Assembly: GCF_013167455.1 (NCBI RefSeq)
Contig: NZ_CP038328.1
Length of the DNA stretch: 64,000 bases
Reading direction: 5' to 3' (one strand)
Source of the DNA: Escherichia coli O157:H7
GTDB lineage: Bacteria; Pseudomonadota; Gammaproteobacteria; Enterobacterales; Enterobacteriaceae
Shown here: piece after piece, positions 1 to 64,000 of the stretch
Layout of the letters: the number at the start of each line of letters is the position of its first letter
Position numbering within the stretch: position 1 is the stretch's first letter
Program-made: the position numbers and the translations under genes
Notes under the pieces: generated by a model
Seen by the model: only the letters and a program-made list of their open reading frames with translations
Databases searched by the model: none
What the model was told of the DNA's origin: nothing

Positions 1-1
1 C

Positions 2-2062
2 GTCAGCGAGTTGATTACCGATGTGCCTGACAAAGAGATGCTCGGGCTGAACATTGTGGAATTTGCTGGTGATGATGAGGCGCTGATTGACGAGCGGGTA
101 AATGCACTCTGTGCGCGGTTGGATGAGCTGATCGCCAGTCATCAAGCAGGTGTCATCGGCTGGCAGATGTGCCGTGAGCTGGCGGGGGTTGAACGTATCT
201 ATGCAATGCGCAAAAAAGCCGTTGGTCTGCTTGGCAATGCCAAAGGTGCCGCTAAGCCAATTCCGTTTGCTGAGGATACCTGCGTACCGCCGGAACATCT
301 GGCCGATTATATTGCTGAATTTCGCGCGCTGCTCGACAGCCACGGCTTAAGCTACGGTATGTTCGGTCACGTCGACGCAGGTGTCTTGCATGTCCGTCCG
401 GCACTGGATATGTGCGATCCGCAACAAGAGATTTTGATGAAGCAAATCTCTGATGACGTGGTGGCGCTGACTGCGAAATACGGTGGTTTGTTGTGGGGCG
501 AGCACGGCAAAGGTTTTCGCGCTGAATACAGCCCGGCGTTTTTCGGTGAGGAACTTTTTGCAGAACTGCGCAAAGTGAAAGCGGCATTTGACCCGCATAA
601 CCGACTCAACCCAGGGAAGATTTGCCCGCCAGAAGGTCTCGATGCGCCGATGATGAAAGTGGACGCGGTGAAGCGCGGTACATTCGATCGGCAGATCCCC
701 ATTGCGGTACGCCAGCAGTGGCGCGGTGCGATGGAGTGTAACGGCAACGGTTTATGCTTCAACTTTGATGCCCGTAGTCCGATGTGTCCGTCGATGAAGA
801 TCACCCAGAACCGGATTCATTCACCGAAAGGGCGCGCAACGCTGGTGCGTGAATGGCTGCGTTTGTTGGCGGATCGCGGCGTTGATCCACTCAAACTGGA
901 ACAAGAACTGCCTGAATCCGGCGTCAGCTTGCGGACGTTAATTGCCCGCACGCGCAATAGCTGGCATGCGAATAAAGGCGAATATGACTTCTCACACGAA
1001 GTCAAAGAGGCGATGTCGGGCTGTCTGGCCTGTAAAGCTTGTTCGACCCAGTGCCCCATCAAAATTGATGTGCCGGAGTTTCGCTCTCGTTTTCTGCAGC
1101 TCTATCACACCCGTTATTTACGCCCGCTGCGCGACCACCTCGTCGCTACGGTCGAGAGCTACGCGCCGCTGATGGCACGCGCGCCGAAAACCTTTAACTT
1201 CTTCATTAACCAGCCGCTGGTGCGCAAACTCTCGGAAAAACATATCGGCATGGTTGATTTGCCGCTGCTGTCGGTCCCCTCGCTACAACAACAAATGGTG
1301 GGGCATCGCTCGGCAAACATGACGCTGGAACAGCTTGAATCTCTCAATGCAGAGCAGAAAGCGCGCACAGTGTTGGTGGTGCAGGACCCCTTTACCAGCT
1401 ATTACGATGCGCAAGTGGTGGCGGATTTTGTCCGTCTGGTCGAAAAATTAGGTTTCCAGCCTGTGTTACTGCCATTTTCGCCAAATGGCAAAGCCCAGCA
1501 TATTAAAGGTTTTCTTAATCGTTTTGCGAAGACGGCGAAAAAGACGGCGGATTTCCTCAACCGTATGGCGAAGCTGGGTATGCCAATGGTGGGCGTCGAT
1601 CCGGCGCTGGTACTTTGTTATCGCGATGAATATAAACTGGCGCTGGGCGAGGAGCGTGGCGAGTTTAACGTCTTACTGGCGAATGAATGGCTGGCAAGCG
1701 CACTTGAGTCACAGCCAGTGGCTACAGTCAGCGGTGAATCATGGTATTTCTTTGGTCACTGTACCGAAGTTACCGCCTTGCCGGGTGCGCCAGCACAATG
1801 GGCCGCGATATTTGCCCGTTTTGGCGCGAAACTGGAAAATGTCAGCGTGGGTTGCTGCGGCATGGCAGGGACTTACGGACATGAAGCGAAAAACCATAAA
1901 AATTCGCTCGGGATCTATGAGTTATCCTGGCATCAGGCTATGCAGCGACTGCCGCGTAACCGCTGTCTGGCGACCGGATATTCCTGCCGTAGTCAGGTCA
2001 AACGGGTTGAAGGCACGGGGGTACGCCATCCTGTGCAGGCTTTACTGGAGATTATTAAATGA
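2..2062 (+). CDS. ydiJ: FAD-linked oxidoreductase YdiJ, C-terminal part (5' end lies upstream of the window)
   Basis: Open frame from window edge to TAA at 2060-2062; Cys-rich 4Fe-4S-like motifs in translation (CxxCxxC...CP); lies upstream of menI/ydiH/suf as in K-12. Confidence 0.8.
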   Translation, partial: VSELITDVPDKEMLGLNIVEFAGDDEALIDERVNALCARLDELIASHQAGVIGWQMCRELAGVERIYAMRKKAVGLLGNAKGAAKPIPFAEDTCVPPEHLADYIAEFRALLDSHGLSYGMFGHVDAGVLHVRPALDMCDPQQEILMKQISDDVVALTAKYGGLLWGEHGKGFRAEYSPAFFGEELFAELRKVKAAFDPHNRLNPGKICPPEGLDAPMMKVDAVKRGTFDRQIPIAVRQQWRGAMECNGNGLCFNFDARSPMCPSMKITQNRIHSPKGRATLVREWLRLLADRGVDPLKLEQELPESGVSLRTLIARTRNSWHANKGEYDFSHEVKEAMSGCLACKACSTQCPIKIDVPEFRSRFLQLYHTRYLRPLRDHLVATVESYAPLMARAPKTFNFFINQPLVRKLSEKHIGMVDLPLLSVPSLQQQMVGHRSANMTLEQLESLNAEQKARTVLVVQDPFTSYYDAQVVADFVRLVEKLGFQPVLLPFSPNGKAQHIKGFLNRFAKTAKKTADFLNRMAKLGMPMVGVDPALVLCYRDEYKLALGEERGEFNVLLANEWLASALESQPVATVSGESWYFFGHCTEVTALPGAPAQWAAIFARFGAKLENVSVGCCGMAGTYGHEAKNHKNSLGIYELSWHQAMQRLPRNRCLATGYSCRSQVKRVEGTGVRHPVQALLEIIK

Positions 2063-2469
2063 TATGGAAACGAAAAATCCCCCTGGAAGCACTGAATGCC
2101 ATGGGTGAAGGAAACATGGTGGGGTTACTGGATATTCGCTTTGAACATATTGGTGATGACGCCCTTGAAGCGACAATGCCAGTAGACTCGCGGACAAAGC
2201 AGCCTTTCGGGTTGCTACATGGAGGTGCATCCGTGGTACTGGCCGAAAGTATCGGTTCCGTTGCCGGTTATTTATGTACCGAAGGTGAGCAAAAAGTGGT
2301 TGGTCTGGAAATCAATGCTAACCACGTCCGCTCGGCACGAGAAGGGCGGGTGCGCGGCGTATGCAAACCGTTGCATCTCGGTTCGCGTCACCAGGTCTGG
2401 CAGATTGAAATCTCCGATGAGAAAGGGCGTTTGTGCTGTTCGTCACGATTGACGACCGCCATTTTGTGA
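2059..2469 (+). CDS. menI: 1,4-dihydroxy-2-naphthoyl-CoA thioesterase (hotdog fold), 136 aa
   Basis: 136-aa ORF; start overlaps ydiJ stop by 4 nt (ATGA); translation matches remembered YdiI/MenI; synteny. Confidence 0.85.
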   Translation: MIWKRKIPLEALNAMGEGNMVGLLDIRFEHIGDDALEATMPVDSRTKQPFGLLHGGASVVLAESIGSVAGYLCTEGEQKVVGLEINANHVRSAREGRVRGVCKPLHLGSRHQVWQIEISDEKGRLCCSSRLTTAIL

Positions 2470-2568
2470 CGTTGTCACCAGAAAAGTGTGACGCATATTG
2501 CTTTTGGTCATTATCTGCACAGTAAACGGTGGTATACTGTGCAGGTCTTGTCTAAAAGCGAGGATGCT

Positions 2569-2757
2569 ATGTCTACTCAACTTGATCCCACCCAGCTGGC
2601 CATTGAATTTTTACGCCGTGACCAGAGCAATCTTTCACCTGCCCAATATCTTAAACGTCTGAAACAACTAGAACTTGAATTTGCTGACCTGCTTACTCTC
2701 TCTTCTGCTGAATTAAAAGAAGAAATCTACTTTGCCTGGCGTCTGGGCGTGCATTGA
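2569..2757 (+). CDS. ydiH: Small uncharacterised protein YdiH (62 aa)
   Basis: ATG at 2569 preceded by aggatg; 62 codons to TGA; 89-aa track ORF is an upstream extension; synteny. Confidence 0.55.
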   Translation: MSTQLDPTQLAIEFLRRDQSNLSPAQYLKRLKQLELEFADLLTLSSAELKEEIYFAWRLGVH

Positions 2758-2982
2758 TCCTGACTTAATGCCGCAAGTTCGCCAAATCGACCTGGATTAA
2801 CCTCCGTCCAGGTTCGATGACCTTCTTAATACTGCTTATCTACCCGCCTGATATTGTTCAAAAATAATACTAATCGCAGTTTGTGTTAAAACGGCGGCTT
2901 AGCTTTATGAGATTATTCTTATCGTCCCTTCAAGAGCTAAGCCACTGAGAGTGCCGGAGATAAGCGCCGGATGGGGTAGAAA

Positions 2983-3020
2983 CCCTTAAGCCTGTGTCGC
3001 ACAGACTTAAGGGTTTTCTT
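2983..3020 (+). terminator. Rho-independent terminator hairpin (possibly 3' end of sRNA RydB)
   Basis: Near-perfect inverted repeat cccttaagcctgtg / cacagacttaaggg followed by ttttcttatttc on + strand, about 225 nt past ydiH stop. Confidence 0.5.
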
Positions 3021-3099
3021 ATTTCTGAACGCTGCACTTTTTTACCTATCTCTTAAATAGTCATTTTCAATACAACTTTTTCTTTTTCATCACAGCCTT

Positions 3100-3305
3100 A
3101 ATGCTCCTTAGATAATAATCATTATCTAACAATGAGATACCTAATTCTTAGCGTGCCTGTTAACCCACACATCAGGGTCTATGCTTATTAAAAGCAGGCA
3201 AAAAGCATGTTTTACGGTAAAGCCCCTGCCTTTGCTGGGTTGAACTGATAATCATTATCACTAACATGCTGTTATACGCTGAAAGCGATGAAGTGAGGTA
3301 AATCG
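3100..3305 (+). promoter_or_regulatory. sufA promoter/operator region with two Fur-box-like motifs
   Basis: gataataatcattatct at 3111-3127 and gataatcattatcactaac at 3247-3265, both resembling Fur consensus GATAATGATAATCATTATC; the second lies about 45-60 nt upstream of sufA ATG. Confidence 0.5.
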
Positions 3306-3674
3306 ATGGACATGCATTCAGGAACCTTTAATCCACAGGATTTCGCCTGGCAAGGCTTAACGCTGACACCCGCAGCCGCTGTCCACATCCGCGAGCTGGT
3401 GGCAAAGCAGCCGGGTATGGTCGGCGTGCGCTTAGGTGTGAAGCAAACGGGCTGCGCGGGCTTTGGCTATGTGCTCGACAGTGTTAGCGAGCCGGACAAA
3501 GACGATCTGCTGTTTGAACACGACGGCGCGAAGCTGTTTGTCCCGCTGCAAGCGATGCCGTTTATTGATGGCACGGAAGTCGATTTCGTTCGTGAAGGAC
3601 TTAATCAGATATTCAAATTTCACAACCCTAAAGCCCAGAATGAATGTGGCTGTGGCGAAAGCTTTGGGGTATAG
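3306..3674 (+). CDS. sufA: Fe-S cluster A-type carrier SufA
   Basis: 122-aa ORF with C-terminal CGCGESF motif; first gene of suf operon. Confidence 0.9.
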
Positions 3675-3682
3675 GCGGTACT

Positions 3683-5170
3683 ATGTCTCGTAATACTGAA
3701 GCAACTGACGATGTCAAAACCTGGACCGGCGGCCCGCTGAATTATAAAGAAGGATTCTTCACCCAGTTAGCCACCGATGAGCTGGCAAAGGGGATAAACG
3801 AAGAGGTGGTGCGCGCAATTTCGGCGAAGCGTAATGAGCCGGAGTGGATGCTGGAGTTTCGTCTAAACGCCTATCGCGCATGGCTGGAGATGGAAGAACC
3901 GCACTGGTTGAAAGCGCACTACGACAAGCTGAATTATCAGGATTACAGCTACTACTCGGCACCATCGTGCGGTAATTGTGACGACACTTGCGCGTCTGAA
4001 CCTGGCGCGGTGCAGCAAACTGGCGCGAACGCCTTTTTAAGTAAAGAGGTGGAGGCGGCGTTTGAGCAGTTGGGTGTTCCCGTGCGGGAAGGCAAAGAGG
4101 TGGCGGTGGATGCCATTTTCGACTCAGTTTCGGTTGCCACTACTTATCGCGAAAAACTGGCGGAGCAGGGAATTATTTTCTGTTCCTTTGGTGAGGCGAT
4201 CCACGATCACCCGGAACTGGTGCGTAAATATCTCGGCACCGTGGTGCCGGGGAATGACAACTTCTTTGCCGCGCTTAATGCGGCGGTAGTCTCTGACGGT
4301 ACGTTTATTTATGTGCCTAAAGGCGTGCGCTGCCCGATGGAACTTTCCACCTATTTTCGCATTAACGCGGAAAAAACCGGACAGTTTGAGCGCACCATTC
4401 TGGTGGCCGACGAAGACAGCTACGTCAGCTACATTGAAGGCTGTTCCGCTCCGGTGCGTGACAGCTATCAGTTGCACGCGGCAGTGGTGGAAGTCATCAT
4501 CCATAAAAACGCCGAGGTGAAATATTCCACGGTACAAAACTGGTTCCCTGGCGATAACAACACCGGCGGTATTCTCAACTTCGTCACCAAGCGTGCTTTG
4601 TGCGAAGGCGAAAACAGCAAAATGTCATGGACGCAATCAGAAACCGGGTCAGCGATTACGTGGAAATATCCCAGCTGCATTTTGCGCGGCGATAACTCCA
4701 TTGGTGAGTTTTACTCAGTGGCGCTGACCAGCGGTCATCAGCAAGCGGATACCGGCACCAAGATGATCCACATCGGTAAAAACACCAAATCGACCATTAT
4801 CTCGAAAGGGATCTCTGCCGGACATAGCCAGAACAGTTATCGCGGCTTAGTGAAAATCATGCCGACGGCAACCAATGCGCGCAATTTCACTCAGTGCGAC
4901 TCAATGCTGATTGGCGCTAATTGTGGGGCGCATACCTTCCCGTATGTCGAATGTCGCAATAACAGCGCACAACTGGAGCACGAGGCAACGACATCACGTA
5001 TTGGTGAAGATCAACTGTTTTACTGCCTGCAACGCGGGATCAGCGAAGAAGACGCCATCTCGATGATTGTTAACGGTTTCTGCAAAGACGTGTTCTCAGA
5101 ACTGCCGCTGGAATTTGCCGTTGAAGCACAAAAACTCCTCGCCATCAGTCTTGAACACAGCGTCGGATAA
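3683..5170 (+). CDS. sufB: Fe-S cluster assembly scaffold SufB (495 aa)
   Basis: Start chosen at ATG 3683 ([14 protein letters not shown]), not track start 3644 which overlaps sufA; translation matches SufB. Confidence 0.9.
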
Positions 5171-5179
5171 GGAATAAAC

Positions 5180-5926
5180 ATGTTAAGTATTAAAGATTTA
5201 CACGTCAGCGTGGAAGATAAAGCTATCCTGCGTGGATTAAGCCTCGACGTTCGTCCCGGCGAAGTTCACGCCATTATGGGGCCAAACGGTTCGGGCAAAA
5301 GTACCTTATCGGCAACGCTTGCCGGGCGAGAAGATTATGAAGTGACGGGCGGCACGGTTGAGTTCAAAGGCAAAGATTTGCTTGCACTGTCGCCGGAAGA
5401 TCGTGCAGGCGAAGGCATCTTTATGGCCTTCCAGTATCCGGTGGAGATTCCAGGTGTCAGTAACCAGTTTTTCCTGCAAACGGCACTTAATGCGGTGCGC
5501 AGCTATCGCGGCCAGGAAACGCTCGACCGCTTTGATTTTCAGGATTTGATGGAAGAGAAAATCGCTCTCCTGAAGATGCCGGAAGATTTATTAACCCGTT
5601 CGGTAAACGTTGGTTTTTCCGGCGGCGAGAAAAAGCGCAACGATATTTTGCAAATGGCGGTGCTGGAACCGGAGTTATGCATTCTTGATGAATCGGACTC
5701 CGGGCTGGATATCGACGCATTAAAAGTGGTCGCCGATGGCGTGAACTCGCTGCGTGATGGCAAGCGCTCATTCATCATTGTTACGCACTACCAACGCATT
5801 CTCGACTACATCAAGCCTGATTACGTTCATGTGCTATATCAGGGACGAATTGTGAAATCCGGCGATTTCACGTTGGTCAAACAACTGGAGGAGCAGGGTT
5901 ATGGCTGGCTTACCGAACAGCAGTAA
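5180..5926 (+). CDS. sufC: Fe-S cluster assembly ATPase SufC
   Basis: 248 aa; Walker A GPNGSGKST; ABC signature SGGEKKR. Confidence 0.92.
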   Translation: MLSIKDLHVSVEDKAILRGLSLDVRPGEVHAIMGPNGSGKSTLSATLAGREDYEVTGGTVEFKGKDLLALSPEDRAGEGIFMAFQYPVEIPGVSNQFFLQTALNAVRSYRGQETLDRFDFQDLMEEKIALLKMPEDLLTRSVNVGFSGGEKKRNDILQMAVLEPELCILDESDSGLDIDALKVVADGVNSLRDGKRSFIIVTHYQRILDYIKPDYVHVLYQGRIVKSGDFTLVKQLEEQGYGWLTEQQ

Positions 5927-7172
5927 CGCGCTGCAACAGTGGCATCACTTGTTTGAAGCTGAAGGGACAAAACGCTCCCCGCAAGCACAGCAGCATTTAC
6001 AACAATTGCTGCGTACCGGACTGCCGACACGTAAACATGAAAACTGGAAATATACGCCGCTGGAAGGGCTGACCAATAGTCAGTTTGTCAGCATTGCGGG
6101 AGAGATATCCCCACAGCAGCGAGATGCCTTAGCGTTAACGTTAGACGCTGTGCGGCTGGTATTTGTCGATGGACGTTACGTGCCTGCGCTGAGCGATGCG
6201 ACTGAAGGCAGCGGGTATGAAGTGAGCATTAACGACGACCGTCAGGGGTTACCCGATGCTATTCAGGCGGAAGTGTTTCTGCATTTGACGGAAAGCCTGG
6301 CACAAAGCGTGACGCATATCGCCGTGAAGCGCGGTCAACGGCCGGCAAAGCCATTGCTGTTAATGCATATCACCCAGGGCGTGGCAGGTGAAGAGGTGAA
6401 CACTGCCCATTACCGACATCATCTGGAGCTGGCGGAAGGTGCCGAAGCAACGGTGATCGAACATTTTGTCAGCCTTAATGATGCTCGTCATTTTACCGGG
6501 GCACGGTTCTCTATCAACGTCGCAGCGAATGCCCACTTGCAGCATATCAAGCTGGCGTTTGAAAACCCGCTCAGTCACCACTTTGCCCATAACGATTTGT
6601 TGCTGGCTGACGATGCCACCGCATTTAGCCACAGTTTCCTGCTGGGTGGCGCAGTGTTACGACACAACACCAGTACGCAACTCAATGGCGAAAACTGCAC
6701 GCTGCGGATCAATAGCCTGGCGATGCCGGTGAAAAACGAGGTGTGTGATACCCGTACCTGGCTGGAACACAATAAAGGTTTTTGTAACAGCCGACAGTTG
6801 CACAAAACTATCGTCAGCGACAAAGGCCGCGCGGTATTTAACGGTTTGATCAACGTCGCGCAGCACGCCATCAAAACGGATGGTCAGATGACCAACAATA
6901 ATCTGCTGATGGGCAAACTGGCGGAAGTGGATACGAAACCGCAGCTGGAAATCTATGCAGATGATGTGAAATGCAGCCACGGCGCGACGGTGGGGCGTAT
7001 TGATGATGAACAGATGTTCTATCTGCGCTCGCGCGGGATCAATCAGCAGGATGCCCAGCAGATGATCATTTACGCCTTTGCTGCCGAACTGACGGAAGCA
7101 CTGCGTGATGAGGGGCTTAAACAGCAGGTGCTGACCCGAATCGGTCAACGGCTGCCAGGAGGTGCAAGATGA
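5901..7172 (+). CDS. sufD: Fe-S cluster assembly protein SufD
   Basis: 423 aa; overlaps sufC by 26 nt; synteny. Confidence 0.9.
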
Positions 7173-8389
7173 CTTTTTCCGTCGACAAAGTGCGGGCCGA
7201 CTTTCCGGTGCTTTCGCGTGAGGTAAACGGTTTGCCGCTGGCTTATCTCGACAGCGCCGCCAGTGCGCAGAAACCGAGCCAGGTGATTGACGCCGAGGCC
7301 GAGTTTTATCGTCATGGCTACGCGGCGGTGCATCGCGGTATTCATACCTTAAGCGCCCAGGCGACCGAGAAAATGGAGAACGTGCGCAAGCGGGCATCGC
7401 TGTTTATTAATGCCCGTTCGGCGGAAGAGCTGGTGTTCGTCCGCGGCACGACGGAAGGGATCAATCTGGTCGCCAATAGCTGGGGCAACAGCAACGTGCG
7501 GGCGGGCGATAACATCATCATAAGTCAGATGGAGCACCACGCTAACATTGTTCCCTGGCAGATGCTTTGCGCACGCGTTGGCGCAGAGCTGCGTGTGATC
7601 CCGCTCAATCCCGACGGTACGTTGCAACTGGAGACGCTGCCTACGCTGTTTGATGAGAAAACTCGCCTGCTGGCAATTACTCATGTCTCCAACGTGCTTG
7701 GCACAGAAAATCCACTGGCGGAAATGATCACGCTTGCGCACCAGCATGGCGCAAAAGTGCTGGTGGATGGCGCTCAGGCGGTGATGCATCATCCGGTGGA
7801 TGTTCAGGCGCTGGATTGCGATTTTTACGTGTTTTCCGGGCATAAACTGTATGGCCCCACCGGGATTGGCATTCTTTATGTCAAAGAAGCCTTGCTACAG
7901 GAGATGCCGCCGTGGGAAGGGGGCGGTTCTATGATCGCCACCGTCAGCCTGAGTGAAGGCACTACCTGGACCAAAGCACCGTGGCGGTTTGAAGCCGGTA
8001 CACCCAATACCGGGGGCATCATTGGTCTTGGCGCGGCGCTGGAGTATGTTTCGGCGCAGGGGCTTAATAACATAGCCGAGTATGAACAGAATCTGATGCA
8101 TTACGCGCTATCACAGCTGGAATCTGTACCGGATCTCACTCTCTATGGCCCACAAAACAGGCTTGGCGTTATTGCTTTTAATCTCGGTAAACACCACGCC
8201 TATGATGTTGGCAGTTTTCTCGATAATTACGGCATTGCTGTGCGTACCGGACATCACTGCGCTATGCCATTAATGGCCTATTATAACGTCCCTGCTATGT
8301 GTCGGGCGTCGCTGGCCATGTATAACACCCATGAAGAAGTGGATCGTCTGGTGACCGGACTGCAACGTATTCACCGTCTGCTGGGATAA
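7169..8389 (+). CDS. sufS: Cysteine desulfurase SufS (PLP-dependent)
   Basis: 406 aa; 4-nt overlap with sufD; aminotransferase class V motifs (e.g. [12 protein letters not shown]). Confidence 0.92.
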
Positions 8390-8401
8390 CAGGGAGGCAC
8401 T

Positions 8402-8818
8402 ATGGCTTTATTGCCGGATAAAGAAAAGTTGCTGCGTAATTTTTTACGCTGCGCCAACTGGGAAGAGAAATATCTCTACATTATTGAGCTGGGCCAGCGT
8501 CTGCCAGAATTACGCGACGAAGACAGAAGCCCACAAAATAGCATTCAGGGCTGCCAGAGTCAGGTGTGGATTGTCATGCGTCAGAATGCGCAGGGAATTA
8601 TTGAATTGCAGGGCGACAGCGATGCGGCGATTGTGAAAGGGCTTATTGCGGTCGTCTTTATTCTCTACGATCAGATGACGCCGCAGGATGTTGTCAATTT
8701 CGATGTGCGTCCGTGGTTTGAAAAAATGGCACTCACCCAACATCTCACCCCATCTCGTTCACAAGGTCTGGAAGCGATGATTCGCGCAATTCGCGCCAAA
8801 GCCGCTGCACTTAGCTAA
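8402..8818 (+). CDS. sufE: Sulfur acceptor SufE
   Basis: 138 aa; follows sufS. Confidence 0.9.
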
Positions 8819-8966
8819 ACTAAAGGGACAGCTTTCATCCGGTTGGCTCACATTGCCGGATGGTCAATGTTTACACTGACCTGCACAGGAGTGTTTCGGT
8901 TTCAGGTGAACATAAGCGCCATCCGACGTTTCAGCGTGAGTCTCCGGCAAATACAGGAGGTTTACA

Positions 8967-9971
8967 ATGAAACGCGCGTCTTTGCTTACACTCACGCTTA
9001 TCGGCGCTTTTAGTGCCATCCAGGCTGCCTGGGCGGTTGATTATCCGCTACCACCAACCGGAAGCCGACTGGTTGGGCAAAATCAAACGTATACGGTGCA
9101 GGAAGGGGATAAAAACCTTCAGGCCATCGCCCGACGTTTTGATACTGCGGCAATGTTGATCCTTGAAGCCAATAACACTATCGCCCCGGTGCCAAAACCC
9201 GGTACGACGATAACTATTCCTTCGCAACTGTTATTACCTGATGCGCCGCGTCAGGGGATTATCGTTAACCTTGCAGAGCTGCGCCTTTATTATTATCCGC
9301 CGGGAGAAAATATCGTGCAGGTTTATCCGATAGGTATTGGCTTGCAGGGGCTGGAAACGCCAGTGATGGAAACGCGTGTGGGGCAGAAAATCCCTAACCC
9401 AACCTGGACGCCTACGGCAGGCATTCGTCAACGTTCGCTGGAGCGTGGCATTAAATTACCGCCAGTCGTTCCTGCCGGACCAAATAACCCGCTAGGACGT
9501 TACGCACTGCGCCTCGCGCATGGTAATGGCGAATACCTCATTCATGGCACCAGTGCGCCGGACAGCGTCGGTTTGCGCGTCAGTTCAGGGTGTATTCGCA
9601 TGAATGCACCGGATATTAAAGCCTTGTTCTCCAGCGTGCGGACGGGAACGCCGGTGAAAGTGATCAACGAACCAGTGAAATATTCCGTGGAGCCTAACGG
9701 GATGCGTTATGTTGAAGTACATCGACCACTATCGGCAGAAGAACAGCAGAACGTTCAGACAATGCCATACACACTGCCAGCAGGCTTTACGCAATTTAAA
9801 GACAATAAGGCTGTAGATCAGAAGTTAGTCGATAAAGCGTTGTATCGTCGGGCAGGGTATCCGGTTGCGGTGAGCAGTGGAGCAACTCCCACAGCCAGCA
9901 ATGCGCCTTCAGTAGAGTCAGCGCAGAATGGTGAACCAGAGCAAGGGAATATGTTACGCGCGACGCAGTAG
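8967..9971 (+). CDS. ldtE: L,D-transpeptidase LdtE (YnhG), LysM + YkuD domains
   Basis: 334 aa; signal peptide; catalytic HGTS...SSGCIRM motif. Confidence 0.85.
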
Positions 9972-9985
9972 TGGTAAATAGCAGA

Positions 9986-10018
9986 CAAAAAAATGGCGCA
10001 CAATGTGCGCCATTTTTC
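9986..10018. terminator. Bidirectional terminator between ldtE (+) and lpp (-)
   Basis: aaaaaaatggcgcacaatgtgcgccattttt: perfect hairpin flanked by A-run and T-run. Confidence 0.75.
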
Positions 10019-10033
10019 ACTTCACAGGTACTA

Positions 10034-10282
<249 letters not shown>

Positions 10283-10523
10283 CTAGATTGAGTTAATCTC
10301 CATGTAGCGTTACAAGTATTACACAAAGTTTTTTATGTTGAGAATATTTTTTTGATGGGAAGGCACTTATTTTTGATCGTTCGCTCAAAGAAGCATCGAA
10401 CGCTGGGTTTTAGATAAAAAAATTGAGAGAAAACAGGATGCTTCCATCGGATTCATCTTAGATAAAGTGAGATTATATAGTGAAATCCGATTTGATTTTT
10501 TATTGCTTCTGGTTATCGATTAA

Positions 10524-10550
10524 ATAAAAAAAGCGCCCATCAGGGCGCTT
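10524..10550 (-). terminator. pykF rho-independent terminator
   Basis: + strand aaaaaaagcgcccatcagggcgctt; on minus strand a GC hairpin followed by a U-run, just past pykF stop. Confidence 0.7.
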
Positions 10551-10580
10551 CGATATACAAATTAATTCACAAAAGCAATA

Positions 10581-11993
10581 TTACAGGACGTGAACAGATG
10601 CGGTGTTAGTAGTGCCGCTCGGTACCAGTGCACCAGAAACCATAACTACAACGTCACCTTTGTGTGCCAGACCGCTCTGCAGAGCCAGTTCTTTACCCAG
10701 ACGGTAGAAATCATCAGTAGAAGTGATCTCTTTAACCAGCTGCGGCACAACGCCTTTGCTCAGTACCAACTGATGAGCCGTTTTTTCGTTGGTGGTCAGT
10801 GCCAGGATGGTGGCATCCGGGAAGTATTTACGTACTGCGCGAGCAGATTTACCGCCCTGGGTAGCAACCACGATCAGCGGAGCATCCAGTTTTTCAGCAG
10901 TTTCAACGGCACCACGGCATACCGCTTCGGTAATGCGCAGTTTACGGTTGTCATTGTTGAACTCGAGACGGCTGTTCATCACGCGGTCGGTACGTTCGCA
11001 GATGGTCGCCATGATAGAAACCGCTTCCAGCGGGTATTTACCTTTTGCGGATTCACCAGACAGCATCACTGCGTCAGTACCGTCGAGGATGGCGTTTGCA
11101 ACGTCACCGGCTTCTGCGCGAGTCGGGCGTGGGTTTTTGATCATGGAATCCAGCATCTGGGTCGCAGTGATAACGACTTTACGTGCACGGATACATTTTT
11201 CGATCATCATCTTCTGGGCGAAGATAACTTCTTCTACCGGGATTTCTACACCCAGGTCGCCACGCGCAACCATGATGCCGTCAGAGGCTTCGAGGATTTC
11301 GTCGAAGTTGTTGAGGCCTTCCTGGTTTTCGATTTTGGAGATGATGTGGATGTTTTCGCCGCCGTGCGCTTTCAGGTGCTCACGGATTTCGATAACGTCA
11401 GAACGCTTACGAATAAAGGAAGCAGCGACAAAGTCTACGCCTTGTTCGCAACCAAAGATCAGGTCCTGTTTGTCTTTTTCAGCCAGTGCTGGCAGGGCAA
11501 TGGAAACGCCAGGCAGGTTCACACCTTTGTTTTCACCCAGGTCGCCGTTGTTCAGCACTTTACAGATAACTTTGTTACCTTCAATGGCAGTAACTTCCAT
11601 ACCGATCAGACCATCGTCAACCAGTACGGTGTTGCCAACAGACAGGTCAGTTGTGAAACCTTCATACGTTACCGCAACCATTTCGCTGTTGCCGATAACA
11701 GATTTATCAGTAGTGAAAGTAAAGGTCTGACCAGCTTTCAGAGAAACGTCGTTACCGCCTTCCAGTTTCATGGTGCGGATTTCCGGACCTTTGGTATCAA
11801 GCAGGATAGCGGCGGTTTTACCAGTTTTGCTCATCACGTTGCGCAGATTCTGAATGCGCTGACCGTGTTCTGCATAGTCACCATGAGAGAAGTTCAGACG
11901 CATAACGTTCATGCCAGCGTCCAGCATTTTAGCTAACATCTCTTCAGATTCGGTTTTCGGTCCGATGGTGCAAACAATTTTGGTCTTTTTCAT
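10581..11993 (-). CDS. pykF: Pyruvate kinase I (470 aa)
   Basis: Start at [12 protein letters not shown] (ATG revcomp at 11991-11993); track ORF 10581..12209 is an N-terminal over-extension. Confidence 0.95.
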
Positions 11994-12549
11994 GACAGTC
12001 TTAGTCTTTAAGTTGAGAAGGATGGGAGAAACTTGCTTTCTGGGCGCACTGCCGGAAAGCGAATCCGGTATTACGAAAGTGGTGGTGCCTCGCTCTAAGG
12101 ATAGGTGACATCGAAAAAGCGTGCAGAGGAATGTGTGCTTGTGTCTCAGCCCAACGTGAGTGCCTGTTTTTGAGTCGTTGAGTTCTACAGTCCAAAGTGC
12201 TGAAACCATTCAAGAGTCAATTGGCGCGCATTATACGCTGAAATTAATCCAAAAGGAAAACAAAAACAGCGTTTCAAAAAATATACAACTTGTTAGACAA
12301 TAAATTGTTATCAAAGATTTAACGTTCCAGGGAAAAGGTTACGCAAAAACTTCGCTGTTTGCGCAACGTCTGGTGCCGGGGTTGTCACTGTGAAGATAAG
12401 TGAAAGTTCATCCGGTGTATAAATACATCATCGCTCAATTGCTACAGTTAAAATAATTTATCGCGTTATTTGTCTGATTTTGTTTGATTTTTGTTTAATT
12501 GGTTAGATTGATATATGCTGATAGTTGGCATGATAAATAGGTATAAAGA

Positions 12550-12759
12550 ATGGGAAATCGGACAAAAGAGGATGAACTGTACCGAGAAATGTGCAGAGTT
12601 GTCGGTAAAGTTGTGCTGGAAATGCGCGATCTGGGGCAGGAACCAAAGCATATTGTTATCGCAGGCGTATTACGTACAGCATTAGCCAATAAACGCATTC
12701 AGCGCAGTGAGCTGGAAAAGCAGGCGATGGAAACCGTCATTAACGCACTGGTAAAATGA
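12550..12759 (+). CDS. fumD: Fumarase D (YdhZ), 69 aa
   Basis: 69-aa ORF; position between pykF and ydhY matches K-12. Confidence 0.7.
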   Translation: MGNRTKEDELYREMCRVVGKVVLEMRDLGQEPKHIVIAGVLRTALANKRIQRSELEKQAMETVINALVK

Positions 12760-12999
12760 CCATTCAGGATGAGGCGATAAGCTTCATCCTGATATTCTTG
12801 CTTCAGTTGCGGTCCAGTTAATCATTCTAAATAACAACTGCTGAAATTATACGAATTTCGATATGTGTTTTAATTTGTAACGATAATATTATTTTTATTT
12901 TCTGCAATGACCGTCACAAATAATTGTCGCTTAAGTTAAATTCATTTCAAATGATAATAAATATCAGTTCACTTATAATTTCTTGCTTTGTAATTTTAA

Positions 13000-13013
13000 T
13001 TGATAATGATCAA
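13000..13013. promoter_or_regulatory. FNR-box (TTGAT-N4-ATCAA) upstream of ydhY
   Basis: ttgataatgatcaa, a perfect match to the FNR/CRP-family half-sites with FNR spacing, in the AT-rich region before ydhY. Confidence 0.5.
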
Positions 13014-13214
13014 TGTTAAGAGCCCAGAATAACCACATTATTTTTTCTCCTAACCATAAAGGATTGGTTTATCGGCGTTAAATATTTTCTCATACACTAT
13101 CGGGTTAGGGAAAATATCTGGTGTTGGGGACAGAGTCAGCAGCGTATTAGCTGAATGCTTAATATCAGGCTGCTGAATTGTCAGCACTGTGTTTGCGAAG
13201 AGGATGCGAAATAA

Positions 13215-15964
<2,750 letters not shown>

Positions 15965-15967
15965 GGA

Positions 15968-16615
15968 ATGGGTAAGATGAACCATCAGGATGAATTGCCG
16001 TTAGCGAAAGTCAGCGAAGTTGACGAGGCGAAGCGGCAATGGTTGCAGGGGATGCGTCACCCCGTTGATACGGTAACCGAACCAGAACCGGCTGAAATCC
16101 TGGCAGAGTTCATTCGCCAGCATTCTGTGGCTGGGCAGCTGGTGGCGCGCGCCGTGTTTCTCTCGCCACCCTATTCAGTTGCAGAAGAGGAACTGTCAGT
16201 TTTGCTGGAAAACATCAAGCAGAACGGAGACTACGCGGATATCGCTTGTATGACGGGAAGTCAGGATGATTACTATTACTCAACGCAGGCCATGAGTGAA
16301 AACTACGCGGCGATGTCTTTGCAAGTTGTGGAGCAGGACATTTGTCGCGCCATTGCACACGCCGTTCGTTTTGAGTGCCAGACGTATCCTCGTCCTTACA
16401 AAGTCGCCATGCTGATGCAAGCGCCATATTACTTCCAGGAAGCGCAGATTGAAGCCGCGATCGCCGCAATGGATGTTGCACCTGAATATGCCGATATACG
16501 GCAGGTAGAGTCATCGACGGCGGTGTTGTACTTGTTTAGCGAGCGATTTATGACCTATGGCAAGGCTTATGGCTTATGCGAATGGTTCGAGGTAGAGCAG
16601 TTTCAGAACCCCTGA
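15968..16615 (+). CDS. ydhW: Uncharacterised protein YdhW
   Basis: 215 aa; operon position. Confidence 0.75.
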   Translation: MGKMNHQDELPLAKVSEVDEAKRQWLQGMRHPVDTVTEPEPAEILAEFIRQHSVAGQLVARAVFLSPPYSVAEEELSVLLENIKQNGDYADIACMTGSQDDYYYSTQAMSENYAAMSLQVVEQDICRAIAHAVRFECQTYPRPYKVAMLMQAPYYFQEAQIEAAIAAMDVAPEYADIRQVESSTAVLYLFSERFMTYGKAYGLCEWFEVEQFQNP

Positions 16616-16678
16616 AATTTCAGGGAGATGTCATGGATAGGGTGGACAGTTGCAGCCACTGCATTAGGGGATAATCAG

Positions 16679-17347
16679 ATGTCCTTCACTCGACGCAAAT
16701 TTGTTCTGGGGATGGGAACAGTAATCTTTTTTACTGGTTCTGCGTCTTCTCTGTTAGCGAACACGAGGCAAGAAAAGGAAGTTCGGTATGCCATGATTCA
16801 TGACGAGTCACGGTGCAATGGCTGTAATATTTGCGCCCGCGCATGCCGTAAAACTAACCACGCCCCCGCTCAGGGAAGCCGTTTATCGATAGCACACATT
16901 CCAGTCACCGATAACGACAACGAAACGCAGTATCACTTTTTTCGCCAGTCATGTCAGCACTGCGAAGATGCTCCGTGCATCGACGTATGCCCGACAGGGG
17001 CGTCGTGGCGTGATGAGCAGGGGATCGTGCGGGTAGAAAAATCGCAGTGCATCGGCTGCAGTTATTGCATTGGCGCTTGTCCGTACCAGGTTCGCTACCT
17101 TAACCCTGTCACTAAAGTGGCAGATAAATGTGATTTCTGCGCTGAGTCCCGACTGGCAAAAGGCTTTCCGCCCATTTGCGTCAGCGCTTGCCCGGAACAC
17201 GCATTGATCTTTGGTCGCGAAGATAGCCCTGAAATTCAGGCGTGGTTGCAGGATAATAAATACTATCAATATCAGCTACCTGGTGCCGGGAAACCGCATC
17301 TGTATCGCCGGTTCGGTCAACATTTGATTAAAAAGGAAAATGTATGA
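16679..17347 (+). CDS. ydhX: Tat-exported 4Fe-4S ferredoxin-like protein YdhX (222 aa)
   Basis: Start MSFTRRKFVLGMG with twin-arginine motif; four Cys clusters. Confidence 0.8.
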   Translation: MSFTRRKFVLGMGTVIFFTGSASSLLANTRQEKEVRYAMIHDESRCNGCNICARACRKTNHAPAQGSRLSIAHIPVTDNDNETQYHFFRQSCQHCEDAPCIDVCPTGASWRDEQGIVRVEKSQCIGCSYCIGACPYQVRYLNPVTKVADKCDFCAESRLAKGFPPICVSACPEHALIFGREDSPEIQAWLQDNKYYQYQLPGAGKPHLYRRFGQHLIKKENV

Positions 17348-18129
17348 ACCCGTCGCAACATGCTGAACAGTTTCAGAGCCAGTTAGCGAACTATGTGCCA
17401 CAGTTCACTCCCGAATTTTGGCCGGTGTGGTTGATCATTGCCGGAGTATTGCTGGTTGGGATGTGGTTGGTGCTGGGGCTGCACGCCTTGCTTCGTGCTC
17501 GTGGCGTGAAGAAATCAGCCACCGATCATGGTGAGAGGATTTATCTTTACAGCAAAGCGGTCAGATTATGGCACTGGTCGAATGCGTTACTCTTTGTATT
17601 GTTGCTGGCAAGTGGGCTGATAAATCACTTTGCGCTGGTGGGCGCAACTGCGGTTAAAAGTCTGGTTGCGGTGCATGAAGTTTGCGGATTTTTGTTACTG
17701 GCATGCTGGCTCGGCTTTGTTCTGATCAATGGCGTTGGGGGTAATGGCCACCACTATCGCATTCGTCGTCAGGGTTGGCTGGAGCGGGCGGCAAAACAAA
17801 CGCGATTTTATTTGTTTGGCATTATGCAGGGGGAAGAACATCCTTTCCCGGCAACAACCCAGTCTAAATTTAATCCCTTACAGCAGGTTGCCTATGTTGG
17901 TGTCATGTATGGATTGCTGCCGTTGTTACTATTGACGGGGCTGCTGTGTCTCTATCCGCAAGCCGTGGGAGATGTGTTTCCTGGCGTAAGATACTGGTTA
18001 TTGCAGGCGCATTTTGCTCTGGCATTTATAAGCCTCTTTTTTATCTTCGGTCATCTTTATCTTTGCACCACGGGGCGTACGCCACACGAAACCTTTAAAA
18101 GCATGGTCGATGGCTATCACCGGCACTAA
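17344..18129 (+). CDS. ydhU: Membrane cytochrome b / PhsC-like quinol anchor YdhU
   Basis: 261 aa; hydrophobic; 4-nt overlap with ydhX. Confidence 0.8.
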   Translation: MNPSQHAEQFQSQLANYVPQFTPEFWPVWLIIAGVLLVGMWLVLGLHALLRARGVKKSATDHGERIYLYSKAVRLWHWSNALLFVLLLASGLINHFALVGATAVKSLVAVHEVCGFLLLACWLGFVLINGVGGNGHHYRIRRQGWLERAAKQTRFYLFGIMQGEEHPFPATTQSKFNPLQQVAYVGVMYGLLPLLLLTGLLCLYPQAVGDVFPGVRYWLLQAHFALAFISLFFIFGHLYLCTTGRTPHETFKSMVDGYHRH

Positions 18130-18132
18130 CGA

Positions 18133-18945
18133 ATGATCATTACACGAGCAGACCTGCGAGAATGGCGTATCGGAGCGGTGATGTATCGCTGGTTCCTGCG
18201 CCATTTCCCACGCGGCGGTAGTTATGCCGATATTCATCATGCACTGATTGAGGAAGGATATACGGACTGGGCGGAGAGTCTGGTTGAGTATGCGTGGAAA
18301 AAATGGCTGGCGGATGAAAACTTCGCGCATCAGGAAGTTTCCTCTATGCAAAAACTGGCCACAGACCCCGGAGAGAGAGCATTTTGCAGTCAGTTTGCCC
18401 GCAGCGACGATCATGCTCGCATCGGCTGTTGTGAGGATAACGCCAGAATCGCAACCGCTGGGTATGCTGCACAAATTGCCAGTATGGGTTATAGCGTGCG
18501 GATTGGAAGTGTCGGCTTTAACAGTCACATTGGCAGCTCCGGTGAGCGCGCACGGGTTGCTGTAACCGGCAATTCTTCGCGGATAAGCAGCGCTGGAGAT
18601 AGCAGTCGGATTGCGAATACCGGAATGCGAGTACGCGTTTGTACATTGGGTAAACGGTGTCATGTCGCCAGTAATGGTGACCTGGTGCAAATCGCCAGCT
18701 TTGGCGCAAACGCCAGAATTGCCAACAGCGGCGACAATGTACACATCATTGCCAGCGGTGAAAATTCAACGGTAGTGAGCACGGGCGTGGTCGACTCAAT
18801 TATTCTCGGGCCAGGGGGCAGCGCCGCACTGGCATATCATGACGGCGAAAGAGTTCGCTTCGCCGTCGCCATTGAAGGTGAAAACAATATTCGAGCCGGA
18901 GTCCGCTATCGTCTTAATGAACAGCATCAGTTTGTTGAGTGCTGA
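18133..18945 (+). CDS. ydhT: Uncharacterised protein YdhT with nonapeptide repeats
   Basis: 270 aa; about 13 consecutive 9-residue units xxx[RQH][IV]xxxG. Confidence 0.8.
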   Translation: MIITRADLREWRIGAVMYRWFLRHFPRGGSYADIHHALIEEGYTDWAESLVEYAWKKWLADENFAHQEVSSMQKLATDPGERAFCSQFARSDDHARIGCCEDNARIATAGYAAQIASMGYSVRIGSVGFNSHIGSSGERARVAVTGNSSRISSAGDSSRIANTGMRVRVCTLGKRCHVASNGDLVQIASFGANARIANSGDNVHIIASGENSTVVSTGVVDSIILGPGGSAALAYHDGERVRFAVAIEGENNIRAGVRYRLNEQHQFVEC

Positions 18946-18956
18946 TAGCTTTACCT

Positions 18957-20561
18957 TTAATCAAACGAAAGACGCCGACGAGCACGGGATGCAGGCTTTA
19001 CGACCGCCCGAGCCATCGCCTCACCAATTTCTGCACATGCCGTAAGTCCCTGAACGAAAGGCTGGTCGTGCATCAACCAGGGCAACGCGCCGAACGCTAC
19101 GCGCCCACGAATATCTTCGGGTTGCTGTAACGTATAATCTTCACCAACATCAGGGATTTCATCCCCTGTTTTCTGTAATTGTTCGCGTAGTCCAGGGAAA
19201 GGAATATCTTTCACTTTAAGCGGACGCTGCCCGCGGGCATCAATAAAAACGTCAAACGAGTAGCTGTTGTCTTCCGTTTTCAGGACGGTGCGCGACTCGT
19301 TAATTTCCATTTTGTAGTCTTCACCGAGAGCGAGAATATGAATGATTCCCGCTTCACGTAAGGCAAGTAGGCGACGAATAGACTCTGAAGGGATTGCCGC
19401 ATAATTATCGATGAAAACCCGGGCAAGGCCTTTACTGAACCGTTTATGGTCGTGTTCATTCAGATGTGGAACAATTTCCTGTACGGCTTCATGCAGGCGC
19501 AGAATGACATAACGCCAGGGAACAGTATGTTTTTCTCGTTTATTGCGTTCGACTTCCTGGAGATTTTTTTCTGCCCAGTCAAATTGGTCGCGTTGTTTGC
19601 GCTCGGCAAACCAGGCTTGAGCAAAGGAATCGACATTCAGGCTCTCTAAGGCTATGCGTTGACTCCAGTCTGGATCAGCAAACTTGATTTCCTCTACTAT
19701 CAATCTAAATACCCGATCCAAAAGGCCATATTCGCCTTTTTGAATCTCAGCATTTAATGCCTGATCAGTGACGATGTGTAAGGGCTCGTAGGGAATAGGG
19801 CAATAGAAATCGGCTTCGGGTAAAATACCCGTGCGCGACATTAACGTAATATTTAGCTTTTCACTTGCGTTATCGCGGTGAAAAACGACGTGTTGTTTAT
19901 CATCTTCAATGAACGAACCATGCTGAATAGCCACTGCCATTGCCGCATCCAGTCCGCTCAAGGATGTTCCCATAATACCCACGTTACACGCATCGACCTT
20001 TGCTTCCATCAAGCCTGACCACGGGCTTGGAAAATACGTTCGGGTTGCTTCTTCTTCATCAGGCCAGACGTGACCCGTGGCGATCACCGCTAAATCAAAC
20101 GTCTCGCTGGGTAAATCCTGATTTGTAGCGAGCATGACGCCAGCATTTGTAATTTGCAGATCGGTAACCTGGCATGATTCATAAACAGCCACTGCAAATT
20201 TTTGCTTTCGTGCCTGGTCTACTAATCGTAAAAATTGATCGCGGAAATATTCGCCCAGCAGAATTCGCGGTAAAAACTGACGATCGTGCAAGGTTTCTTT
20301 TTTAACGCCATAACGCTGGAGATGACTGGCTTCTTGCTTTTGTAGCCATTCGAGATACGTACAATAAATCGGCGGTATTTCATTACTGGCAATATTTGCC
20401 AGCATCATTTTTGAGTTTTCCTCATCACTGTATGGCATCCCGACACCGGCCTCGTCAGCCTGCTCGAAGATAGAAATAGAAAGTGGAGTTTGTTGCTGTA
20501 GAAGCGAGAATAAGGTGTAGATCCCCGTAGGCCCGGCACCCACAATTGCAATTTTTTTCAT
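18957..20561 (-). CDS. ydhS: FAD/NAD(P)-binding protein YdhS, function unknown
   Basis: 534 aa; N-terminal MKKIAIVGAGPTG dinucleotide-binding motif. Confidence 0.8.
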   Translation of the reverse strand: MKKIAIVGAGPTGIYTLFSLLQQQTPLSISIFEQADEAGVGMPYSDEENSKMMLANIASNEIPPIYCTYLEWLQKQEASHLQRYGVKKETLHDRQFLPRILLGEYFRDQFLRLVDQARKQKFAVAVYESCQVTDLQITNAGVMLATNQDLPSETFDLAVIATGHVWPDEEEATRTYFPSPWSGLMEAKVDACNVGIMGTSLSGLDAAMAVAIQHGSFIEDDKQHVVFHRDNASEKLNITLMSRTGILPEADFYCPIPYEPLHIVTDQALNAEIQKGEYGLLDRVFRLIVEEIKFADPDWSQRIALESLNVDSFAQAWFAERKQRDQFDWAEKNLQEVERNKREKHTVPWRYVILRLHEAVQEIVPHLNEHDHKRFSKGLARVFIDNYAAIPSESIRRLLALREAGIIHILALGEDYKMEINESRTVLKTEDNSYSFDVFIDARGQRPLKVKDIPFPGLREQLQKTGDEIPDVGEDYTLQQPEDIRGRVAFGALPWLMHDQPFVQGLTACAEIGEAMARAVVKPASRARRRLSFD

Positions 20562-20656
20562 TGTTACTTACCTGTACGCATTCTTTCGAATTTAGTGTTA
20601 TCAGATAAGTTTGGTTGAGATTTTTAGAATTTGAGAAATTTCAGACAGGGATGAAA

Positions 20657-20674
20657 AGGGCGCTAACCGCCCTT
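20657..20674 (-). terminator. Putative ydhR terminator hairpin
   Basis: gggcgctaaccgccc inverted repeat just downstream of ydhR stop; on minus strand followed by ttttcat. Confidence 0.45.
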
Positions 20675-20686
20675 GATTAAATTCTG

Positions 20687-20992
20687 TCAGGCGAGTTTTG
20701 CCTGATTGATTTGACTCAGTGGCTCATTGACATCGAAAACTTTGGCGACAACTTCCTCAACGCCGAGTTTTTTCAGTTGGGCAGTGTGTTTTTCCAGATA
20801 GGCAAGGGCGCTTTTTTCATCAGTGAAAAGGTAGATCCCACCGGCTTCGTGGTTCTTTTCACTTTCTGTCCATACCTTCCACAGAAAACCAGGTTCCTGA
20901 TTAATCGACTCTGCAAGTGGTTTAAGCTGCTCAGCCATTGCGTCGCCAAATGGGCCATTAAAAGCAAAATGAAGTTGTAACAAAGTTGCCAT
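20687..20992 (-). CDS. ydhR: Small uncharacterised protein YdhR (101 aa)
   Basis: 101-aa ORF; synteny. Confidence 0.7.
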
Positions 20993-21099
20993 AGCGATTC
21001 TCCTTCTGATAACGCATACGAAGACAGTGTAAATCTTTTAACGTATTGGATACAGAGAAGAAGCAGAGGGAAAAAGGAGAAGACCAGATTAACAAAATC

Positions 21100-21176
21100 T
21101 GGTGCGTCCGAGTGGACTCGAACCACCGACCCCCACCATGTCAAGGTGGTGCTCTAACCAACTGAGCTACGGACGC
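21100..21176 (-). tRNA. valV: tRNA-Val (GAC)
   Basis: Reverse complement reads GCGTCCGTAGCTCAGTTGGTTAGAGCACCACCTTGACATGGTGGGGGTCGGTGGTTCGAGTCCACTCGGACGCACCA; anticodon GAC; encoded CCA. Confidence 0.9.
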
Positions 21177-21180
21177 AGGA

Positions 21181-21257
21181 TGGTGCGTTCAATTGGACTC
21201 GAACCAACGACCCCCACCATGTCAAGGTGGTGCTCTAACCAACTGAGCTATGAACGC
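21181..21257 (-). tRNA. valW: tRNA-Val (GAC), second tandem copy
   Basis: Reverse complement reads GCGTTCATAGCTCAGTTGGTTAGAGCACCACCTTGACATGGTGGGGGTCGTTGGTTCGAGTCCAATTGAACGCACCA; 4-nt spacer from first copy. Confidence 0.9.
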
Positions 21258-21564
21258 AACGTTGTAGGTGACAACGGGGACGAATATTAGCGGCAGAGTG
21301 GGAAGGTGGCAAGAGGCAAAACGTAATTTTCTGCGCTATTTCGACCGTTTGCAGAGCTTTTAAGCAAATTGGCTATATTTTGTTGATTTGCAAGGGCGAT
21401 TTTTATTCAGGATCGCATTTACATCTGATACAACCCAATAATTCGTGTATCAGAGTTTAAACAGAGTTGTTTGCCACCATCTCAAATCTGTCGTGGATAA
21501 ATCCTCCGTAGCCTTTACACTTAGGTAGCAATAAAGGCACACAGATGCAGCAAAGGAATAAATC

Positions 21565-22821
21565 ATGGGATCTGATGCGAAAAACTTGATGAGCGACGGG
21601 AATGTGCAAATTGTTAAGACCGGCGAGGTCATTGGCGCGACGCAACTTACTGAAGGCGAGTTGATTGTTGAAGCTGGCGGAAGAGCCGAAAATACCGTGG
21701 TCACGGGGGCTGGCTGGTTGAAAGTGGCAACCGGTGGGATCGCCAAATGCACACAGTACGGTAACAATGGCACGCTATCGGTCAGCGACGGTGCCATTGC
21801 CACAGATATTGTTCAGTCCGAGGGAGGCGCAATTAGTCTCTCTACGCTCGCTACGGTTAATGGCCGCCATCCCGAAGGTGAATTCAGCGTTGATCAGGGT
21901 TATGCCTGCGGTTTGTTGCTGGAAAATGGCGGTAACCTGCGTGTACTGGAAGGACATCGCGCGGAAAAAATCATTCTCGATCAAGAGGGCGGCCTGTTGG
22001 TTAATGGGACAACCTCAGCGGTCGTGGTAGATGAAGGTGGTGAATTGTTGGTGTATCCAGGTGGGGAAGCCAGCAATTGTGAGATTAATCAGGGCGGCGT
22101 TTTTATGCTGGCGGGGAAAGCCAATGATACGTTGCTTGCTGATGGCACCATGAATAATCTCGGTGGTGAAGACTCTGACACTATTGTTGAGAATGGAGCC
22201 ATCTATCGTCTGGGGACGGATGGTCTTCAGCTCTACAGTTCCGGTAAGACGCAAAACCTGTCCGTTAATGTGGGTGGTCGGGCTGAAGTGCATGCCGGTA
22301 CGCTGGAAAATGCGGTAATACAAGGTGGAACAGTGATCCTGTTGTCACCCACCAGCGCGGACGAAAATTTTGTCGTAGAGGAAGATCGCGCACCGGTTGA
22401 ACTGACCGGGAGTGTTGCATTACTGGACGGCGCTTCAATGATTATTGGCTATGGCGCAGATCTGCAACAATCAACGATTACTGTACAGCAGGGCGGTGTA
22501 TTGATTCTCGACGGCAGTACGGTAAAAGGTGACAGTGTCACTTTCAGTATTGGTAACATCAATCTGAATGGCGGAAAACTGTGGCTGATCACTGGTGCGG
22601 CAACGCATGTGCAGCTGAAAGTGAAACGCCTGCGCGGAGAGGGAGCGATTTGCCTGCAAACCAGTGCGAAAGAAATTTCACCTGACTTCATCAATGTGAA
22701 AGGGGAAGTTAACGGGGATATACGCGTTCAGATAACAGATGCCAGTCGGCAAACTCTGTGTAACGCACTGAAACTACAGCCAGACGAAGACGGGATTGGC
22801 GCAACGCTCCAGCCTGCGTAA
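21565..22821 (+). CDS. ydhQ: Autotransporter-passenger-like (beta-helical adhesin-like) protein YdhQ, no beta-barrel domain
   Basis: 418 aa; degenerate Gly-rich repeats (..GGxxxxxV..NGG..) typical of AIDA/pertactin-type passengers. Confidence 0.75.
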   Translation: MGSDAKNLMSDGNVQIVKTGEVIGATQLTEGELIVEAGGRAENTVVTGAGWLKVATGGIAKCTQYGNNGTLSVSDGAIATDIVQSEGGAISLSTLATVNGRHPEGEFSVDQGYACGLLLENGGNLRVLEGHRAEKIILDQEGGLLVNGTTSAVVVDEGGELLVYPGGEASNCEINQGGVFMLAGKANDTLLADGTMNNLGGEDSDTIVENGAIYRLGTDGLQLYSSGKTQNLSVNVGGRAEVHAGTLENAVIQGGTVILLSPTSADENFVVEEDRAPVELTGSVALLDGASMIIGYGADLQQSTITVQQGGVLILDGSTVKGDSVTFSIGNINLNGGKLWLITGAATHVQLKVKRLRGEGAICLQTSAKEISPDFINVKGEVNGDIRVQITDASRQTLCNALKLQPDEDGIGATLQPA

Positions 22822-22827
22822 AAACAC

Positions 22828-22860
22828 AGGCGCACCCCGTGAAGGTTGCGCCTTGTCTTT
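22828..22860. terminator. Hairpin between convergent ydhQ and mdtK
   Basis: aggcgcacc ccgtgaa ggttgcgcct followed by tgtcttt. Confidence 0.4.
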
Positions 22861-22861
22861 A

Positions 22862-24256
<1,395 letters not shown>

Positions 24257-24449
24257 TTATATGAGAGACTAAAAAGCCGCCTGAATAGGCAGCAAAAAGA
24301 AGAAGCAGGGGAAATTCAGTCTATTGTAGCGAGGATTTATTAATTCTCCAGTGAAAAAATAGCCATTCTTACCCCTTCACTGGTAAGGGCGTTTTCCACC
24401 TGCTATTGTGCTGAACAGAATGTCTTAACTGATTTCAGGAGTTGTAAGT

Positions 24450-25091
24450 ATGTTTACGGGGATTGTACAGGGCACCGCAAAACTGGTGTCGATTGACGAG
24501 AAACCAAATTTTCGCACACATGTGGTGGAGTTACCCGACCACATGCTGGACGGTCTGGAAACCGGTGCCTCCGTGGCGCATAACGGTTGCTGCCTGACCG
24601 TGACGGAAATTAACGGCAACCATGTCAGTTTTGACCTGATGAAAGAAACGTTGCGCATTACCAATCTTGGCGATTTAAAAGTGGGGGATTGGGTAAACGT
24701 TGAGCGTGCGGCGAAATTCAGTGATGAAATTGGCGGACACTTAATGTCAGGTCATATTATGACCACCGCTGAAGTGGCGAAAATATTAACCTCGGAAAAT
24801 AATCGCCAGATCTGGTTTAAAGTCCAGGATAGTCAGTTGATGAAATATATCCTGTACAAAGGATTTATTGGCATCGACGGTATTAGCCTGACCGTCGGCG
24901 AAGTCACGCCAACGCGTTTTTGCGTCCATTTAATTCCGGAAACTCTGGAACGCACGACTCTTGGGAAGAAAAAACTTGGCGCACGCGTCAACATTGAAAT
25001 CGATCCACAAACTCAGGCAGTGGTAGATACGGTAGAACGTGTGCTGGCGGCACGAGAAAATGCCATGAATCAATCAGGTACAGAAGCCTGA
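24450..25091 (+). CDS. ribC: Riboflavin synthase (alpha subunit)
   Basis: 213 aa; [16 protein letters not shown]-terminus and internal duplication typical of riboflavin synthase. Confidence 0.9.
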
Positions 25092-25097
25092 TCTGAA

Positions 25098-25120
25098 ATC
25101 GCCCCCGGAGAGGGGGCGAT
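25098..25120. terminator. Bidirectional terminator between ribC and cfa
   Basis: atcgcccccggagagggggcgat: perfect 9-bp stem. Confidence 0.65.
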
Positions 25121-25130
25121 AGAATAGCCT

Positions 25131-26279
25131 TTAGCGAGCGACTCGAAGGCCGTTTTCAACACCGCGTGAGAACACCACCTGCCAGAGCTGAATATCACGG
25201 GCGCGGAAAGCACCTGCGCAGGCATTCAGATAATAGGTAAACATCCGTTTAAAGCGTTCACTGTAGTTATCCGCAATTTCTGGCCATGCGGCGACGAATC
25301 GTTCATACCACGCCATCAACGTAGTATCGTAATCAGCACCGAAGTTATGCCAGTCTTCCATCACAAAGTGGGGTTCGCTGGACTGAGCAATCTGGCGTAC
25401 AGAGGGCAGGCAACCGTTCGGGAAAATATATTTATTAATCCAGGGATCAACATTCAGATCGGTTTTTTTCGAACCGATAGTATGGAGCAGGAATATGCCT
25501 TCCGGTTTCAAATTACGATCCACCACCGTAAAATAGGTATCGTAATTTTTCGGTCCGACGTGCTCGAACATCCCCACAGAAACAATACGATCAAACTGGT
25601 CGTTCAGGTCACGATAATCTTGCAGCAAAATGGTGACATCCAGGCCTTCACAGCGTTCCTGAGCCATTTTTTGCTGTTCGGCAGAAATGGTGACGCCCAC
25701 CACGCTTACGTCATAATTAGATGCCATGTAGTGTGCCAGTCCGCCCCAGCCGCAGCCAATATCCAGTACGCGCATCCCAGGTTTTAACTGCAATTTTTCA
25801 CAAATCATTTTGAGCTTCGCCTGCTGGGCAGATTCCAGATTATCGGCATCTTTCCAGTAAGCGCAGGAATATTGCATGAAGGGATCAAGCATGCGGCTGA
25901 ACAAGTCATTACCCAAATCGTAATGCTCTTTGCCGACTATCCAGGCACGTTTTTTACTCTGCAGATTGAAGAGACGGGCGCCGGCAATACGCAGCGTGTC
26001 TTTGAAATGATGGGGGAGTTGGTTCTCGAGACCTGCGCGTAAGACTTTGCTAAAAAACATATCCAGTCGGTCACATTCCCACCAGCCATCCATATAACTT
26101 TCGCCTAACCCCAAAGAGCCTTCTTGCAGAACGCGTTTAAAAAAATCGGGGTTTTTCACACGAATATCCGCCGGGGCAGAACCGTTAATGGCTATACCGG
26201 CACGGCTAAGTAATTCGTTGGCGATACGGTACCAGTTGTCATCCGGTACACTGACTTCTTCTATACACGATGAACTCAT
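25131..26279 (-). CDS. cfa: Cyclopropane-fatty-acyl-phospholipid synthase
   Basis: 382 aa; SAM-binding motif VLDIGCGWGG. Confidence 0.92.
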   Translation of the reverse strand: MSSSCIEEVSVPDDNWYRIANELLSRAGIAINGSAPADIRVKNPDFFKRVLQEGSLGLGESYMDGWWECDRLDMFFSKVLRAGLENQLPHHFKDTLRIAGARLFNLQSKKRAWIVGKEHYDLGNDLFSRMLDPFMQYSCAYWKDADNLESAQQAKLKMICEKLQLKPGMRVLDIGCGWGGLAHYMASNYDVSVVGVTISAEQQKMAQERCEGLDVTILLQDYRDLNDQFDRIVSVGMFEHVGPKNYDTYFTVVDRNLKPEGIFLLHTIGSKKTDLNVDPWINKYIFPNGCLPSVRQIAQSSEPHFVMEDWHNFGADYDTTLMAWYERFVAAWPEIADNYSERFKRMFTYYLNACAGAFRARDIQLWQVVFSRGVENGLRVAR

Positions 26280-26569
26280 AGTTTCTCCATCACTGGTCGG
26301 TGATCAGAACCTTAAAACAGCGTAGACGCTTTTTGGGCTTTGTGAGAAATCTCGCAGAAAAAACCGCGAGTCTATAATCCGACGTAGAACAGAGGGAAAG
26401 GAGGAACCCTTGCCGAAATGACCATCCATAGTGAGTCGGGAACGATCCTGTCCCCGTAAAAACATAATATTTATCGTAGCTTTAACAACTCGAAATTAGT
26501 ATAGGCCGCTAATTTCAATCATACAACAAAATTTTGTTAGCAGCCTAAGTATAAGTATATCGATATAGA

Positions 26570-27781
26570 TCAGTGTGATTCGCTATGAGCGACTTCGGCA
26601 TTGCCATGATTCTGGCAGCCAACTTCTTCACAACGTTGCATCATGTAACCCAGCGCGACCAGCACTACTGTTGATAACATCACGCTGGTGGTGGTGAGCA
26701 ATGGCGTGCTGATACTGATCAGCCAGGAAACTACCAGACTTGCGAGGAAGCACAGACCCAGTTGCAGAGTGTTCTGCAACGCTGCGGCGCGACCAGTTGC
26801 GTGTGGGAAGGGACGCAGAGCCTGGGCGACAACAATAGGGTAGATCGCGCCATTAGCAATCGCCATCACACAGAATGGGATCAGGATTTCGACCAGCGAC
26901 ACATGGCTAATGAAGCCCGCAGCCCAGGTCGCAATGACGCTGACAGCAAACAGCACCAGCAACCACGGTAATAACTGCTTGCCTTGCCATTTCTGCAGCG
27001 CGGCGCGACAGCCATAACCACCAATCAGAAACGCGATAGTTTGCGGGACATAACTTAAACCAATAACTGCCGGGCTGTAGCCCATTTCACTAAGGATGAA
27101 CGGTGAACCGGTCAGCCATGCAAAAAAACTGGCTGAACAGGCCGCGTATATCAGCACATTGCCGCGATAGGTTTTAGAACGTAGCAGGTCGGTAAAGGTC
27201 AGACCATCCTGACTATTGTTACGGGCCTTCGTCGTGGGTTTGAGCCAGAAAATAGGCAGAATCAGCACCACGGTAATGGCAAAAAGGGTGGCGAAAATCG
27301 CCTGCCAGGAAAAATGGACCAGCAGCCAGCTTCCTAACAGAGGAGCCAGGGCCGGAGATAGACCCACCAGCGGCATGATGGTCGCAAAAATTCGGTTAAC
27401 TTTCTGTGAAGGATAATAATCCGTCACTAACGCTTGCCAGATAACCGCCGCGGCGCAGACACCCACAGCCTGTACAAAACGCAATACCAGCAGCATAGCG
27501 GCGTTTTCTACCCACAGCATCCCCAGACTACCTAACGCAAAAATTGTCAGGCCGATTAATAATACCGGTTTACGACCATAACGATCGGAGAGCGGCCCCC
27601 ACAGAAGCTGGGCTGCGGCAAAACCGGCAAGGAACAGACTAAGGCTGGCACTGACAGCAGACGCAGGCGTTTGCAGGTCGGCCTGTATGGCGGCGAAAGC
27701 AGGCAGATACATATCGGTTGCCAGAAAACCGAGTACGCTCAAACCCGCCAGCCAGACTAAAAATCTTTTCCCAGGTTGCAT
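26570..27781 (-). CDS. ydhC: MFS transporter YdhC (PunC, purine nucleoside exporter)
   Basis: 403 aa; 12-TM MFS profile; divergent from LysR regulator ydhB. Confidence 0.8.
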
Positions 27782-27893
27782 GTATATTCTCTAAATCTCT
27801 CAATTAAACACCGCCGCAAAGTGTAGGGAGTGAAATTAGTGTTGTGAAACGGTAATATTTGATGACTGGTTTCAAAAATTTTGCAGGCAGACT

Positions 27894-28826
27894 ATGTGGT
27901 CAGAATATTCACTCGAAGTTGTTGATGCGGTAGCGCGTAATGGTAGTTTTAGCGCTGCGGCACAGGAGCTGCATCGCGTTCCTTCTGCGGTCAGCTATAC
28001 CGTGCGTCAGCTGGAAGAGTGGCTGGCGGTGCCGCTGTTTGAACGACGGCACCGTGATGTGGAGCTGACCGCTGCCGGAGCGTGGTTTCTCAAAGAAGGG
28101 CGCTCTGTTGTCAAAAAAATGCAGATCACCCGCCAGCAATGTCAGCAGATAGCGAACGGCTGGCGCGGTCAGTTAGCTATCGCAGTGGATAATATTGTCA
28201 GGCCAGAACGTACACGGCAGATGATCGTTGATTTTTATCGCCATTTTGATGATGTCGAACTTCTTGTCTTTCAGGAAGTGTTCAACGGTGTCTGGGATGC
28301 GCTTTCCGACGGGCGCGTGGAACTGGCGATTGGCGCAACACGCGCGATTCCGGTAGGCGGTCGTTATGCCTTCCGGGATATGGGGATGCTAAGCTGGAGT
28401 TGCGTTGTTGCCAGCCATCACCCGCTGGCGTTGATGGATGGCCCGTTCAGCGATGATACGTTGCGCAACTGGCCGTCGTTGGTGCGCGAAGACACCTCGC
28501 GAACGCTACCTAAGCGTATTACCTGGTTGCTGGATAACCAAAAAAGAGTTGTCGTGCCTGACTGGGAATCATCGGCAACCTGTATCTCGGCAGGATTATG
28601 CATAGGGATGGTGCCAACACATTTCGCCAAACCGTGGCTTAATGAGGGGAAGTGGGTAGCATTAGAACTGGAAAACCCCTTTCCGGATTCGGCATGTTGT
28701 CTGACATGGCAGCAAAATGATATGTCGCCTGCGTTAACCTGGTTGCTTGAGTATCTCGGCGATAGTGAGACGCTGAATAAGGAGTGGCTGCGGGAGCCGG
28801 AAGAGACTCCCGCAACGGGTGATTAA
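27894..28826 (+). CDS. ydhB: LysR-family transcriptional regulator YdhB (PunR)
   Basis: 310 aa; N-terminal HTH ([23 protein letters not shown]); 4-nt convergent overlap with purR. Confidence 0.8.
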
Positions 28827-29848
28827 CGACGATAGTCGCGGAACGGGCCGTCAGCCACGGAGCGGCGTTCAATCAAGCGCGGATGCACTTCAATGGACTG
28901 CGGTTCTTCACGTTTGTTGACTATACGATCCAACAACATGTTGAACGCTGTTTCACCCAACGAATCTTTTGGCTGATGGATTGTTGTCAGCGCCGGCGTA
29001 AAATAGCGGGCGTTGCGCACGTTATCATAACCGATCAGCGAAACATCCTGCGGGACGCGCAGCCCCATTTCATCAGCAGCACAAAGTGCGCCCATTGCCA
29101 TGATATCGCCACCACAGAAGACGGCAGTAGGGCGATGCGGCTGCGACAGGATTTGCTGCATGGCGCGATAACCGGATTCAGGTTCAAAGTCACCCTGCAC
29201 AATCCAGCTTTCCGGCACCTTGATCATTGCTTCTTCCATCGCCTTCATAAAACCGGCAAGGCGGCCTGCGCCAGTGTTACGTTCCAGCGGGCCGGGGATA
29301 ACGCCGATTTCGCGGTGACCGCGTTCAATCAGATAACGCCCGGCCATGTAGCCGCCTTCGAACGCGTTATCAATGACCGCATCGGTGAAGTCAGCTTTTG
29401 CTTCACCCCAGTCCATCACCACCATTGGGATATGGCGATACTCTTCCAGCATCGCCAGCAACGGCTCTGGGTACTCAGAACACATCACCAGCAGACCATC
29501 GACGCGTTTTTGCGCCATCATCGACAGATAAGCCCGCTGTTTCTCAAGATTGTTCCACGCATTACCCAGAATCAGGGTGTAACCTTTCTGGAAGCAATTT
29601 TTTTCAACTGCTTCAATGATCTCGGCAAAATAGGCCGCTTCGCTGCTGGTCGCTAGCAAACCGATAGACTTGGTGTGGTTAACCTTCAGGCTACGCGCCA
29701 CCGCGCTAGGGGAGTAGTGTAATTCTTTGATCGCTGCCCACACGGCGTTGCGCGTTTCTTCAGCGACGAAACGTGTTTTGTTGATCACGTGTGACACAGT
29801 TGTAGTGGAAACGTTTGCTCGTTTCGCTACATCTTTTATTGTTGCCAT
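28823..29848 (-). CDS. purR: Purine repressor PurR (LacI family)
   Basis: 341 aa; [33 protein letters not shown]. Confidence 0.95.
29807..29820. promoter_or_regulatory. PUR-box-like operator inside purR coding region
   Basis: ggaaacgtttgctc contains the AAACGTTTGC core of the PurR operator; about codons 10-14 of purR. Confidence 0.4.
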
Positions 29849-29894
29849 TCCATTTCACTCCAGACCCTAACTTCAGCTCCTGCAAAATCGCAAG

Positions 29895-29907
29895 GTAAAC
29901 GTTTGCC
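29895..29907. promoter_or_regulatory. PUR-box-like operator in purR leader
   Basis: gtaaacgtttgcc with AAACGTTTGC core, about 50 nt upstream of purR start. Confidence 0.4.
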
Positions 29908-30146
29908 TTTACACACCTTACGCACAACAAAAGTGTTGCGGTACGCCGGAAAAACGACACGGAGCGTCAGGAAGGGGTCAATGGCCAGTACGCAAATAGT
30001 GTAAGCGTGGAATTTTGGCCGATCTTGACGAAAAGGGGAAGTGGTAAAAACACTTATCATTATAAATGACGGGAGATTTTTTCATCACAGTGTGTAAAAA
30101 TGCGTAATATCACTTTTTGTGTGGTAATAAAAAAGGAGAAAACTTG

Positions 30147-30236
30147 ATGAGCACCGACCTTAAATTTTCACTGGTAACAACGATTATCGTCCTCGGTTTG
30201 ATCGTGGCCGTGGGTTTGACTGCCGCGCTGCACTGA
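30147..30236 (+). CDS. ynhF: Small hydrophobic protein YnhF (29 aa, single TM)
   Basis: ATG 30147 preceded by aaaaggagaa; encodes MSTDLKFSLVTTIIVLGLIVAVGLTAALH; below ORF-track length cut-off. Confidence 0.7.
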   Translation: MSTDLKFSLVTTIIVLGLIVAVGLTAALH

Positions 30237-30401
30237 TTTCCTCTCGAGGGAGCGCGTTCTCCCTCGCATCTCCTTCCTGTTTGTTAGCAAAATGGCAAAA
30301 GTGTTTTCTCTTTTTGTTATTTTCATTTTTTTGTGATTGCTGTCATGCTTTCGCCACTTTAATGAATATCGCGTAATGACGCGAAGAGGTGGAGATAAGG
30401 C

Positions 30402-31571
30402 ATGAAAATTAACTATCCGTTGCTGGCGCTGGCGATTGGCGCGTTTGGTATCGGGACAACGGAGTTCTCGCCAATGGGCTTGTTGCCCGTCATTGCGCGC
30501 GGTGTGGATGTCTCGATTCCCGCTGCCGGAATGTTAATCAGTGCCTATGCAGTTGGCGTAATGGTTGGCGCGCCGCTGATGACGCTTCTACTTTCTCATC
30601 GTGCCCGCCGCAGTGCGTTGATTTTCCTGATGGCAATTTTCACGCTCGGCAACGTACTTTCCGCCATCGCGCCGGATTATATGACCCTGATGCTTTCACG
30701 CATTTTGACCAGCCTGAATCACGGAGCATTTTTTGGTTTGGGTTCAGTCGTGGCCGCAAGCGTGGTGCCAAAACATAAACAGGCCAGCGCAGTTGCCACT
30801 ATGTTTATGGGGTTAACCCTGGCAAATATCGGTGGCGTGCCGGCGGCGACCTGGTTGGGTGAAACCATCGGCTGGCGGATGTCATTTCTGGCAACGGCGG
30901 GGCTGGGAGTGATTTCAATGGTAAGTCTGTTCTTCTCATTACCTAAAGGTGGTGCAGGGGCACGACCTGAAGTGAAAAAAGAGCTGGCGGTATTAATGCG
31001 TCCGCAGGTGCTGTCTGCATTGCTGACGACGGTACTGGGAGCTGGTGCAATGTTTACTCTCTACACCTATATCTCTCCGGTACTGCAAAGTATTACCCAC
31101 GCAACACCGGTGTTCGTCACGGCAATGCTGGTGCTGATTGGTGTCGGATTCTCTATCGGTAACTATCTCGGCGGCAAACTGGCAGATCGTTCAGTTAACG
31201 GCACGTTGAAAGGCTTTTTGTTGCTGCTGATGGTGATTATGCTGGCAATCCCGTTCCTGGCCCGCAATAAGTTCGGCGCAGCTATTAGCATGGCGGTGTG
31301 GGGCGCTGCAACCTTTGCGGTCGTACCGCCGTTACAGATGCGCGTGATGCGTGTCGCCAGTGAAGCGCCAGGTCTGTCTTCATCAGTCAATATTGGTGCC
31401 TTTAATCTTGGAAATGCGCTGGGAGCAGCTGCTGGTGGTGCGGTAATTTCCGCTGGGCTGGGATACAGCTTTGTGCCGGTGATGGGGGCGATTGTCGCGG
31501 GACTGGCATTATTGCTGGTGTTTATGTCAGCCAGAAAACAACCTGAAACAGTTTGCGTTGCTAACAGCTAA
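30402..31571 (+). CDS. ydhP: MFS transporter YdhP
   Basis: 389 aa; 12-TM profile. Confidence 0.8.
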   Translation: MKINYPLLALAIGAFGIGTTEFSPMGLLPVIARGVDVSIPAAGMLISAYAVGVMVGAPLMTLLLSHRARRSALIFLMAIFTLGNVLSAIAPDYMTLMLSRILTSLNHGAFFGLGSVVAASVVPKHKQASAVATMFMGLTLANIGGVPAATWLGETIGWRMSFLATAGLGVISMVSLFFSLPKGGAGARPEVKKELAVLMRPQVLSALLTTVLGAGAMFTLYTYISPVLQSITHATPVFVTAMLVLIGVGFSIGNYLGGKLADRSVNGTLKGFLLLLMVIMLAIPFLARNKFGAAISMAVWGAATFAVVPPLQMRVMRVASEAPGLSSSVNIGAFNLGNALGAAAGGAVISAGLGYSFVPVMGAIVAGLALLLVFMSARKQPETVCVANS

Positions 31572-31649
31572 TTAAACAAAAACGCAGAAGGATAACCTTC
31601 TGCGTTACAGTTGCTGACAACGTGCGATTTATCTTGCCGAATGCGCTGT

Positions 31650-31700
31650 TAACGCCTCATCCGCGTTGGCATGGTAAGCGAAGCGCATCAGGCAATACTG
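31650..31700. repeat. REP-like palindromic element between convergent ydhP and sodB
   Basis: cgcatcaggca (revcomp GCCTGATGCG) plus aacgcctcatccgcgttggcatgg palindromic unit, resembling REP consensus. Confidence 0.35.
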
Positions 31701-31716
31701 CATTTGCCATCAGTTA

Positions 31717-32298
31717 TTATGCAGCGAGATTTTTCGCTACGAATTCCCAGTTCACCAGCGCCCAGAAGTGCTCAAGATAGCCAGGACGTGCATTGCGATA
31801 GTCGATGTAATATGCGTGTTCCCAGACATCAACGGTTAGCAGCGGAGTCGCATCGGTGGTCAGCGGAGTACCCGCGTTAGAGGTTGAAACGATAGCCAGT
31901 TTGCCATCGCTGTTTTTCACCAGCCAGGTCCAGCCAGAACCAAAGTTTTTGATCGCTGCATCAGTAAACTGAGCTTTGAAATCGGCAAAGCTGCCAAAAG
32001 ATGCGGCGATAGCTTCAGCGACTTTTCCAGTCGGTTCGCCACCGGCGTTCGGTGCCAGGCAGTTCCAGTAGAAAGTATGGTTCCAGACCTGAGCTGCGTT
32101 GTTGAATACGCCACCTTCAGAGCTGCGAATAATCTCTTCCAGTGATTTACCTTCAAACGCGGTACCTTTAATCAGGTTGTTCAGGTTAGTGACATAAGTC
32201 TGATGATGCTTGCCGTAGTGATACTCGATAGTTTCCGCAGAAATGTGCGGTGCCAGAGCATCTTTAGCATATGGTAGTGCAGGTAATTCGAATGACAT
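31717..32298 (-). CDS. sodB: Fe superoxide dismutase
   Basis: 193 aa; [32 protein letters not shown]. Confidence 0.97.
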
Positions 32299-32425
32299 TG
32301 CTACTCTCCTTTATTATTAATTTGCATACGTACAATAGCCTTATTGTGCGTATGGATAGGGTAGCAAATTAAAAGGTGAGACAAAAGATGAACTTACCCT
32401 GTTGCCGTAACAACAGGGTAAAGTT

Positions 32426-33241
32426 TTAGCGAAGTGTTTTTGGGGTCATTACCCGGCGAGCGCCAACATAGTGGCGCTGCCAGTAGTCTTCACTGAGAGA
32501 AGTGATTTGAATTTCCTGACCTGTGCGCGGTGACTGAATAAATTTGCCGTTGCCGACATACACGCCGACATGATCGGCTGTACCGCGTCCCTGAGTACGG
32601 AAAAAGACCAGGTCGCCGTTTTTCAGTTCACTACGTTCGATTGGCGCTGCATCGCGCAGGTGATACATTTCATTCGCCGTACGCGGAATACGAATTTTCA
32701 CCAAATCTTTATAAGCGTAATAAACCAGGCCGCTGCAATCAAAACCGGTACGCGGTGAGCTGCCACCCCAACGATATGGCTTACCAATTTGCTGCATCAG
32801 TTTATTCATTGCCACTTTTGTGGCTTTTTGCACCTTCGCTTTGTGTGCGTCGGCAAGGGTTCCTGACGCTGCATTTTTGACTTTCACACAATGCGATTTA
32901 TAGCCCTTACGTTTGGTACACTTTTCGGTAAAGCTGGCTGAGGCCGTTTTATTGACGGTATGTTTGCTGCGAGTTTTGGCGTTTTTAGAAGCGGTAATGG
33001 AAGATTTTTTAACGGAAGAAGCGGTTTTGCTTTTGGTCGTACTTTTACTGGCGGCTTTTTTCGCTGTTTTCTGGGTCTTTTTGGTGGTTGCCGTGCTTTT
33101 CTTTTTATCTGCTTTTTTGGTGATATGAGTGGTAGCAGAACTCTCCCTGGCTTGCTTTGAAGCATGGGCCATAGGCGTTAAAGGCAGGGTGGTAAAAAGT
33201 AAAGCACAGAGCGTGATCGAAATACGGTTTATCCGCGCCAC
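32426..33241 (-). CDS. mepH: NlpC/P60 peptidoglycan endopeptidase MepH (YdhO)
   Basis: 271 aa; signal peptide, K/S/T-rich linker, C-terminal NlpC/P60 motif FDCSGLV...H. Confidence 0.8.
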   Translation of the reverse strand: MARINRISITLCALLFTTLPLTPMAHASKQARESSATTHITKKADKKKSTATTKKTQKTAKKAASKSTTKSKTASSVKKSSITASKNAKTRSKHTVNKTASASFTEKCTKRKGYKSHCVKVKNAASGTLADAHKAKVQKATKVAMNKLMQQIGKPYRWGGSSPRTGFDCSGLVYYAYKDLVKIRIPRTANEMYHLRDAAPIERSELKNGDLVFFRTQGRGTADHVGVYVGNGKFIQSPRTGQEIQITSLSEDYWQRHYVGARRVMTPKTLR

Positions 33242-33575
33242 TGAGCGTCCCTCTGTTAAGGCAGGTCTATCATGCCTGCGTCTGATTTACAAAACTTGAT
33301 GATTCTAATGCATAGAAGAAGAGAAAGTTAATAGCTTTTATTGTTAAAAAATACGTTTCGTTGGCGAGCGCAAAAAAATGCAGCAGTGAAAGCTAAAAAT
33401 GGTCATAAATACGCCAGTTTGCCGTGCATCAGGGAAGAAACGAATATTTGAAATGCAACAAATAGAGCAAAGGGATAAAATAGCAAAAGCGTGATGAAAA
33501 TGTTATTTTCCGATGCCGCACTGACCCGCTACAATGTCAGATTACTGCCGTAAAGAAGTTTGAGGAAGCAAGACA

Positions 33576-33923
33576 ATGAGCACCACTATCGAAAAAATCC
33601 AACGCCAGATTGCTGAAAACCCGATCCTGCTGTACATGAAAGGTTCACCGAAACTGCCGAGCTGCGGTTTCTCTGCCCAGGCAGTCCAGGCGCTTGCCGC
33701 ATGTGGCGAACGTTTTGCCTATGTTGATATTCTGCAGAATCCGGACATTCGTGCGGAGCTGCCGAAATATGCTAACTGGCCGACCTTCCCGCAACTGTGG
33801 GTTGACGGCGAGCTGGTAGGCGGTTGTGATATCGTGATCGAAATGTATCAGCGTGGCGAACTGCAGCAGCTGATCAAAGAAACTGCCGCTAAATACAAGT
33901 CTGAAGAGCCGGACGCGGAATAA
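33576..33923 (+). CDS. grxD: Monothiol glutaredoxin Grx4
   Basis: 115 aa; CGFS active-site motif. Confidence 0.93.
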   Translation: MSTTIEKIQRQIAENPILLYMKGSPKLPSCGFSAQAVQALAACGERFAYVDILQNPDIRAELPKYANWPTFPQLWVDGELVGGCDIVIEMYQRGELQQLIKETAAKYKSEEPDAE

Positions 33924-33973
33924 TCCGTCCTGCAATACTGACGGATGCGAACGGGCATCCGTCAGTCCTTTCT

Positions 33974-45556: not shown

Positions 45557-46413
45557 TATTGACCTACGGCAATGCTACAGGTGGTGCCCGACACCAGCGT
45601 GACATCGCCTGGAACTTTATCCAGCGCAAAGCGGACGGGAACGCGTTGGGCGAGACGAACCCAGGGGACGTTAGGTTTCACATCCGGAATAAGGCTTGAG
45701 TCACTTTCAACGCTCTGATCATAAATCGCCCGACCGATACTGGAAACGTGACCCTGTAACGTTTTGTTATCACTATAGAGGGTAATTTGTGCTGGTGCAC
45801 CTTCGCGGATATGGCGCAACTTGGTTTCTTCAAAATAACCAATGACGTAAAACGAGTGGCTGTCGACAAGGGCAAACAGCGGTTTCCCGGTGTCAGCGTA
45901 ATCGCCGATGCGGGTAGTGAGATTAGTCACCCATCCACTCACCGGGGCGCGAATTTCCGTTTGCGCCAGTTGCCATTGTGTCTGTTTCAGCGTCGCCTGT
46001 GCGGCATCAACACTGGCCTGCATCGCTTTAACATTGAGGTTAGCGGTATCGAGTTCTTCGGCAGAAATAAAATTTTGTGAGAGATGACGACGACGATTCG
46101 CTTCGTTATTGGCTTTTGCGAGGTCAGATTGCGCTTTCGCCAGCTGAGCCTGTGCATTCAGCTCGGCGATCTGAAAGGGCGTTTTATCGATCGTGAGCAG
46201 AAGATCCCCCGCGTTAACCAGCTGGTTGTCTTTTATATTCAGCTCAACAATACGTCCCGACACCTGTGGGGTGATAGAAACCTGTTCTGCGCGTATTTTC
46301 CCGTCGCGTGTCCACGGAGATTGCATGTAATAATTCCACAGCCACCATCCGGCAAGAACCGCAACTACCGCTACAATGATTGTTGAGAAATACTTAATTG
46401 TTTTAATTGACAT
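45556..46413 (-). CDS. ydhJ: Membrane fusion protein (HlyD/AaeA-like) YdhJ, 285 aa
   Basis: Start at [18 protein letters not shown]-terminal TM then coiled-coil; 1-nt overlap with ydhK. Confidence 0.8.
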
Positions 46414-46415
46414 AG

Positions 46416-46652
46416 TTACCACGCAATCAGTATTGCCAGAGCAAGGCAAACGCAAATCGCAAACAGCGATAAATCCATTAACAAGGGATGCCAGATGTCA
46501 CCGGCGTAGATCCAGCCACGAAGCAGGCGGTGTACGACAAGCCAGATGACGAATCCAAACGCGAAGGCTTTGAAAAACGGAGGAAAGTAGACGGACGCAC
46601 CGAACACCAGATCTTGTAAGGGCAATCCTGTTGCATTGAGCATAAACTTCAC
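46416..46652 (-). CDS. ydhI: DUF1656 small membrane protein YdhI
   Basis: 78 aa; two TM segments; first gene of ydhIJK. Confidence 0.75.
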
Positions 46653-46846
46653 AAAGTAGATTCCTTTACGACCGAATATATTGCGTTAGATTAATAAATA
46701 TTCTTTAACTGCGAAAAATTTACGCGCAATTTCTGAAAAATATGTCTGACGGTAACCAAATGCAGCAATACATTTGTTTTAGCAATACAATTGCTGCACA
46801 CTATTCTAAAAGCCGCATAATATCTTAGCAAGCTAATTATAAGGAG

Positions 46847-47287
46847 ATGAAATTGGAATCGCCACTAGGTTCTGATCTGGCACGGTTGGTGCGCATATGG
46901 CGTGCTCTGATAGACCATCGCCTGAAACCGCTGGAGTTAACACAAACCCATTGGGTTACGTTACACAATATCCATCAGTTACCTCCAGACCAGTCGCAAA
47001 TTCAACTGGCAAAAGCGATTGGCATCGAGCAGCCATCACTGGTCCGTACTCTGGACCAACTGGAAGAAAAAGGGTTAATTTCGCGTCAAACTTGTGCCAG
47101 CGATCGTCGGGCTAAACGTATTAAACTGACGGAAAAGGCAGAGCCGCTGATCAGCGAAATGGAAGCTGTTATTAACAAAACCCGCGCGGAAATTTTACAT
47201 GGCATCTCCGCAGAGGAACTGGAACAACTGATTACGCTCATCGCAAAACTTGAGCATAATATCATTGAGTTACAGGCCAAAGGGTGA
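46847..47287 (+). CDS. slyA: MarR-family transcriptional regulator SlyA
   Basis: Translation matches SlyA; reference protein (144 aa) is usually annotated from the in-frame TTG at 46853, the ATG at 46847 adds 2 residues. Confidence 0.9.
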
Positions 47288-47333
47288 AATGAAGGGGGCG
47301 TGTGGTCAGTAACCTGACCACACGCAAACTTAT

Positions 47334-47801
47334 TTAGCGCGGAGAAACGGTCACCTGACTGCCATTGCTGGCCAGTACGACACGTTGGCCCGGAGAGAAA
47401 CGAGTGTTGCCTTGTTTCTGTACCACCATGATGGTATTACCATCGTCTTTACGAATTTCCAGCTCGACACCTTGCGTTTTGTTCATTGCACTCTGTACGC
47501 CCTGACCAGCTACGCCACCTGCAACAGCGCCTGCTGCAGTAGCCAGAGAACGCCCGGTTCCGCCACCAACAGTATTTCCCAGGAAACCACCAAGAACAGC
47601 ACCGCCAATTGCACCGATAACGTTGGAATCATCACCGCCCTGAATCTGTACCGGACGTACGTTAACGATGGTTCCATAGCTGACATTCTGTACTTGTTTC
47701 GCTTCAGAAGCGGTATAAACATCCCCTGACAGGGTGTCGTTATTAACACAACCGACAAGAGACAGACCTACCATTGAAACAACCAATACGCGTTTAATCA
47801 T
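47334..47801 (-). CDS. slyB: Outer membrane lipoprotein SlyB
   Basis: 155 aa; lipobox LVGC; Gly-rich region. Confidence 0.9.
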   Translation of the reverse strand: MIKRVLVVSMVGLSLVGCVNNDTLSGDVYTASEAKQVQNVSYGTIVNVRPVQIQGGDDSNVIGAIGGAVLGGFLGNTVGGGTGRSLATAAGAVAGGVAGQGVQSAMNKTQGVELEIRKDDGNTIMVVQKQGNTRFSPGQRVVLASNGSQVTVSPR

Positions 47802-48073
47802 TGAAAAATCTCCTGTTCACCATGAAACGCCACGCAAGCATCCCTCATGGTCAAAGTATATGGCATATGTGAATCCATGGTTACATGTTCTACCAAATAT
47901 GAGCAAATCATAATGAAAGTAGGATCAACCAATTATAAACAAAACATTCATGATGATTATTGATTTGAAGATAATGTTTTACTACCAACGGTAAAAATCG
48001 GTCATTCCGCATGGTATTCACGAAAAGTTTATGTTTGAGTGTGCGCAAACGTCAGATTGAAAAAGGATGAACT

Positions 48074-49183
48074 ATGAAATCGGGCCGCTTTATTGGCGTT
48101 ATGTCAGGCACCAGCCTTGATGGTGTTGATGTTGTGTTGGCGACAATTGATGAACACCGGGTCGCACAGCTGGCAAGTTTGAGCTGGCCGATCCCGGTGT
48201 CTCTGAAACAGGCTGTACTGGATATTTGCCAGGGCCAGCAGCTTACACTTTCGCAGTTTGGACAGCTTGATACTCAACTCGGGCGACTTTTTGCTGATGC
48301 GGTCAAGGCCTTGCTTAAGGAACAAAACCTGCAGGCGAGAGATATAGTTGCGATCGGCTGTCACGGTCAAACCGTCTGGCATGAACCGACGGGCGTGGCA
48401 CCACACACTTTACAGATTGGCGATAACAATCAAATTGTGGCACGCACCGGAATTACGGTTGTCGGTGATTTTCGCCGTCGCGATATTGCCTTGGGAGGAC
48501 AAGGCGCACCGCTGGTACCTGCGTTCCATCATGCCTTGCTGGCTCACCCAACCGAGCGACGAATGGTGCTCAATATTGGCGGCATCGCCAATCTGTCACT
48601 GCTCATTCCTGGGCAGCCGGTTGGCGGCTACGATACCGGTCCTGGTAACATGCTGATGGATGCCTGGATCTGGCGTCAGGCCGGTAAACCTTACGATAAA
48701 GATGCCGAGTGGGCACGGGCGGGTAAAGTTATTCTCCCACTGCTGCAAAATATGCTCAGCGACCCATATTTCTCGCAACCTGCACCGAAAAGCACCGGAC
48801 GCGAATACTTTAACTACGGCTGGCTGGAGCGCCATTTACGCCATTTTCCGGGTGTTGATCCCCGTGATGTTCAGGCCACACTGGCAGAACTCACCGCCGT
48901 GACCATTTCTGAACAAGTTTTGTTGAGCGGTGGCTGCGAACGATTGATGGTATGTGGTGGAGGTAGTCGTAATCCGCTACTCATGGCGCGTCTGGCGGCA
49001 TTACTGCCAGGCACAGAAGTCACCACCACCGATGCCGTTGGCATTAGTGGCGATGACATGGAAGCATTGGCTTTCGCTTGGCTTGCCTGGCGGACGCTGG
49101 CGGGATTACCAGGAAATCTGCCTTCCGTCACTGGCGCAAGCCAGGAGACGGTTCTGGGGGCTATTTTCCCCGCCAACTCGTGA
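48074..49183 (+). CDS. anmK: Anhydro-N-acetylmuramic acid kinase
   Basis: 369 aa; [22 protein letters not shown]. Confidence 0.9.
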
Positions 49184-49280
49184 TATCAGAATTAACTGAA
49201 TTTTTTCTTATCGTGTCTGCCGTTACACTTGGAAGATTAAGGAGGATATTTGCCCTCCGGACCAGGAAAGTCTTCGGGAT

Positions 49281-49610
49281 ATGACTATGAAAAAACTGTT
49301 AATTATCATTTTGCCGGTCCTTCTCTCCGGCTGTAGCGCCTTTAATCAACTGGTTGAGCGAATGCAAACCGATACGCTGGAATACCAGTGTGATGAAAAA
49401 CCGTTGACGGTCAAACTGAATAATCCGCGCCAGGAAGTCAGTTTTGTTTACGATAATCAACTACTGCATCTCAAACAGGGCCTTTCAGCCTCTGGCGCGC
49501 GTTACTCCGACGGGATCTATGTTTTCTGGTCGAAAGGTGAGGAAGCGACTGTCTATAAACGCGACCGCATCGTCTTGAATAACTGTCAGTTACAAAATCC
49601 ACAGCGTTGA
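49281..49610 (+). CDS. mliC: Membrane-bound lysozyme inhibitor of C-type lysozyme
   Basis: 109 aa; lipobox LSGC. Confidence 0.85.
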
Positions 49611-49668
49611 GATTTTTCCAGGGGCGGCGCACAATAGCGTCACCCACAGACAATCCGTAAAGAAAACC

Positions 49669-50325
49669 ATGTCTGATAACGACGAATTGCAGCAAATCGC
49701 GCATCTGCGCCGTGAATACACCAAAGGCGGGTTACGCCGCCGCGATCTTCCCGCCGATCCATTAACCCTTTTTGAACGTTGGCTCTCTCAGGCTTGTGAA
49801 GCCAAACTGGCGGACCCTACCGCGATGGTGGTCGCTACCGTGGATGAACATGGTCAGCCTTATCAGCGCATCGTTTTACTCAAACATTACGACGAAAAAG
49901 GCATGGTGTTTTACACCAACCTCGGTAGCCGTAAAGCACATCAAATTGAAAATAATCCGCGCGTTAGCCTGCTGTTCCCGTGGCATACCCTTGAACGCCA
50001 GGTGATGGTGATCGGTAAAGCAGAACGACTTTCGACTCTCGAAGTGATGAAATATTTTCATAGCCGCCCGCGTGATAGCCAGATTGGTTCATGGGTTTCG
50101 AAGCAGTCCAGTCGCATTTCTGCCCGCGGTATCCTTGAAAGTAAATTCCTGGAGCTGAAGCAGAAGTTTCAACAAGGCGAAGTGCCATTGCCGAGCTTTT
50201 GGGGCGGTTTTCGCGTCAGCCTTGAACAGATTGAGTTCTGGCAGGGCGGTGAGCATCGCCTGCATGACCGCTTTTTGTACCAGCGTGAAAATGATGCGTG
50301 GAAGATTGATCGTCTTGCACCCTGA
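49669..50325 (+). CDS. pdxH: Pyridoxine/pyridoxamine 5'-phosphate oxidase
   Basis: 218 aa; matches PdxH. Confidence 0.93.
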
Positions 50326-50453
50326 AAAGATGCAAAAATCTTGCTTTAATCGCTGGTACTCCTGATTCTGGCACTTTATTCTATGTCTCTTTCGCATCTG
50401 GCGAAAAGTCGTGTACCGGCAAAGGTGCAGTCGTTATATACATGGAGATTTTG

Positions 50454-51728
50454 ATGGCAAGCAGTAACTTGATTAAACAATTGCAAGAGCGGGGGCTGGT
50501 AGCCCAGGTGACGGACGAGGAAGCGTTAGCAGAGCGACTGGCGCAAGGCCCGATCGCGCTCTATTGCGGCTTCGATCCTACCGCTGACAGCTTGCATTTG
50601 GGGCATCTTGTTCCATTGTTATGCCTGAAACGCTTCCAGCAGGCGGGCCACAAGCCGGTTGCGCTGGTAGGCGGCGCGACGGGTCTGATTGGCGACCCGA
50701 GCTTCAAAGCTGCCGAGCGTAAGCTGAACACCGAAGAAACTGTTCAGGAGTGGGTGGACAAAATCCGCAAGCAGGTTGCCCCGTTCCTCGATTTCGACTG
50801 TGGAGAAAACTCTGCTATCGCGGCGAACAACTATGACTGGTTCGGCAATATGAATGTGCTGACCTTCCTGCGCGATATTGGCAAACACTTCTCCGTTAAC
50901 CAGATGATCAACAAAGAAGCGGTTAAGCAGCGTCTCAACCGTGAAGATCAGGGGATTTCGTTCACTGAGTTTTCCTACAACCTGTTGCAGGGTTATGACT
51001 TCGCCTGTCTGAACAAACAGTACGGTGTGGTGCTGCAAATTGGTGGTTCTGATCAGTGGGGTAACATCACTTCTGGTATCGACCTGACCCGTCGTCTGCA
51101 TCAGAATCAGGTGTTTGGCCTGACCGTTCCGCTGATCACCAAAGCAGATGGCACCAAATTTGGTAAAACTGAAGGCGGCGCAGTCTGGTTGGATCCGAAG
51201 AAAACCAGCCCGTACAAATTCTACCAGTTCTGGATCAACACTGCGGATGCCGACGTTTACCGCTTCCTGAAGTTCTTCACCTTTATGAGCATTGAAGAGA
51301 TCAACGCCCTGGAAGAAGAAGATAAAAACAGCGGTAAAGCACCGCGCGCCCAGTATGTACTGGCGGAGCAGGTGACTCGTCTGGTTCACGGTGAAGAAGG
51401 TTTACAGGCGGCAAAACGTATTACCGAATGCCTGTTCAGCGGTTCTTTGAGTGCGCTGAGTGAAGCGGACTTCGAACAGCTGGCGCAGGACGGCGTACCG
51501 ATGGTTGAGATGGAAAAGGGCGCAGACCTGATGCAGGCGCTGGTCGATTCTGAACTGCAACCTTCCCGTGGTCAGGCGCGTAAAACTATCGCCTCCAATG
51601 CCATCACCATTAACGGTGAAAAACAGTCCGATCCTGAATACTTCTTTAAAGAAGAAGATCGTCTGTTTGGTCGTTTTACCTTACTGCGTCGCGGCAAAAA
51701 GAATTACTGTCTGATTTGCTGGAAATAA
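50454..51728 (+). CDS. tyrS: Tyrosyl-tRNA synthetase (424 aa)
   Basis: Start at [19 protein letters not shown] (HLGH) and KMSKS-like (KFGKT) motifs. Confidence 0.95.
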
Positions 51729-51743
51729 TGCATTAAGTGGAAA

Positions 51744-51776
51744 GGGGGAGTGAGAAATCACTCCCCCTGGTTTTTA
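51744..51776 (+). terminator. tyrS rho-independent terminator
   Basis: gggggagtga-gaaa-tcactccccc perfect 10-bp stem, followed by tggtttttata. Confidence 0.8.
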
Positions 51777-51786
51777 TACAGGGAAC

Positions 51787-52650
51787 ATGATGAAAAATAT
51801 TCTCGCTATCCAGTCTCACGTTGTTTATGGTCATGCGGGTAACAGTGCGGCAGAGTTTCCGATGCGCCGCCTGGGCGCGAACGTCTGGCCGCTGAACACC
51901 GTTCAATTTTCTAATCACACCCAATACGGCAAATGGACTGGCTGCGTGATGCCGCCCAGCCATTTAACCGAAATTGTGCAAGGCATTGCCGCCATTGATA
52001 AATTACACACCTGTGATGCCGTATTAAGTGGCTATCTGGGATCGGCGGAGCAGGGTGAACATATCCTCGGTATCGTCCGTCAGGTGAAAGCAGCGAATCC
52101 GCAGGCGAAATATTTTTGCGATCCGGTAATGGGTCATCCAGAAAAAGGCTGTATCGTTGCACCGGGTGTCGCAGAGTTTCATGTGCGGCACGGTTTGCCT
52201 GCCAGCGATATCATTGCGCCGAATCTTGTTGAGCTGGAAATACTCTGTGAGCATCCGGTAAATAACGTCGAAGAAGCGGTTCTGGCAGCGCGCGAACTCA
52301 TTGCGCAAGGGCCACAAATTGTATTGGTTAAACACCTGGCGCGAGCTGGCTACAGCCGTGACCGTTTTGAAATGTTGCTGGTCACCGCCGATGAAGCCTG
52401 GCATATCAGCCGTCCACTGGTGGATTTTGGTATGCGCCAGCCGGTAGGTGTTGGTGATGTGACGAGCGGTTTACTGCTGGTGAAACTGCTTCAGGGGGCA
52501 ACGCTGCAGGAGGCCCTGGAACATGTGACCGCTGCAGTCTACGAAATCATGGTGACCACCAAAGCAATGCAGGAATATGAGTTGCAAGTGGTTGCTGCTC
52601 AGGATCGTATTGCCAAACCAGAACATTACTTCAGCGCAACAAAGCTCTGA
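51787..52650 (+). CDS. pdxY: Pyridoxal kinase 2
   Basis: 287 aa; ribokinase-family fold. Confidence 0.9.
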
Positions 52651-52662
52651 AATATCTCATTT

Positions 52663-52686
52663 CGGCCCACAACGAACTGTGGGCCG
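52663..52686. terminator. Hairpin between convergent pdxY and gstA
   Basis: cggcccac aacgaact gtgggccg. Confidence 0.35.
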
Positions 52687-52693
52687 ACGGCTA

Positions 52694-53299
52694 TTACTTT
52701 AAGCCTTCCGCTGACAGCGCGTCTTGTACTTCCGGACGTTCAGCCATACGTTGCATAAATGCCGCAATGTGCTCTAACCCTTCCAGATTCAGTTTCACCG
52801 CGTATGCCCAGCGCAGTACCGTAAACAGATAGGCATCAGCAATTGTAAATCTTTGCCCGCAGATCCAGTGCTCATCCTTCAGTGCCTCGTTCACATATTG
52901 CAGTTTCTTCTCCAGCTGCGCGCGAACTGTCGGTTTGTACTCTTCCGGTGTATCAGGGCGAAACAGAGGTGTGAAACCTTTATGCAGCTCGGTGGCGATG
53001 TAATTCAGCCATTCGATGGTTTTATAGCGGGAAATACTGTTTACCGGTGCCAGCAACTGGCGGTCGGGGACGCTGTCGGCAAGATACTGCATAATCGCTA
53101 CACCTTCCGTCAGCAAAGTACCGTCATCCAGCAGCAATGCAGGTACCTGTCCCTTAGGGTTAACGGCAAAGTAATCGTCACCGTTTTCGAGACGTTTTTT
53201 CATTAAATCCACACTGACGAGCGTAAAATCCTTTCCGCTCTCACGCAGGGTGATATGGGAAGCGAGAGAGCAGGCGCCCGGTTTGTAGAACAATTTCAT
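52694..53299 (-). CDS. gstA: Glutathione S-transferase
   Basis: 201 aa; [22 protein letters not shown]. Confidence 0.93.
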
Positions 53300-53349
53300 C
53301 GGTAACTCCTTTTGTCTGTGGTTTAAAGTATGGTAGTGCGTTGCTGAAC

Positions 53350-53382
53350 AAAAAAAAAGCCGCTAACGAAAAGTTAGCGGCT
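53350..53382 (-). terminator. dtpA rho-independent terminator
   Basis: On minus strand: aagccgctaac ttttc gttagcggct followed by tttttttt. Confidence 0.7.
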
Positions 53383-53404
53383 TGTAAAAGAGTTTCCCTG
53401 AATT

Positions 53405-54907
53405 TTACGCTACGGCTGCTTTCGCCGCTTTGTCTGCAGCGTCATCCTGCGTCATGCGGTGCAGTTTCGGCGCGGTCAGCAGCATCAGTACTGCAATAAC
53501 GGCAGTAGCGACACCAATCTGCAAGAATACGCGACCATAGACTTCCAGTGACATCAGCGGATCGGTAACGTTATCCGGCACAGCCATCATACCCGCAACA
53601 TAACCACCAATCAGGTTTGCACCGGCAGTGGTCAGGAACCAGCTACCCATAATGAAGCCCATCAGACGCTGCGGAACGAGTTGTGCAACCATTGCCAGAC
53701 CCAGACCAGAGATCATCAGTTCCCCGATACTCTGCAGGCCATAGCTCGCGACCAGCCAGCTTACAGACACGATACCTGCGTCAGACGCGAATTTCGCACC
53801 CAGCGGCAGAATCAGGAACGCACCAGAACACATCACCATACCGATTGCAAACTTGGTTGGCATCGGCAGGGTATCGCCCATCTTGTTATAGATAGCGGCC
53901 AGAATCGGGCTACCAATGATGATCCAGAACGGGTTCAGTGCCTGATACTGCTCAGGTTCTACGGCCAGGCCCAGAATGGTATGTTCAACGTTACGAATCG
54001 CAAAGAAGTTCAGTGACGTTGGCATCTGGCTGTACAGCACGAAGAAGATAATGGCTTCGAGCATCAGGATGAAGGCAACGATCATTTTACGACGCGCAGC
54101 ACCTTTCATCGCGAAGGCTTCTTTACCGAAGATAACCACGATACCGAAGGCAACAACGCCCAGCGCCATACGCGCAACTTCCTGATTGTGCAGCAGCCAG
54201 GTGGCGATAGCGATCAGTGCCACAACACCAATAATGGTCAGCAGCAGGTTACGGTAGTTGATAGGCTCGAAGTCTGGTTTTGAACCGTACTGTTTAACCC
54301 AGCGTTGGCAGAAGGCGAAGTTAACGATAGTGATCAGCAGGCCTACAACGCTCAACGCAAACGCAACACTCCAGCCGTATTTCGCGGCCAGCCACGGGGT
54401 GGCGATCATAGAGAAGAAAGAGCCGATGTTGACGGACATGTAGTACATGGTGAATGCACCGTCCAGACGCGGGTCGTTTTTCTCATAGCATGTAGAAAGC
54501 AGAGAAGACGGGTTAGCTTTAAACAGGCCGTTACCGACCGCAATAGCCGCCATACCCATATAAACGATACCGGCGTCGTGACCAGACCAGGCAACCAGAG
54601 CATAACCAATCGCCAGCACAATAGCGCCGAGCATAATTACGCGTTTAGTACCCAGTACCTTGTCACCTAACCAGCCGCCGATAGCGACCAGACCATAAAC
54701 CAGGGCACTAAAGGAAGAGAAAAGGGTGATTGAATCCGCTTCAGACATACCCAGTTGTTTAACCAGGTAAACAGCCATAATTCCTTGTAGGCCGTAATAA
54801 CCAAAACGTTCCCATAACTCAATCGAGAAGATGAGATAGAACGCCTTCGGTTGTTTGAAAGCGTTCAAACTGACGCTTTCAGTTGGTTTTTGGTTTGCAG
54901 TGGACAC
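53405..54907 (-). CDS. dtpA: Proton-dependent di/tripeptide permease DtpA (TppB)
   Basis: 500 aa; POT/PTR2 family motifs. Confidence 0.92.
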
Positions 54908-55517
54908 TTTTACCTCTTTTTTTACATCCCATATTAACGGGGGTGCTTTCTCGCGTTATGTCTAAAAAACATACGCGCAATTGTTATAGTGGGAGGGGAA
55001 ACGGCAGGTAATGTTCACTATCTTGCACTTTCAGACAAGTCCTTTGTAATAATCTGTTACATATAACTGAGGCGGGGAATTCAACCATTCCGGGAAATGT
55101 TATCCAGCGTTAAATTTTTCAAAAAACGTAACGGCAGATTTTTTCACTGCATTGAGAGGGGGATGATGGCTTGACGGCGATATGTTCTGCTATTTAGCGT
55201 TTTTCCTAGTGAGATAGTCCAGTTTCTTAAAAATAGCCAGTGTAATGTTTTGCAGGTCAATATTTGTTGCGTGTGTAAATTTAAATGATTTTAACCTGAT
55301 TCTTGCAATGTTTTTACATTGCCACAGCATCGTGATCTTGATCACTAATGAATAGAAAATTTCGCTATTAAAAAAACAATTAACCTGCATTTTTGGTTAT
55401 CCGCAAACGGATTACCTGATGATAACGCTAAGCAATGGCATCATTGACGTTAAAAAGATGTTTTAAAAGAGGATAAAGAAAGGTTATCAATGGGGTAATC
55501 GGTGTTACCCCTTTTCT

Positions 55518-56153
55518 TCAGATGTCAACTTTCTCTTTGTATTCACAAAGATCTTCAATAATACAAGAGCCACAGCGGGGCTTGCGGGCAATGCAGGTAT
55601 AACGCCCGTGCAGGATCAACCAATGGTGGCAGTCGACTTTAAACTCTGCCGGAACCACTTTCAGTAGCTTTTCTTCTACCTGTTCGACGTTTTTCCCCGG
55701 CGCAAATTGAGTACGATTACAAACGCGGAAAATGTGCGTGTCGACAGCAATAGTCGGCCAGCCGAATGCAGTGTTTAATACGACGTTGGCTGTTTTACGA
55801 CCTACGCCGGGCAGGGCTTCAAGCGCAGCACGATCTTCCGGAACCTCGCTATTATGCTGCTCCAGTAAGATACGGCAGGTTTTGATGATATTTTCTGCTT
55901 TGCTGTTATAAAGCCCAATCGTTTTGATATAGGTTTTCACCCCTTCAACGCCCAGTTCAAGCATCGCTGCAGGCGTATTCGCCACCGGGTAGAGTTTCGC
56001 CGTCGCCTTATTAACACTGACATCGGTTGCCTGAGCGGAAAGCAGTACGGCAATCAGCAATTCAAAAGGCGAACTGAAATTAAGCTCAGTGGTGGGATGA
56101 GGATTGTTCTCACGCAGGCGAGTGAGGATCTCCAGGCGTTTTGCTTTGTTCAT
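55518..56153 (-). CDS. nth: Endonuclease III (DNA glycosylase/AP lyase)
   Basis: 211 aa; HhH-GPD; C-terminal 4Fe-4S Cys cluster CxxxxxxCxxCxxxxxC. Confidence 0.93.
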   Translation of the reverse strand: MNKAKRLEILTRLRENNPHPTTELNFSSPFELLIAVLLSAQATDVSVNKATAKLYPVANTPAAMLELGVEGVKTYIKTIGLYNSKAENIIKTCRILLEQHNSEVPEDRAALEALPGVGRKTANVVLNTAFGWPTIAVDTHIFRVCNRTQFAPGKNVEQVEEKLLKVVPAEFKVDCHHWLILHGRYTCIARKPRCGSCIIEDLCEYKEKVDI

Positions 56154-56848
56154 CAGACATTCCCTGTTTCACCGTTTGGCAATGCACGTTCGGCAGCTGC
56201 TTCAGTACGGCGCTTTTTCATTCTTTCATCAATCAGGTATTTTCCTGCCAGCATCAGTCCCAGGCCAATAAATGCACCTGGTGGCAGCATCGCCAGCAGG
56301 AAAGGGGAGTCGGTGTGGAAAATCTCCACGCGTAATACTTTTGCCCAGCTACCTAACAGCGCATCTGCACCGTCAAACAATGTGCCATTGCCGATAATTT
56401 CGCGTAGTGAACCCAGCACGAACATGGCGCAGGTTGCGCCCATACCAATTGAAAAGCCGTCCAGTGCCGAAAGCGCCGGACCTTTTTTGGCAGCGAAGGC
56501 TTCAGCGCGGCCCACAACGATACAGTTAGTGACAATCAGCGGAATAAAAATCCCTAATGATTGATACAGGCCAAAGGCGTAGGCGTTGATCAGCATCTGT
56601 ACAGCGCTGACCACCGAGGCGATGATCATCACGTAAATGGGAATGCGGATCTCGGCTGGCGTCCAGTGACGCAGCGTCGAAATGGTCAGGTTGGTCAGCG
56701 TCAGTACCAGCGTAGTCGCAAGTCCTAAACCCAGAGCGTTAGTGGCAGTAGACGTGACAGCCAACAGAGGACAAAGGCCGAGCAACTGGACCAGCGCAGA
56801 GTTGTTTTTCCACAACCCCTGAACAATAACGTCTTTAATTTCGCTCAC
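56153..56848 (-). CDS. rsxE: Rsx/Rnf electron transport complex subunit E
   Basis: 231 aa; 1-nt overlap with nth. Confidence 0.9.
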
Positions 56849-56851
56849 GCT

Positions 56852-57472
56852 TTATTCTCCACAGGCAGGAAGTTGAGAAAGTTGTTCCGGTAACGTCTGA
56901 GCGTACAATCCGGCGCGTTTTACCGCATTAACCACCGCGCGGGGAGTAATCGTCGCGCCGGTGAACTGGTCGAAATTACCACCATCTTTCTTCACCGCCC
57001 AGTGCGCATCATCCGCACCACTGATTTTTTTACCCGCAAAATGGGTGATCCAGTCAGAAAGGCGCAGTTCGATTTTATCGCCAAGCCCTGGCGTTTCGTG
57101 GTGCTCTGTCACGCGCGTGCCAAGTACCGTGCCGTTAAAATCGGCTCCCACCAGCAGCTGAATCGCACCGGAATAGCCATCTGGCGCGGTTGCTTCCAGA
57201 ACGGCGGCTACCGGTTTGTCATCCTGTTTGGCGATGTAAACCCGATGCTCACCTTTACCTAACTCTGGCGCAGTTACCAGATAGCAACTCTGTGCCAGCG
57301 CATTGTTATAGCGTTCGGCTGGCAGCACCTGATCAAATAAAGCCTTTTGTTGCAGACTGGCCTGTTCAGCAATCGTCGTTTTGGTCATCTGGTTGATGGC
57401 CGCAGTTAACCCTGTTGAACCCGCTGCAAATAGCGCCAACGTAATGCCGTGTTTTCGGATAGTTTTCAGCAT
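56852..57472 (-). CDS. rsxG: Rsx/Rnf complex subunit G
   Basis: 206 aa; FMN-binding family. Confidence 0.9.
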
Positions 57473-57475
57473 GGT

Positions 57476-58534
57476 TTACCCTTTGCGATGGCCGTAGACG
57501 CGCGGACGCGTGTAGTAATCGATCAGAGGAACCGTGATGTTCGCCAGCAGGACGGCAAAAGCCACGCCGTCAGGATAGCCGCCGAAACTGCGGATCAACC
57601 AGACTAATAAGCCCGCAAGCGCGCCGAAAATAAGACGACCACGATTGGTCGTAGAAGCGGTAACCGGGTCAGTCAAAATAAAGAATGCGCCGAGCATGGT
57701 CGCTCCAGACAGCAGATGAATTTGCGGTGCTGCCAGTGTTTCTGGTGAGAACAACCAGCCCAACGTTGCGCATAACGCCAGCGTTACTAAGAAGCTGAGG
57801 GGAATATGCCAGCGAATCGCTTTCTGCCATAGCAACCATACGCCGCCAGCCAGCCAGGCGAGATTTACCCATTGCCAACCAGCGCCCGCCAGAATACCGC
57901 TGTAGATCGGATATTGCATAATCTGTTCAACCGAATGACCGGCACGGACAGAGGTTTTAAATGTATCCAGCGGTGTCGCCTGACTAATGCCATCAATACC
58001 TAAGCGTAGTGTGTTCATATCACCACCACTGGCGGTATGCCCGCTGAAAATAACCTGTATGGCGTCGATAAAACCAGGGATGTTGACCGCAATTTCATGT
58101 GGCGGTAACCAGCTGGTCATCTGCACCGGGAAGGAGATCAGTAAGACCACATAACCAATCATTGCCGGATTAAACGGGTTTTGCCCCAGACCGCCATACA
58201 ACTGTTTAGCGATGATAACCGCAAACACCGTACCCAGCACGACCATCCACCATGGCGCGAGGGGGGGAATACTTACCGCCAGCAATAAGCCTGTCAGCAA
58301 TGCTGAGTTATCTTTCAACGTGGCGGCTACCGACTGCTTGCGTAGTTTGAGTACGAGAGCTTCGGCTAACAGAGCACTAACCGATGCCAACAGGATCTGA
58401 ACGAGAGTACCCCAACCAAAAAACCACAGTTGCGCTGCGATTCCTGGCACGGCTGCGAGCAACACCAACAGCATAATGCGCGATGTCTGGCGCTGGTTAT
58501 GGGTATAAGGGGAGCTAGCTATTCTGAATACCAT
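57476..58534 (-). CDS. rsxD: Rsx/Rnf complex subunit D
   Basis: 352 aa; polytopic membrane protein. Confidence 0.9.
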
Positions 58535-61423
<2,889 letters not shown>

Positions 61424-61424
<1 letters not shown>

Positions 61425-62005
61425 TACAACTTCACCAAACCACTAAAGCCCATAAAGGCCAGAGACATAAGACCTGCGGTAATTAACGCAATGGCATTAC
61501 CGCGAAAAGGTGCCGGGACATCAGCCACAGCAAGGCGTTCGCGGATGGCTGCGAAGAGAACCATCACCAGCGAAAAACCGACAGCGGCGGAAAAACCGTA
61601 CAGCGCCGACTGCAAGAAATTGTGCCCGAGATTGATATTCAGCAACGCCACGCCGAGCACGGCACAGTTGGTGGTGATAAGCGGCAAAAAAATCCCCAGC
61701 AAACGGTAAAGCACCGGGCTGGTTTTGCGCACCACCATCTCGGTGAACTGCACGACCACAGCAATCACCAGAATAAATGCCAGGGTGCGCAGGTAAATCA
61801 GATTAAGTGGGATCAAAATCCACGTATCGATAAGCCAGGCGCAAATAGACGCCAGCGTCATCACAAACGTTGTTGCCAGCCCCATGCCCATCGCGGTTTC
61901 CAGCTTTTTGGAAACCCCCATAAACGGACAGAGACCGAGAAACTTGACCAGTACAAAGTTATTGACCAGTACAGTTCCGACAAACAGTAACAGGTAGTCA
62001 GTCAT
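61424..62005 (-). CDS. rsxA: Rsx/Rnf complex subunit A
   Basis: 193 aa; membrane protein; 1-nt overlap with rsxB. Confidence 0.9.
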
Positions 62006-62081
62006 TTTTCGGCCTGAAATAAAAAAGCCGCCTATTATCCGTTAATCCAGAGCAGGCGACAACAGGTTAACTGTAAGGTTA

Positions 62082-62522
62082 TTACGGATTCACAAACGTC
62101 GCTTTCACCCGCGACGAGCGTTTGAAATAGGGGACGATCAATGCGGTTGCCAACAAAGTAAACAGCAACTGGCGAACGGCTATGCCATCTTCCACGGGTG
62201 AAAAAGCGAACGCTTTTACCGCCAGCAATACGGAAATAAGCAGCCAGATAATATAGTGTTTAGGAACACAACGCCGACGTTTAAAGAAAGCGATGGTCAA
62301 CCACAGTGTGTAATACCACATGGCGATAGCGGTAATAAAAGAAACGCCCCATAAGATTTGTGTCGTCAGTGCTTGTGCGCCGAGCGTTTGAAATGTTTGC
62401 GGAGAAGATAACGCAGCGGTATACAGCAACAACGCCAGCGTCGTACTTAACAGAGCGACTAAAAGCCAGGCCAACGGGCCAAGCAACCAGCCTCCAATAC
62501 GTTGTGGCGTTGTGGTGGTCAT
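62082..62522 (-). CDS. ydgK: Inner membrane protein YdgK (146 aa)
   Basis: Start at second Met (MTTTTPQRIGGW); hydrophobic. Confidence 0.65.
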   Translation of the reverse strand: MTTTTPQRIGGWLLGPLAWLLVALLSTTLALLLYTAALSSPQTFQTLGAQALTTQILWGVSFITAIAMWYYTLWLTIAFFKRRRCVPKHYIIWLLISVLLAVKAFAFSPVEDGIAVRQLLFTLLATALIVPYFKRSSRVKATFVNP

Positions 62523-62607
62523 AGGTTCTCCAGAATAGCGACGCAAACAGGCAAATCTAATTTTAGGGGCGTTATTATAAGGCTTTTATAACCGATCGCT
62601 ACTTTCT

Positions 62608-62823
62608 TTATTGAACATAGTGCCAGACGGACTTCGGTACCTGGCCGAGGTCAAACAAACGCCCGCCAGAAACCAGCTCTGCGCGACGGTGATCGGCAGC
62701 ACGATACATATTGATCAGTTCCTGATCGTCCGTCAGGGTGTAATTAAGATGGTCGTAGAGTTTTTCCAGACTTTCGAGTGAACTGATTTTGCGAAATTTT
62801 AATAAGTAGTCCTGAACAGTCAT
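62608..62823 (-). CDS. cnu: OriC-binding nucleoid-associated protein Cnu (YdgT), Hha paralogue
   Basis: 71 aa; [50 protein letters not shown]. Confidence 0.9.
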
Positions 62824-63095
62824 AAAAGGTCCATAAAATAATTAATACCAAAGGGGTAGGTATTATTAGTGATGATAAAATTTCACCAAAAGTGAACGCT
62901 TGTGTTATTACAATAATAAGAATGCGCTGATGGCAAATATTCAGGGATGAAAAACTGCTATGAAAAGAGTAACGCGCTTTACTATCCCTGACAATCACCA
63001 ACAACACCGAACAAGATAATAAATTCCTGGTTTAATATCCGACAAGTGAAAACATGCACCCTGACGGGCAGCATGTCGCTCTACAAGCGCAGGGC

Positions 63096-63221
63096 TTACT
63101 TGTGTTGTACCGTAGTACTCTGTTCAGGTGGCTGATAGTTGTCAATGTGACTCGCCACGCCAAGAAGAATGACTGAAACGACAAGAACGATCCAACCTGT
63201 TAATTCAATAAGACGATTCAT
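63096..63221 (-). CDS. blr: Small membrane protein Blr (41 aa)
   Basis: Hand translation of minus strand: MNRLIELTGWIVLVVSVILLGVASHIDNYQPPEQSTTVQHK; not in ORF track. Confidence 0.7.
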   Translation of the reverse strand: MNRLIELTGWIVLVVSVILLGVASHIDNYQPPEQSTTVQHK

Positions 63222-63463
63222 TACAACTCACATCTCTGTTGATTGATCCATTAACTTCAGGGGGTAAATGTTACTTAGCAATAATAGCTCCAGCAAGATT
63301 TTTACTGAGGTTTTTGCGATATTTAGCTTTTGTCGTTGGAAAAATCGCTATTTTTTTGACTTAAGTTAAACAACATCCCTTATTGCTGGCAGGTTATTAA
63401 ACTGTTGAGCGAGGGTAAAGGATAGTGTCAAATAGCCATCATACTTCAATGAGAGGCAATGAC

Positions 63464-64000
63464 ATGAGCGACAACATCCGTGTTGGGTTGATTGGGTATG
63501 GTTATGCGAGCAAAACCTTCCATGCGCCCCTGATTGCGGGCACACCCGGGCTGGAACTGGCGGTAATCTCCAGCAGTGATGAAACAAAAGTAAAAGCCGA
63601 CTGGCCAACGGTTACGGTTGTCTCTGAGCCGAAGCATCTGTTTAACGATCCCAACATAGACCTGATTGTCATTCCTACACCCAACGATACCCATTTCCCG
63701 TTAGCCAAAGCAGCGCTTGAGGCGGGTAAACATGTGGTCGTTGATAAACCCTTTACCGTGACACTGTCACAAGCGCGAGAGCTGGATGCGCTGGCAAAAA
63801 GCCTGGGGCGTGTTCTGTCTGTATTCCATAACCGTCGTTGGGATAGCGATTTCTTGACGCTAAAAGGTTTGCTCGCGGAAGGCGTGCTGGGTGAAGTTGC
63901 TTACTTTGAGTCTCATTTTGACCGCTTCCGTCCGCAGGTGCGCGATCGTTGGCGTGAACAGGGCGGCCCAGGCAGCGGTATCTGGTACGATTTAGCACCA
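63464..64000 (+). CDS. ydgJ: Gfo/Idh/MocA-family oxidoreductase YdgJ, N-terminal part (3' end beyond window)
   Basis: ATG 63464 (MSDNIRVGLIGYGYASKTFHAPLI); Rossmann GxGxxS motif; open to window end. Confidence 0.8.
   Translation, partial: MSDNIRVGLIGYGYASKTFHAPLIAGTPGLELAVISSSDETKVKADWPTVTVVSEPKHLFNDPNIDLIVIPTPNDTHFPLAKAALEAGKHVVVDKPFTVTLSQARELDALAKSLGRVLSVFHNRRWDSDFLTLKGLLAEGVLGEVAYFESHFDRFRPQVRDRWREQGGPGSGIWYDLAP

Follow-up and report, generated by a model that had tools for sequence, protein, structure and literature searches.

What does the stable hairpin in the spacer between ydiH and sufA of Escherichia coli O157:H7 terminate, and is it part of the RNA that it helps to end? The stretch of DNA analysed here (the window, 64,000 nucleotides) carries, on the + strand, the gene order ydiJ, menI, ydiH, sufA and sufB according to the RefSeq annotation of an identical O157:H7 record. 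Both the RefSeq annotation and the list of open reading frames place the ydiH coding sequence at 2569-2757 and that of sufA at 3306-3674, both on the + strand. In the PGAP annotation of the identical O157:H7 RefSeq record, the spacer between them is without any annotated feature, rydB included. The O157:H7 strain ECP19-598 is 100% identical to the window over positions 2700-3320, and this stretch was found in 5421 of the 5426 complete E. coli genomes. A preliminary description of the locus, based on the DNA sequence, had pointed to a strong hairpin in the spacer, had argued that it is too far from ydiH to be an ordinary terminator of that gene, and had tentatively named it as the 3' end of the small RNA RydB.

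The hairpin is present as claimed, with arms cccttaagcctgtg (2983-2996) and cacagacttaaggg (3000-3013), and is slightly longer than first described. With the flanking A/U pairs included, the stem-loop, which is delimited by sequence, fold and covariation, spans 2980-3016 on the + strand; it consists of a 5' arm (2980-2996) and a 3' arm (3000-3016) of 17 nt each that are 94% complementary and enclose the 3-nt loop UCG (2997-2999), the sole mismatch in the stem being C2991·A3005. The distances given for it hold as well: it begins approximately 223-226 nt past the ydiH stop (2757) and lies approximately 290 nt before the sufA start (3306). It is followed by the U-rich tract UUUUCUUAUUUCU (3014-3026, + strand), and a T-rich tail is present at this place in every species of the 26-species alignment described below. 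The 45-nt RNA from 2978 to 3022 has a predicted folding energy of -22.0 kcal/mol, compared with -6.75 ± 2.28 kcal/mol for shuffled sequences (z -6.69; none of 200 as stable), and the stem alone gives between -16.5 kcal/mol for the core and -22 kcal/mol if the A/U extension is included. Recomputed with a classical hairpin-plus-T-tract formula attributed to d'Aubenton-Carafa 1990, the terminator discriminant is +12.8 on the + strand versus +0.3 on the - strand. The element thus shares with Rho-independent terminators a stable stem-loop, a U-rich tract directly after it on the transcribed strand, and an A-tract 5' of the stem. Unlike typical Rho-independent terminators, it has a stem of 17 pairs with a rather A/U-rich lower half and one mismatch, and its U-tract is interrupted (four U, C, UU, A, UUU). 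Judged from this arrangement, release of the transcript would be expected within the U-tract at about 3017-3021. A simple promoter/terminator scan of 2400-3400 called no terminator, a false negative for which the internal C·A mismatch is presumably responsible; our own scan and a repeat finder both recover the hairpin. In a terminator scan of 2750-2985 nothing below -5.5 kcal/mol was found, and no credible terminator other than the hairpin lies between ydiH and the suf promoter.

In the 64-kb window, the hairpin is among the three strongest short-range inverted repeats, the others being the terminator of lpp and a hairpin in the leader of ydiH. The latter is a long imperfect hairpin at 2498-2561 (arms 2500-2527 / 2532-2559) and is, at the RNA level, stronger than the rydB hairpin (-36.2 kcal/mol, z -7.0). 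It begins where a promoter-like sequence, TTGTCA-16-CATATT (2472-2499), ends and stops just before the ydiH ribosome-binding site (GAGGA 2560-2564, ATG 2569).

The gene directly upstream of the spacer hairpin is rydB. Positions 2924-2984 on the + strand match the Rfam model RF00118 (rydB) over its full length (1-61) with 77.9 bits (E 1.3e-17), which exceeds the gathering threshold of 50 bits that defines membership in the family; the hairpin lies outside the model (2985-3016), sharing 5 nt with the matched segment. Using the conversion K-12 position = 1767692 - window position, the K-12 feature b4430, which is on the minus strand at 1764713-1764780 with sufA and ydiH on either side, corresponds to 2912-2979 (+ strand) and differs there at a single base. 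In other words, rydB occupies the same locus in O157:H7 as in K-12, between ydiH and sufA and co-oriented with both, and the hairpin is also outside the K-12 feature, beginning one base past its end. The alignment proposed in the preliminary description as a check, therefore, places rydB in the spacer, on the + strand and abutting the hairpin, and to this extent the tentative assignment is correct; the part of it that does not stand is the transcript ending near 3015, to which we return below. We define mature RydB as the 61-nt RNA from 2924 to 2984 (+ strand) based on the Rfam match, the 3' end mapped in K-12 and the covariation of its closing helix, P1, which is formed by 2925-2928/2972-2975. 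There are no differences between O157:H7 and K-12 across 2926-3118, hairpin included, and rydB itself differs only at position 2925, which is T in O157:H7 and C in K-12 and converts a C-G pair of the closing helix to U·G. The extent of b4430 (2912-2979) is offset from the 2924-2984 indicated by Rfam, by the conserved promoter spacing and by Term-seq. The RydB body is near-invariant across genera, yet it is only weakly structured by nearest-neighbour prediction: the predicted fold of 2924-2984 (-10.3 kcal/mol, z +1.5) is worse than that of most shuffled sequences. We note that rydB is an already known gene and the hairpin an already known kind of element, and neither is novel.

To place the hairpin in a comparative frame, we scanned one genome per species with a 20-mer from the RydB core and obtained 120 loci, of which approximately 117 are RydB-like, across the Enterobacterales. 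Divergent copies of RydB remain above the Rfam threshold, and some genomes carry at least two copies. In Escherichia, Citrobacter, Salmonella, Leclercia, Silvania and their relatives, rydB is found in the interval from menI to sufA, with the AACCCUUAAG...CUUAAGGGUU hairpin after it. The copies in Klebsiella/Raoultella, Enterobacter, Pantoea and Erwinia have other locations, and the hairpins that follow them are unrelated, shorter and GC-rich and have U-tracts; one Erwinia copy is flanked by a PTS-transporter-like and a LysR-like open reading frame, as judged from translations read by eye. Synteny was scored on matches to menI, sufA and sufB only, ydiH not being scored reliably. Among 116 RydB-family loci, 73% have a hairpin with a U-tract downstream on the RydB strand, defined as a single hairpin with dG <= -10 that is located within 120 nt and has 5 or more T among the 8 nt after it. 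The same test was positive for 22% of the reverse complements, for 9% of the stretches 400 nt further on and for 16% of the upstream stretches.

Several further loci from the scan deserve mention. Rouxiella, Serratia sp. M24T3, Pantoea and contigs labelled Martelella alba have at least two RF00118-type copies of distinct subtypes (locus pairs L023/L024, L027/L028, L031/L032, L066/L067, L020/L021 and L072/L073). Some of these copies are without a nearby terminator and lie approximately 70 nt before the start of a gene, as exemplified by L067 (...GAGGAAATTATGGCTATCAAAAAG). Three loci (L003, L040 and L069, from two Bacteroidales metagenome-assembled genomes and one other such genome) have the exact 20-mer and lack the rest of the RydB core, and these matches are probably due to chance or to coding sequence. 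In Enterobacter ludwigii (L044, 11658-12021), a match to the STnc100 sRNA lies approximately 125 nt from rydB on the same strand.

The stem itself was analysed in an alignment of 26 enterobacterial species with the suf-linked type of rydB, in which 13 pairs were scored. In this alignment, 95% of the cells are paired and five of the 13 pairs have changed on both sides, as in the double change from UUAAG/CUUAA to UCAAG/CUUGA. The observed level of covariation was reached by none of 500 shuffles, and if the partner is slid by 1-3 columns, only 27-54% of the cells are paired. The changes are unevenly distributed: six of the eight pairs of the lower stem are invariant and the remaining two have changed in one or two species, whereas the upper pairs covary freely. 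G·U wobbles on the + strand occur at six different stem pairs, while 10 of the 11 cells of the C·A type, i.e. a wobble on the - strand, are at one position of tolerated mismatch, which also accepts C·C. This pattern of wobbles argues that an RNA from the + strand, and not a DNA site, is under selection. The closing helix of RydB covaries as well (CCCC/GGGG, CUCC/GGAG, UUCC/GGAA). As in Rho-independent terminators generally, the hairpin is thus at the end of a transcription unit and its stem covaries, and the structure is conserved at the ends of orthologous and paralogous genes. Together, the comparative data assign the hairpin to the transcription unit of rydB, as its Rho-independent terminator. 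It is, as the preliminary description had argued from distance, not dedicated to ydiH.

The region 2864-2923 (+ strand) is a putative rydB promoter region, containing two blocks that are conserved in 72 RydB loci. The upstream block, AATAnT..GCAaTTnnTGTTAAAa at approximately 2864-2891, is conserved in these loci across many genera and contexts, likewise at a fixed spacing. The second block, TnTG(a)GAnnAT, is found at a fixed spacing before the first base of the RydB body. The copy in the window (2906-2916) has TG at 2908-2909 and GATTAT at 2911-2916 (TGnGATTAT, 2908-2916), followed by seven bases and then G2924. Read from this conserved spacing, the -10-like element would be an extended -10 promoter with a start at or next to G2924, and this start agrees better with the 5' end of the Rfam model than does position 2912 of the K-12 feature. 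TTGTTA was considered as a -35 partner of the -10-like element, but it would leave a spacer of 22 nt and was rejected. A sigma-54 reading of the GCA..TTGC sequence in the upstream block was also discarded, since its GG/GC spacing is 10 where 12 would be needed. The upstream block may instead be a regulator site or an UP-like element.

On the other side of the hairpin, the suf operon has its own promoter, which is controlled by Fur, IscR and OxyR. A Fur box of this separate promoter, TGATAATCATTATCA, is recognizable in the sequence at 3246-3260 on the + strand. Its position follows the sites reported by Lee 2004 and Outten 2004. The location of the Fur box downstream of the hairpin supports that suf is expressed from its own regulated promoter. 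A second Fur-box-like palindrome, GATAATAATCATTATC, is located at 3111-3126, approximately 135 nt upstream of the first; position 3119, which is T in O157 and C in K-12, improves the palindrome when it is T. This palindrome overlaps the promoter-like site ATCACA-16-GATAAT that is given for suf by Shimada 2014.

These data bear on three readings in which the hairpin would serve one of the flanking genes. If the hairpin terminated ydiH RNAs and RydB were cut from a long ydiH 3' UTR without having its own promoter, the lack of any other terminator after ydiH would be accounted for. However, the -10-like element and the upstream block are conserved in the 72 loci, many of which have none of menI, sufA and sufB in their flanks, and Shimada 2014 gives ydiH and suf separate promoters and rydB as a unit of its own, which makes an origin of RydB in the ydiH 3' UTR quite improbable. 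From the perspective of suf, a conserved structured RNA is followed by a terminator and then by an operon, all on the same strand, as in a riboswitch-like attenuator of read-through into sufABCDSE, and GGGGU (2972-2976) can pair with ACCCU (2982-2986) before the 3' arm has been made. This alternative fold, however, is no better than that of shuffled sequences (z +0.95). The pairing is broken in Leclercia and Silvania; the change from GGGG to GGAG has a compensating change in the closing helix, whereas the terminator arm has none. In other words, there is no conserved pairing of the mutually exclusive, antiterminator kind that characterizes riboswitches and leaders. Moreover, suf has the Fur/IscR/OxyR-controlled promoter described above, in Salmonella and C. 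braakii a distance of 1.9-2.3 kb separates rydB from sufA, in Salmonella with an opposing gene in between, and many members of the RydB family are nowhere near suf. Taken together, we regard attenuation as very improbable. The near-perfect palindrome of 37 bp could also be imagined as a DNA site that is bound by a dimeric regulator and marks the far upstream limit of suf control, and it lies approximately 20 bp upstream of the reported OxyR-binding region. Yet the changes in the stem keep pairing and not sequence, G·U wobbles included, the upper stem and the loop vary freely in length and sequence, and equivalent hairpins follow RydB genes that are away from suf; a DNA site is, therefore, scarcely credible.

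Given a terminator that belongs to rydB, the question becomes where the RNA ends. Adams et al. 2021 (eLife) mapped 3' ends by Term-seq in K-12 MG1655 grown in LB to OD 0.4, in LB to OD 2.0 and in M63, and list one rydB 3' end, 1764708(-), with a printed 61-mer ending ...GGGGUAGAAACC; this end is entered three times, apparently once per growth condition. The K-12 coordinate corresponds to position 2984 of the window, which is five bases into the 5' arm of the hairpin and 9 nt past the closing helix of RydB, and it coincides with the end of the Rfam model. The 3' end data are from K-12 and not from O157:H7, although the two sequences are identical over 2926-3118. Thus, the dominant end falls at the base of the stem, and the short + strand transcript ending near 3015 that had been predicted for this locus is not what the K-12 data reveal. 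The end is also a very prominent one. Its scores in two of the three entries are 2,174,030 and 4,136,120, compared with 0.9-2.2 M for tmRNA, 1.2-3.9 M for CsrB, 0.4 M for 6S RNA and 7.5-8.6 M for 4.5S RNA (Adams et al. 2021), and they are 12-50x those of the lpp terminator in the same table (0.08-0.18 M). No other 3' end is listed between menI and sufA in K-12, but the list is curated to one peak, the highest, within any 100 bp. A weaker peak in the U-tract approximately 35 nt downstream would drop out of it; for this reason, we abandoned a reading in which the missing call at the U-tract meant that no termination occurs there. A minor, long isoform of RydB that ends in the U-tract is possible. 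Two RNAs in the same dataset illustrate the alternatives. The dominant end of CsrB, an RNA that keeps its terminator, maps to the U-tract (Adams et al. 2021). By contrast, the dominant end of rnpB, 3270216, is the mature end (Adams et al. 2021), and the canonical rnpB terminator AAAAACCCGCUUCGGCGGGUUUUUGCUUUU begins 8 nt downstream of it. RydB resembles the latter: Its dominant end is upstream of the loop of its terminator, and not in the U-tract as in RNAs with an Hfq-type 3' end or at typical Rho-independent terminators, and the U-tract (3014-3026) lies downstream of the mature end at 2984. In a literature search on RydB, we found no paper discussing its 3' end or terminator.

The position of this end bears on two further readings that concern the fate of the hairpin in the RNA. 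In the usual layout of enterobacterial Hfq sRNAs, the hairpin would be kept as the 3' end of a functional RydB of approximately 94-105 nt. The position of the hairpin is typical of sRNA terminators, rydB of Salmonella is given as 1450415-1450519, i.e. 105 nt (Sittka 2008), RepRanger associates rydB with a Rho-independent terminator, and a minor peak less than 100 bp from the main one would be absent from the Term-seq list. However, the dominant end in K-12 is at 2984, where the Rfam model also ends, and CsrB illustrates that an RNA that retains its terminator ends in the U-tract in these data. RydB is, in addition, classed as Hfq-independent, and in the original Northern analysis of 2001 it reportedly gave a band of approximately 60 nt. 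Term-seq thus contradicts a retained hairpin as the main 3' end of RydB and leaves room for it in a minor isoform at most, and overall we consider this reading improbable. A reading that is compatible with a terminator role is that the stem is mainly a processing signal, e.g. an RNase III substrate, whose cleavage gives rise to the end at 2984. This would fit with the location of the end inside the stem, after C2984 and 12 pairs from the loop, with the presumed efficient removal of the hairpin despite its stability, and with the contrast between a lower stem (AACCCUUAAG/CUUAAGGGUU) whose sequence is conserved in Escherichia, Citrobacter, Salmonella, Leclercia and Silvania and an upper stem and loop that drift. 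On the other hand, 17 pairs are short for RNase III, the conservation of the lower stem may simply reflect terminator strength, and rydB in Klebsiella, Enterobacter, Pantoea and Erwinia uses unrelated, shorter GC hairpins, which argues that no particular stem sequence is required family-wide. A stem that serves mainly in processing, therefore, appears unlikely to us, although less so than a hairpin retained in the mature RNA.

Based on these considerations, we suggest that the hairpin and its U-tract are probably the Rho-independent terminator of the rydB unit and that this terminator is absent from the dominant mature RNA. In this model, transcription would start at approximately G2924 from the conserved extended -10 promoter, and RNA polymerase would cross the 61-nt RydB body and stop in the U-tract at approximately 3017-3021. 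RNAs that read through from ydiH would stop at the same hairpin because there is no earlier credible terminator. Termination should be constitutive because the full RNA from 2924 to 3022 is predicted to fold with the closing helix of RydB and the terminator both present and without competition between them. The end of RydB at 2984 implies that the hairpin is presumably removed from a precursor, as is the case for RNase P RNA and tmRNA. Specifically, the terminator would be cut from a short-lived precursor by an endonuclease, and trimming by a 3' exonuclease would proceed to 2984, where 9 nt remain after the closing helix, the last 5 of them from the 5' arm. As a consequence of termination, the suf promoter just downstream would be shielded from the very active rydB promoter, helping to keep suf silent when it is repressed. 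What the data show directly is the hairpin with its covariation, its association with RydB genes and, in K-12, the position of the dominant 3' end; that transcription stops in the U-tract, that a precursor exists and is processed in this way, and that suf is insulated are steps that we infer. Some observations count against this model. The U-tract is interrupted, and rydB of Salmonella is annotated as 105 nt, a length that would take in the hairpin. Also, a hairpin of -22 kcal/mol normally protects a 3' end, and its complete removal, therefore, needs an endonuclease.

The transcripts of rnpB, ssrA, ffs and ssrS shed their 3' trailers via endonuclease cuts and exonucleolytic trimming. The removal of such trailers from stable RNAs is said to have been described in two studies from 1995 and 1998. 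RydB is similar to the precursors of rnpB/M1 RNA, tmRNA and 4.5S RNA in that its mature 3' end is just upstream of an intrinsic terminator and in its very high abundance in Term-seq; it is different in that its end is inside the 5' arm of the stem and not in a single-stranded spacer, and in that the RydB precursor and the nuclease are presumed. Compared with the 3' modules of Hfq-dependent sRNAs, the rydB gene similarly ends in a hairpin and a U-tract, but the dominant RydB has neither the hairpin nor the tail. RydB is grouped among the Hfq-independent sRNAs, and in Hfq co-immunoprecipitation from Salmonella, where it is annotated as 105 nt without a Northern size, it was enriched 2.5-fold (Sittka 2008). 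This weak link to Hfq fits such an RNA because the dominant RydB lacks the U-tail of the terminator. In Salmonella, RydB is among the sRNAs that are most strongly repressed by ppGpp, together with SsrA and SsrS.

For the cloning or deletion of rydB, annotation of which is missing from the O157:H7 RefSeq record that we examined, the terminator is best treated as a separate, adjacent element that would also shield the suf promoter. Beyond this, we tentatively speculate, at less than even confidence, that RydB is not a conventional base-pairing sRNA but a very abundant stable RNA that is processed as rnpB RNA and tmRNA are, with a disposable terminator that is cut by a specific endonuclease, for which the lower stem AACCCUUAAG/CUUAAGGGUU would be the processing determinant in the Escherichia-Citrobacter-Salmonella clade. 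If so, the near-invariant 61-nt RydB body, for which an effect on rpoS is the sole reported function, would act via a protein partner or a tertiary fold. By analogy with the housekeeping RNAs, the mismatch between terminator and mature end together with the tmRNA-like read counts suggests that RydB may mature like one of them, and this type of maturation would provide a modest, testable lead on an sRNA that was discovered about 25 years ago.

What the first reader, a model, noticed from the sequence alone, without database searches (positions are those of the whole stretch)
3100..3305. Two near-identical Fur-box-like motifs about 135 nt apart upstream of sufA
gataataatcattatct (3111-3127) and gataatcattatcactaac (3247-3265) share the AATCATTATC core of the Fur consensus. 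The proximal one is positioned to overlap the sufA core promoter, consistent with Fur repression of suf. The distal copy could be a second Fur site or overlap IHF/OxyR/IscR sites known for this promoter; the duplication is noteworthy either way.
Basis: partly seen in the sequence, partly recalled or inferred. Interest (0 to 1): 0.35.

Follow-up and report, generated by a model that had tools for sequence, protein, structure and literature searches.

The report
Known Fur box plus Fur-like IHF flank
Upstream of the E. coli O157:H7 sufA gene, the promoter-proximal motif is the well-known iron-repressor (Fur) operator, and the second, similar motif 133 bp upstream is a weaker Fur-like palindrome lying on the edge of the known IHF site, so this is an ordinary promoter with one small untested extra.

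Summary
They share an exact 12-mer (ATAATCATTATC, 3115-3126 and 3248-3259), the only direct repeat in the region.

I rebuilt the Chen et al. 2007 Fur weight matrix from 20 K-12 sites, and it reproduces their published scores.
- The proximal site scores 21.0 bits, the best in the 64 kb window. It is the established Fur operator, filling the -35/-10 spacer of the sufA promoter, and is present in all 80 Enterobacteriaceae examined.
- The distal site scores 15.5 bits, third in the window (P about 0.002-0.004 by chance).

The distal site is not a duplicated operator. It lies on the 5' flank of a positionally fixed IHF core (3127-3139).
- Its Fur-like left half exists only in Escherichia (7/7 score 11.2-15.5 bits; 75 other genomes have a median of 3.2).
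- Its substitutions hit Fur-critical positions.
- E. coli is polymorphic at 3119: T in 36% of genomes and the weaker K-12 C in 60%.

The distal site most likely binds Fur weakly, with little or no selected role. A real Fur/IHF antagonism remains possible (about 0.3).

The parts
2924..2984 (+). rydB small RNA gene, upstream neighbour; not part of the promoter
   Evidence: Rfam RF00118, 77.9 bits, E 3e-18; annotated in K-12
3049..3083 (.). Conserved OxyR-type block cTATCnnnnAAATAGnnATTnnCnATaCAtnTTT. It also holds the best NsrR-consensus match of the region (3056-3078) and a 12.0-bit Fur-PWM hit centred at 3062.
   Evidence: Alignment of 31 genera; PWM; NsrR consensus scan, 5 mismatches of 22 at the same position in all genera. 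The OxyR footprint -236..-196 (= 3038-3078) is from my memory of Lee et al. 2004. The far-upstream OxyR site and the IHF requirement are stated in PMC8593673.
3108..3129 (.). Distal Fur-like element: perfect palindrome TTAGATAAT-AATC-ATTATCTAA. The Fur 19-mer is 3111-3129 (centre 3120, -154 from the TSS), 15.5 bits, with a second walker at 3117 (9.0 bits).
   Evidence: chance estimates
3119..3119 (.). Polymorphic base inside the distal element: T here (15.5 bits), C in K-12 (13.0), G in one E. coli representative (11.8).
   Evidence: The exact T-type 80-mer is in 1977 of 5419 E. coli genomes and the C-type in 3249. T is found in E. albertii, E. whittamii and an Escherichia clade.
3127..3139 (+). 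IHF core TAACAATGAGATA (2 mismatches to WATCAANNNNTTR), centre -141
   Evidence: Exactly 50 bp upstream of the invariant block in 81 of 82 sequences. Perfect consensus in 45 of 75 non-Escherichia genomes and 1 mismatch in 24. The IHF footprint -156..-126 (= 3118-3148) is from my memory of Lee et al. 2004.
3172..3195 (.). Invariant block cAGGGTCTATGCTTAaTAAAAG of unknown function (-102..-79)
   Evidence: no conserved RNA structure
3215..3240 (.). IscR type-2 activator site AAAGCCCCTGCcTTTGCTGGGTTGAA
   Evidence: Read. The positions -56..-51 and -50C of the IscR-site mutants (PMC12594620) fall here when the TSS is 3274. The motif itself is from memory (Giel 2006 / Nesbit 2009).
3240..3245 (+). 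-35 hexamer TTGAAC of the sufA promoter
   Evidence: Reading with the TSS fixed
3244..3262 (.). Proximal Fur operator: 19-mer ACTGATAATCATTATCACT, 21.0 bits, centre 3253 (-21). Its core TGATAATCATTATCA (3246-3260) is a perfect 7-1-7 palindrome.
   Evidence: Chen et al. 2007 Table 4 (21.3 bits, -53 from the ATG); -26ATA-24 = 3248-3250; a site of 18.5 bits or more in all 80 related loci
3262..3267 (+). -10 hexamer TAACAT
   Evidence: Reading; CTAACAT is nearly invariant in the alignment
3274..3274 (+). sufA transcription start, 32 nt before the ATG
   Evidence: Inferred: the only numbering that makes -26ATA-24 and -50C of PMC12594620 fit the sequence
3306..3674 (+). sufA coding sequence

Best explanation
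Proximal motif: this is the established Fur operator of the sufABCDSE promoter. It is a perfect 7-1-7 palindrome that fills the 16-bp spacer between -35 and -10 (-28..-14). Iron-loaded Fur bound there excludes RNA polymerase, and the site lies next to the IscR activator site. Distal motif: this is not a copy of the operator. It is a Fur-like palindrome at -166..-145, lying on the upstream A/T-rich flank of the IHF site through which the far-upstream OxyR site activates suf. Its right half (CATTAT...) is the flank conserved together with the IHF core in all Enterobacteriaceae. Its left half (GATAAT) arose in the Escherichia lineage. At 13-15.5 bits it is as good as Fur sites that are footprinted in vitro, so Fur probably can occupy it at higher Fur activity and would then clash with IHF. 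The way it varies shows no detectable selection for Fur binding. I therefore read it as a low-affinity, largely incidental Fur-binding sequence, with Fur control of suf exerted essentially through the proximal operator. Shown: sequence, scores, positions, conservation. Inferred: Fur occupancy, the clash with IHF, and the lack of a role.
For: A PWM rebuilt from 20 K-12 sites reproduces published Ri values (sufA 21.0 vs 21.3, ydhY 20.1 vs 19.9, fur 12.3 vs 12.3, tonB 11.4 vs 11.5). The distal site scores 15.5 bits (K-12 allele 13.0). That exceeds the 10-bit cutoff and the proven fur and tonB sites, and matches the fhuF2 region (14.6 bits), which is weakly protected at 50 nM Fur. It shows the typical strong-plus-weak walker pair 3 bp apart. 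The proximal site is present in all 80 related loci. The IHF core keeps a fixed 50-bp spacing and is a perfect consensus in 45 of 75 other genomes; Fur score on its flank is 11.2-15.5 in 7 of 7 Escherichia against a median of 3.2 elsewhere. Among 7 Escherichia, 4 of the 19 positions vary (21%, equal to the 19% regional average). Three of these are core Fur positions (T6, T9, C16) and every change lowers the score. By contrast 0 of 19 positions vary in the proximal box. The derived, weaker C allele is in 60% of E. coli genomes. [quoted passage not shown]
Against: The Fur-likeness is improbable by chance: P = 0.002 in shuffles, and the left half alone has P = 0.001. Only 1 of 75 orthologous IHF flanks reaches 13 bits. 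All seven Escherichia keep at least 11 bits, while the adjacent spacers vary at 48% and 28% of positions. Among 12 other K-12 Fur regions, the only well-separated secondary site of 13 bits or more (fhuF2) is a real Fur-protected region. These points favour a selected site. No binding data for this element were available to me.
Confidence: 0.45

Rival explanations
1. The distal element is a selected, auxiliary Fur operator of Escherichia. Fe-Fur bound at -163..-145 competes with IHF (core -147..-135). This prevents the IHF bend that brings OxyR to the promoter, so iron-replete cells damp OxyR-dependent suf induction in addition to blocking the core promoter. The T/C/G polymorphism would tune this effect between lineages (strong in O157:H7 and B2 strains, weaker in K-12).
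For: The same PWM and chance statistics apply. The site is retained at 11.2 bits or more in 7 of 7 Escherichia species while the flanking spacers diverge. It is a perfect 9-4-9 palindrome, which suits a dimeric protein rather than IHF. It physically overlaps the IHF core and footprint. There is a precedent: a second, lower-affinity Fur region in the OxyR- and Fur-regulated fhuF promoter. In Escherichia the IHF core is weakened (2 mismatches), which would make competition effective.
Against: It is not conserved outside Escherichia, although Fur, IHF and OxyR control of suf is. Substitutions fall on Fur-critical positions at the neutral proportion. The weaker derived allele is the majority in E. 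coli. It is redundant with the proximal operator, which already blocks RNA polymerase. The centres are 133 bp apart (about 12.7 helical turns), so they are not phased for simple Fur-Fur looping. It is not mentioned in any paper I could read.
Confidence: 0.3
2. The distal element is only IHF-site DNA. In the cell it is occupied by IHF or otherwise unavailable, Fur does not bind it appreciably, and the resemblance to a Fur box is a coincidence of A/T-rich regulatory sequence.
For: The right half is the conserved IHF flank. Conserved non-Fur sites in this same region also give Fur-PWM hits: 12.0 bits inside the OxyR block, and 8-12 bits at that position in many genera. One unrelated genome reaches 16.8 bits on its IHF core. 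Chen et al. note that Fur sites cluster tightly on promoter elements, which this one does not.
Against: In Chen et al., oligos carrying predicted sites shifted with 150 nM Fur, and only the 1.4-bit and -5-bit controls bound extremely weakly or not at all. A 14.6-bit site is footprinted. The Escherichia IHF core is itself a 2-mismatch site, so strong IHF exclusion of Fur is not assured.
Confidence: 0.2
3. The distal box is the operator of a second, upstream promoter, or the relic of a duplicated promoter core. Two readings are possible: -35 ATCACA 3089-3094 / -10 GATAAT 3111-3116; or a Fur box in a 16-bp spacer followed by TAACAA, mirroring the proximal TTGAAC-Fur box-TAACAT.
For: The promoter scan lists ATCACA-16-GATAAT with 9 of 12 matches. 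The gapped similarity ATAATCATTAT(CA)CTAACA to the proximal box plus -10 is significant.
Against: Two promoter-like hits in the region against 1.0 +/- 1.0 expected. The -35 lies in the most variable spacer, and E. albertii has GATAAG. TAACAA lacks the essential final T and has a 2/6 -35. No collinear similarity exists elsewhere between the two 133-bp units. In other genera the same DNA is a perfect IHF core.
Confidence: 0.05

Closest known systems
Fur operator of the E. coli sufABCDSE promoter (Patzer & Hantke 1999; Outten et al. 2004; Lee et al. 2008; Chen et al. 2007 Table 4)
   Same: The proximal motif is this site. It has the same position (-53 from the ATG, -21 from the TSS), the same sequence as K-12, and 21.0 vs 21.3 bits.
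   Different: Nothing differs for the proximal site. The distal motif is not part of that described cluster, which has 3 walkers over 31 bp.
IHF site (ORE-II) of the sufA promoter, required for OxyR activation (Lee et al. 2004; Outten et al. 2004)
   Same: The distal box overlaps it. The IHF core at 3127-3139 is centred at -141, in the middle of the remembered -156..-126 footprint. It is positionally fixed and matches the consensus perfectly in most genera. The IHF requirement is stated in PMC8593673.
   Different: The left arm of the distal palindrome (3108-3116) lies outside the IHF core and footprint. It is specific to Escherichia, where the IHF core itself is degenerate.
Two-region Fur binding at the fhuF promoter (fhuF1 22.3 bits, fhuF2 14.6 bits; Chen et al. 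2007)
   Same: Both have a strong site plus a separate weaker site of about 14-15 bits in a promoter also controlled by OxyR. The weaker fhuF region is protected by Fur in vitro. My PWM gives 23.4 and 13.6 bits for these sites.
   Different: At fhuF the regions are about 65 bp apart and both have footprints. At sufA the sites are 133 bp apart, the weak one overlaps an IHF site, and no binding data were available.

Membership tests
E. coli Fur binding site (Fur box) | Match to the 19-bp 9-1-9 information model at or above the weakest proven site (about 10 bits) | tested here: met
   Proximal 21.0 bits; distal 15.5 bits (K-12 allele 13.0). The PWM was rebuilt from 20 sites and reproduces published Ri values.
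E. coli Fur binding site (Fur box) | Overlapping secondary walkers 3 or 6 bp away (cluster behaviour) | tested here: met
   Proximal: 5.3 bits at +6. Distal: 9.0 bits at -3. This is the strong-plus-weak pattern described by Chen et al..
E. coli Fur binding site (Fur box) | Overlap with core promoter elements (the usual repressor geometry) | tested here: not met
   This applies to the distal site only. It lies at -163..-145 from the sufA TSS, and the only promoter-like match there is 9/12 at chance frequency. The proximal site meets this feature, since it fills the spacer between -35 and -10.
E. coli Fur binding site (Fur box) | Conservation in orthologous promoters | tested here: not met
   This applies to the distal site. 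Scores are 11.2-15.5 bits in 7 of 7 Escherichia, but the median is 3.2 in 75 other Enterobacteriaceae, with 6 at 10 bits or more and 1 at 13 or more. The proximal site scores 18.5 bits or more in 80 of 80.
E. coli Fur binding site (Fur box) | Protection or enrichment by Fur (footprint, EMSA, ChIP-exo) and a fur-dependent effect of mutating it | not testable with these tools
   For the proximal site, the -26ATA-24 to TAT mutation is used as a Fur-blind promoter (PMC12594620). For the distal site no data were found. The primary papers and ChIP tables are not held.
IHF binding site | Core WATCAANNNNTTR | tested here: inconclusive
   The window has TAACAATGAGATA at 3127-3139, with 2 mismatches. 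The orthologous position has 0 mismatches in 45 of 75 other genomes and 1 in 24.
IHF binding site | A/T-rich tract 5' of the core | tested here: met
   A conserved aAAtnCATTAT lies immediately 5' of the core in most genera. This is the right half of the distal box.
IHF binding site | IHF protection and an IHF-dependent function | not testable with these tools
   PMC8593673 and the RegulonDB-derived regulator list state that OxyR activation of suf needs IHF. The footprint coordinates come only from my memory of Lee et al. 2004.

The most novel reading that the evidence does not exclude
In the genus Escherichia the IHF site of the suf promoter has acquired an overlapping, functional low-affinity Fur operator. 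Iron status would then gate OxyR/IHF-dependent activation through Fur-IHF competition. A common T/C polymorphism at the operator centre (36% vs 60% of E. coli genomes, 2.5 bits) would give O157:H7/B2-type and K-12-type strains different coupling of iron and peroxide signals.
Probability: 0.3. Interest if true: 0.45.

Novelty: new member of a known kind. Interest (0 to 1): 0.25.

Why it matters
suf is the stress-time Fe-S cluster assembly system, and its promoter is a textbook case of signal integration by Fur, IscR, OxyR, IHF and NsrR. If the distal element were a working Fur site, it would add a direct iron input to the peroxide arm of that circuit. It would also mean that K-12, in which all the footprints were made, carries the weaker allele compared with O157:H7 and many pathogenic lineages. 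If it is not a working site, which I think slightly more likely, the case is a useful caution. A site can pass a well-validated PWM threshold at P of about 0.002 next to a true operator and still show no sign of selection.

Tried and rejected
- **Primary literature:** Lee 2008 (PMC2593202), Mettert & Kiley 2014 (PMC4248859) and 2015 (PMC7487215), Seo 2014 (tried as PMC4167408) and Patzer & Hantke 1999 (PMC93794) are not held. Supplements of Beauchene 2015, Chen 2007 and the Fur pan-regulon preprint are not held either. The IHF and OxyR footprint coordinates therefore rest on memory, cross-checked by the conserved blocks.
- **True duplication:** rejected. No collinear similarity exists outside the 12-mer plus CTAACA.
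- **Upstream promoter at the distal box:** rejected as weak and not conserved.
- **RNA element:** only rydB is found by Rfam, and the conserved upstream block has no consensus structure.
- **NsrR as the binder of the invariant block:** rejected. The best NsrR-like match lies in the OxyR block instead.
- **Link between IHF-core decay and Fur-likeness:** none. Six other genomes with 2-mismatch IHF cores score -4 to 8.3 bits.
- **Simple consensus counting** (19-mer and 7-1-7) was done first and agrees with the PWM.

Full report
**Locus**

The window is E. coli O157:H7; a 701-bp stretch (2700-3400) spanning the finding is 100% identical to several O157:H7 chromosomes. The finding lies in the ydiH-rydB-sufA intergenic region, with ydiJ, menI, ydiH, rydB and sufABCDSE all on the + strand. 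sufA starts at 3306. rydB (Rfam, 77.9 bits) is at 2924-2984.

**The observation**

Both strings are at the stated coordinates. They share the exact 12-mer ATAATCATTATC at 3115-3126 and 3248-3259, 133 bp apart. This is the only direct repeat of 9 nt or more between 2990 and 3310. A gapped alignment adds CTAACA, and nothing else is shared. The distal element is also a perfect palindrome, TTAGATAAT-AATC-ATTATCTAA, at 3108-3129.

No Fur matrix was supplied, so I rebuilt the 19-bp symmetric 'M9' model of Chen et al. 2007 (PMC2189734).
- I fetched 20 of its 24 K-12 sites using the coordinates in their Tables 3 and 4.
- The rebuilt matrix reproduces their published scores: sufA 21.0 vs 21.3, ydhY 20.1 vs 19.9, fur 12.3 vs 12.3, tonB 11.4 vs 11.5, gpmA 28.1 vs 27.4.
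- In the 64 kb window the top three sites are the proximal box (centre 3253, 21.0 bits), the ydhY-upstream cluster already listed by Chen et al. (centre 12959, 20.1 bits) and the distal box (centre 3120, 15.5 bits, with a 9.0-bit walker 3 bp away).
- Chen et al. used 10 bits as their genome cutoff, because the weakest proven site has 10.1 bits. The oligos carrying predicted sites in their test shifted with 150 nM Fur.
- The separate 14.6-bit fhuF2 region is weakly protected at 50 nM Fur.

The distal site is therefore not below threshold. On chance:
- 0.22% of 20000 dinucleotide shuffles of 3026-3240 reach 15.5 bits, and 0.8% reach 13 bits.
- The analytic expectation is 0.004 sites per 215 bp at 63% A+T.
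- The left half alone (GATAATAAT, 8.6 bits) has P = 0.0012.

**Promoter anatomy**

Mettert & Kiley's strain table gives two anchors: a Fur-site mutation '-26ATA-24 to TAT', and IscR-site mutations 'delta -56 to -51' and '-50C to G' (PMC12594620). These fit the sequence only if +1 is window 3274, which is 32 nt before the ATG. With that numbering:
- -35 is TTGAAC (3240-3245).
- -10 is TAACAT (3262-3267).
- The proximal box TGATAATCATTATCA (3246-3260) fills the spacer.
- The IscR type-2 site is 3215-3240.
- The distal 19-mer is at -163..-145.

Chen et al. list only the proximal cluster for sufA (3 walkers, 31 bp, -53 from the ATG). Their full list of 363 clusters, in which a 13-bit K-12 site more than 100 bp away should appear separately, was not available.

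**Comparative evidence**

I fetched 80 sufA loci from Enterobacteriaceae.
- Every one has a Fur site of 18.5 bits or more upstream of sufA, and 79 have it at the proximal position.
- An alignment of 31 genera shows five conserved blocks: an OxyR-type block, an IHF core, an invariant block (GTCTATGCTTA), the IscR site, and the Fur box plus -10.
- Anchoring on the invariant block, a WATCAANNNNTTR core lies exactly 50 bp upstream in 81 of 82 sequences. It is a perfect match in 45 of 75 non-Escherichia genomes and has one mismatch in 24. All seven Escherichia carry TAACAATGAGATA, with 2 mismatches.
- That core (3127-3139) is centred at -141, the middle of the IHF footprint I remember from Lee et al. 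2004 (-156..-126).

The distal Fur-like 19-mer is the DNA immediately 5' of this core and overlaps it by 3 bp. Its right half (CATTAT) is the A/T-rich flank conserved in most genera. Its left half is new in Escherichia. The best Fur score on that flank is 11.2-15.5 bits in 7 of 7 Escherichia. In the other 75 genomes the median is 3.2, six reach 10 bits and one reaches 13.

**Is it under selection as a Fur site?**

- Among the seven Escherichia sequences, 4 of 19 positions vary (21%). The whole 290 bp varies at 19%, the two adjacent spacers at 48% and 28%, the IHF core at 1 of 13, the OxyR region at 2 of 41, and the proximal box at 0 of 19.
- Three of the four variable positions are high-information Fur positions, and every change lowers the score. 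That is the neutral proportion.
- Within E. coli the 80-mer around the site is essentially biallelic. The T form seen here is in 1977 of 5419 genomes, and the K-12 C form (13.0 bits) is in 3249.
- T is also found in E. albertii and E. whittamii, so the weaker majority allele appears to be derived.
- The sample is small, so this argues against strong constraint but does not exclude weak constraint.

**Weighing the readings**

For a real Fur site:
- The score is improbable by chance.
- It is retained in all Escherichia.
- It has palindromic symmetry.
- Among 12 other K-12 Fur regions, the only well-separated secondary site of 13 bits or more (fhuF2) is genuinely Fur-bound.

Against a real Fur site:
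- It is lineage-restricted.
- Its substitution pattern looks neutral.
- The weaker allele is the majority.
- It is redundant with an operator that already blocks RNA polymerase.
- It is located far from any promoter element.
- The readable literature is silent on it and speaks of a single Fur box.
- Conserved non-Fur sites in this same region also score 8-12 bits.

My partition is:
- 0.45: Fur can bind weakly, but there is no selected role.
- 0.30: a functional auxiliary operator that antagonises IHF and so OxyR activation.
- 0.20: no appreciable Fur binding.
- 0.05: operator of an upstream promoter, or a relic of a duplication.

**Verdict**

The proximal site is already known. The distal site is an undescribed, PWM-positive, Escherichia-specific Fur-like element superimposed on the known IHF site. 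It is worth one EMSA but is not a surprise. Interest: 0.25.

Noticed in passing
window 3172-3195: The block cAGGGTCTATGCTTAaTAAAAG (-102..-79 from the sufA TSS) is the most conserved sequence upstream of sufA. GTCTATGCTTA is identical in 29 of 31 genera and keeps an exact 50-bp spacing to the IHF core in 81 of 82 sequences. I know of no regulator assigned to it. It is not an RNA structure and is not the best NsrR match. It could be read as a -10 (TATGCT), or as SD+ATG of a mini-ORF of variable length.
   Followed up: partly
window 3056-3078 (inside the OxyR block 3049-3083): AATAGTCATTTTCAATACAACTT is the best match to the NsrR consensus (from memory: AAGATGYATTTNAAATRCATCTT) in the whole upstream region, at the same position in all 31 genera (4-6 mismatches of 22). 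The same DNA gives a 12.0-bit Fur-PWM hit centred at 3062. The OxyR site may double as the NsrR site reported for suf.
   Followed up: partly
window 3127-3139: The IHF core upstream of sufA is a perfect WATCAANNNNTTR in most Enterobacteriaceae but carries two mismatches (TAACAATGAGATA) in all seven Escherichia examined. The genus in which IHF dependence was shown thus has the weakest-looking site.
   Followed up: partly
window 3230: The only other O157:H7 vs K-12 difference in the 300 bp upstream of sufA is C vs G at -76 from the ATG (-44 from the TSS). It lies inside the IscR type-2 site, at the G of the GTTTG element of the remembered consensus. The other six Escherichia have G.
   Followed up: no
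window 12950-12968 (centre 12959): A 20.1-bit Fur site, AATGATAATAAATATCAGT, lies between fumD (ydhZ) and ydhY, 256 bp before ydhY, with an 11.6-bit neighbour at 13008. It corresponds to the 'ydhY -255, 19.9 bits, 7 walkers' cluster predicted by Chen et al. 2007, for which they cite no experimental reference.
   Followed up: partly
window 17252-17270 (centre 17261): A 13.9-bit Fur-PWM hit, GATAATAAATACTATCAAT, lies inside the ydhX coding sequence. It is probably one of the many intragenic matches.
   Followed up: no
window 3201-3211 and 3263-3273: There is an inverted repeat AAAAGCATGTT / AACATGCTGTT (91% complementary, 51 nt apart). It brackets the IscR site and the proximal Fur box, and its 3' arm covers the -10 and runs up to the TSS. 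Its significance is unknown.
   Followed up: no

Follow-up and report, generated by a model that had tools for sequence, protein, structure and literature searches.

The window analysed here, meaning the whole stretch of 64,000 nt, is a segment of the Escherichia coli O157:H7 chromosome that runs from ydiJ to ydgJ; over 5000-9000 its match to chromosomes of this serotype is 100%. At eight of its junctions, adjacent same-strand protein-coding genes overlap, as seen in RefSeq, in the K-12 annotation and in the translation of the window itself:

2059..2062, plus strand: ydiJ/menI overlap of 4 nt (-4, ATGA), the ydiJ stop lying on the menI start
5901..5926, plus strand: sufC/sufD overlap of 26 nt (-26), where the sufC frame gives ...Y G W L T E Q Q stop and the sufD frame M A G L P N S S N
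7169..7172, plus strand: sufD/sufS overlap of 4 nt (-4, ATGA), the sufD stop lying on the sufS start
17344..17347, plus strand: ydhX/ydhU overlap of 4 nt (-4, ATGA), the ydhX stop lying on the start of ydhU (phsC-like cytochrome b)
45556, minus strand: ydhJ/ydhK overlap of 1 nt (-1, TAATG), the ydhJ stop lying on the ydhK start
56153, minus strand: rsxE/nth overlap of 1 nt (-1, TGATG), the rsxE stop lying on the nth start
60846..60853, minus strand: rsxB/rsxC overlap of 8 nt (-8, ATGCTTAA), the rsxB stop lying on the rsxC start
61424, minus strand: rsxA/rsxB overlap of 1 nt (-1, TAATG), the rsxA stop lying on the rsxB start

The coding sequences were taken from the RefSeq annotation of NZ_CP022689.1 and transferred onto the window, from which that record differs by 8 SNPs in the first 32 kb and by one T in a homopolymer of lhr, the latter offsetting the coordinates by -1 past about 35031. 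All the transferred coding sequences but ydhF translate cleanly in the window. The exception, ydhF, carries an internal stop there. The eight overlap lengths given by the initial annotation are all borne out by this clean translation and by two independent annotations, RefSeq/PGAP and the curated record of K-12 MG1655. Judged by their conservation across species, the overlaps are real and not chance ORF artefacts.

Seven of the junctions share start and stop bases or overlap by no more than 8 nt (NTGA, TRATG or NTGNNTRR): three are ATGA, three are TAATG or TGATG, and one is ATGCTTAA. The same seven lie inside the -8 to +10 spacing window of termination-reinitiation (Huber 2023), whereas sufC/sufD, at -26, lies outside it and belongs instead to the long phase-1 class (26 mod 3 = 2). 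The position of the seven is kept in the species sampled, with some of them changing type (-1, -4, +1 to +3). The additional features of the suf genes are the following:

5180..5926, plus strand: sufC, whose last 26 nt double as sufD codons 1-9 (RefSeq and K-12 annotation, translation)
5887..5893, plus strand: Shine-Dalgarno (SD) sequence of sufD, GGAGGAG, within sufC codons 236-238 (L-E-E), at -14 to -8 from the ATG
5901..7172, plus strand: sufD, 423 aa, scaffold subunit of SufBC2D, which the initial annotation had taken as its example
7157..7162, plus strand: SD sequence of sufS, AGGAGG, within the codons of the C-terminal Pro-Gly-Gly of SufD

In the 80 Enterobacteriaceae loci having both genes (SufD identity 74-97%), the sufC/sufD distance is -26 and the start is ATG without exception, while the non-overlapping suf junctions vary, with mostly 9-31 nt between sufB and sufC (and an outlier of 159) and 8-15 nt between sufS and sufE. 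Cedecea and Buttiauxella carry a 6-nt in-frame insertion directly 3' of the sufC stop, outside the overlap. In the sufC tail, synonymous codons have an entropy of 0.31 bits, versus 1.05 elsewhere (Mann-Whitney p=1.7e-6), and none of the 207 windows compared is lower. Along codons 236-248, the SD is frozen (0.1, 0 and 0 bits at codons 236-238, its nucleotides being either invariant or 99% conserved among 79 distinct sequences), the spacer codon 240 is free (1.59 bits, 4 codons), and the ATG and the overlap are again frozen. The fixed ATG and length, together with the suppressed synonymous variation, identify the sufC/sufD overlap as genuine dual coding on comparative grounds.

The product of sufD aligns over residues 1-423 to the SufD chains of PDB 2ZU0, 5AWF and 5AWG, and its homologues are 423 aa long across Enterobacteriaceae and carry PF01458. 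This full-length match assigns it by homology to SufD, a member of the SUFBD core family and a subunit of SufBC2D. The sufD SD has a computed anti-SD duplex energy of -9.3 kcal/mol. Despite this strong SD, the isolated initiation region gives only a marginal INRI-seq signal (0-10 CPM), and its predicted unfolding cost, 14.7 kcal/mol, is the highest among 23 compared. The two observations suggest that independent SD-driven initiation may be inefficient alone and may receive some help from the translation of sufC. A hairpin over the sufD SD and AUG, predicted in E. coli, was considered as a conserved element and rejected: its fold z-scores are only -0.9 and -1.1, RNAalifold returns a different weak structure from 81 sequences (-6.7 kcal/mol) with no compensatory pairs, and position -2, paired in the E. 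coli fold, is freely variable.

Among the -4 junctions, sufD/sufS keeps this distance in 76 of 78 loci, with +2 or +1 instead in S. enterica arizonae and Kosakonia sacchari. The sufS SD has a duplex energy of -11.6 kcal/mol and overlies the C-terminal Gly-Gly of SufD, whose residues are 99% conserved and whose codons are variable. No significant synonymous suppression is found at the sufD 3' end over this SD (0.90 vs 1.07 bits, p=0.32), and for overlaps of 1-4 nt the suppression test for dual coding is uninformative. The start of sufS is supported in K-12 by detection of the N-terminal peptide MIFSVDKVR, with Ribo-RET and INRI-seq support (PMC13245402 Table S1). Similarly, ydiJ/menI is at -4 in Salmonella (TTGA, with a TTG start) and in Klebsiella oxytoca, and the menI start shows 757-1613 CPM in INRI-seq. 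For ydhX/ydhU, compared in loci reached by YdhU homologues, the -4 distance is found in three other genera (Citrobacter sp. NCU1, Leminorella and Budvicia), and the ydhU start shows 17-26 CPM; the SufE-anchored loci of Salmonella, Klebsiella and Cedecea are missing the ydh operon at that site.

On the minus strand, ydhJ/ydhK is at -1 in Salmonella and at -4 in Kosakonia and Kluyvera, rsxE/nth is at -1 in Salmonella, Kosakonia and Kluyvera and at -4 in Cedecea, rsxA/rsxB is at -1 in all 5 genera examined, and the ATGCTTAA of rsxB/rsxC is identical in Salmonella, Kosakonia and Cedecea; the Cronobacter locus is non-syntenic and uninformative for this comparison. Start positions are thus kept while the type shifts, from -1 to -4 at ydhJ/ydhK and rsxE/nth and from +3 to -4 at rsxG/rsxE. 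The nth start is supported by INRI-seq (44-81 CPM) and Ribo-RET (5.3), as is that of rsxB (141-179 CPM and 71, respectively), which has a weak SD. The starts of rsxC and ydhK, with weak SDs (-3.3 for ydhK) and neither an INRI-seq nor a Ribo-RET peak, are predicted from ORF structure and conservation.

The initial annotation called such overlaps pervasive, which overstates their frequency. In the window, 8 of the 44 co-directional CDS pairs overlap and 12 (27%) lie at -8 to +6, against 707 of 2,987 pairs (24%) genome-wide in E. coli (PMC10666635), and no enrichment of tight junctions is detected with these 44 pairs (binomial p=0.34). Neither the overlap classes and their frequency nor the individual pairs are new to the literature: the E. 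coli supplement of Huber et al. 2023 gives sufD/sufS at -4, rsxB/rsxC at -8 and sufC/sufD at -26.

The best supported reading, with a probability of about 85%, is that the junctions are ordinary intra-operon gene abutments, correctly annotated. The seven short ones represent the three commonest classes, -4 (ATGA), -1 (TAATG or TGATG) and -8 (ATGNNTAA), all known as enriched distance classes (Huber 2023, PMC10666635; PMC12548453). At these junctions, a ribosome terminating on the upstream gene would sit directly on the next start, and, depending on the gene, downstream initiation could profit from reinitiation on the spot or from an initiation region that the upstream ribosome holds open. The sufC/sufD junction is a long phase-1 overlap that point mutation cannot trim to -4 or -1, of the kind described as retained and uncoupled (PMC10666635). 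Initiation of sufD most likely depends on recruitment of 30S subunits by the GGAGGAG in sufC codons 236-238. The suppressed synonymous change and the invariant length show that the 26 shared nucleotides code for the SufC tail and for SufD residues 1-9 alike. Overlap lengths would persist mainly because an indel in a dual-coding stretch damages two proteins.

A rival explanation, possible although on the doubtful side, regards the overlaps as neutral by-products of genome compaction and stop-codon drift, kept by mutational accessibility (ATG to ATGA takes one base) and by the cost of indels in dual-coding DNA. The type shifts among genera that retain the genes (-1 to -4, +3 to -4, -4 to +1 or +2) agree with it, as do the published views that the abundance of -4 reflects its ease of evolution (PMC12548453) and that long phase-1 overlaps arise by stop-codon loss and an inability to shorten (PMC10666635), and the fact that tight junctions are no commoner in the window than genome-wide. 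The median distance from SufC to SufB/D is +2.6 nt across prokaryotes (q1 -4, q3 18.3, n=1139; Huber 2023 supplement), which makes the -26 lineage-specific and not required. However, the distances -4, -1 and -8 are enriched genome-wide relative to their neighbours, and such pairs are enriched for complex subunits, both of which argue for some selection on tight spacing; the sufD SD, frozen at synonymous sites, indicates that at least the internal initiation signal is selected.

Translational coupling, which the initial annotation read from the overlaps, is a plausible prior for the -1, -4 and -8 junctions and would be weakest for sufC/sufD, since measured reinitiation declines as overlaps lengthen and has almost vanished at -25 (PMC4538824, PMC12548453); the authors of those studies advise overlaps of at least 25 nt to prevent coupling. 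A strict form, in which all eight overlaps, sufC/sufD included, exist so that the downstream gene is read only by ribosomes finishing the upstream one, is unlikely. Reporter tests found four of five native overlapping E. coli pairs to be strictly coupled, but the fifth, bioBF, overlaps without coupling (PMC6728339). Pairs at -8 to +10 are 4.5-fold enriched for subunits of the same complex (PMC10666635), as applies to SufC/SufD, RsxA/B/C and probably to YdhJ/K and YdhX/U, but ydiJ/menI, sufD/sufS and rsxE/nth are not listed or known as such (the Huber 2023 supplement labels sufD/sufS 'CMPLX not'). In vitro, menI, sufS, ydhU, rsxB and nth initiate from their isolated initiation regions without upstream translation (INRI-seq), while the absence of stand-alone initiation at rsxC and ydhK, with their weak SDs, and the marginal signal of sufD would fit strict coupling; about 30% of all genes lack a peak in this assay. 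Profiling under RRF depletion shows unchanged ribosome-density ratios at overlapping pairs genome-wide, an argument against reinitiation as a major route of coupling in E. coli (PMC7538156). The loss of the sufD/sufS overlap in 2 of 78 species and the free interchange of junction types also speak against a strict requirement. A literature search for suf-specific coupling, for N-terminal sequencing of SufBCD and for coupling of these pairs found nothing relevant.

An opposite role for the longest overlap is less probable still. Its fixed 26 nt and frozen SD might form a selected device, as opposed to a frozen accident, that uncouples SufD from reinitiation by SufC ribosomes, perhaps gating the SD by ribosome occupancy or by an E. 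coli-type hairpin, so that SufD is made at about half the rate of SufC and matches the SufB1:C2:D1 stoichiometry.

The starts themselves were said by the initial annotation to be fixed by the overlaps, for instance against longer ORFs for sufB and ydhV. The chosen starts are right, as conservation, SD strength and initiation-site data indicate, but the argument from overlap fails, because at 8 of 8 junctions no other start codon precedes the overlapping one in its ORF. The SDs of these starts are the best or near-best when compared with nearby alternatives. The two remaining gene models are placed as follows:

3683..5170, plus strand: sufB from its 495-aa start, 8 nt past the sufA stop (the program-made ORF begins at 3644)
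13862..15964, plus strand: ydhV from its 700-aa start, 20 nt past the ydhY stop (the program-made ORF begins at 13778)

For both genes, the right start is the one that avoids an overlap, and it is right because it is conserved, not because of any overlap. The sufB ATG and the N-terminus MSRNT are found in 75 of 75 loci, in 16 of which the longer ORF is impossible as there is no upstream in-frame start, and the upstream ATG has no SD (-0.1 vs -6.3). In the case of ydhV, the N-terminus M[TA]NGWTGNI is conserved, the upstream in-frame start is missing in 3 other genera, and the annotated start shows 137-189 CPM in INRI-seq.

The start-site and N-terminal data that the initial annotation proposed as a check are in part available for K-12. 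They support the SufS N-terminus and give INRI-seq peaks at six of the eight overlapping starts (marginal for sufD), close to the global rate of 70%, but none at rsxC and ydhK. The Ribo-RET column of INRI-seq Table S2 is 0 for every minus-strand gene listed and was therefore not used for suf, ydh and menI. The one N-terminomics table consulted, TRAINSPOTTER, has SufS, YdhY and YdiH from this region among the matches listed, and no N-terminal peptides of SufD, MenI, YdhU, YdhK, RsxB, RsxC or Nth are among them.

These data bear on the suspicion that one or more overlaps are annotation artefacts with the true start downstream in frame, to which rsxC, ydhK and sufD would be the most exposed. The suspicion draws on the missing or marginal peaks at these three genes, on the weak SDs of rsxC, ydhK and rsxB, and on the tendency of gene callers to favour the longest ORF. 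It is very improbable: ATG positions are kept across genera at all junctions sampled, and an INRI-seq peak is in any case missing from some 30% of annotated E. coli starts. For sufD there is no plausible alternative, the next in-frame start being a TTG at codon 17 without an SD and the first internal Met being residue 155, and the dual-coding constraint supports the annotated one. For rsxC, whose ATG is the first start in the ORF, the sole alternative is Met25, downstream of the N-terminal region, and its use would remove a segment that is matched by the RnfC_N Pfam family in homologues. Finally, a programmed frameshift site in the 26-nt overlap giving a SufC-SufD fusion is suggested by three database proteins of 658-663 aa that fuse SufC to SufD, but can be dismissed, since these are singletons with differing junctions (EEQVMAGLPN, EEQGYGLPNSS and EEQGYGSNALQQ) that point to three unrelated indels or assembly errors, no slippery motif was noted in 5901-5926, and the solved structures of SufBC2D and SufC2D2 hold separate full-length chains.

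The gene models of the window are sound, those with the shorter starts of sufB and ydhV among them, and the main worth of the analysis is quality control: annotation pipelines should leave short overlaps of this kind as they are and not 'repair' them. The overlaps raise no new question; their classes, frequency and pairs have been published. Beyond this, the sufC tail illustrates cleanly the measurable mark that dual coding, together with a ribosome-binding site inside the gene, imprints on synonymous sites.

Compared with known systems, the seven short junctions are exact -4 NTGA, -1 TRATG and -8 NTGNNTRR instances of the short co-directional overlaps described by Huber et al. (2019, 2023) and Brown & Wade (2025). 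They do not differ from that class, and their density in the window equals the genome average. In the table of COG pairs of Huber 2023, the prokaryote-wide RnfB-RnfC junction has a median of -4 (q1 -8, n=282) and that of SufB/D to CsdA/SufS a median of -1 (q1 -4, n=713), which makes the E. coli values of -8 and -4 typical, whereas RnfA-RnfB has a median of +10.85 (q1 -1), placing the enterobacterial -1 at the tight end. The junctions share with the coupled E. coli pairs hyfH-hyfI, menD-menH, ydbH-ynbE, trpB-trpA and rplK-rplA the -4 or -1 geometry, an SD located within the upstream gene and, for several pairs, membership of both products in one complex; coupling is a measured property of those pairs and a prediction for the window pairs, and bioB-bioF has the same geometry and is nevertheless uncoupled. 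The sufC/sufD junction resembles instead the long phase-1 overlaps (-11, -14 and so on) of Huber et al. 2023, being of the same phase, long and not expected to couple by reinitiation. Its -26 in E. coli departs from the prokaryote-wide SufC-to-SufB/D junction, usually at -4 to +18, and the length fixed in 80 Enterobacteriaceae together with the frozen SD provides per-junction detail that goes beyond that survey.

All eight short overlaps listed in the initial annotation are found in the window, and the same eight occur in the independently curated record of K-12 MG1655 (negative distances denote overlaps in nt, positive ones gaps).

Overlapping gene pairs in the window
ydiJ/menI: 2059-2062, -4, ATGA
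sufC/sufD: 5901-5926, -26
sufD/sufS: 7169-7172, -4, ATGA
ydhX/ydhU: 17344-17347, -4, ATGA
ydhJ/ydhK: 45556, -1, TAATG
rsxE/nth: 56153, -1, TGATG
rsxB/rsxC: 60846-60853, -8, ATGCTTAA
rsxA/rsxB: 61424, -1, TAATG

The sufD gene occupies exactly 5901-7172. Overlaps had been described as pervasive here, but their density is merely average: 8 of 44 co-directional CDS pairs overlap and 12 (27%) lie at -8 to +6 nt, compared with 707 of 2,987 pairs (24%) genome-wide in E. coli (Huber et al. 2023, PMC10666635), so there is no excess of tight junctions in the window over the genome (binomial p=0.34). Two convergent pairs also abut: punR/purR overlap by 4 nt (28823-28826), where the palindromic TTAA is a stop on both strands, and sodC/ydhK have zero gap (43543/43544), the called genes overlapping by 25 nt in Salmonella and 8 nt in Kosakonia.

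Over 5000-9000 the window shows 100% matches to E. coli O157:H7 chromosomes, and more than 5,400 E. coli genomes reach at least 95%. The RefSeq annotation of strain CDC#03-98 was carried over onto the window. Between the two sequences there are 8 SNPs within the first 32 kb, plus a one-base length difference in a T homopolymer of lhr (~35021-35031, minus strand), where the window has the shorter run, so CDC#03-98-derived coordinates shift by -1 past ~35031. The lhr gene is intact in the window (1538 aa) and frameshifted by annotation in CDC#03-98. All transferred CDS are free of internal stops with the sole exception of ydhF (aldo/keto reductase, 42045-42941), which is flagged as a pseudogene by RefSeq and intact in K-12. 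Two of the SNPs (2925, 2938) fall between ydiH and sufA (~2900-3000), where the K-12 annotation places the sRNA RydB, which has no PGAP annotation in the O157 record.

The suf junctions were compared across 80 Enterobacteriaceae loci obtained from one scan of species-representative genomes (SufD identity 74-97%; suf genes placed by tblastn). The -26 sufC/sufD overlap with its ATG is present in 80/80 loci, and the -4 sufD/sufS overlap in 76/78, the exceptions being S. enterica arizonae (+2) and Kosakonia sacchari (+1), both through an earlier stop. The non-overlapping suf junctions differ in length: 2-10 nt for sufA/B, mostly 9-31 nt for sufB/C (159 in one locus), and 8-15 nt for sufS/E. Nucleotides around the sufD ATG are nearly invariant from -16 to +25, with variable sufC third positions farther upstream. 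Synonymous-codon entropy averages 0.31 bits over the last 13 degenerate codons of sufC versus 1.05 for the other 206 (Mann-Whitney p=1.7e-6), the lowest value among 207 sliding windows. Codons 236-238, which hold the Shine-Dalgarno (SD) sequence, and 241-248, covering the ATG and the overlap, are frozen, and the spacer Gly 240 appears in all four codons. This fine pattern is that expected for a functional internal ribosome-binding site followed by a second reading frame. Cedecea and Buttiauxella carry a 6-nt insertion directly 3' of the sufC stop, in frame for sufD. A hairpin predicted at the sufD initiation region in E. coli finds no support in the alignment.

SufD, residues 1-423 of which align to PDB 2ZU0/5AWF, is the structurally characterised protein. 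Three singleton database proteins (P0002, P0004 and P0006; 658-663 aa) are SufC-SufD fusions with different junctions, all in or near the overlap (5880-5930); sporadic indels or assembly errors are their most likely cause. SufD-SufS fusions of a similar kind are P0019, P0027 and P0096.

The remaining junctions were read directly in loci anchored on SufE, PdxY and YdhU homologues.

Non-suf junctions in other genera
ydiJ/menI: -4 in Salmonella (TTG start) and Klebsiella oxytoca
ydhX/ydhU: -4 in three other genera
rsxA/rsxB: -1 in 5/5 genera
rsxB/rsxC: ATGCTTAA in 4/4 genera having called rsxC
rsxE/nth: -1 in four genera, -4 in Cedecea
ydhJ/ydhK: -1 in E. coli and Salmonella, -4 in Kosakonia and Kluyvera
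rsxG/rsxE: +3 in four genera, -4 in Cedecea

The starts keep their positions from genus to genus, with junctions switching type between -1, -4 and short gaps, which matches the evolutionary route of Huber et al. 2023 (PMC10666635). Judging from this cross-species conservation, the overlaps are not mechanical ORF artefacts. The Salmonella menI start (L085, the Salmonella locus, 3162) lies in a TTGA overlap, versus ATGA in E. coli and Klebsiella, and the rsxE start codon is GTG in E. coli versus ATG in four other genera. RsxC measures 772 aa in the window, 740 in K-12, 735 in Salmonella, 663 in Kosakonia and 653 in Cedecea; the window gene contains 6.4 tandem copies of a 96-nt (32-aa) unit with 92% match (58582-59197, minus strand), and no rsxC was called on the Kluyvera metagenome scaffold. 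The ydhYVWXUT oxidoreductase cluster (12550-18945) is missing at the corresponding site in Salmonella, Klebsiella oxytoca and Cedecea (loci L085-L087) and intact in Citrobacter sp. NCU1, Leminorella and Budvicia, which suggests a patchy, possibly horizontal distribution.

No ATG, GTG or TTG precedes the annotated start within the open frame of any of the eight overlapping genes, and anti-SD pairing there is the best or near-best among in-frame alternatives within 50 codons. SDs are present at sufS (AGGAGG, -11.6 kcal/mol) and sufD (GGAGGAG, 5887-5893, -14 to -8 from the ATG, -9.3 kcal/mol), whose sole nearby alternative is a TTG at codon 17 without SD; those of rsxB, rsxC and ydhK are weak (-3.3 to -3.8 kcal/mol). 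The initial annotation had read the overlaps as translational coupling that fixes start codons, including shorter starts for sufB and ydhV. These choices are right, since the N-termini are conserved and some relatives lack upstream in-frame starts: the sufB ATG at 3683 (MSRNT...) is kept in 75/75 loci, no SD precedes the alternative ATG at 3644, and 16/75 species have no upstream in-frame start at all, while YdhV keeps the N-terminus M[TA]NGWTGNI and an AAGGA SD in Citrobacter sp. NCU1, Leminorella and Budvicia, where no upstream in-frame start exists. It is conservation, and not overlap, that fixes them, the correct start of both genes being the one that avoids overlap. Annotations disagree on ydhW (15964-15980): in the curated K-12 record the gene begins at the ATG corresponding to 15968 (215 aa; 3 nt past the end of ydhV; +0.6 kcal/mol, no SD), which has no INRI-seq peak, and in PGAP at the ATG at 15977 (212 aa, SD -7.2 kcal/mol), which looks better supported.

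Experimental start-site data come from K-12 throughout. A TRAINSPOTTER peptide (MIFSVDKVR; PMC13245402) places the SufS N-terminus at the annotated start, flagged with Ribo-RET and INRI-seq support; the entries listed there hold no N-terminal peptide for the other seven downstream proteins. INRI-seq uses isolated transcripts with just 30 nt 5' of each start (PMC9825163), so that upstream translation is absent. Its Table S2 gives peaks for menI (757-1613 CPM), rsxB (141-179), nth (44-81), sufS (55-70) and ydhU (17-26), a marginal signal at sufD (0-10 CPM), and no peak at rsxC or ydhK. With peaks at 6/8 overlapping starts, near the global 70% detection rate, the majority can initiate alone in vitro. 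In rows b1620-b1766 of that table, in vivo Ribo-RET is 0/FALSE for all minus-strand genes, including tyrS, thrS and rplT, as against the Ribo-RET support for sufS in TRAINSPOTTER; within these rows this looks like a strand-handling problem.

Coupling at the seven short junctions is plausible but unproven. Spacings of -4, -1 and -8 are enriched classes (PMC12548453; PMC10666635), tight pairs are enriched for same-complex subunits (PMC10666635), and strict coupling was seen in 4/5 native overlapping pairs tested in E. coli (PMC6728339). The literature is split on how coupling works: RRF depletion left coupling and overlapping-pair density ratios unaltered in E. coli (PMC7538156), which speaks against a major role for reinitiation there. 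For long overlaps the evidence is clearer: reinitiation falls off beyond -10, reaching roughly zero at -25 (PMC4538824; PMC12548453), and Tian and Salis advise overlaps of at least 25 nt to block it (PMC4538824). Most likely, sufD initiates via its own conserved SD. Translation of sufC may contribute as well, since the sufD region on its own initiates weakly in vitro and has the most predicted structure among 23 initiation regions compared.

The overlaps are confirmed and their initial interpretation is supported in part; the chief use of the present analysis lies in validated gene models and in the clear mark that dual coding by sufC/sufD leaves at synonymous sites. Huber et al. 2023 already list, in their supplement, sufC/sufD at -26, sufD/sufS at -4, rsxB/rsxC at -8 and rsxC/rsxD at 0; overlaps of -8, -11, -14 and so on are their "phase-1" class, kept since no trimming can bring them to -4 or -1 (PMC10666635).

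Junction distances of COG pairs (Huber 2023)
SufC to SufB/D: median +2.6, q1 -4, q3 18.3, n=1139
SufB/D to SufS: median -1, q1 -4, q3 25.2, n=713
RnfB to RnfC: median -4, q1 -8, q3 5, n=282
RnfA to RnfB: median +10.85, q1 -1, q3 18.35, n=456

Against these distributions the E. coli junctions are typical, with the exception of sufC/sufD, whose -26 is a lineage-specific long overlap.

Follow-up and report, generated by a model that had tools for sequence, protein, structure and literature searches.

The palindrome TTGAT-N4-ATCAA found upstream of ydhY, at positions 13000-13013 of the 64 kb stretch of Escherichia coli O157:H7 DNA analysed here (hereafter, the window), is almost certainly the FNR site of PydhY, the class II promoter from which the oxidoreductase operon ydhYVWXUT is activated anaerobically by the oxygen sensor FNR. 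Such doubt as is left about this reading arises because the transcription start, the binding of FNR and the regulation are transferred from strain K-12, the start site by way of a secondary citation. The FNR site of ydhY, its position and the regulator itself have been known since 2008 and were confirmed genome-wide in 2013. The initial annotation of the window, made from the sequence alone, was right both in identifying a functional operator and in expecting a long leader. The value added by the present analysis is small and lies in a cross-genus footprint of the whole control region (Fur box, FNR box, -10 hexamer and NarL/NarP-like element), in which the spacing between the FNR box and the -10 hexamer is fixed and the length of the leader varies freely.

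Genomic context of ydhY

Positions 12400-13900 of the window are 100% identical to the chromosome of E. coli O157:H7 over fumD-ydhY-ydhV, where the annotated genes are fumD (formerly ydhZ), ydhY and ydhV, and the gene order pykF/ynhH/fumD/ydhY/ydhV is the same as in K-12. The product of ydhY (13215-13841, plus strand), the first gene of ydhYVWXUT, is a ferredoxin-like protein encoded by an ORF of 208 amino acids. The upstream gene fumD occupies 12550-12759 and is followed by a terminator-like hairpin on the plus strand (12764-12792), consisting of a 12-bp stem and a T-rich tail, which forms the left boundary of the ydhY control region.

The segment 12400-13900 has matches in 5,425 of the 5,426 complete E. 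coli genomes. About 32 of these 5,425 genomes match less than 80% of the segment, strain N25, for example, aligning at the fumD end only, which suggests that the ydhY promoter or gene has been disrupted or rearranged in a small minority of E. coli strains.

The FNR box and its chance expectation

The letters read directly from the window at 13000-13013 are ttgataatgatcaa, which confirms the exact match to TTGAT-N4-ATCAA claimed in the initial annotation: TTGATAATGATCAA agrees with the pattern at 10 of the 10 specified positions, is centred at 13006.5 and is the sole exact match when both strands of the 64 kb window are searched. The distance to the ydhY start, previously given as about 200 nt, was likewise correct, the box beginning 215 nt and having its centre 208.5 nt upstream of the ATG at 13215.

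In the whole 64 kb, 0.14 exact matches are expected and at least one was present in 13 of 100 shuffles; an exact match somewhere in a sequence of this size is only mildly unlikely by chance, and the bare pattern is not striking. Matches with one mismatch are at chance level (3 observed, 2.67 expected). For the 455 nt of the fumD-ydhY intergenic region the expectation falls to about 0.002 exact matches, with one found in 366 of 200,000 shuffles. What matters about the palindrome is its location ahead of ydhY, not the bare pattern match.

FNR sites (TTGAT) and CRP sites (GTGA) are told apart by a T or a G at one position. The palindrome was also considered as a CRP site (TGTGA-N6-TCACA) and rejected as such, since each half of aTTGAT...ATCAAt carries a T where a CRP site would have G.

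Identity with the published FNR site of K-12

For K-12, the study of Myers et al. (2013, PLoS Genet 9:e1003565, Table 1; PMC3688515) places ydhYVWXUT among the Category 1 operons, those directly activated by FNR. The table gives 1,752,688 as the centre of the ChIP-seq peak and -42.5 as the position of the one FNR site, and records that the absence of oxygen raises both the occupancy by sigma-70 and the expression of the operon. The supplementary tables of the same study mark the operon as 'Activated' (Table S8), report an FNR ChIP-chip/ChIP-seq peak at 1752706 (Table S5), and give a predicted FNR site, TTGATCGTTATCAA, at 1752702 with a PWM score of 14.78 (Table S6). Earlier evidence of FNR binding at ydhY is credited by these authors to Partridge et al. 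2008 (Microbiology 154:608), a characterisation of the promoter whose title names the regulation of the ydhY operon by NarL and NarP.

The sequence TTGATCGTTATCAA is the reverse complement of the sole such box upstream of ydhY in MG1655. A search of the MG1655 region gave a single occurrence, at 1754678-1754691 of NC_000913.3; the shift of exactly 1976 bp relative to the older coordinate is taken to be the offset expected between the two MG1655 sequence versions at the position of ydhY. Between the centre of the published ChIP-seq peak and that of the FNR box there is a gap of about 20 bp, which is within the resolution of the method. Taken with the published data, this correspondence indicates that the window palindrome is the O157 orthologue of an FNR site for which occupancy in vivo, expression dependent on FNR and the position within the promoter have all been established. 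The proposal of the initial annotation that FNR activates the ydhY operon anaerobically is thus supported by the ChIP and expression data for the orthologous K-12 box (PMC3688515). Published experiments in K-12 or CFT073 are the source for the -42.5 position, for the binding of FNR and the dependence on it, and for the Fur ChIP peak discussed below; the present analysis contributed the identity of the two sites, the geometry of the promoter and the conservation across genera.

Geometry of PydhY

Placing the centre of the FNR box (13000-13013) at the published -42.5 puts the transcription start, on the plus strand, at 13049, and the canonical -41.5 would put it at 13048; we infer the start at 13048/13049 in the O157 strain by transferring the K-12 distance onto the window. 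The putative -10 hexamer, CATTAT (13036-13041, plus strand), agrees with TATAAT at 4 of 6 positions and is located 32 bp, centre to centre, from the FNR box, which is the spacing of -41.5/-42.5 class II promoters. It forms part of a conserved block, GAATAACCACATTAT (13027-13041, plus strand), and its assignment as the -10 element rests on spacing and conservation. Directly 5' of the FNR box is a T-rich flank, TTTTAA (12994-12999, plus strand), the columns of which are nearly invariant across genera.

A -35 hexamer is absent at PydhY, and a simple sigma-70 consensus scan did not call the promoter for this reason. The lack of a -35 hexamer is normal for class II activator-dependent promoters. 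The sigma-70 peak that rises anaerobically in K-12, at 1752642 (Myers Table S2, PMC3688515), corresponds to approximately 13073 in the window and thus falls some 140 bp before the ATG and 24 bp or so past the implied start. The initial annotation regarded a site lying outside a class I or class II position as incompatible with its proposal; the box occupies the class II position -42.5. In vitro, the ydhY promoter is transcribed better by the sigma-S holoenzyme than by the sigma-70 holoenzyme (PMC3141248), which weighs against a firm assignment of PydhY to sigma-70 in vivo.

Conservation of the control region

One genome per species was searched with YdhY, yielding 30 loci from Escherichia, Citrobacter, Leminorella, Limnobaculum and one Raoultella-labelled metagenome-assembled genome. 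A perfect TTGAT-N4-ATCAA is present upstream of ydhY in every Escherichia or Citrobacter locus that includes the upstream region, and the three loci of Budviciaceae (Leminorella, Limnobaculum) carry TTGATAACGATCAC, with one change (ATCAC). Four conserved blocks can be distinguished in the alignment of the control region, namely the Fur block, the FNR box with its T-rich left flank, GAATAACCACATTAT, and the NarL/NarP-like block.

Conservation was calculated for 27 Escherichia and Citrobacter sequences, the window included, over an aligned region of 214 nt with a median pairwise identity of 72%. All 10 positions of the two half-sites are invariant in this set, the four spacer positions being conserved at 52%, 96%, 89% and 100%, and when a fully invariant 5-4-5 mask was placed along the alignment, the FNR box was the only one of 183 placements to satisfy it. 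The pattern points to purifying selection acting on the half-sites of the FNR box and not on its spacer. No indels occur between the FNR box and the -10 hexamer in any of the 30 sequences, whereas the distance from the box to the ATG varies from 145 to 248 nt between species. Selection thus appears to fix the spacing of box and -10 hexamer and to leave the length of the leader free, which fits a single promoter beside the box.

Citrobacter sp. NCU1 has two ydhY loci, L009 and L025, the latter being more divergent (88% protein identity). Locus L025 also has a perfect FNR box, TTGATAATGATCAA, situated about 205 nt ahead of its ydhY-like gene, together with a Fur-like block and a -10 hexamer, CACTAT, at the same spacing; the control region therefore seems to have been kept in this duplicated or acquired copy.

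NarL/NarP-like element

Around position +10 of the implied transcript, at 13051-13066, there is a pair of inverted heptamers with a 2-bp spacer, TAACCAT-AA-AGGATTG, resembling the 7-2-7 arrangement of NarL/NarP sites. Compared with TACYYMT, the heptamers contain 1 and 2 mismatches in the window and 1 and 1 in K-12. The block CCTAACC(A/C)TAAAGGATT(A/G) (13049-13066) is conserved across Escherichia and Citrobacter. Judging from sequence and position, this putative element is most likely the seat of the published nitrate/nitrite repression, its location near +10 being suited to repression by blocking of the start region.

The last position of the distal heptamer is G in O157 and A in K-12 and most species, which accounts for the extra consensus mismatch. 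Five Citrobacter loci (L012, L013, L018, L019 and L030) have an insertion of about 20 nt in the leader, e.g. TACCCGTGTTTAGGGTATG, just 3' of the NarL/NarP-like element. It contains TTTAGGG, an inverted copy of the adjacent CCCTAAA, with the potential to form a hairpin or a second heptamer pair.

The 5' untranslated leader

The implied transcript would begin with an untranslated leader of about 166 nt (13049-13214, plus strand), the length of which varies between species. The initial annotation had offered a long 5' UTR or a second promoter between the site and the ATG; the former stands, and the latter is not borne out, no conserved -35/-10 pair being present in the leader. The last ~40 nt of the leader (13175-13214), GTTG....CACTG(C/T)GTTTGCGAAGAGGATGCGAAATAAATG, are nearly invariant in Escherichia and Citrobacter, and its middle part is highly variable. 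The Shine-Dalgarno sequence GAAGAGGA lies within this nearly invariant end, the conservation of which seems to exceed what a Shine-Dalgarno sequence alone would require; the end of the leader could be subject to translational control or serve as a target site of an sRNA. A small hairpin at the leader end could present the Shine-Dalgarno sequence in its loop, and its invariance leaves no covariation signal.

A scan of 12300-13400 against Rfam at E ≤ 1 returned no family matches, which sets the long leader apart from the known riboswitch and leader families. The consensus fold of the leader, computed from 26 sequences, is weak (-6 kcal/mol) and has no covarying helix beyond the small invariant Shine-Dalgarno hairpin; with a fold of this energy a structured RNA element is not claimed. 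The 5' end of the transcript, CCTAACC (13049-13055), could pair without a mismatch with the conserved GGTTAGG (13103-13109) about 50 nt downstream. A helix between the two was nevertheless rejected, since the differences between species are non-compensating and the pairing is used neither in the minimum-energy fold of the window sequence nor in the consensus fold; GGTTAGG could instead be a further protein-binding element. The leader also contains a 19-codon ORF, MLNIRLLNCQHCVCEEDAK (13155-13214), the TAA of which directly abuts the ATG of ydhY. It is intact in all five Escherichia-type sequences, but many Citrobacter sequences lack the start codon or have a short frame only, and it is probably not a conserved coding element.

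Fur box

A Fur box, TGATAATAAATATCA, is situated at 12952-12966, with its centre at about -90 and 47.5 bp upstream of the centre of the FNR box. As read from the sequence, it has the expected base at 13 of the 14 positions that the 7-1-7 form tGATAATnATTATCa specifies, and its match to the classical 19-mer GATAATGATAATCATTATC is 14 of 19. The conserved block that contains it, AATGATAATAAATATCA (12950-12966), is kept in 30 of 30 sequences from Escherichia, Citrobacter and the Budviciaceae (Leminorella, Limnobaculum).

In E. coli CFT073, the expression of ydhY was reported to fall to 0.07 of the wild-type level in a fur mutant (about 14-fold activation), to be unchanged in a ryhB mutant and to be 0.11 in the double mutant, and Fur is therefore a direct, RyhB-independent positive regulator of ydhY in this strain (PMC7157518). 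Fur ChIP signal is present at the ydhY promoter in both CFT073 and MG1655. The Fur ChIP-seq position for ydhY in CFT073 (1910890) is 18 bp from the centre of the Fur box (1910872) and 65 bp from the FNR box, so that at 12952-12966 a consensus match coincides with Fur occupancy.

AT-rich tract and binding of H-NS

The Fur and FNR boxes are embedded in an AT-rich tract (approximately 12800-13050) with a GC content of 24-27%, and the transcribed leader (13049-13214) has 40-46% GC. The AT-rich leader described in the initial annotation is real as an AT-rich stretch, but one that lies mostly upstream of the promoter and includes it, the leader proper being of the higher GC content. The K-12 counterpart of this tract is a 'promoter island', 1752593_318 (318 bp, ydhY/ydhZ), which is bound by H-NS in all datasets (PMC3661553, Table 1), and in a mutant lacking both hns and stpA the FNR ChIP-chip signal at ydhY is significantly raised, to 1.82 as against 0.29 (Myers Table S7, PMC3688515). 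Sigma-70-like consensus matches are more frequent than expected on the two strands of 12800-13050 (6 observed, 2.4 expected), in keeping with a 'promoter island'. As evidence of additional ydhY promoters these matches were discarded.

It is possible, albeit tentatively and with the balance somewhat against it, that PydhY needs iron as well as anaerobiosis, Fur at the box near -90 lifting the silencing by H-NS/StpA so that FNR can occupy the -42.5 box. Such a mechanism would explain the direct, RyhB-independent activation by Fur, the sixfold rise of FNR occupancy without H-NS/StpA, and the modest ChIP signal in the wild type despite a perfect-consensus FNR box. Its component observations are published; in the literature examined, no description was found of the way in which Fur activates ydhY or of the precise conserved Fur box.

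Alternative interpretations

The distance of 208 nt between box and ATG is long, and the leader contains conserved blocks of unknown role, ATCnGGTTAGGG (13098-13110) and the last 40 nt. Both would be compatible with a second promoter nearer the ATG that mainly drives the operon, the box binding FNR but acting remotely or contributing little. Such an arrangement is highly improbable, since the published -42.5 refers to a known start (PMC3688515), the anaerobic sigma-70 peak is nearer the implied start (24 bp) than the ATG (about 140 bp), the consensus scan detects no sigma-70-like site on the plus strand of 13014-13214, and the leader alignment holds no conserved -35/-10 pair. Moreover, it is the box-to-ATG distance that varies between species (145-248 nt), the distance from the box to the -10 hexamer being constant. 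A further alternative is that the palindrome arose by chance in AT-rich intergenic DNA and has no regulatory role. Although A+T make up 67% of the region and 13 of 100 shuffles of the 64 kb yielded an exact match, the local expectation is only about 0.002, the half-sites do not vary between two genera in which the adjacent bases do, and both ChIP-seq occupancy and FNR-dependent expression have been published (PMC3688515). A chance origin is already refuted by these ChIP and expression data together with the conservation pattern, and virtually no weight can be given to it.

Somewhat less remote, but still improbable, is a second, weak Fur site at and to the right of the FNR box, GATAATGATCAATGTTAAG (13002-13020), where Fur and FNR would compete or cooperate. 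A match to 13 of the 19 bases of the Fur consensus and the Fur ChIP signal at the promoter in CFT073 and MG1655 could be cited in its favour. However, the match is weak and needs the spacer base of O157 (K-12 has GATAACGAT), neither the spacer nor the right flank is conserved, and the Fur ChIP position in CFT073 is 18 bp from the upstream box as against 65 bp from the FNR box. Furthermore, Fur activates ydhY rather than represses it, which argues against the occlusion of FNR. The preferred reading remains that of a class II promoter, PydhY, with the palindrome as its FNR site and a Fur box upstream.

Proposed mode of regulation and comparison with known systems

When oxygen is absent, dimeric [4Fe-4S]-FNR would bind TTGAT-N4-ATCAA about 42 bp upstream of the start, overlapping the place of the missing -35 element, and would bring RNA polymerase to the weak -10 hexamer, CATTAT, and activate it there. 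The mRNA, starting near 13049, would then have a leader of about 166 nt, PydhY presumably being the single promoter of ydhYVWXUT. Nitrate/nitrite repression, as published, most likely operates through the NarL/NarP-type 7-2-7 element that covers the start region. The conserved Fur box at about -90 would receive, as the input for iron, the published direct activation by Fur, and H-NS, bound to the AT-rich upstream DNA, would act as a silencer that limits the occupancy by FNR.

PydhY of the window shares with its K-12 counterpart the locus, half-sites, -10 hexamer, spacing and flanking genes, the whole intergenic region being 98% identical to that of MG1655. The K-12 box, TTGATAACGATCAA, differs by one base in the spacer (AACG, as against AATG in the window), the distal NarL/NarP-like heptamer is AGGATTA in K-12 and AGGATTG in the window, and the two leaders differ by a 1-nt insertion. 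A functional effect of these differences is neither expected nor shown.

The action of Fur at ydhY invites comparison with the ftnA type of activation, in which Fur, reportedly after work by Nandal and co-workers in 2010, antagonises H-NS. In both cases the effect of Fur is positive and RyhB-independent, and the box is located upstream of the core promoter in H-NS-bound AT-rich DNA; the difference is that at ydhY Fur would need to act together with an obligatory class II activator.

With the canonical class II FNR promoters (narG, nirB, dmsA, nrfA, frdA, fnrS), PydhY has in common a TTGAT-N4-ATCAA box about 41.5 bp upstream of the start, the lack of a -35 hexamer and anaerobic induction (PMC3688515). 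Repression by NarL, known for several of them, e.g. dmsA, would be a further likeness. The box of PydhY is, however, at -42.5, a position also found in fnrS (PMC3688515, Table 1), and not at the commonest -41.5, and PydhY is set apart from the canonical promoters by a perfect consensus box, which is uncommon, by its unusually long leader, and by an upstream Fur box with a positive effect.

Follow-up and report, generated by a model that had tools for sequence, protein, structure and literature searches.

The valV-valW locus of Escherichia coli O157:H7 is a native, unoccupied tRNA tandem with compensatory stem differences and a possible CCA-capturing trailer hairpin

INTRODUCTION

Prophages and islands in E. 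coli use tRNA integration sites such as selC, pheV, leuX, thrW, and ssrA. Two valine tRNA genes that lie 4 nt apart and differ at only a few stem positions therefore raise a double question: is such a tandem a site that mobile DNA occupies or has left behind, and what do the differences between its copies mean? We addressed this question for a pair of tRNA-Val(GAC) genes in an E. coli O157:H7 chromosome. The window, that is, the whole stretch of DNA that was analyzed, comprises 64,000 nucleotides. A preliminary description had judged the locus to be unoccupied. Here, we examine the identity of the two genes, the differences between them, the occupancy of the site, and the signals for transcription and processing, including the sequence downstream of the second gene.

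RESULTS

Identity of the tRNA pair

In the 64-kb window, ARAGORN called only two tRNA genes, each a tRNA-Val(GAC) on the minus strand. Together with the Rfam covariance model, it bears out two head-to-tail 77-nt tRNA-Val genes, as previously described, and the 4 nt said to separate them lie at 21177-21180. The genes and their neighbors are as follows.

21181..21257, minus strand: valV, tRNA-Val(GAC), Val2B, acceptor strands GCGUUCA / UGAACGC (ARAGORN; Rfam tRNA model, 70.1 bits; equals K-12 b1665)
21177..21180, minus strand: 4-nt spacer UCCU between valV and valW (TCCT on the coding strand)
21100..21176, minus strand: valW, tRNA-Val(GAC), Val2A, acceptor strands GCGUCCG / CGGACGC (ARAGORN; Rfam, 69.6 bits; equals K-12 b1666)
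20687..20992, minus strand: ydhR, putative monooxygenase, downstream core gene (ORF list, RefSeq annotation)
21565..22821, plus strand: ydhQ, AIDA-repeat adhesin-like protein, divergent upstream core gene (ORF list, RefSeq annotation)

Both tRNA matches are full-length, covering model positions 1-71 of RF00005, and their scores of 70.1 and 69.6 bits compare with a gathering score of 29. Both genes are 77 nt long and encode the CCA. The acceptor strings quoted in the preliminary description were read correctly: GCGTTCA...TGAACGC belongs to the upstream copy and GCGTCCG...CGGACGC to the downstream copy. Aligned with the K-12 genes, the upstream copy is exactly valV and the downstream copy exactly valW; indeed, valV, the UCCU spacer, and valW form one string identical to K-12 b1665/b1666 in the same order. 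The flanking core genes named earlier, ydhR and ydhQ, are likewise confirmed by the ORF list and the RefSeq annotation, and in K-12 MG1655 valV (b1665) and valW (b1666) also lie between ydhQ and ydhR. Over the 586 bp from the ydhQ start to the ydhR start, alignment with MG1655 revealed 3 SNPs, of which one is upstream of the -35 hexamer, one in the loop of the trailer hairpin, and one in the pyrimidine tract described below.

The products of both genes are known as RNAs. The probes published for isolating tRNA-Val2A and tRNA-Val2B are exactly complementary to valW and valV, respectively, and both RNAs were physically purified from E. coli cells with such probes (PMC1851638); thus, both genes yield RNAs that have been purified from cells. 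Moreover, both tRNAs are listed as carrying acp3U47 (PMC6895100). Collectively, it is virtually certain that the locus is the native E. coli valV-valW operon, here in the O157:H7 chromosome. The pair is an already known textbook locus, and the preliminary description and its interpretation are correct.

Differences between the two copies

The two genes had been said to differ at several acceptor-stem and T-stem positions. The alignment of valV and valW gives exactly six differences, at gene positions 5, 7, 51, 65, 67, and 69, and all six are in stems. They form three pair swaps, in which U-A of valV is C-G in valW at 5:69, A-U is G-C at 7:67, and U-A is G-C at 51:65. Two of the swapped pairs belong to the acceptor stem and one to the T stem, and all are compensatory. 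Because of this compensation, both genes keep the same cloverleaf shape: 21 of the 21 stem pairs (7-bp acceptor stem, 4-bp D stem, 5-bp anticodon stem, and 5-bp T stem) are standard in valV and in valW, so that the cloverleaf fold is perfect in both copies. No difference is found in the loops, the anticodon or D arm, the variable loop, or at the discriminator base. The divergence is the classical Val2B/Val2A isodecoder difference and is purely compensatory.

To place this difference in a broader frame, we compared tandems of this tRNA across species by a pattern scan of one genome per species, in which the six variable positions and the spacer were left free. The scan yielded at least 120 loci, mostly from Enterobacterales with a few from other Gammaproteobacteria. 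The matches listed hold 271 copies at 120 loci, in arrays of 2 to 5. The three variable pairs are Watson-Crick in all 271 copies listed and occur in eight combinations. A 2B-type gene upstream of a 2A-type gene is the commonest order (54 of the 120 loci among the matches listed), and in 53 of those 54 loci, from approximately 20 genera, both genes are identical to those of E. coli. The spacers of the 2B-then-2A loci are pyrimidine-rich and 3-18 nt long, with UCCU found only in Escherichia among the matches listed.

Among the matches listed, the 120 species show 17 distinct variants, in which the cloverleaf is 100% paired in 357 cells; the pattern left the pairing partners of its free positions unconstrained, and variation outside the stems is under-sampled because most remaining positions of one gene half were fixed. 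Both partners change in six pairs and a single partner in none, a level of covariation that 0 of 500 shuffles reached, and pairing drops to 29-51% when the partners are slid. Beyond two copies, Val(GAC) arrays reach five in Proteus (Proteus alimentorum), while in Serratia, Rahnella, and Tatumella, arrays of three copies frequently show the alternating order A > B > A, suggesting that a two-gene unit was duplicated.

Occupancy of the site

The whole window is colinear, with one mismatch, with the annotated O157:H7 record NZ_CP038414.1. Across the window, this record carries core genes, running from ydiJ, the suf operon, lpp, and pykF through ydhR, the two tRNA-Val genes, and ydhQ to the rsx operon and add. 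In the matching record, an internal stop makes ydhF (aldo/keto reductase, window ~42045-42941) an annotated pseudogene. None of the approximately 70 genes annotated in the 64 kb encodes an integrase or belongs to a phage. At the level of repeats, the 25-mer at the valW 3' end, with up to 3 mismatches allowed, matches only valW and valV in the window, and the 3' 15-mer, with up to 2 mismatches, matches only itself. The tRNA block and the rest of the window have no exact word of 12 nt or more in common; they share six 11-mers, against a chance expectation of ~4.5. Within 10 kb on either side, the direct-repeat families are short chance matches, the tandem itself aside. Elsewhere in the window, self-matches in a BLAST ladder mark internal tandem repeats of rsxC (58582-59197), with a period of ~96 bp and 88-92% identity.

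The intergenic regions are colinear with those of K-12, with no strain-specific DNA between the tRNA genes and the conserved flanks, and only 3 SNPs in 586 bp leave no room for foreign DNA. The earlier statement that the flanks carry no integrase is thus upheld over the annotated 64 kb, and so is the statement that they carry no direct repeats, since a search for att-like sequences gave no second tRNA 3' end in the window. With integrase and att repeats absent and the intergenic regions K-12-like, the view that the locus is unoccupied stands.

The same holds for the species. Many O157:H7 chromosomes carry a 100% identical match to a 3.5-kb query taken from around the locus, and the query region is found in 5,425 of 5,426 complete E. 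coli genomes. An intact tandem, including the immediate flanks, was seen in 5,418 of the 5,426, and an intact junction between the valW 3' end and ydhR in 5,423. Presence in more than 5,400 independent complete genomes excludes an assembly artefact as the source of the tandem. A second "place" per genome in the BLAST counts presumably reflects an off-register alignment of valV on valW and was not taken as a second locus. The exceptions examined are insertion sequence (IS) events. In strain CEC96047 (NZ_AP026104.1), the leader and valV up to position ~74, nearly the whole gene, have given way to an IS3-family (IS629/IS1203-like) element; the replaced segment begins just past the -10 hexamer, so that valW remains alone and is split from the promoter by the IS. 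Some O157:H7 strains (F8798, RIMD 0509939) carry IS1203 between ydhS and ydhR, and in these ydhR is annotated with 324 nt rather than 306 nt. Collectively, the data support the conclusion that mobile elements have not occupied the valV-valW site here and practically never use it in E. coli.

One record labeled as a phage, "Escherichia phage 503046" (CP025887.1), carries the whole block. It was rejected as evidence for a phage-borne copy, because its ydhV-to-ydhQ segment follows the chromosome colinearly on either side of the tRNA genes. The remainder of this 23-kb record comprises ydbH-tynA-feaB, IS100, and tail-gene remnants, with many small indels, and the record appears to be a rearranged or mislabeled chromosomal contig and not a phage. 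The other phage matches are phage-borne tRNA genes at 70-90% identity and not attP fragments of valV or valW.

These observations also bear on whether the tandem could be the footprint of a past integration and excision, with one copy derived from an att site or brought in by an element. In favor of this reading, tRNA 3' ends do get duplicated or replaced by integrative elements, and the 3' acceptor strand takes part in two of the three pair swaps. However, both copies are full-length, and they also differ at positions 5, 51, and 7, in portions of the gene that a 3'-end att duplication leaves unchanged. The window holds no integrase, partial repeats, or foreign DNA; the identical pair occurs in 53 listed species, tandems of 2-5 copies being general in Enterobacterales; and the sole "phage" record with the block is the chromosomal contig CP025887.1. 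We give this explanation almost no credence and consider it effectively refuted, in favor of a native tandem.

Redundancy of the two isodecoders

The loss of valV in CEC96047 is a natural sign that this gene is dispensable. It has to be weighed against the idea that the two isodecoders are non-redundant and that selection keeps each for a property based on its stems, such as EF-Tu affinity, stability or processing rate, or toxin sensitivity. T-stem pairs tune EF-Tu binding, and in the EF-Tu version of this idea the difference would act through T-stem pair 50:64 (standard numbering). Two features of the comparison are in line with distinct roles. The 2B-then-2A order recurs in 54 of the 120 listed loci, 53 of them identical to E. 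coli, while spacer and trailer diverged freely, and adjacent repeats with 92% identity have escaped gene conversion over family-level divergence. On the other hand, the differences are strictly compensatory and fall outside the ValRS identity elements, which are A35/C36 of the anticodon and A73. Moreover, arrays of identical copies are found at no fewer than 29 of the 120 listed loci, 21 of them all-2A-type, and CEC96047 has valW alone, valV having been lost entirely. The same pattern could arise without distinct functions if each stem pair were under strong purifying selection and conversion were rare. In the literature on Val2A and Val2B, we found no functional difference, only listings, probes, and pooled abundances. 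Distinct roles are thus an unlikely explanation, and we retain that of a purely compensatory isodecoder difference.

Promoter, leader, and processing

Upstream of valV, the following elements were assigned.

21307..21312, minus strand: -35 hexamer TTGCCA (promoter scan; identical in K-12; fits the starts in PMC2190699)
21284..21289, minus strand: -10 hexamer TAATAT, followed by a G+C-rich discriminator, TCGTCCCC (promoter scan, sequence)
21258..21277, minus strand: transcription start (C residues at ~21276-21277) and ~19-nt 5' leader (primer extension in PMC2190699)

TTGCCA-17-TAATAT is the sole sigma-70-like site that the promoter scan found on the minus strand within 20600-21900. Stable-RNA promoters under stringent control typically have such a G+C-rich discriminator, and we infer stringent-type control of the valV-valW promoter. 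The -10 hexamer ends 27 nt upstream of valV, and a C run follows 7-8 nt beyond it, at -19 to -22. Primer extension has identified two C residues, located 18 and 19 nt upstream of mature valV, as starts (Mohanty and Kushner, PMC2190699), which the promoter fits to within 1 nt. The leader contains a hairpin, CGUUGU-CACCU-ACAACG (-4.7 kcal/mol, z = -3.1), that is also present in the fold of the full precursor and stops 2 nt short of the RNase P site of valV.

The maturation of this transcript is well documented. No RNase E site is present in the UCCU spacer; valV and valW are separated by RNase P alone, which makes their 5' ends and, at the spacer, cuts on the 3' side; the precursor has a half-life below 30 s, and the 3' trailer of valW is removed mainly by PNPase and RNase II (PMC2190699). 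The same paper states, as data not shown, that ydhR does not share a transcript with valV-valW. Later papers from the same laboratory extend these findings to the full set of seven valine tRNAs and deal with the essential role that RNase P plays (PMC4176162, PMC7049720, PMC2241853). Expression, processing, and charging were followed in K-12 derivatives, and the O157:H7 sequence is identical through both genes.

Trailer hairpin and termination

Downstream of valW, the trailer contains two elements.

21083..21103, minus strand: trailer hairpin ACCAGAUU-UUGUU-AAUCUGGU, whose 5' arm starts with the valW 3' ACCA (scan, fold, comparison)
21048..21082, minus strand: pyrimidine-rich, G-poor trailer tract CUUCUCCUUUUUCCCUCUGCUUCUUCUCUGUAUCC (sequence)

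In a permissive terminator-like scan, the hairpin has 8 pairs, 3 of them G-C, a loop of 5, and the tail CUUCUCCUUU. Its folding energy is -9.4 kcal/mol (z = -4.6), and in both the minimum-energy and the centroid fold of the full precursor, it directly adjoins the acceptor stem of valW. As an intrinsic terminator, it is weak by usual standards.

Based on the comparison with related genera, the hairpin is a recurrent feature. Citrobacter, Enterobacter, Lelliottia, and relatives have a longer hairpin, GCACCA...UGGUGC, of -14 to -19 kcal/mol and with a different stem interior; its tail is AAAUCCUC in Enterobacter and UUUUCUCC in some Citrobacter. Strong hairpins anchored on the CCA end occur at 30 of 119 loci among the matches listed, compared with 1.2 +/- 1.0 in shuffled tails. 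For 21 distinct hairpins, 93% of the cells pair, a percentage that is inflated because these hairpins were taken from loci chosen for having one. Three stem levels change on both sides (G-C, U-A, A-U), giving 18 doubly changed cells, which 0 of 500 shuffles reached, and the slide controls pair at 26-44%. The independent evidence for the hairpin is its enrichment over shuffles together with the clade-specific stems.

The 2007 paper reported no predicted secondary structure in the sequence downstream of valW and, from the lack of a terminator, inferred Rho-dependent termination, with data not shown (PMC2190699). The tract at 21048-21082 would, by its composition, suit Rho loading, which agrees with that proposal and with the ~35-nt-longer precursor described there. 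This trailer-bearing precursor, VWT, is ~35 nt longer than VW1 and, in cells that lack PNPase and RNase II, persists even though RNase P is active (PMC2190699). Sequestration of the RCCA end by the hairpin would explain why VWT accumulates although RNase P is active. We tentatively propose that the trailer hairpin, which covaries and captures the CCA end, may be a cis element that is conserved yet missed by the literature and that serves processing or termination; we regard this as possible and would not yet call it probable.

A different candidate in the same region is a match to HPnc0260 (Rfam RF02194) at 20976-21138 on the plus strand, which, if real, would be an antisense RNA over the ydhR start and the valW 3' end and the true feature of interest. 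The match is full-length, with 106.9 bits against a gathering score of 59, and HPnc0260 has been annotated via Rfam in Pectobacterium and Piscirickettsia. When its parts were scanned apart, however, the 39-nt reverse complement of the valW T arm and acceptor gave 53 bits and the A/U-rich flank 39.3 bits, both below 59, and on the same segment of the model, valV in reverse complement reaches 36.6 bits. The promoter scan found no promoter-like site on the plus strand in 20600-21900, and the reports elsewhere are model matches, not transcripts. As the match beyond the tRNA complement stays below the gathering score, we did not accept HPnc0260 as a gene. A genuine antisense RNA here is very improbable, and the match is likely a model artefact, to be expected downstream of similar tRNAs in many genomes. 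The window also contains two small RNA families that are expected for E. coli, STnc550 in the purR-cydH region (29849-30239, plus strand, 396 bits) and rydB after menI/ydiH (2924-2984, plus strand, 78 bits).

DISCUSSION

The tandem in O157:H7 is the valV-valW operon in its native place, and the examination is useful as a negative, namely, that this tRNA site is empty and bears no trace of a former mobile element. The two genes are old tandem duplicates, set apart only by three compensatory swaps of stem pairs. The mature Val2B and Val2A, both with anticodon GAC, read the valine codons GUC and GUU. That the Val2B-then-Val2A pair is sequence-identical across approximately 20 of the enterobacterial genera listed, without homogenizing, may be of interest to specialists in tRNA processing.

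Combining the sequence with the published work, the following course of expression may be proposed. One sigma-70 promoter would give a dicistronic transcript of a ~19-nt leader, valV, UCCU, valW, and a short trailer. An RNase P cut at the 5' end of each tRNA would be the only endonucleolytic step between valV and valW, and 3'-to-5' exonucleases would then trim the four spacer nucleotides left on valV as well as the valW trailer, the latter mainly by PNPase and RNase II. In the trailer, the ACCA of valW (GCACCA in Citrobacter and Enterobacter) may pair with the downstream UGGU at 21083-21086 (UGGUGC in those genera) and so hide the RCCA end, with which RNase P has to make contact. With this end sequestered, the trailer-bearing precursor would resist RNase P until PNPase and RNase II have taken off the trailer, which would impose an order of 3' before 5' processing. 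Alternatively or additionally, the hairpin may be a pause or termination signal of the operon. If true, the CCA-capturing hairpin would provide a structural reason for the published resistance to RNase P, again a matter for those who study tRNA processing.

Compared with the K-12 operon, the O157:H7 locus has the same tRNAs, spacer, promoter hexamers, and neighbors, and nothing functional differs. The arrays of other Enterobacterales (Serratia, Rahnella, Tatumella, Proteus) have the same core in head-to-tail arrangement, short pyrimidine-rich spacers, and the same variable stem pairs; in contrast to E. coli, they contain 2-5 copies, show further pair states (for example, 7:67 U-A, 51:65 A-U), and are in some cases alternating or homogeneous. 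Similar to the occupied tRNA sites such as selC and pheV, valW has an encoded CCA end, and it faces a small non-essential downstream gene. Unlike them, valV-valW has neither integrase nor att repeat, and the only disruptions seen are IS elements. Among the RNase P-dependent tRNA operons (leuQ leuP leuV, secG leuU, and metT; Mohanty and Kushner 2007/2008), valV valW is the founding example, and these operons share with it a short spacer without an RNase E site and the removal of the trailer by PNPase and RNase II. Finally, whereas Mohanty and Kushner considered the valW trailer to be unstructured, we find in it an 8-bp, ACCA-containing hairpin that covaries in related genera.

Follow-up and report, generated by a model that had tools for sequence, protein, structure and literature searches.

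The window analysed here, a 64,000-nucleotide stretch of Escherichia coli O157:H7 (contig NZ_CP038328.1), carries the gene ydhQ between a tandem pair of tRNA-Val genes, already noted in the initial annotation, and the convergent gene mdtK. The locus comprises the following features:

21100..21257 (21100-21176 and 21181-21257), minus strand: valV and valW, tandem tRNA-Val(GAC) genes (ARAGORN, Rfam tRNA and RefSeq annotation)
21250..21332, minus strand: valV-valW promoter region (TTGCCA-17-TAATAT), with a promoter-like site at 21312-21284
21553..21561, plus strand: Shine-Dalgarno AAGGA (21553-21557, 7 nt before the ATG) and in-frame TAA (21559-21561)
21565..22821, plus strand: ydhQ coding sequence, 418 codons plus TAA (open reading frame list and PRK09945 equivalog)
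22824..22863, no strand assigned: GC-rich hairpin with a U-tract after it, in the gap separating the convergent genes ydhQ and mdtK, with a terminator-like site at 22841-22825 on the minus strand

The product of 21565-22821 is sequence-identical to UniProt YDHQ_ECO57, and the NCBIfam equivalog PRK09945 covers it completely (positions 1-418 of 418; 940.5 bits against a cutoff of 830), which places it in the YdhQ family and bears out its initial identification as a 418-residue YdhQ protein. Both the gene and its missing leader had been documented before this analysis. The initial annotation further described degenerate repeats like those of AIDA/pertactin passengers, and profile searches uphold this relationship: the Pfam AIDA profile PF16168 matches in three stretches (E=6.6e-28), Pertactin PF03212 matches in part (E=3.7e-6), and NCBIfam matches include Ag43 and AIDA-I (both below their cutoffs) as well as the strand-loop-strand repeat TIGR04415. 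These sequence matches establish the passenger-type repeats as genuine and well in excess of chance. They are degenerate and visible at the protein level only; no tandem repeats were found in the DNA. An AF2 model (pLDDT 89, pTM 0.86) is all beta and forms a beta-helix, and its best PDB matches in Foldseek are Ag43 (7KOH, 7KO9, 4KH3, 7KOB) and TibA (4Q1Q), with a probability of 1.0. As modelled, YdhQ folds into a right-handed beta-helix like that of AIDA/Ag43-type passengers. With a pI of 4.4 and a net charge of about -26 it is very acidic, which would be unusual for a direct RNA binder, and the GC content of the gene (0.516) is host-like.

Passengers of Ag43, TibA and AIDA-I share with YdhQ the right-handed beta-helix, the AIDA strand-loop-strand repeats and the hairpin insertions, and phmmer comparisons with passengers of this type gave E values of 1e-12 to 6e-26. 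Identity to these proteins is only 20-28%, and YdhQ differs from them in having no signal peptide, ESPR, alpha-helical linker or 12-stranded barrel. The best full-length colinear relative is P0092, the yejO-locus autotransporter of E. coli encoded beside ccmFGH-narP: residues 2-392 of YdhQ correspond to its residues 72-486 at 28% identity, and both proteins contain the autochaperone-start motif L.G.G....T......D.[IL].V.G...G......TD. Unlike YdhQ, P0092 has a signal peptide and is about 70 residues longer at the N terminus; its Pertactin domain (414-538) is complete, and a PF03797 barrel starts at residue 585. Among 1.84 billion representatives, non-fragment relatives outside the YdhQ cluster were all at most 38% identical and nearly all long and autotransporter-like; in those submitted to Pfam, the domains found were ESPR, AIDA, Pertactin and Autotransporter. 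Descent of YdhQ from an AIDA/Ag43-type autotransporter passenger is thus supported by sequence comparison and by the predicted fold.

The C-terminal end of the homology lies within a domain that full-length relatives complete:

22552..22773, plus strand: truncated autochaperone (Pertactin) domain, codons 330-403; the reading frame stops about 15 codons further on

Residues 330-403, the only part of YdhQ matched by PF03212, correspond to profile positions 2-78 of 121, some two thirds of the autochaperone domain. Full-length relatives match positions 1-120, and the ydhQ reading frame terminates inside the domain. In alignments, full autotransporters go on past this end to complete the autochaperone domain, after which come linker and barrel, and relatives run 280-400 residues beyond the point homologous to the YdhQ C terminus. 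The absence of a C-terminal barrel, proposed in the initial annotation, stood up to the Pfam search, in which the PF03797 translocator found no match in YdhQ even at E<=1, and the ydhQ stop is separated from the stop codon of mdtK by only 40 bp of non-coding DNA. The proposed absence of a signal peptide held equally well. The N terminus has no hydrophobic core, the maximal Kyte-Doolittle 9-residue average over the first 60 residues being 1.21, compared with 2.3-2.8 in relatives that bear signal peptides; Pfam gave no ESPR match, a TAT motif is absent, and SignalP 6.0 returned 'no signal peptide' (PMC13101318). An N-terminal extension is excluded by the in-frame TAA two codons before the ATG, and the stretch 21553..21561 with its Shine-Dalgarno and TAA is kept in all nine lineages aligned. 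With 124 autotransporter homologues as tblastn queries, remnants of lost domains in the spacer 21258-21570 and the downstream 60 bp amounted only to short chance matches (best E=0.001 against a tiny database, before correction for 124 queries). Likewise, no outer-membrane or secretion gene, and hence no canonical secretion partner, was found within 12 kb on either side of ydhQ, where the neighbours are ydhS, ydhR, tRNA-Val, mdtK, ribE, cfa, punC and others. Compared with a type Va system, YdhQ has the beta-helical passenger and lacks the signal peptide, a complete autochaperone (PF03212 or PF18883) and the linker with its 12-stranded barrel; the adjacent transporter or partner gene of two-partner secretion is missing as well. 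Without barrel and leader YdhQ cannot be an autotransporter, and the lack of a signal peptide, ESPR and linker together with the cut autochaperone sets it outside type Va. Searches with PADLOC models gave no family for YdhQ at E<=0.01, hence no anti-phage defence match, and T7 infection is unchanged by ydhQ deletion (PMC6962156).

Comparison with outgroups delimits the DNA that is peculiar to Escherichia at this position:

21333..22861, no strand assigned: Escherichia-specific segment of about 1.53 kb, made up of ydhQ, a 232-bp leader region and a 40-bp tail

This segment, which every sampled Escherichia lineage has, replaces about 76 bp of the mdtK-valV spacer of Salmonella and Enterobacter, in which mdtK and the tRNA-Val pair are 151 bp apart without ydhQ. 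Alignment to the outgroup spacer is confined to 21250-21332 of the window and to the 3' end of mdtK. Since the outgroup loci have no ydhQ, the segment of roughly 1.5 kb represents an old, Escherichia-specific insertion that holds only this gene, and most likely it entered between mdtK and the valVW promoter in the Escherichia ancestor. The ancestral edge is marked by the valVW promoter region, which shares 84-87% identity with the outgroup spacers and varies little within Escherichia. At the other end, the hairpin at 22824..22863 (RNA fold of -16 kcal/mol, z = -2.8) is probably a bidirectional intrinsic terminator. Neither flanking direct or inverted repeats nor an integrase were found around the insert. 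The initial annotation had pointed to the tRNA-Val pair as a common site of gene gain and loss. This is borne out by Salmonella, where SPI-2 occupies the same neighbourhood and begins, with ssaU and onward, 158 bp 3' of the same tRNA-Val pair. The analogy does not extend to ydhQ, which is located 5' of the tRNAs, on their promoter side, whereas islands usually integrate at the 3' side, and which differs from SPI-2 in being a single gene of host-like GC without integrase or flanking repeats. Nor did comparison of the locus, which was to uncover a longer ancestral gene, yield one in any genome examined: E. albertii, E. marmotae, E. whittamii and further clades have 418 codons, and the outgroups are without the gene.

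Within the genus the reading frame is remarkably uniform. Nearly all complete E. coli genomes (5419 of 5426) contain the ydhQ region, and an intact gene of 418 codons with identical start and end occurs in eight of eight Escherichia species-level lineages. A ninth lineage is 71% identical and has 419 codons, owing to a one-codon in-frame insertion that is the only indel seen between lineages. Orthologues of 418 residues with the same termini and synteny are found in Shigella, E. ruysiae, E. marmotae, E. whittamii, E. albertii and further clades; E. fergusonii gave no match in the genome-collection scan, which used two peptide patterns only and does not prove absence. At dS of 0.65-1.1 (about 3 to the most distant lineage), dN/dS of ydhQ is 0.10-0.12, compared with 0.06-0.09 for the neighbouring ydhR and 0.01-0.03 for mdtK, ribC and cfa. 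Constraint is strongest in one part of the gene:

21745..21984, plus strand: most constrained segment, codons 61-140, an AIDA unit with the invariant motif VNGRHPEGEFSVD.GYA.GLLLENGGNLRVL.GHRAEK

Here regional dN/dS falls to 0.02-0.04, and the same codons encode the YdhQ region that best matches Ag43, at about its residues 200-320. Positively selected sites in ydhQ have also been reported from 92 wastewater E. coli genomes.

These data bear directly on the suggestion in the initial annotation that ydhQ is a decayed autotransporter remnant. Such a slowly decaying, non-functional fragment, an expressed pseudogene, would account for the loss of signal peptide, autochaperone end and barrel, for the lack of a reported phenotype of ydhQ deletion, which serves as a neutral control or integration site, and for rare E. 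coli strains with a disrupted or shorter gene (H30; singleton clusters of 370-402 aa). Over divergence of this extent, however, a neutral reading frame of 1.26 kb would gain stops and frameshifts, which largely refutes decay; start, stop and ribosome-binding site are conserved instead, and the pseudogene hallmarks of frameshifted or interrupted orthologues and dN/dS moving toward 1 are not seen. Recent horizontal copies, which might mimic such uniformity, are countered by the conserved synteny and by a gene-wide dS similar to that of the neighbours. The remnant hypothesis is contradicted too by the near-universal presence of the gene in E. coli and by detection of its product, YdhQ having been quantified in whole-cell proteomics (PMC6561319), and we regard it as very improbable. 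Real decay is exemplified by P0069, an E. coli autotransporter pseudogene fragment that resembles YdhQ in its 422 aa, its three AIDA stretches and its match to Pertactin profile positions 1-87. Its cluster mixes fragments whose lengths range from 150 to 1165 aa and whose tails are frameshifted, in contrast to the single length fixed for YdhQ across the genus. Other conserved "passenger-only" families were considered as well, and the short matches were either fragments due to contig ends or frameshifts (P0069, P0105, P0122) or repeat proteins of an unrelated kind. Maintenance of the 418 codons under purifying selection implies that the YdhQ protein itself is selected, and most likely ydhQ encodes a working protein inside the cell, not a decaying remnant.

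Upstream of the gene, a motif scan against TTGAAA-N13/14-CCCCATNT returned a candidate heat-shock promoter:

21456..21482, plus strand: sigma32-type promoter candidate TTTAAA-N13-CACCATCT, 83 nt upstream of the ATG

This is the sole match in the window at up to two mismatches, and with a chance expectation of 1.97 per window it is the position, not the match itself, that argues for a sigma32 candidate. Its -10-like box is partly conserved across species. A transcript from this site would begin with a 5' UTR of about 75 nt with several GGA (CsrA-type) motifs, and CsrA motifs and predicted binding in the ydhQ 5' UTR have been described (PMC5389547). One might suppose from this predicted binding, from a FlhDC SELEX peak within the ydhQ-valV spacer and from the position of ydhQ between a tRNA promoter and a convergent gene that the reading frame is kept for its DNA or RNA, be it as a spacer or insulator that keeps the strong valVW promoter apart from the mdtK terminator or as the source of a regulatory RNA. 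Such constraint would not spare synonymous sites, yet dS of ydhQ is like that of neighbouring genes throughout and dN is about 10-fold lower; the spacer of 151 bp suffices in Salmonella and Enterobacter; and Rfam at a permissive threshold gave nothing in ydhQ or its leader, its only matches being to the tRNAs and, across the tRNA/ydhR edge, to an antisense family. We give this explanation next to no credence.

The genes ycjX, ycjF, yhdN and yciS belong to the sigma32 regulon. Expression of ydhQ shifts with these four under misfolding stress (PMC2868799). In PMC2996942, a secondary citation for the sigma32 mapping, ydhQ appears in Table 2 among sigma32 sites reported by ChIP-chip and other methods, with a modest ChIP signal of 1.4, and three of the four genes are found in the sigma32 table as well. 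For the protein, YdhQ was among 17 unannotated proteins in the E. coli OOPS RNA-interactome (bioRxiv 10.1101/2023.07.03.547468) and co-purified with EF-Tu (PMC2672614).

EF-Tu is a frequent co-purification contaminant. An alternative site of action for YdhQ would be outside the cytoplasm, where it could still serve as an adhesin or biofilm factor after getting there non-classically, for instance with a barrel provided in trans, in vesicles or through lysis. Homology to self-associating adhesins would agree with such a role, as would the second-hand statement, in PMC9110714 and there attributed to Roux et al. 2005, that early adhesion requires ydhQ. Vesicle proteomes list COG3468 members including YdhQ, and surface-display activity has been reported for YdhQ fusions with an added signal peptide (PMC13101318). 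Those assays used agarase activity on plates and a membrane-permeable fluorogen, readouts that do not show outer-membrane insertion of a barrel-less protein, and without an added leader the fusions fold and are cytosolic, with inactive agarase (PMC13101318). The missing signal peptide, TAT motif, ESPR, barrel and partner gene speak against export, the proposed sigma32 control and the association with EF-Tu and RNA point to the cytoplasm, and the cysteine content of YdhQ (1.2%) is raised relative to secreted passengers (median 0.49% among 102 autotransporter homologues). We therefore consider an extracellular role unlikely. The other possibility raised by the initial annotation, that of a beta-helical protein localised elsewhere, agrees with the lack of leader and barrel, the cytosolic fusions, the sigma32 lists and the EF-Tu co-purification.

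Overall, the explanation we favour, and hold to be rather probable, is that YdhQ is an AIDA/Ag43-type passenger retained as a heat-shock-regulated cytoplasmic beta-helix. The stand-alone beta-helix would descend from a type Va autotransporter passenger of which all secretion parts are gone; a segment of about 1.5 kb would have entered the mdtK-valVW interval in the Escherichia ancestor, and its reading frame would have been held at 418 codons since. Published data suggest that at least part of ydhQ transcription starts at a sigma32 (heat-shock) promoter and that its product is made and stays in the cytoplasm. There YdhQ might conceivably act as a soluble binding scaffold through the conserved, hairpin-bearing AIDA unit at residues 61-140, its partners may perhaps be found in the translation or RNA machinery, and it would possibly not function as a surface adhesin. 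More tentatively, the passenger may have been domesticated intracellularly: having lost leader and barrel and been recruited to the sigma32 regulon, it would now work in the cytoplasm through its invariant hairpin unit (residues 61-140), perhaps with the translation or RNA machinery or misfolded proteins as targets.

YdhQ is a core Escherichia y-gene product that is usually labelled an adhesin or autotransporter, while its gene is deleted as "neutral" and the protein promoted as a display anchor. The absence of barrel and leader, the purifying selection and the sigma32 lists together suggest that functional studies should turn to the cytoplasm and to stress responses, and call for caution in using the locus as a neutral site and in taking display data at face value. 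If domestication holds true, YdhQ was misclassified when it was recently described as a 'leaderless autotransporter' display scaffold, and a fold familiar elsewhere only from secreted modules for virulence or adhesion would here have changed both its compartment and its function. Beyond this, ydhQ offers a clean example of a secretion-system module kept after its secretability was lost.

The ydhQ gene encodes a protein that matches UniProt YDHQ_ECO57 exactly and the NCBIfam equivalog PRK09945 at 940 bits (cutoff 830). Its ATG is preceded, at a distance of 7 nt, by a good Shine-Dalgarno sequence (AAGGA), and the 40-bp gap between its stop codon and mdtK contains a terminator-like hairpin (-16 kcal/mol, z = -2.8). 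Beyond mdtK follow ribE/ribC and cfa, and the other flank carries ydhS, ydhR and a tRNA-Val(GAC) pair. The window comes from E. coli: over 2 kb it is 100% identical to the RefSeq strain CDC#03-98 and near-identical to strain F3398. Defence-system models gave no match to YdhQ.

Features of the ydhQ locus (window coordinates unless stated)
21100-21257, minus strand: two tRNA-Val(GAC) genes; the corresponding region is at 7523-8902 of the Salmonella locus (L012) and 7528-8334 of the Enterobacter locus (L014)
about 21333-22861: Escherichia-specific segment containing ydhQ, its 232-bp AT-rich leader region, the terminator-like hairpin and nothing else
21456-21482, plus strand: candidate sigma32-type promoter, TTTAAA-N13-CACCATCT, 83 nt 5' of the ydhQ ATG
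21565-22821, plus strand: ydhQ, open reading frame with a 418-aa product
22862-24235: mdtK, convergent to ydhQ

Two further observations concern the surroundings. Rfam RF02194 (HPnc0260, 'bacterial antisense RNA') matches 20976-21138 on the plus strand (106.9 bits against a gathering score of 59), antisense to the ydhR 5' end and the first tRNA-Val, and may just reflect tRNA-antisense sequence within the Rfam seed alignment. The ATP-dependent helicase gene lhr, from about 33974 onward, is annotated as frameshifted, i.e., a pseudogene, in CDC#03-98 (24975-26001 of that strain's locus, L015).

The initial annotation described a protein with AIDA/pertactin passenger-type repeats and with neither a C-terminal beta-barrel nor a signal peptide, and all three points hold. 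Pfam AIDA (PF16168) matches in three stretches (E=6.6e-28) and Pertactin/autochaperone matches partially, residues 330-403 covering profile positions 2-78 of 121; Ag43, AIDA-I and the TIGR04415 strand-loop-strand repeat are sub-threshold NCBIfam matches. As the Pfam scan at E<=1 returned nothing further, YdhQ has no Autotransporter beta-domain and no ESPR. The repeats are confined to the protein level, Tandem Repeats Finder detecting no tandem repeats in the DNA. The N terminus (MGSDAKNLMSDGNVQIVKTGE...) is without a hydrophobic core, its top Kyte-Doolittle 9-residue average being 1.21 compared with 2.3-2.8 in leader-bearing relatives, and it cannot be longer because an in-frame TAA lies two codons 5' of the ATG. 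SignalP 6.0 predicts no signal peptide (PMC13101318).

The relationship to autotransporters was examined by searching 1.84 billion representative proteins exhaustively with HMMER. The search recovered a single YdhQ cluster, and all other non-fragment relatives were at most 38% identical and nearly all about 700 to 6000 aa long; those scanned for domains carry ESPR, AIDA, Pertactin/AC_1 and Autotransporter. The best full-length-aligning relative, P0092, is an autotransporter of the yejO locus (its gene adjoins ccmFGH-narP), whose residues 72-486 align with YdhQ 2-392 at 28% identity, autochaperone-opening motif included. Unlike YdhQ, it runs on through the remainder of Pertactin (to 538) and a barrel from residue 585. 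In the genome that carries it (3001-5316 of L016, the yejO locus), P0092 appears truncated inside the barrel (PF03797 positions 1-192 of 255). When multiple sequences are aligned, the tail of YdhQ (...LKLQPDEDGIGATLQPA) still matches the "LQIIQTGGGxAxFxLA" segment found in full autotransporters and ends there; past this point, relatives have a further 280-400 residues. AlphaFold2 confidently predicts an all-beta helix (pLDDT 89, pTM 0.86; pLDDT <50 only at residues 1-11 and 264-274), and Foldseek places this model with Ag43 (7KOH, 7KO9, 4KH3, 7KOB) and TibA (4Q1Q) in the PDB at probability 1.0, in agreement with a PDB sequence search. Sequence relatives and predicted fold thus identify YdhQ as an AIDA/Ag43-type passenger. 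Missing from it are approximately the first 70 residues (leader and first rungs), the final third of the autochaperone domain, and both linker and barrel. Three of the features that define a type Va autotransporter are lacking.

The initial annotation had raised a decayed autotransporter remnant as one possibility. Of 5426 complete E. coli genomes, however, 5419 contain the ydhQ region, and Shigella, E. ruysiae, E. marmotae, E. whittamii, E. albertii and unnamed Escherichia clades have orthologues that are likewise exactly 418 aa long, with a common start (MGS[DE][AE]KNL) and C-terminal GIGATL motif. The order ydhR, tRNA-Val pair, ydhQ, mdtK, ribE, cfa is kept wherever flanks were at hand. In a more distant lineage (71% identical), which shares the upstream spacer, one extra codon inserted in frame brings the length to 419 aa. 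Between species, Nei-Gojobori dN/dS is 0.10-0.12 at dS 0.65-1.1; in comparisons with the 71% lineage, for which dS has reached saturation, it is 0.06-0.11. The corresponding values are 0.06-0.09 for the neighbour ydhR and 0.01-0.03 for mdtK, ribC and cfa. Presence, fixed length and dN/dS together essentially refute a decaying remnant. The gene also differs from real autotransporter pseudogenes, which in the E. coli cluster of P0069 (a 422-aa member) are fragments scattered in length between 150 and 1165 aa, their tails frameshifted. Most constrained are residues 61-140 (dN/dS 0.02-0.04), with the long invariant block VNGRHPEGEFSVD.GYA.GLLLENGGNLRVL.GHRAEK. GC content is host-like (0.516). Pointing the other way, positively selected sites within E. 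coli are reported in PMC9110714. About 6 of the 5425 matching genomes have no one location that covers 80% of the 2-kb query; in one, strain AR_0013 (NZ_CP032204.1), ydhQ is interrupted or partly deleted, since only 58% of the query aligns in one piece.

In Salmonella and Enterobacter, a spacer of 151 bp separates mdtK from the same tRNA-Val pair, and there is no ydhQ. Only 21250-21332 (83 bp, the valVW promoter) and the mdtK end align between these outgroups and E. coli, which makes about 21333-22861 Escherichia-specific. Neither flanking repeats around this segment nor coding remnants of a leader or barrel within it were found, and a species-genome scan with just two peptide motifs found ydhQ only in Escherichia, where the lack of a hit in E. 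fergusonii need not mean that the gene is absent. The tRNA-Val pair is indeed the hotspot of gain and loss proposed earlier: SPI-2 (ssaU and onward) starts 158 bp 3' of it in Salmonella, and Enterobacter carries different cargo (HSP20, GlgS, T6SS fragments). However, tRNA islands typically integrate at the tRNA 3' side, and ydhQ lies on the promoter side. It may derive from a whole autotransporter inserted and then trimmed, or from a fragment truncated before arrival. Gene content on the 3' side varies within Escherichia too: the interval from ydhT to ydhR is without ydhS in E. albertii (2251-3432 of its locus, L002, against window 18957-20561).

The candidate promoter is the sole match in the window to TTGAAA-N13-CCCCATNT at <=2 mismatches; about 2 are expected by chance, so that only its position is informative. 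Its -10-like box is partially conserved across species. Not statistically significant alone, this putative element is consistent with published target lists: ydhQ is among sigma32 sites from ChIP-chip and other methods (signal 1.4; PMC2996942). Under periplasmic misfolding stress, ydhQ changes together with ycjX, ycjF, yhdN and yciS (PMC2868799). It is also a predicted CsrA target (PMC5389547), and an in-vitro FlhDC SELEX peak falls in the ydhQ-valV spacer (PMC9962212).

Unless a leader is added, YdhQ fusions fold and are located in the cytosol, and "surface display" was reported only with an exogenous signal peptide (PMC13101318, 2026). That study labels the 418-aa protein a "leaderless autotransporter" and 'anchor scaffold' without remarking on the missing barrel; as YdhQ has no beta-barrel domain, how the reported display would work is unexplained. 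Possibly, YdhQ is an adhesin reaching the surface by an unconventional route, as the surface activity reported for these fusions, the COG3468 group including YdhQ in vesicle proteomes and an early-adhesion requirement given as a secondary citation in PMC9110714 might indicate, but this reading comes without any mechanism, and no secretion partner gene lies within 12 kb of ydhQ. YdhQ co-purifies with EF-Tu (PMC2672614), is among 17 unannotated proteins of an OOPS RNA-interactome (bioRxiv 10.1101/2023.07.03.547468) and is quantified in whole-cell proteomes, dropping 5.5-fold with vanillin (PMC6561319). Direct RNA binding would be unusual because the protein is strongly acidic (pI 4.4). Its five cysteines (1.2%; median 0.49% in 102 autotransporter homologues) fit, though weakly, a protein that is no longer constrained by having to pass the outer membrane in an unfolded state. 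Cells survive deletion of ydhQ, which is used as a neutral control and as a site for integration.

Earlier records already contain the gene, the product name "AIDA repeat-containing protein" and the absence of a leader, so ydhQ is known, although its evolutionary status is under-appreciated. In the best-supported account, YdhQ is an autotransporter passenger whose secretion determinants were all lost before the sampled Escherichia lineages split. Purifying selection has preserved it since then, as a soluble beta-helix protein that is most likely cytoplasmic and would be under sigma32 control. Our working guess is that it is a binding scaffold, acting via the invariant 61-140 unit.

Follow-up and report, generated by a model that had tools for sequence, protein, structure and literature searches.

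Two PurR operators at purR in an Escherichia coli O157:H7-type chromosome, one in the leader and one within the coding sequence

The window analysed here is a stretch of 64,000 nucleotides (64 kb) of an Escherichia coli chromosome, and it carries on its minus strand purR, the gene that is regulated and that also encodes the repressor. The features at and around the 5' end of this gene are as follows.

28823..29848, minus strand: purR coding sequence, an open reading frame of 341 aa with its ATG at 29848, named 'HTH-type transcriptional repressor PurR' by RefSeq in the E. coli genomes that match
29805..29820, minus strand: purR operator O2, intragenic, gene-sense sequence GAGCAAACGTTTCCAC
29893..29908, minus strand: PUR box O1, the operator of purR that lies in the 5' untranslated leader, gene-sense sequence AGGCAAACGTTTACCT
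29849-30239, plus strand: full-length match (396 bits) to Rfam family RF02081 STnc550, described as 'enterobacterial sRNA'
30147-30236, plus strand: cydH, a small-protein gene of 29 codons inside the STnc550 span

E. coli O157:H7 chromosomes, where purR, punR and cydH are annotated, match positions 28700-30400 with 100% identity, and this segment is found in 5425 of 5426 complete E. coli genomes. Over 801 nt compared between the window and K-12, in which the RefSeq name for purR is b1658, three positions differ, and none of them falls within an operator or in the interval separating the two; base for base, the operator region is the same (O1 at 1737784-1737799 and O2 at 1737872-1737887 in K-12 coordinates). 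Both sites have the same sequences and the same positions relative to the ATG as O1 and O2 of K-12 purR (Rolfes & Zalkin 1990, J Bacteriol 172:5758). There is no difference of substance from these operators, and we regard the pair as the same element in an O157:H7-type chromosome. At the far end of the gene, the convergent frames of purR (minus strand) and punR (plus strand) share four bases (28823-28826), so that their stop codons overlap.

The centre of O1 lies 52.5 nt 5' of the purR ATG, while O2 extends from the second position of codon 10 to the second position of codon 15 and encodes R-A-N-V-S-T, within PurR's own helix-turn-helix region. The two are separated in the window by 88 bp and bracket the start codon. 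The original prediction had proposed two strings with a common core, one in the leader and the other at about codons 10-14, and both were found exactly where it placed them: on the plus strand, gtaaacgtttgcc at 29895-29907 and ggaaacgtttgctc at 29807-29820, the second being a 14-mer that corresponds to codons 10-14. Compared with the perfect palindrome ACGCAAACGTTTGCGT, O1 matches at 13 of 16 positions with three mismatches; O2, by our own count against the same 16-bp consensus, matches at 11 of 16 with five mismatches, and keeps the central CpG and the core GCAAACGTTT intact. This 10-mer occurs twice in the 64 kb, at O1 and O2 alone, against 0.35 occurrences expected, and at least two copies were present in 4 of 100 shuffles.

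Both sites were scored with a PurR position weight matrix made from the 27 motifs, purR's own excluded, that Cho et al. 2011 give in their Table 1 (ChIP-chip). O1 scores 20.8-21.2 bits, which ranks first among 127,970 positions in the 64 kb and exceeds the median of the training sites; it is unambiguously a PurR operator, far beyond chance. O2 scores 11-12 bits, which makes it about the fourth distinct site in the window and puts it near the minimum of the training sites (9.8-11.9). A scan of this kind had been suggested as a check on the pair, and its outcome is a clear operator score for O1 and only a marginally positive one for O2. By score alone O2 is marginal, being comparable to a few probable chance sites, and sequence alone would not establish it; it is a weak member of the PurR operator (PUR box) class. 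A chance match is nevertheless unlikely given where O2 lies, near the beginning of purR and 88 bp away from O1: the chance of such a match within 100 bp of O1 is about 0.01, a rough estimate from about 3 other sites per 64 kb multiplied by 200 bp. Two further 16-mers in the window, GCGCCAACGATGGCGT (61021-61036) and ACGCCAACGATCGCGC (63940-63955), score 12.6-13.9 bits with the same matrix, slightly above O2, and are probably chance matches.

Does the coding sequence under O2 carry any trace of selection beyond the protein code? Related loci were retrieved with a degenerate DNA pattern for the PurR-specific peptide WNNLEKQR, which yielded 50 loci; the pattern lies about 290 nt 3' of the ATG, so the operators are not biased by the retrieval. 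The purR 5' end is included in 41 of the 50, and together with the window these make 42 Enterobacteriaceae sequences, from Escherichia, Salmonella, Citrobacter, Kluyvera, Enterobacter, Kosakonia, Pluralibacter, Phytobacter, Yokenella and other genera. The N-terminal protein sequence of PurR is identical across all 42, and synonymous positions can therefore be read directly. In Yersinia, Serratia, Pasteurellaceae and Vibrio the helix-turn-helix may read otherwise, for example 'LAGVS' instead of 'RANVS'. Codons 11-14 are nearly invariant (GCA in 41/42, AAC, GTT and TCC each in 42/42), against a mean third-position entropy of 0.92 bit over 82 comparable codons and the use of three or four synonyms at nearby Ala, Val and Thr codons of the same gene, where Ser codons also vary. 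These four codons form the lowest-entropy window of 89 four-codon windows, with a permutation P of about 0.0015 (0.15%). The fixed synonymous positions fall at operator positions 5, 8, 11 and 14. The sole varying synonymous position in O2 is operator position 2, in codon 10, which is C (CGC) in 24 of the 42 sequences and then gives a PurR score of 14.4 bits.

As for O1, its core GGCAAACGTTT shows 99-100% conservation across the 40 loci aligned, with variable flanks and a variable surrounding leader, and those flank variants (e.g. ...TTTTCGT) hold or raise the matrix score, up to 22.7 bits. Scanned from -330 to +291, all 42 loci have O1 and O2 as their top two matrix matches. Of 5424 E. coli genomes, 5337 carry the 121-bp operator segment with an identity of 99% or more, and only 1974 do so for the surrounding 1.7 kb. 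We conclude that selection acts on O1 and O2 beyond what the protein code requires. Four consecutive frozen codons in 42 loci constitute a clean computational signature of an element in coding DNA, and this quantitative synonymous-site footprint of O2 is the only small addition of the present work.

The wider comparison brought up two further observations. Six purR loci of Kluyvera and Yokenella contain a third PUR-box-like near-palindrome at +174 (codons 59-64), e.g. ACGAAATCGATTGGCC; this site scores up to 13.8 bits, and its E. coli counterpart does not score. In E. coli HB101 (NZ_CP178859.1) only the first 87 bases of the 121-bp operator segment find a match, in two places, and no purR annotation lies under the match, which suggests that in this assembly purR is interrupted between the start codon and O2, at a point corresponding to about 29829 in the window.

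Published evidence places PurR at this locus in vivo. By ChIP-chip, Cho et al. 2011 (PMC3159470) detected adenine-dependent binding of PurR at purR, in a region (1,735,528-1,736,095 in older K-12 coordinates) that after coordinate conversion extends from ATG-340 to ATG+227 and covers both O1 and O2. Table 1 of the same paper gives O1 as the only purR motif, in the form AGGTAAACGTTTGCCT, which is O1 on the other strand. It also states that at purB and purR the repressor binds the reading frame and blocks elongation; for purR this is stated by analogy with purB. A GalR study of 2016 (PMC5110547) lists both 16-mers at ynhF/purR in its Table 4, with matching K-12 coordinates (GAGCAAACGTTTCCAC at 1737872-1737887), and notes, with reference to Meng et al. 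1990 and Rolfes & Zalkin 1990, that both sites overlap PurR operators. The title of the Rolfes & Zalkin paper, as cited there, states that two sites are required and that they lie downstream of the promoter, and both corepressor-dependent binding by purified PurR and a loss of regulation when the operators are mutated are ascribed to it by that title and by citing papers. The K-12 RefSeq record has no binding-site features, and a further operator paper, PMC3266220, has the purMN operator as its subject. For binding of O2 by PurR itself we draw on secondary citations.

The original prediction of dual-operator purR autoregulation, with one operator inside the gene, therefore corresponds to the published arrangement, and the K-12-identical sites, Cho et al. 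2011, PMC5110547 and our own matrix scan and footprint all agree with it. The arrangement is already known and has been in the literature since 1990; the prediction, made from raw sequence alone, recovered a real regulatory element embedded in coding DNA, which holds nothing new for biology.

How could operators in these positions repress their own gene? The distance from the promoter is central to the answer, and the following features bear on it.

30012..30017, minus strand: candidate -10 hexamer CAAAAT of the purR promoter, suggested by conserved columns
30059-30064, minus strand: alternative candidate -10 hexamer TATAAT, a -10-like match
29849..30004, minus strand: putative purR 5' leader, with its start set about 7 nt 3' of CAAAAT

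No purR promoter reached the threshold of a simple sigma-70 consensus scan, and a literature search for a mapped transcription start of this promoter found nothing. The hexamer CAAAAT is present in 37 of 40 loci, and in 36 of these it lies 108-111 nt 5' of the start of O1; in the window the two -10-like hexamers sit about 109 and 156 nt 5' of O1. If CAAAAT is the -10 element, transcription would begin near 30004, and the centres of O1 and O2 would fall near +104.5 and +192.5. These centres probably agree with the operator positions in RegulonDB. With either candidate start, both operators would lie about 100 nt or more past it, too far downstream for promoter occlusion.

The leader itself was also considered as a source of regulation. 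A regulatory RNA structure or attenuator in the purR leader was rejected, its fold being no better than that of shuffled sequences (z = -0.35), and Rfam has no family on the minus strand of the leader. A leader block at 29940-29993 (minus strand) is about 90-100% conserved in 40 Enterobacteriaceae loci, and a weak terminator-like hairpin with a T-run lies within it at 29955-29969.

We consider it highly probable (roughly 0.93) that O1 and O2 are the operators through which PurR represses its own gene, acting as two independent roadblocks. When purines are plentiful, hypoxanthine or guanine would load the PurR dimer, and the loaded dimer would bind each 16-bp imperfect palindrome independently, with O1 in the leader as the stronger site and O2 in codons 10-15 as the weaker one. 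Situated roughly 100-190 nt past the inferred transcription start, the two operators would present successive roadblocks to elongating RNA polymerase, and the outcome would be a mild negative feedback on purR mRNA, probably of a few fold. In the early work on purR, from 1990, O1 is reported to lie past the transcription start and ahead of the start codon, and O2 within the coding region; binding was reportedly non-cooperative, with an affinity for O1 about six-fold higher, and autoregulation reportedly amounted to two- to three-fold. In vivo PurR occupancy and the block to elongation are taken from the literature; the exact transcription start, the non-cooperativity and the effect size are inferred or belong to the general background.

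A roadblock of this type is not without parallel, as PurR is a standard cited example of a roadblock repressor. Of all LacI-family sites, less than 1% are within coding regions. The intragenic PurR operator of purB (He & Zalkin 1992) is likewise a PurR site in coding sequence, and it blocks elongation and not initiation. It differs from the purR arrangement in being a single operator located deeper in the gene, whereas purR has two, in the leader and at codons 10-15, and its product is the repressor itself.

Another possibility for the nature of these sites is that they do more than regulate purR. The operators may be bifunctional, combining purR autoregulation with gating of the STnc550/cydH transcript, or may be hybrid PurR/GalR sites; we consider this unlikely, and if true it would make either galactose signalling or the expression of a cytochrome bd-I subunit dependent on purine status. 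Its first component, that the sites also or instead control an opposite-strand STnc550/cydH leader RNA, with O2 over the promoter of that RNA and O1 as a roadblock at about +52, appears quite unlikely on its own. The plus strand does carry a full-length STnc550 match that includes cydH, and its span is antisense to the entire purR leader, O1 included; there is, moreover, a Salmonella MarA/RamA ChIP peak at purR<>ynhF. The left end of the STnc550 match, however, falls exactly 1 nt past the purR start codon, as the boundary of an intergenic region would, and the best plus-strand promoter match before 29849 reaches only 7/12, at a position that is not conserved. We suspect that this boundary reflects a definition by intergenic region and not a mapped 5' end, and the family may be an mRNA so defined and not a true sRNA. 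A plus-strand promoter overlapping O2 was rejected, the matches being weak and positionally inconsistent, and a literature search found no paper on STnc550.

The ChIP peak merits a separate remark. The Salmonella study (PMC10268841) assigns the marbox GCCCGTTTCGCTACA to the peak 'purR<>ynhF', and the counterpart in the window is GCTCGTTTCGCTACA at 29817-29831 (plus strand), which overlaps 4 bp of O2. This marbox is a weak match (P about 7e-4) and lies 73 bp from the centre of the ChIP peak; the peak centre itself would map near O1 given the same orientation as that of the window, where sodB (31717-32298) lies on the cydH side. The supplement of the MarA paper has no entry for purR or ynhF.

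The second component holds that the sites are mainly or additionally GalR operators, which would link purR to galactose signalling. The ynhF/purR region was detected by GalR ChIP-chip and confirmed by ChIP-qPCR, the GalR sites inferred there have the sequences of O1 and O2, and the promoter-distal half of O2, GTGGAAAC on the plus strand, resembles the GTGGAAAC/GTGTAAAC-type GalR half-sites of the same study (PMC5110547). Expression arrays nevertheless showed little or no GalR-dependent regulation of these genes (PMC5110547), O1 is near the PurR consensus, and the occupancy by PurR is adenine-dependent; we therefore regard the GalR reading as very unlikely. Since GalR also occupies the region in vivo, the conservation of O2 is not attributable to PurR uniquely. 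As an observation in its own right, O2 resembles a PurR/GalR hybrid site.

The existence of a second operator could be dispensed with altogether if O2 were a mere by-product of the Ala-Asn-Val-Ser codons of the helix-turn-helix, with no regulatory role, and autoregulation proceeded through O1 alone. A score of 11-12 bits, like that of a few unrelated sites in the window, is what such a by-product might reach, and Cho et al. 2011 give O1 as the only motif at purR. The codons themselves argue against it: 41-42 of 42 loci use the same synonyms at codons 11-14, against variation at nearby Ala, Val and Ser codons, and where codon 10 varies, the CGC found in 24 of 42 raises the PurR match to 14.4 bits. 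The 1990 title, for its part, says that two sites are required. We find this account highly improbable, and the reading of O1 and O2 as two operators for PurR is the one that we retain.

It remains to compare the pair with the auxiliary operators of other LacI-family systems. lac O2 in lacZ and gal OI in galE are likewise LacI-family palindromes in a reading frame 3' of the promoter, and they act by DNA looping to a promoter-proximal operator, through the LacI tetramer or through GalR with HU. The purR pair is unlike them in that its spacing is neither phased nor conserved and that PurR is dimeric. PurR is a dimer without a tetramerisation domain, and its binding is reportedly non-cooperative. 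A lac- or gal-like looping pair with cooperative binding across the 88 bp, as two LacI-family operators around the start codon might suggest, is hardly credible and was rejected, because the centre-to-centre spacing varies from 85 to 88 bp among the 42 loci, with no conserved helical phasing, and 88 bp amounts to about 8.4 helical turns, out of phase.

Elsewhere in the window, Rfam matches at the gathering threshold comprise the rydB sRNA (2924-2984, plus strand), a pair of minus-strand tRNAs (21103-21176 and 21184-21257) and the 'antisense RNA' HPnc0260, whose match at 20976-21138 overlaps one of these tRNAs.

What the first reader, a model, noticed from the sequence alone, without database searches (positions are those of the whole stretch)
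30147..30236. 29-codon hydrophobic small ORF (ynhF) between purR and ydhP with a strong ribosome-binding site
ATG at 30147 is preceded at optimal spacing by aaaaggagaa and encodes MSTDLKFSLVTTIIVLGLIVAVGLTAALH, a single predicted transmembrane helix. It is too short for the supplied ORF track and matches the small protein YnhF as I recall it. Small membrane proteins like this are easily missed and often modulate transporters or sensors.
Basis: partly seen in the sequence, partly recalled or inferred. Interest (0 to 1): 0.35.

Follow-up and report, generated by a model that had tools for sequence, protein, structure and literature searches.

The report
Known oxidase subunit gene cydH (ynhF)
The 29-codon ORF is real and is the well-known E. 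coli gene cydH (formerly ynhF), which encodes a one-helix membrane peptide already seen in solved structures as the fourth subunit of the cytochrome bd-I respiratory oxidase, so the finding is correct but ordinary.

Summary
ATG 30147 to TGA 30236 (+) encodes MSTDLKFSLVTTIIVLGLIVAVGLTAALH. AAGGAG lies at 30133-30138, 8 nt before the ATG.

- **Identity:** the peptide is 100% identical to chain H of PDB 6RKO (YnhF/CydH). It passes the NCBIfam equivalog NF033411 (50.2 bits, cutoff 30). RefSeq annotates it as cydH, and it is present in 5,424 of 5,426 complete E. coli genomes.
- **Conservation:** I sampled 80 Enterobacteriaceae species through the neighbouring gene purR, not through the ORF. Every one has an ungapped 29-codon homologue about 297 nt upstream of purR. 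All have an ATG start and a stop at codon 30. dN/dS is about 0.12.
- **Function (published):** cryo-EM and mass spectrometry show the peptide is made, keeps its formyl-Met, and binds CydA between TM helices 1 and 9. There it shields heme b595 from the membrane.

The generic guess of "transporters or sensors" is superseded, because the partner is a terminal oxidase.

Side observations:
- Rfam's "sRNA" STnc550 is essentially this mRNA plus the intergenic region.
- A published FNR ChIP-seq peak maps onto the gene's start.
- IS1 sits 21 nt upstream of the ATG in two strains.

Novelty: already known. Interest: low.

The parts
30147..30236 (+). cydH (ynhF) coding sequence: 29 codons plus a TGA stop. 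It encodes a single-pass membrane peptide, the fourth subunit of cytochrome bd-I.
   Evidence: Translation. 100% identity to PDB 6RKO chain H. NCBIfam NF033411 scores 50.2 bits against a cutoff of 30. RefSeq annotates it as cydH. dN/dS is 0.117, against pN/pS of 1.4 and 1.9 in the shifted frames.
30133..30138 (+). Shine-Dalgarno sequence AAGGAG, 8 nt upstream of the ATG.
   Evidence: Read directly from the sequence. AGGAG is kept in 68 of 81 species and a GGAG/GAGG/GGGG core in 81 of 81. The spacer is 8 nt in 70.
30245..30266 (+). Hairpin 9 nt after the stop codon: CGAGGGAG, a 6-nt loop (cgcgtt), then CTCCCTCG. No T-run follows directly. It is probably a 3'-end stabiliser or weak terminator of the cydH transcript.
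   Evidence: A perfect 8-bp stem in the MFE fold. RNAalifold on 81 species predicts 6 of these pairs, each with at least one compensatory change. The stems are conserved and the loop varies. The consensus terminator scan did not call it, because it lacks a T tract.
29937..30126 (.). Highly conserved purR-cydH intergenic block holding the divergent promoter and regulatory DNA. It forms the 5' part of Rfam 'STnc550'.
   Evidence: Column identity is 65-93% across 80 species, equal to or above that of the ORF. No covariation-supported RNA structure was found. An anaerobic sigma-70 ChIP-seq peak at U00096.2 1,735,714 maps to about window 30002 by my coordinate conversion (PMC3688515 Table S1). The ynhF mRNA has a mapped TSS and is trimmed at its 5' end by RNase G (PMC4191395).
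30093..30101 (+). Candidate extended -10 element (TG-n-AAAAAT) for a cydH promoter. It would place the TSS near 30108. This is inference only.
   Evidence: TGTGYAAAAATG at 30091-30102 is nearly invariant in 80 species, while the -35 region is not conserved. The consensus promoter scan found nothing on the + strand. It has not been checked against TSS data.
30144..30157 (.). FNR-like site TTGATGAGCACCGA (2 mismatches to TTGAT-N4-ATCAA) overlapping the cydH start codon.
   Evidence: It is the best FNR-like match between 30040 and 30300. The published FNR ChIP-seq summit 'ynhF/purR' at 1,735,542 maps to about window 30174 (PMC3688515 Table S5). The non-coding TTG before the ATG is kept in 77 of 81 species. 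The right half-site is coding, so its conservation is confounded.

Best explanation
The ORF is cydH (formerly ynhF, also called cydY). It is translated from the ATG at 30147 using the AAGGAG Shine-Dalgarno sequence. The product is a 29-residue, about 3-kDa peptide that keeps its formyl-Met and inserts into the inner membrane as one transmembrane helix. The peptide assembles with CydA, CydB and CydX as the fourth subunit of the cytochrome bd-I ubiquinol oxidase. It sits in a cleft between CydA TM helices 1 and 9. There it covers heme b595 and closes off the lateral membrane-side access that serves as the O2 entry site in the Geobacillus enzyme. O2 therefore reaches heme d through a separate narrow channel.

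Shown by published work on this exact sequence: translation, membrane location, and presence and position in the complex.

Shown here: identity, strong purifying selection on the peptide, and conservation of the RBS and synteny.

Inferred: the functional consequence, channel blocking and substrate selectivity, is deduced from structures. Regulation by oxygen through the conserved upstream DNA is also inferred, with only an FNR ChIP peak as direct support.
For: - **Identity:** 29 of 29 residues match PDB 6RKO chain H and 7 further entries. The NCBIfam equivalog 'cytochrome bd-I oxidase subunit CydH' scores 50.2 bits against a cutoff of 30. The gene is annotated cydH in RefSeq, and RBS plus ORF are present in 5,424 of 5,426 complete E. 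coli genomes at 95% identity or more.
- **Selection:** 80 of 80 purR-anchored Enterobacteriaceae loci carry an ungapped 29-aa homologue. ATG start and stop at codon 30 hold in 81 of 81. Column entropy by codon position is 13.5, 8.1 and 36.4. Pooled dN/dS is 0.117, while the shifted frames give pN/pS above 1.
- **Literature:** YnhF was identified by MS in purified bd-I and modelled as a single helix that blocks the O2 channel (PMC6853902). It binds between CydA TM1 and TM9, is encoded outside the cyd and app operons, and is absent from bd-II (PMC8951039; PMC8585947). New 2.4-2.6 A structures again show the CydA/B/X/H heterotetramer (bioRxiv 10.1101/2025.10.10.681541). Top-down MS gives 100% coverage with retained formyl-Met (PMC12529367).
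Against: - Nothing contradicts the identity.
- The functional role of blocking access to heme b595 is a structural inference. None of the papers I could read reports a cydH deletion phenotype.
- E. coli bd-II and the mycobacterial bd oxidases work without such a subunit, so the subunit may be modulatory rather than essential.
- A dual membrane topology and a two-hybrid signal with RNase E have been reported. The authors attribute the latter to the bare TM helix (PMC13232886).
- Conservation along the helix does not show significant alpha-helical periodicity (p = 0.14), so my data do not independently show a single conserved binding face.
Confidence: 0.96

Rival explanations
1. The peptide's main role, or an additional one, is to modulate another membrane protein such as the adjacent MFS transporter YdhP, in the way AcrZ or MgtS modulate their partners.
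For: ydhP follows on the same strand, 165 nt downstream. The hairpin after cydH lacks a T tract, so read-through is conceivable. CydH gives two-hybrid signals with an unrelated membrane-associated protein.
Against: The peptide is found stoichiometrically in bd-I structures from two independent groups and in later high-resolution maps. The two-hybrid signal is attributed to non-specific TM-helix contacts. No data link it to YdhP.
Confidence: 0.04
2. The locus is a non-coding or dual-function Hfq-associated small RNA (Rfam STnc550), and the ORF is incidental or secondary to a riboregulatory role.
For: Rfam RF02081 STnc550 matches 29849-30239 at 396 bits against a gathering score of 48. The family name comes from the STnc series of sRNA candidates in the Salmonella Hfq co-IP sequencing study, although STnc550 itself does not appear in the text I could read.
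Against: Model positions of about 297-385 are simply the cydH RBS and CDS. The ORF evolves as a protein, with dN/dS of 0.12, and the protein is detected. RNAalifold on 81 species finds no covariation-supported structure in the leader, only 7 invariant pairs. The same study already reclassified STnc250 and STnc570 as small-peptide mRNAs.
Confidence: 0.03
3. The ORF is a regulatory leader peptide (uORF) whose translation controls expression of the downstream ydhP gene. On this view the act of translation matters, not the peptide.
For: It is a short ORF upstream of a same-strand gene, with a hairpin between them.
Against: Leader peptides are constrained at a few regulatory codons, not along their whole length. 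Here 8 residues are invariant, and the length and hydrophobic character are fixed across 53 distinct peptide variants. The peptide accumulates as a stable subunit.
Confidence: 0.02

Closest known systems
CydH / CydY / YnhF, fourth subunit of E. coli cytochrome bd-I (PDB 6RKO chain H; NCBIfam NF033411)
   Same: Everything tested. The 29-aa sequence is identical. The equivalog HMM is passed. The genomic position between purR and ydhP matches the one described in PMC6853902 and in RefSeq.
   Different: Nothing. This is the same gene.
CydX (37 aa), with its relatives AppX and CydS: the other single-helix subunit of bd oxidases
   Same: It is also a single-pass peptide of fewer than 40 aa that binds CydA through hydrophobic contacts, and it was also missed by early annotation.
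   Different: CydX is encoded in the cydABX operon, binds CydA TM1/5/6 on the opposite side near heme b558, and is needed for assembly and stability. CydH is unlinked to the operon, binds TM1/TM9 next to heme b595, and is thought to be functional rather than structural. No sequence similarity was detected: only the YnhF family was hit and only CydH chains in the PDB.
   Same: Size, single TM helix, strong RBS, and being overlooked by ORF callers. The resemblance to AcrZ and MgrB rests on established knowledge. MgtS is described in PMC12529367.
   Different: The partner is a respiratory terminal oxidase, and the peptide is a constitutive structural subunit seen in the complex, not a conditional regulator of a transporter or kinase.
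Rfam RF02081 STnc550 ('Enterobacterial sRNA')
   Same: It covers the same DNA, 29849-30239, at 396 bits.
   Different: The Rfam entry is typed as a non-coding sRNA gene. The evidence here says the 3' third is the cydH CDS and the 5' part is conserved promoter and regulatory DNA with no covariation support for the modelled helices.

Membership tests
CydH/YnhF (NCBIfam NF033411, equivalog) | Full-length match to the 29-position family HMM above the curated cutoff of 30 bits | tested here: met
   50.2 bits, E = 1.7e-13, residues 1-29 aligned to profile positions 1-29 of 29.
CydH/YnhF (NCBIfam NF033411, equivalog) | Sequence identity to the chain experimentally assigned as the fourth subunit in cytochrome bd-I structures | tested here: met
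   29 of 29 residues identical to 6RKO chain H. The same sequence occurs in 8 PDB entries and 12 chains.
CydH/YnhF (NCBIfam NF033411, equivalog) | Peptide of about 29 aa with one transmembrane helix | tested here: met
   Kyte-Doolittle 19-residue maximum of 2.53 over residues 10-28. The length is fixed at 29 codons in 81 of 81 sequences. It is modelled as a single helix in the published structures.
CydH/YnhF (NCBIfam NF033411, equivalog) | Orphan gene outside the cydABX and appCBX operons, lying between purR and ydhP in E. coli | tested here: met
   Context is purR(-) / cydH(+) / ydhP(+) in the window and in RefSeq. The divergent purR linkage at about 297 nt holds in 80 of 80 Enterobacteriaceae species.
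CydH/YnhF (NCBIfam NF033411, equivalog) | The host genome encodes a long-Q-loop (L-subfamily) cytochrome bd-I, cydAB(X) | not testable with these tools
   cydAB is not in the 64-kb window and whole genomes could not be queried by protein. That E. coli carries cydABX is established knowledge, and the co-occurrence with L-subfamily oxidases is stated in PMC8951039.
CydH/YnhF (NCBIfam NF033411, equivalog) | Physical binding to CydA (TM1/TM9 cleft) that shields heme b595 | not testable with these tools
   Published for the identical sequence. My indirect test, helical periodicity of conservation, was inconclusive (p = 0.14).
Rfam RF02081 STnc550 (non-coding sRNA) | Match to the covariance model above the gathering score | tested here: met
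   396.1 bits against 48.
Rfam RF02081 STnc550 (non-coding sRNA) | Non-coding transcript with a conserved secondary structure | tested here: not met
   The model contains the cydH RBS and CDS, and that region is under protein-level selection. RNAalifold on 81 species gives no covarying pairs in the leader.

The most novel reading that the evidence does not exclude
The cydH transcript (Rfam STnc550) might be more than an mRNA. It could be a dual-function RNA, or the unusually conserved purR-cydH intergenic block could be a regulatory hub. Such a hub would include an FNR site overlapping the cydH start codon, and it would keep an unlinked subunit gene in step with the ArcA/FNR-controlled cydABX operon and perhaps with purine status through PurR. 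My data do not exclude this. FNR is cross-linked there in vivo, the leader is conserved as strongly as the ORF, and no function has been assigned to most of it.
Probability: 0.1. Interest if true: 0.4.

Novelty: already known. Interest (0 to 1): 0.1.

Why it matters
As a discovery it does not matter much. The gene is in RefSeq, UniProt (A5A618), NCBIfam and the PDB. It is a useful positive control for the scan, because a tool-less reader correctly spotted and named a 29-codon gene that ORF tracks skip.

Biologically, CydH is of interest because cytochrome bd is a prokaryote-specific oxidase and a drug target. CydH distinguishes bd-I from bd-II and from the Geobacillus and mycobacterial enzymes by covering heme b595.

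Three questions remain open, and none was raised by the finding itself. What is the phenotype of a cydH deletion? How is an unlinked subunit gene co-regulated with cydABX? Why is the 300-nt upstream region so strongly conserved?

Tried and rejected
- **Protein-database searches:** impossible, because the peptide is below the 40-aa and 30-aa minima. I used a purR-anchored genome scan instead.
- **Pfam:** no family.
- **Primary papers:** Hemm 2008, Hemm 2010 and Guan 2011 are not held. Statements about SPA tagging, low-oxygen induction and formyl-Met are therefore taken second-hand from PMC6853902 and independently from PMC12529367.
- **Ribosome profiling:** the supplement of the Weaver et al. 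preprint is not held, and a second small-protein paper does not mention the gene.
- **Text search for 'STnc550':** no papers. It is not in the main table of Sittka 2008.
- **Consensus promoter and terminator scan:** no + strand promoter or terminator for cydH.
- **Leader as structured RNA:** rejected for lack of covariation.
- **Consensus FNR, ArcA, CRP and mar-box searches in the leader:** nothing with 2 mismatches or fewer. Only the PurR box stands out.
- **Post-stop hairpin energy:** not exceptional in its 66-nt context (z = -1.02). Its support is comparative, not energetic.
- **Helical periodicity of residue conservation:** not significant (p = 0.14).
- **N-terminal extension from the in-frame TTG at 30117 (39-aa ORF):** rejected. 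It would run through the SD, and upstream in-frame starts are not conserved in position. Top-down MS covers the intact 29-aa peptide completely and finds its initiator Met formylated.

Full report
**1. Observation**

The window at 30147-30236 (+) reads ATG, 28 further codons and TGA. AAGGAG lies at 30133-30138, and 8 nt (AAAACTTG) separate it from the ATG. Residues 10-28 give a Kyte-Doolittle mean of 2.53, well above the values usual for a membrane-spanning helix. The flanking genes are purR (28823-29848, minus strand) and ydhP (30402-31571, plus strand).

In 100 first-order Markov simulations of the window, short ORFs (25-50 codons) with a strong SD are common, at about 3.8 per 64 kb. The same ORFs with a TM-grade hydrophobic stretch are expected 0.01 times per window.

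**2. Identity**

- The peptide is identical at 29 of 29 positions to PDB 6RKO chain H, 'Uncharacterized protein YnhF / Cytochrome bd-I ubiquinol oxidase CydH'. The same sequence occurs in 8 entries.
- It passes the NCBIfam equivalog NF033411 (small_mem_YnhF, 'cytochrome bd-I oxidase subunit CydH') at 50.2 bits against a cutoff of 30.
- Pfam has no model for it.
- The 552-nt intergenic region is present in 5,425 of 5,426 complete E. coli genomes, with cydH annotated under it.
- The RBS plus ORF alone is present in 5,424, and 5,403 of those are at 99% identity or more.

**3. Independent test of coding status**

The peptide is too short for the protein-search tools. I therefore sampled relatives through the neighbouring gene purR, so that the sample was not chosen for having the ORF. 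This gave 80 species of Enterobacteriaceae, with PurR 92-100% identical.

- All 80 contain an ungapped 29-residue homologue (48-100% identical), divergently oriented about 297 nt from the purR start.
- Across the 81 sequences the start is always ATG. The stop is always at codon 30 (TGA 64, TAA 17), and there are no internal stops.
- There are 79 distinct nucleotide sequences but only 53 distinct peptides.
- Column entropy by codon position is 13.5, 8.1 and 36.4.
- Pooled Nei-Gojobori estimates give pS 0.61, pN 0.135 and dN/dS 0.117. The two shifted frames give pN/pS of 1.4 and 1.9.
- M1, L5, T11, T12, L16, I19, V20 and A26 are invariant.
- A G-rich SD core is present in 81 of 81, and the GGAG-to-ATG spacer is 8 nt in 70.

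**4. What it does (literature)**

Thesseling et al. 2019 found an unexpected fourth, single-helix subunit of about 3 kDa in the cryo-EM map of E. coli bd-I. They identified it by MS as YnhF and noted several properties. It is made at low oxygen, keeps its formyl-Met, and is encoded between ydhP and purR rather than in the cyd operon. They proposed that it blocks the O2 channel used in the Geobacillus enzyme (PMC6853902).

Reviews summarise this work together with the parallel Safarian et al. 2019 structure. CydH/CydY binds the cleft between CydA TM helices 1 and 9 and shields heme b595. It occupies the site where mycobacterial bd binds a menaquinone, and it is absent from bd-II (PMC8951039; PMC8585947; PMC12648545). 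New 2.4-2.6 A structures again show the CydA/B/X/H heterotetramer (bioRxiv 10.1101/2025.10.10.681541). Top-down proteomics detects the intact formylated peptide with 100% coverage (PMC12529367).

So translation, localisation and the partner are all demonstrated. The functional consequence, gating of ligand access, is a structural inference. I found no deletion phenotype in the papers I could read.

**5. Surroundings**

*The leader is strongly conserved.* The 300 nt between purR and cydH are conserved as strongly as the ORF or more so, at 80-93% column identity over 29937-30035.

*Rfam overlap.* Rfam classifies 29849-30239 as the sRNA STnc550 (396 bits). However, model positions of about 297-385 are just the cydH RBS and CDS. 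RNAalifold on the 81 sequences finds no covarying pairs in the leader. It does find a 6-pair hairpin just after the stop codon (8 bp in E. coli, 30245-30266), with compensatory changes at every pair. I read the leader conservation as DNA-level regulatory constraint.

*What the leader contains:*
- The PurR operator O1 at 29893-29908, 98% conserved.
- Very probably the purR promoter.
- An anaerobic sigma-70 ChIP-seq peak that maps to about 30002.
- A nearly invariant TGTGYAAAAATG at 30091-30102, which could be an extended -10 for cydH. This last point is inference only.

*Published evidence on the transcript and its regulators:*
- The ynhF mRNA has a mapped TSS and is trimmed at its 5' end by RNase G (PMC4191395).
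- A MarA/RamA ChIP peak lies between purR and ynhF in Salmonella (PMC10268841).
- FNR ChIP-seq has a peak 'ynhF/purR', with no FNR-dependent expression change in anaerobic glucose medium (PMC3688515 Tables S5 and S9).

*The FNR peak.* By my coordinate conversion its summit falls at about window 30174. The best FNR-like sequence between 30040 and 30300 is TTGATGAGCACCGA (30144-30157, 2 mismatches), which overlaps the start codon. The non-coding TTG that completes the TTGAT half-site is kept in 77 of 81 species. This is suggestive of cydAB-like FNR control but unproven.

**6. Rivals**

A transporter or sensor modulator, a non-coding sRNA, and a leader peptide for ydhP were each considered. Each is disfavoured by the structural, proteomic and selection evidence. 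Details are in the Rival explanations section.

**7. Verdict**

Novelty: already known. Interest: about 0.1. The residual questions concern regulation of an unlinked oxidase subunit gene and the status of Rfam STnc550.

Noticed in passing
window 29849-30239 (+): Rfam RF02081 'STnc550', typed as an enterobacterial sRNA, matches at 396 bits. It consists of the purR-cydH intergenic region plus the cydH RBS and CDS. No covariation supports its modelled helices in 81 species. It looks like a small-peptide mRNA filed as an sRNA, as already happened with STnc250 (ypfM) and STnc570 (yneM).
   Followed up: partly
window 30144-30157; ChIP summit at about 30174: A published FNR ChIP-seq peak 'ynhF/purR' (Myers 2013, Table S5) maps onto the start of cydH. 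The best FNR-like site, TTGATGAGCACCGA, overlaps the start codon and uses the conserved non-coding TTG. That study saw no FNR-dependent expression change.
   Followed up: partly
window 30118-30126; L082 1778-2545: In E. coli strains YZLc1-3 and EC17CM6, both from chickens, a 768-bp IS1 is inserted 21 nt upstream of the cydH ATG, with a 9-bp target duplication (TGTGTGGTA). It separates the RBS and ORF from the entire conserved leader. This is a natural test of whether the leader is needed for expression.
   Followed up: partly
window 29937-30126: The intergenic DNA upstream of cydH is conserved at 65-93% across 80 species, as strongly as the coding sequence or more so. The purR-to-cydH distance is almost fixed at about 297 nt. 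Only part of this is explained by the PurR box and the presumed promoters. An anaerobic sigma-70 ChIP-seq peak maps to about 30002.
   Followed up: partly
window 29893-29908 and about 29805-29819: These are the two PurR operators of the autoregulated purR gene: AGGTAAACGTTTGCCT in the 5' UTR (98% conserved) and GTGGAAACGTTTGCT inside the coding region. GalR also binds both in ChIP-chip.
   Followed up: partly
window 30327-30350: A conserved block, TTTTGTGATTGCTGTCATGCTTTC (about 87% column identity), lies between the cydH hairpin and ydhP. It is presumably the ydhP promoter or an operator. The only consensus promoter hit in the region lies on the minus strand here.
   Followed up: no
window 27894-28826 (+) and upstream: The neighbouring genes are annotated punR (a LysR-type activator) and punC (a purine nucleoside transporter), next to purR. 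This forms a purine-related cluster adjacent to the oxidase subunit gene. sodB and mepH lie downstream of ydhP.
   Followed up: no
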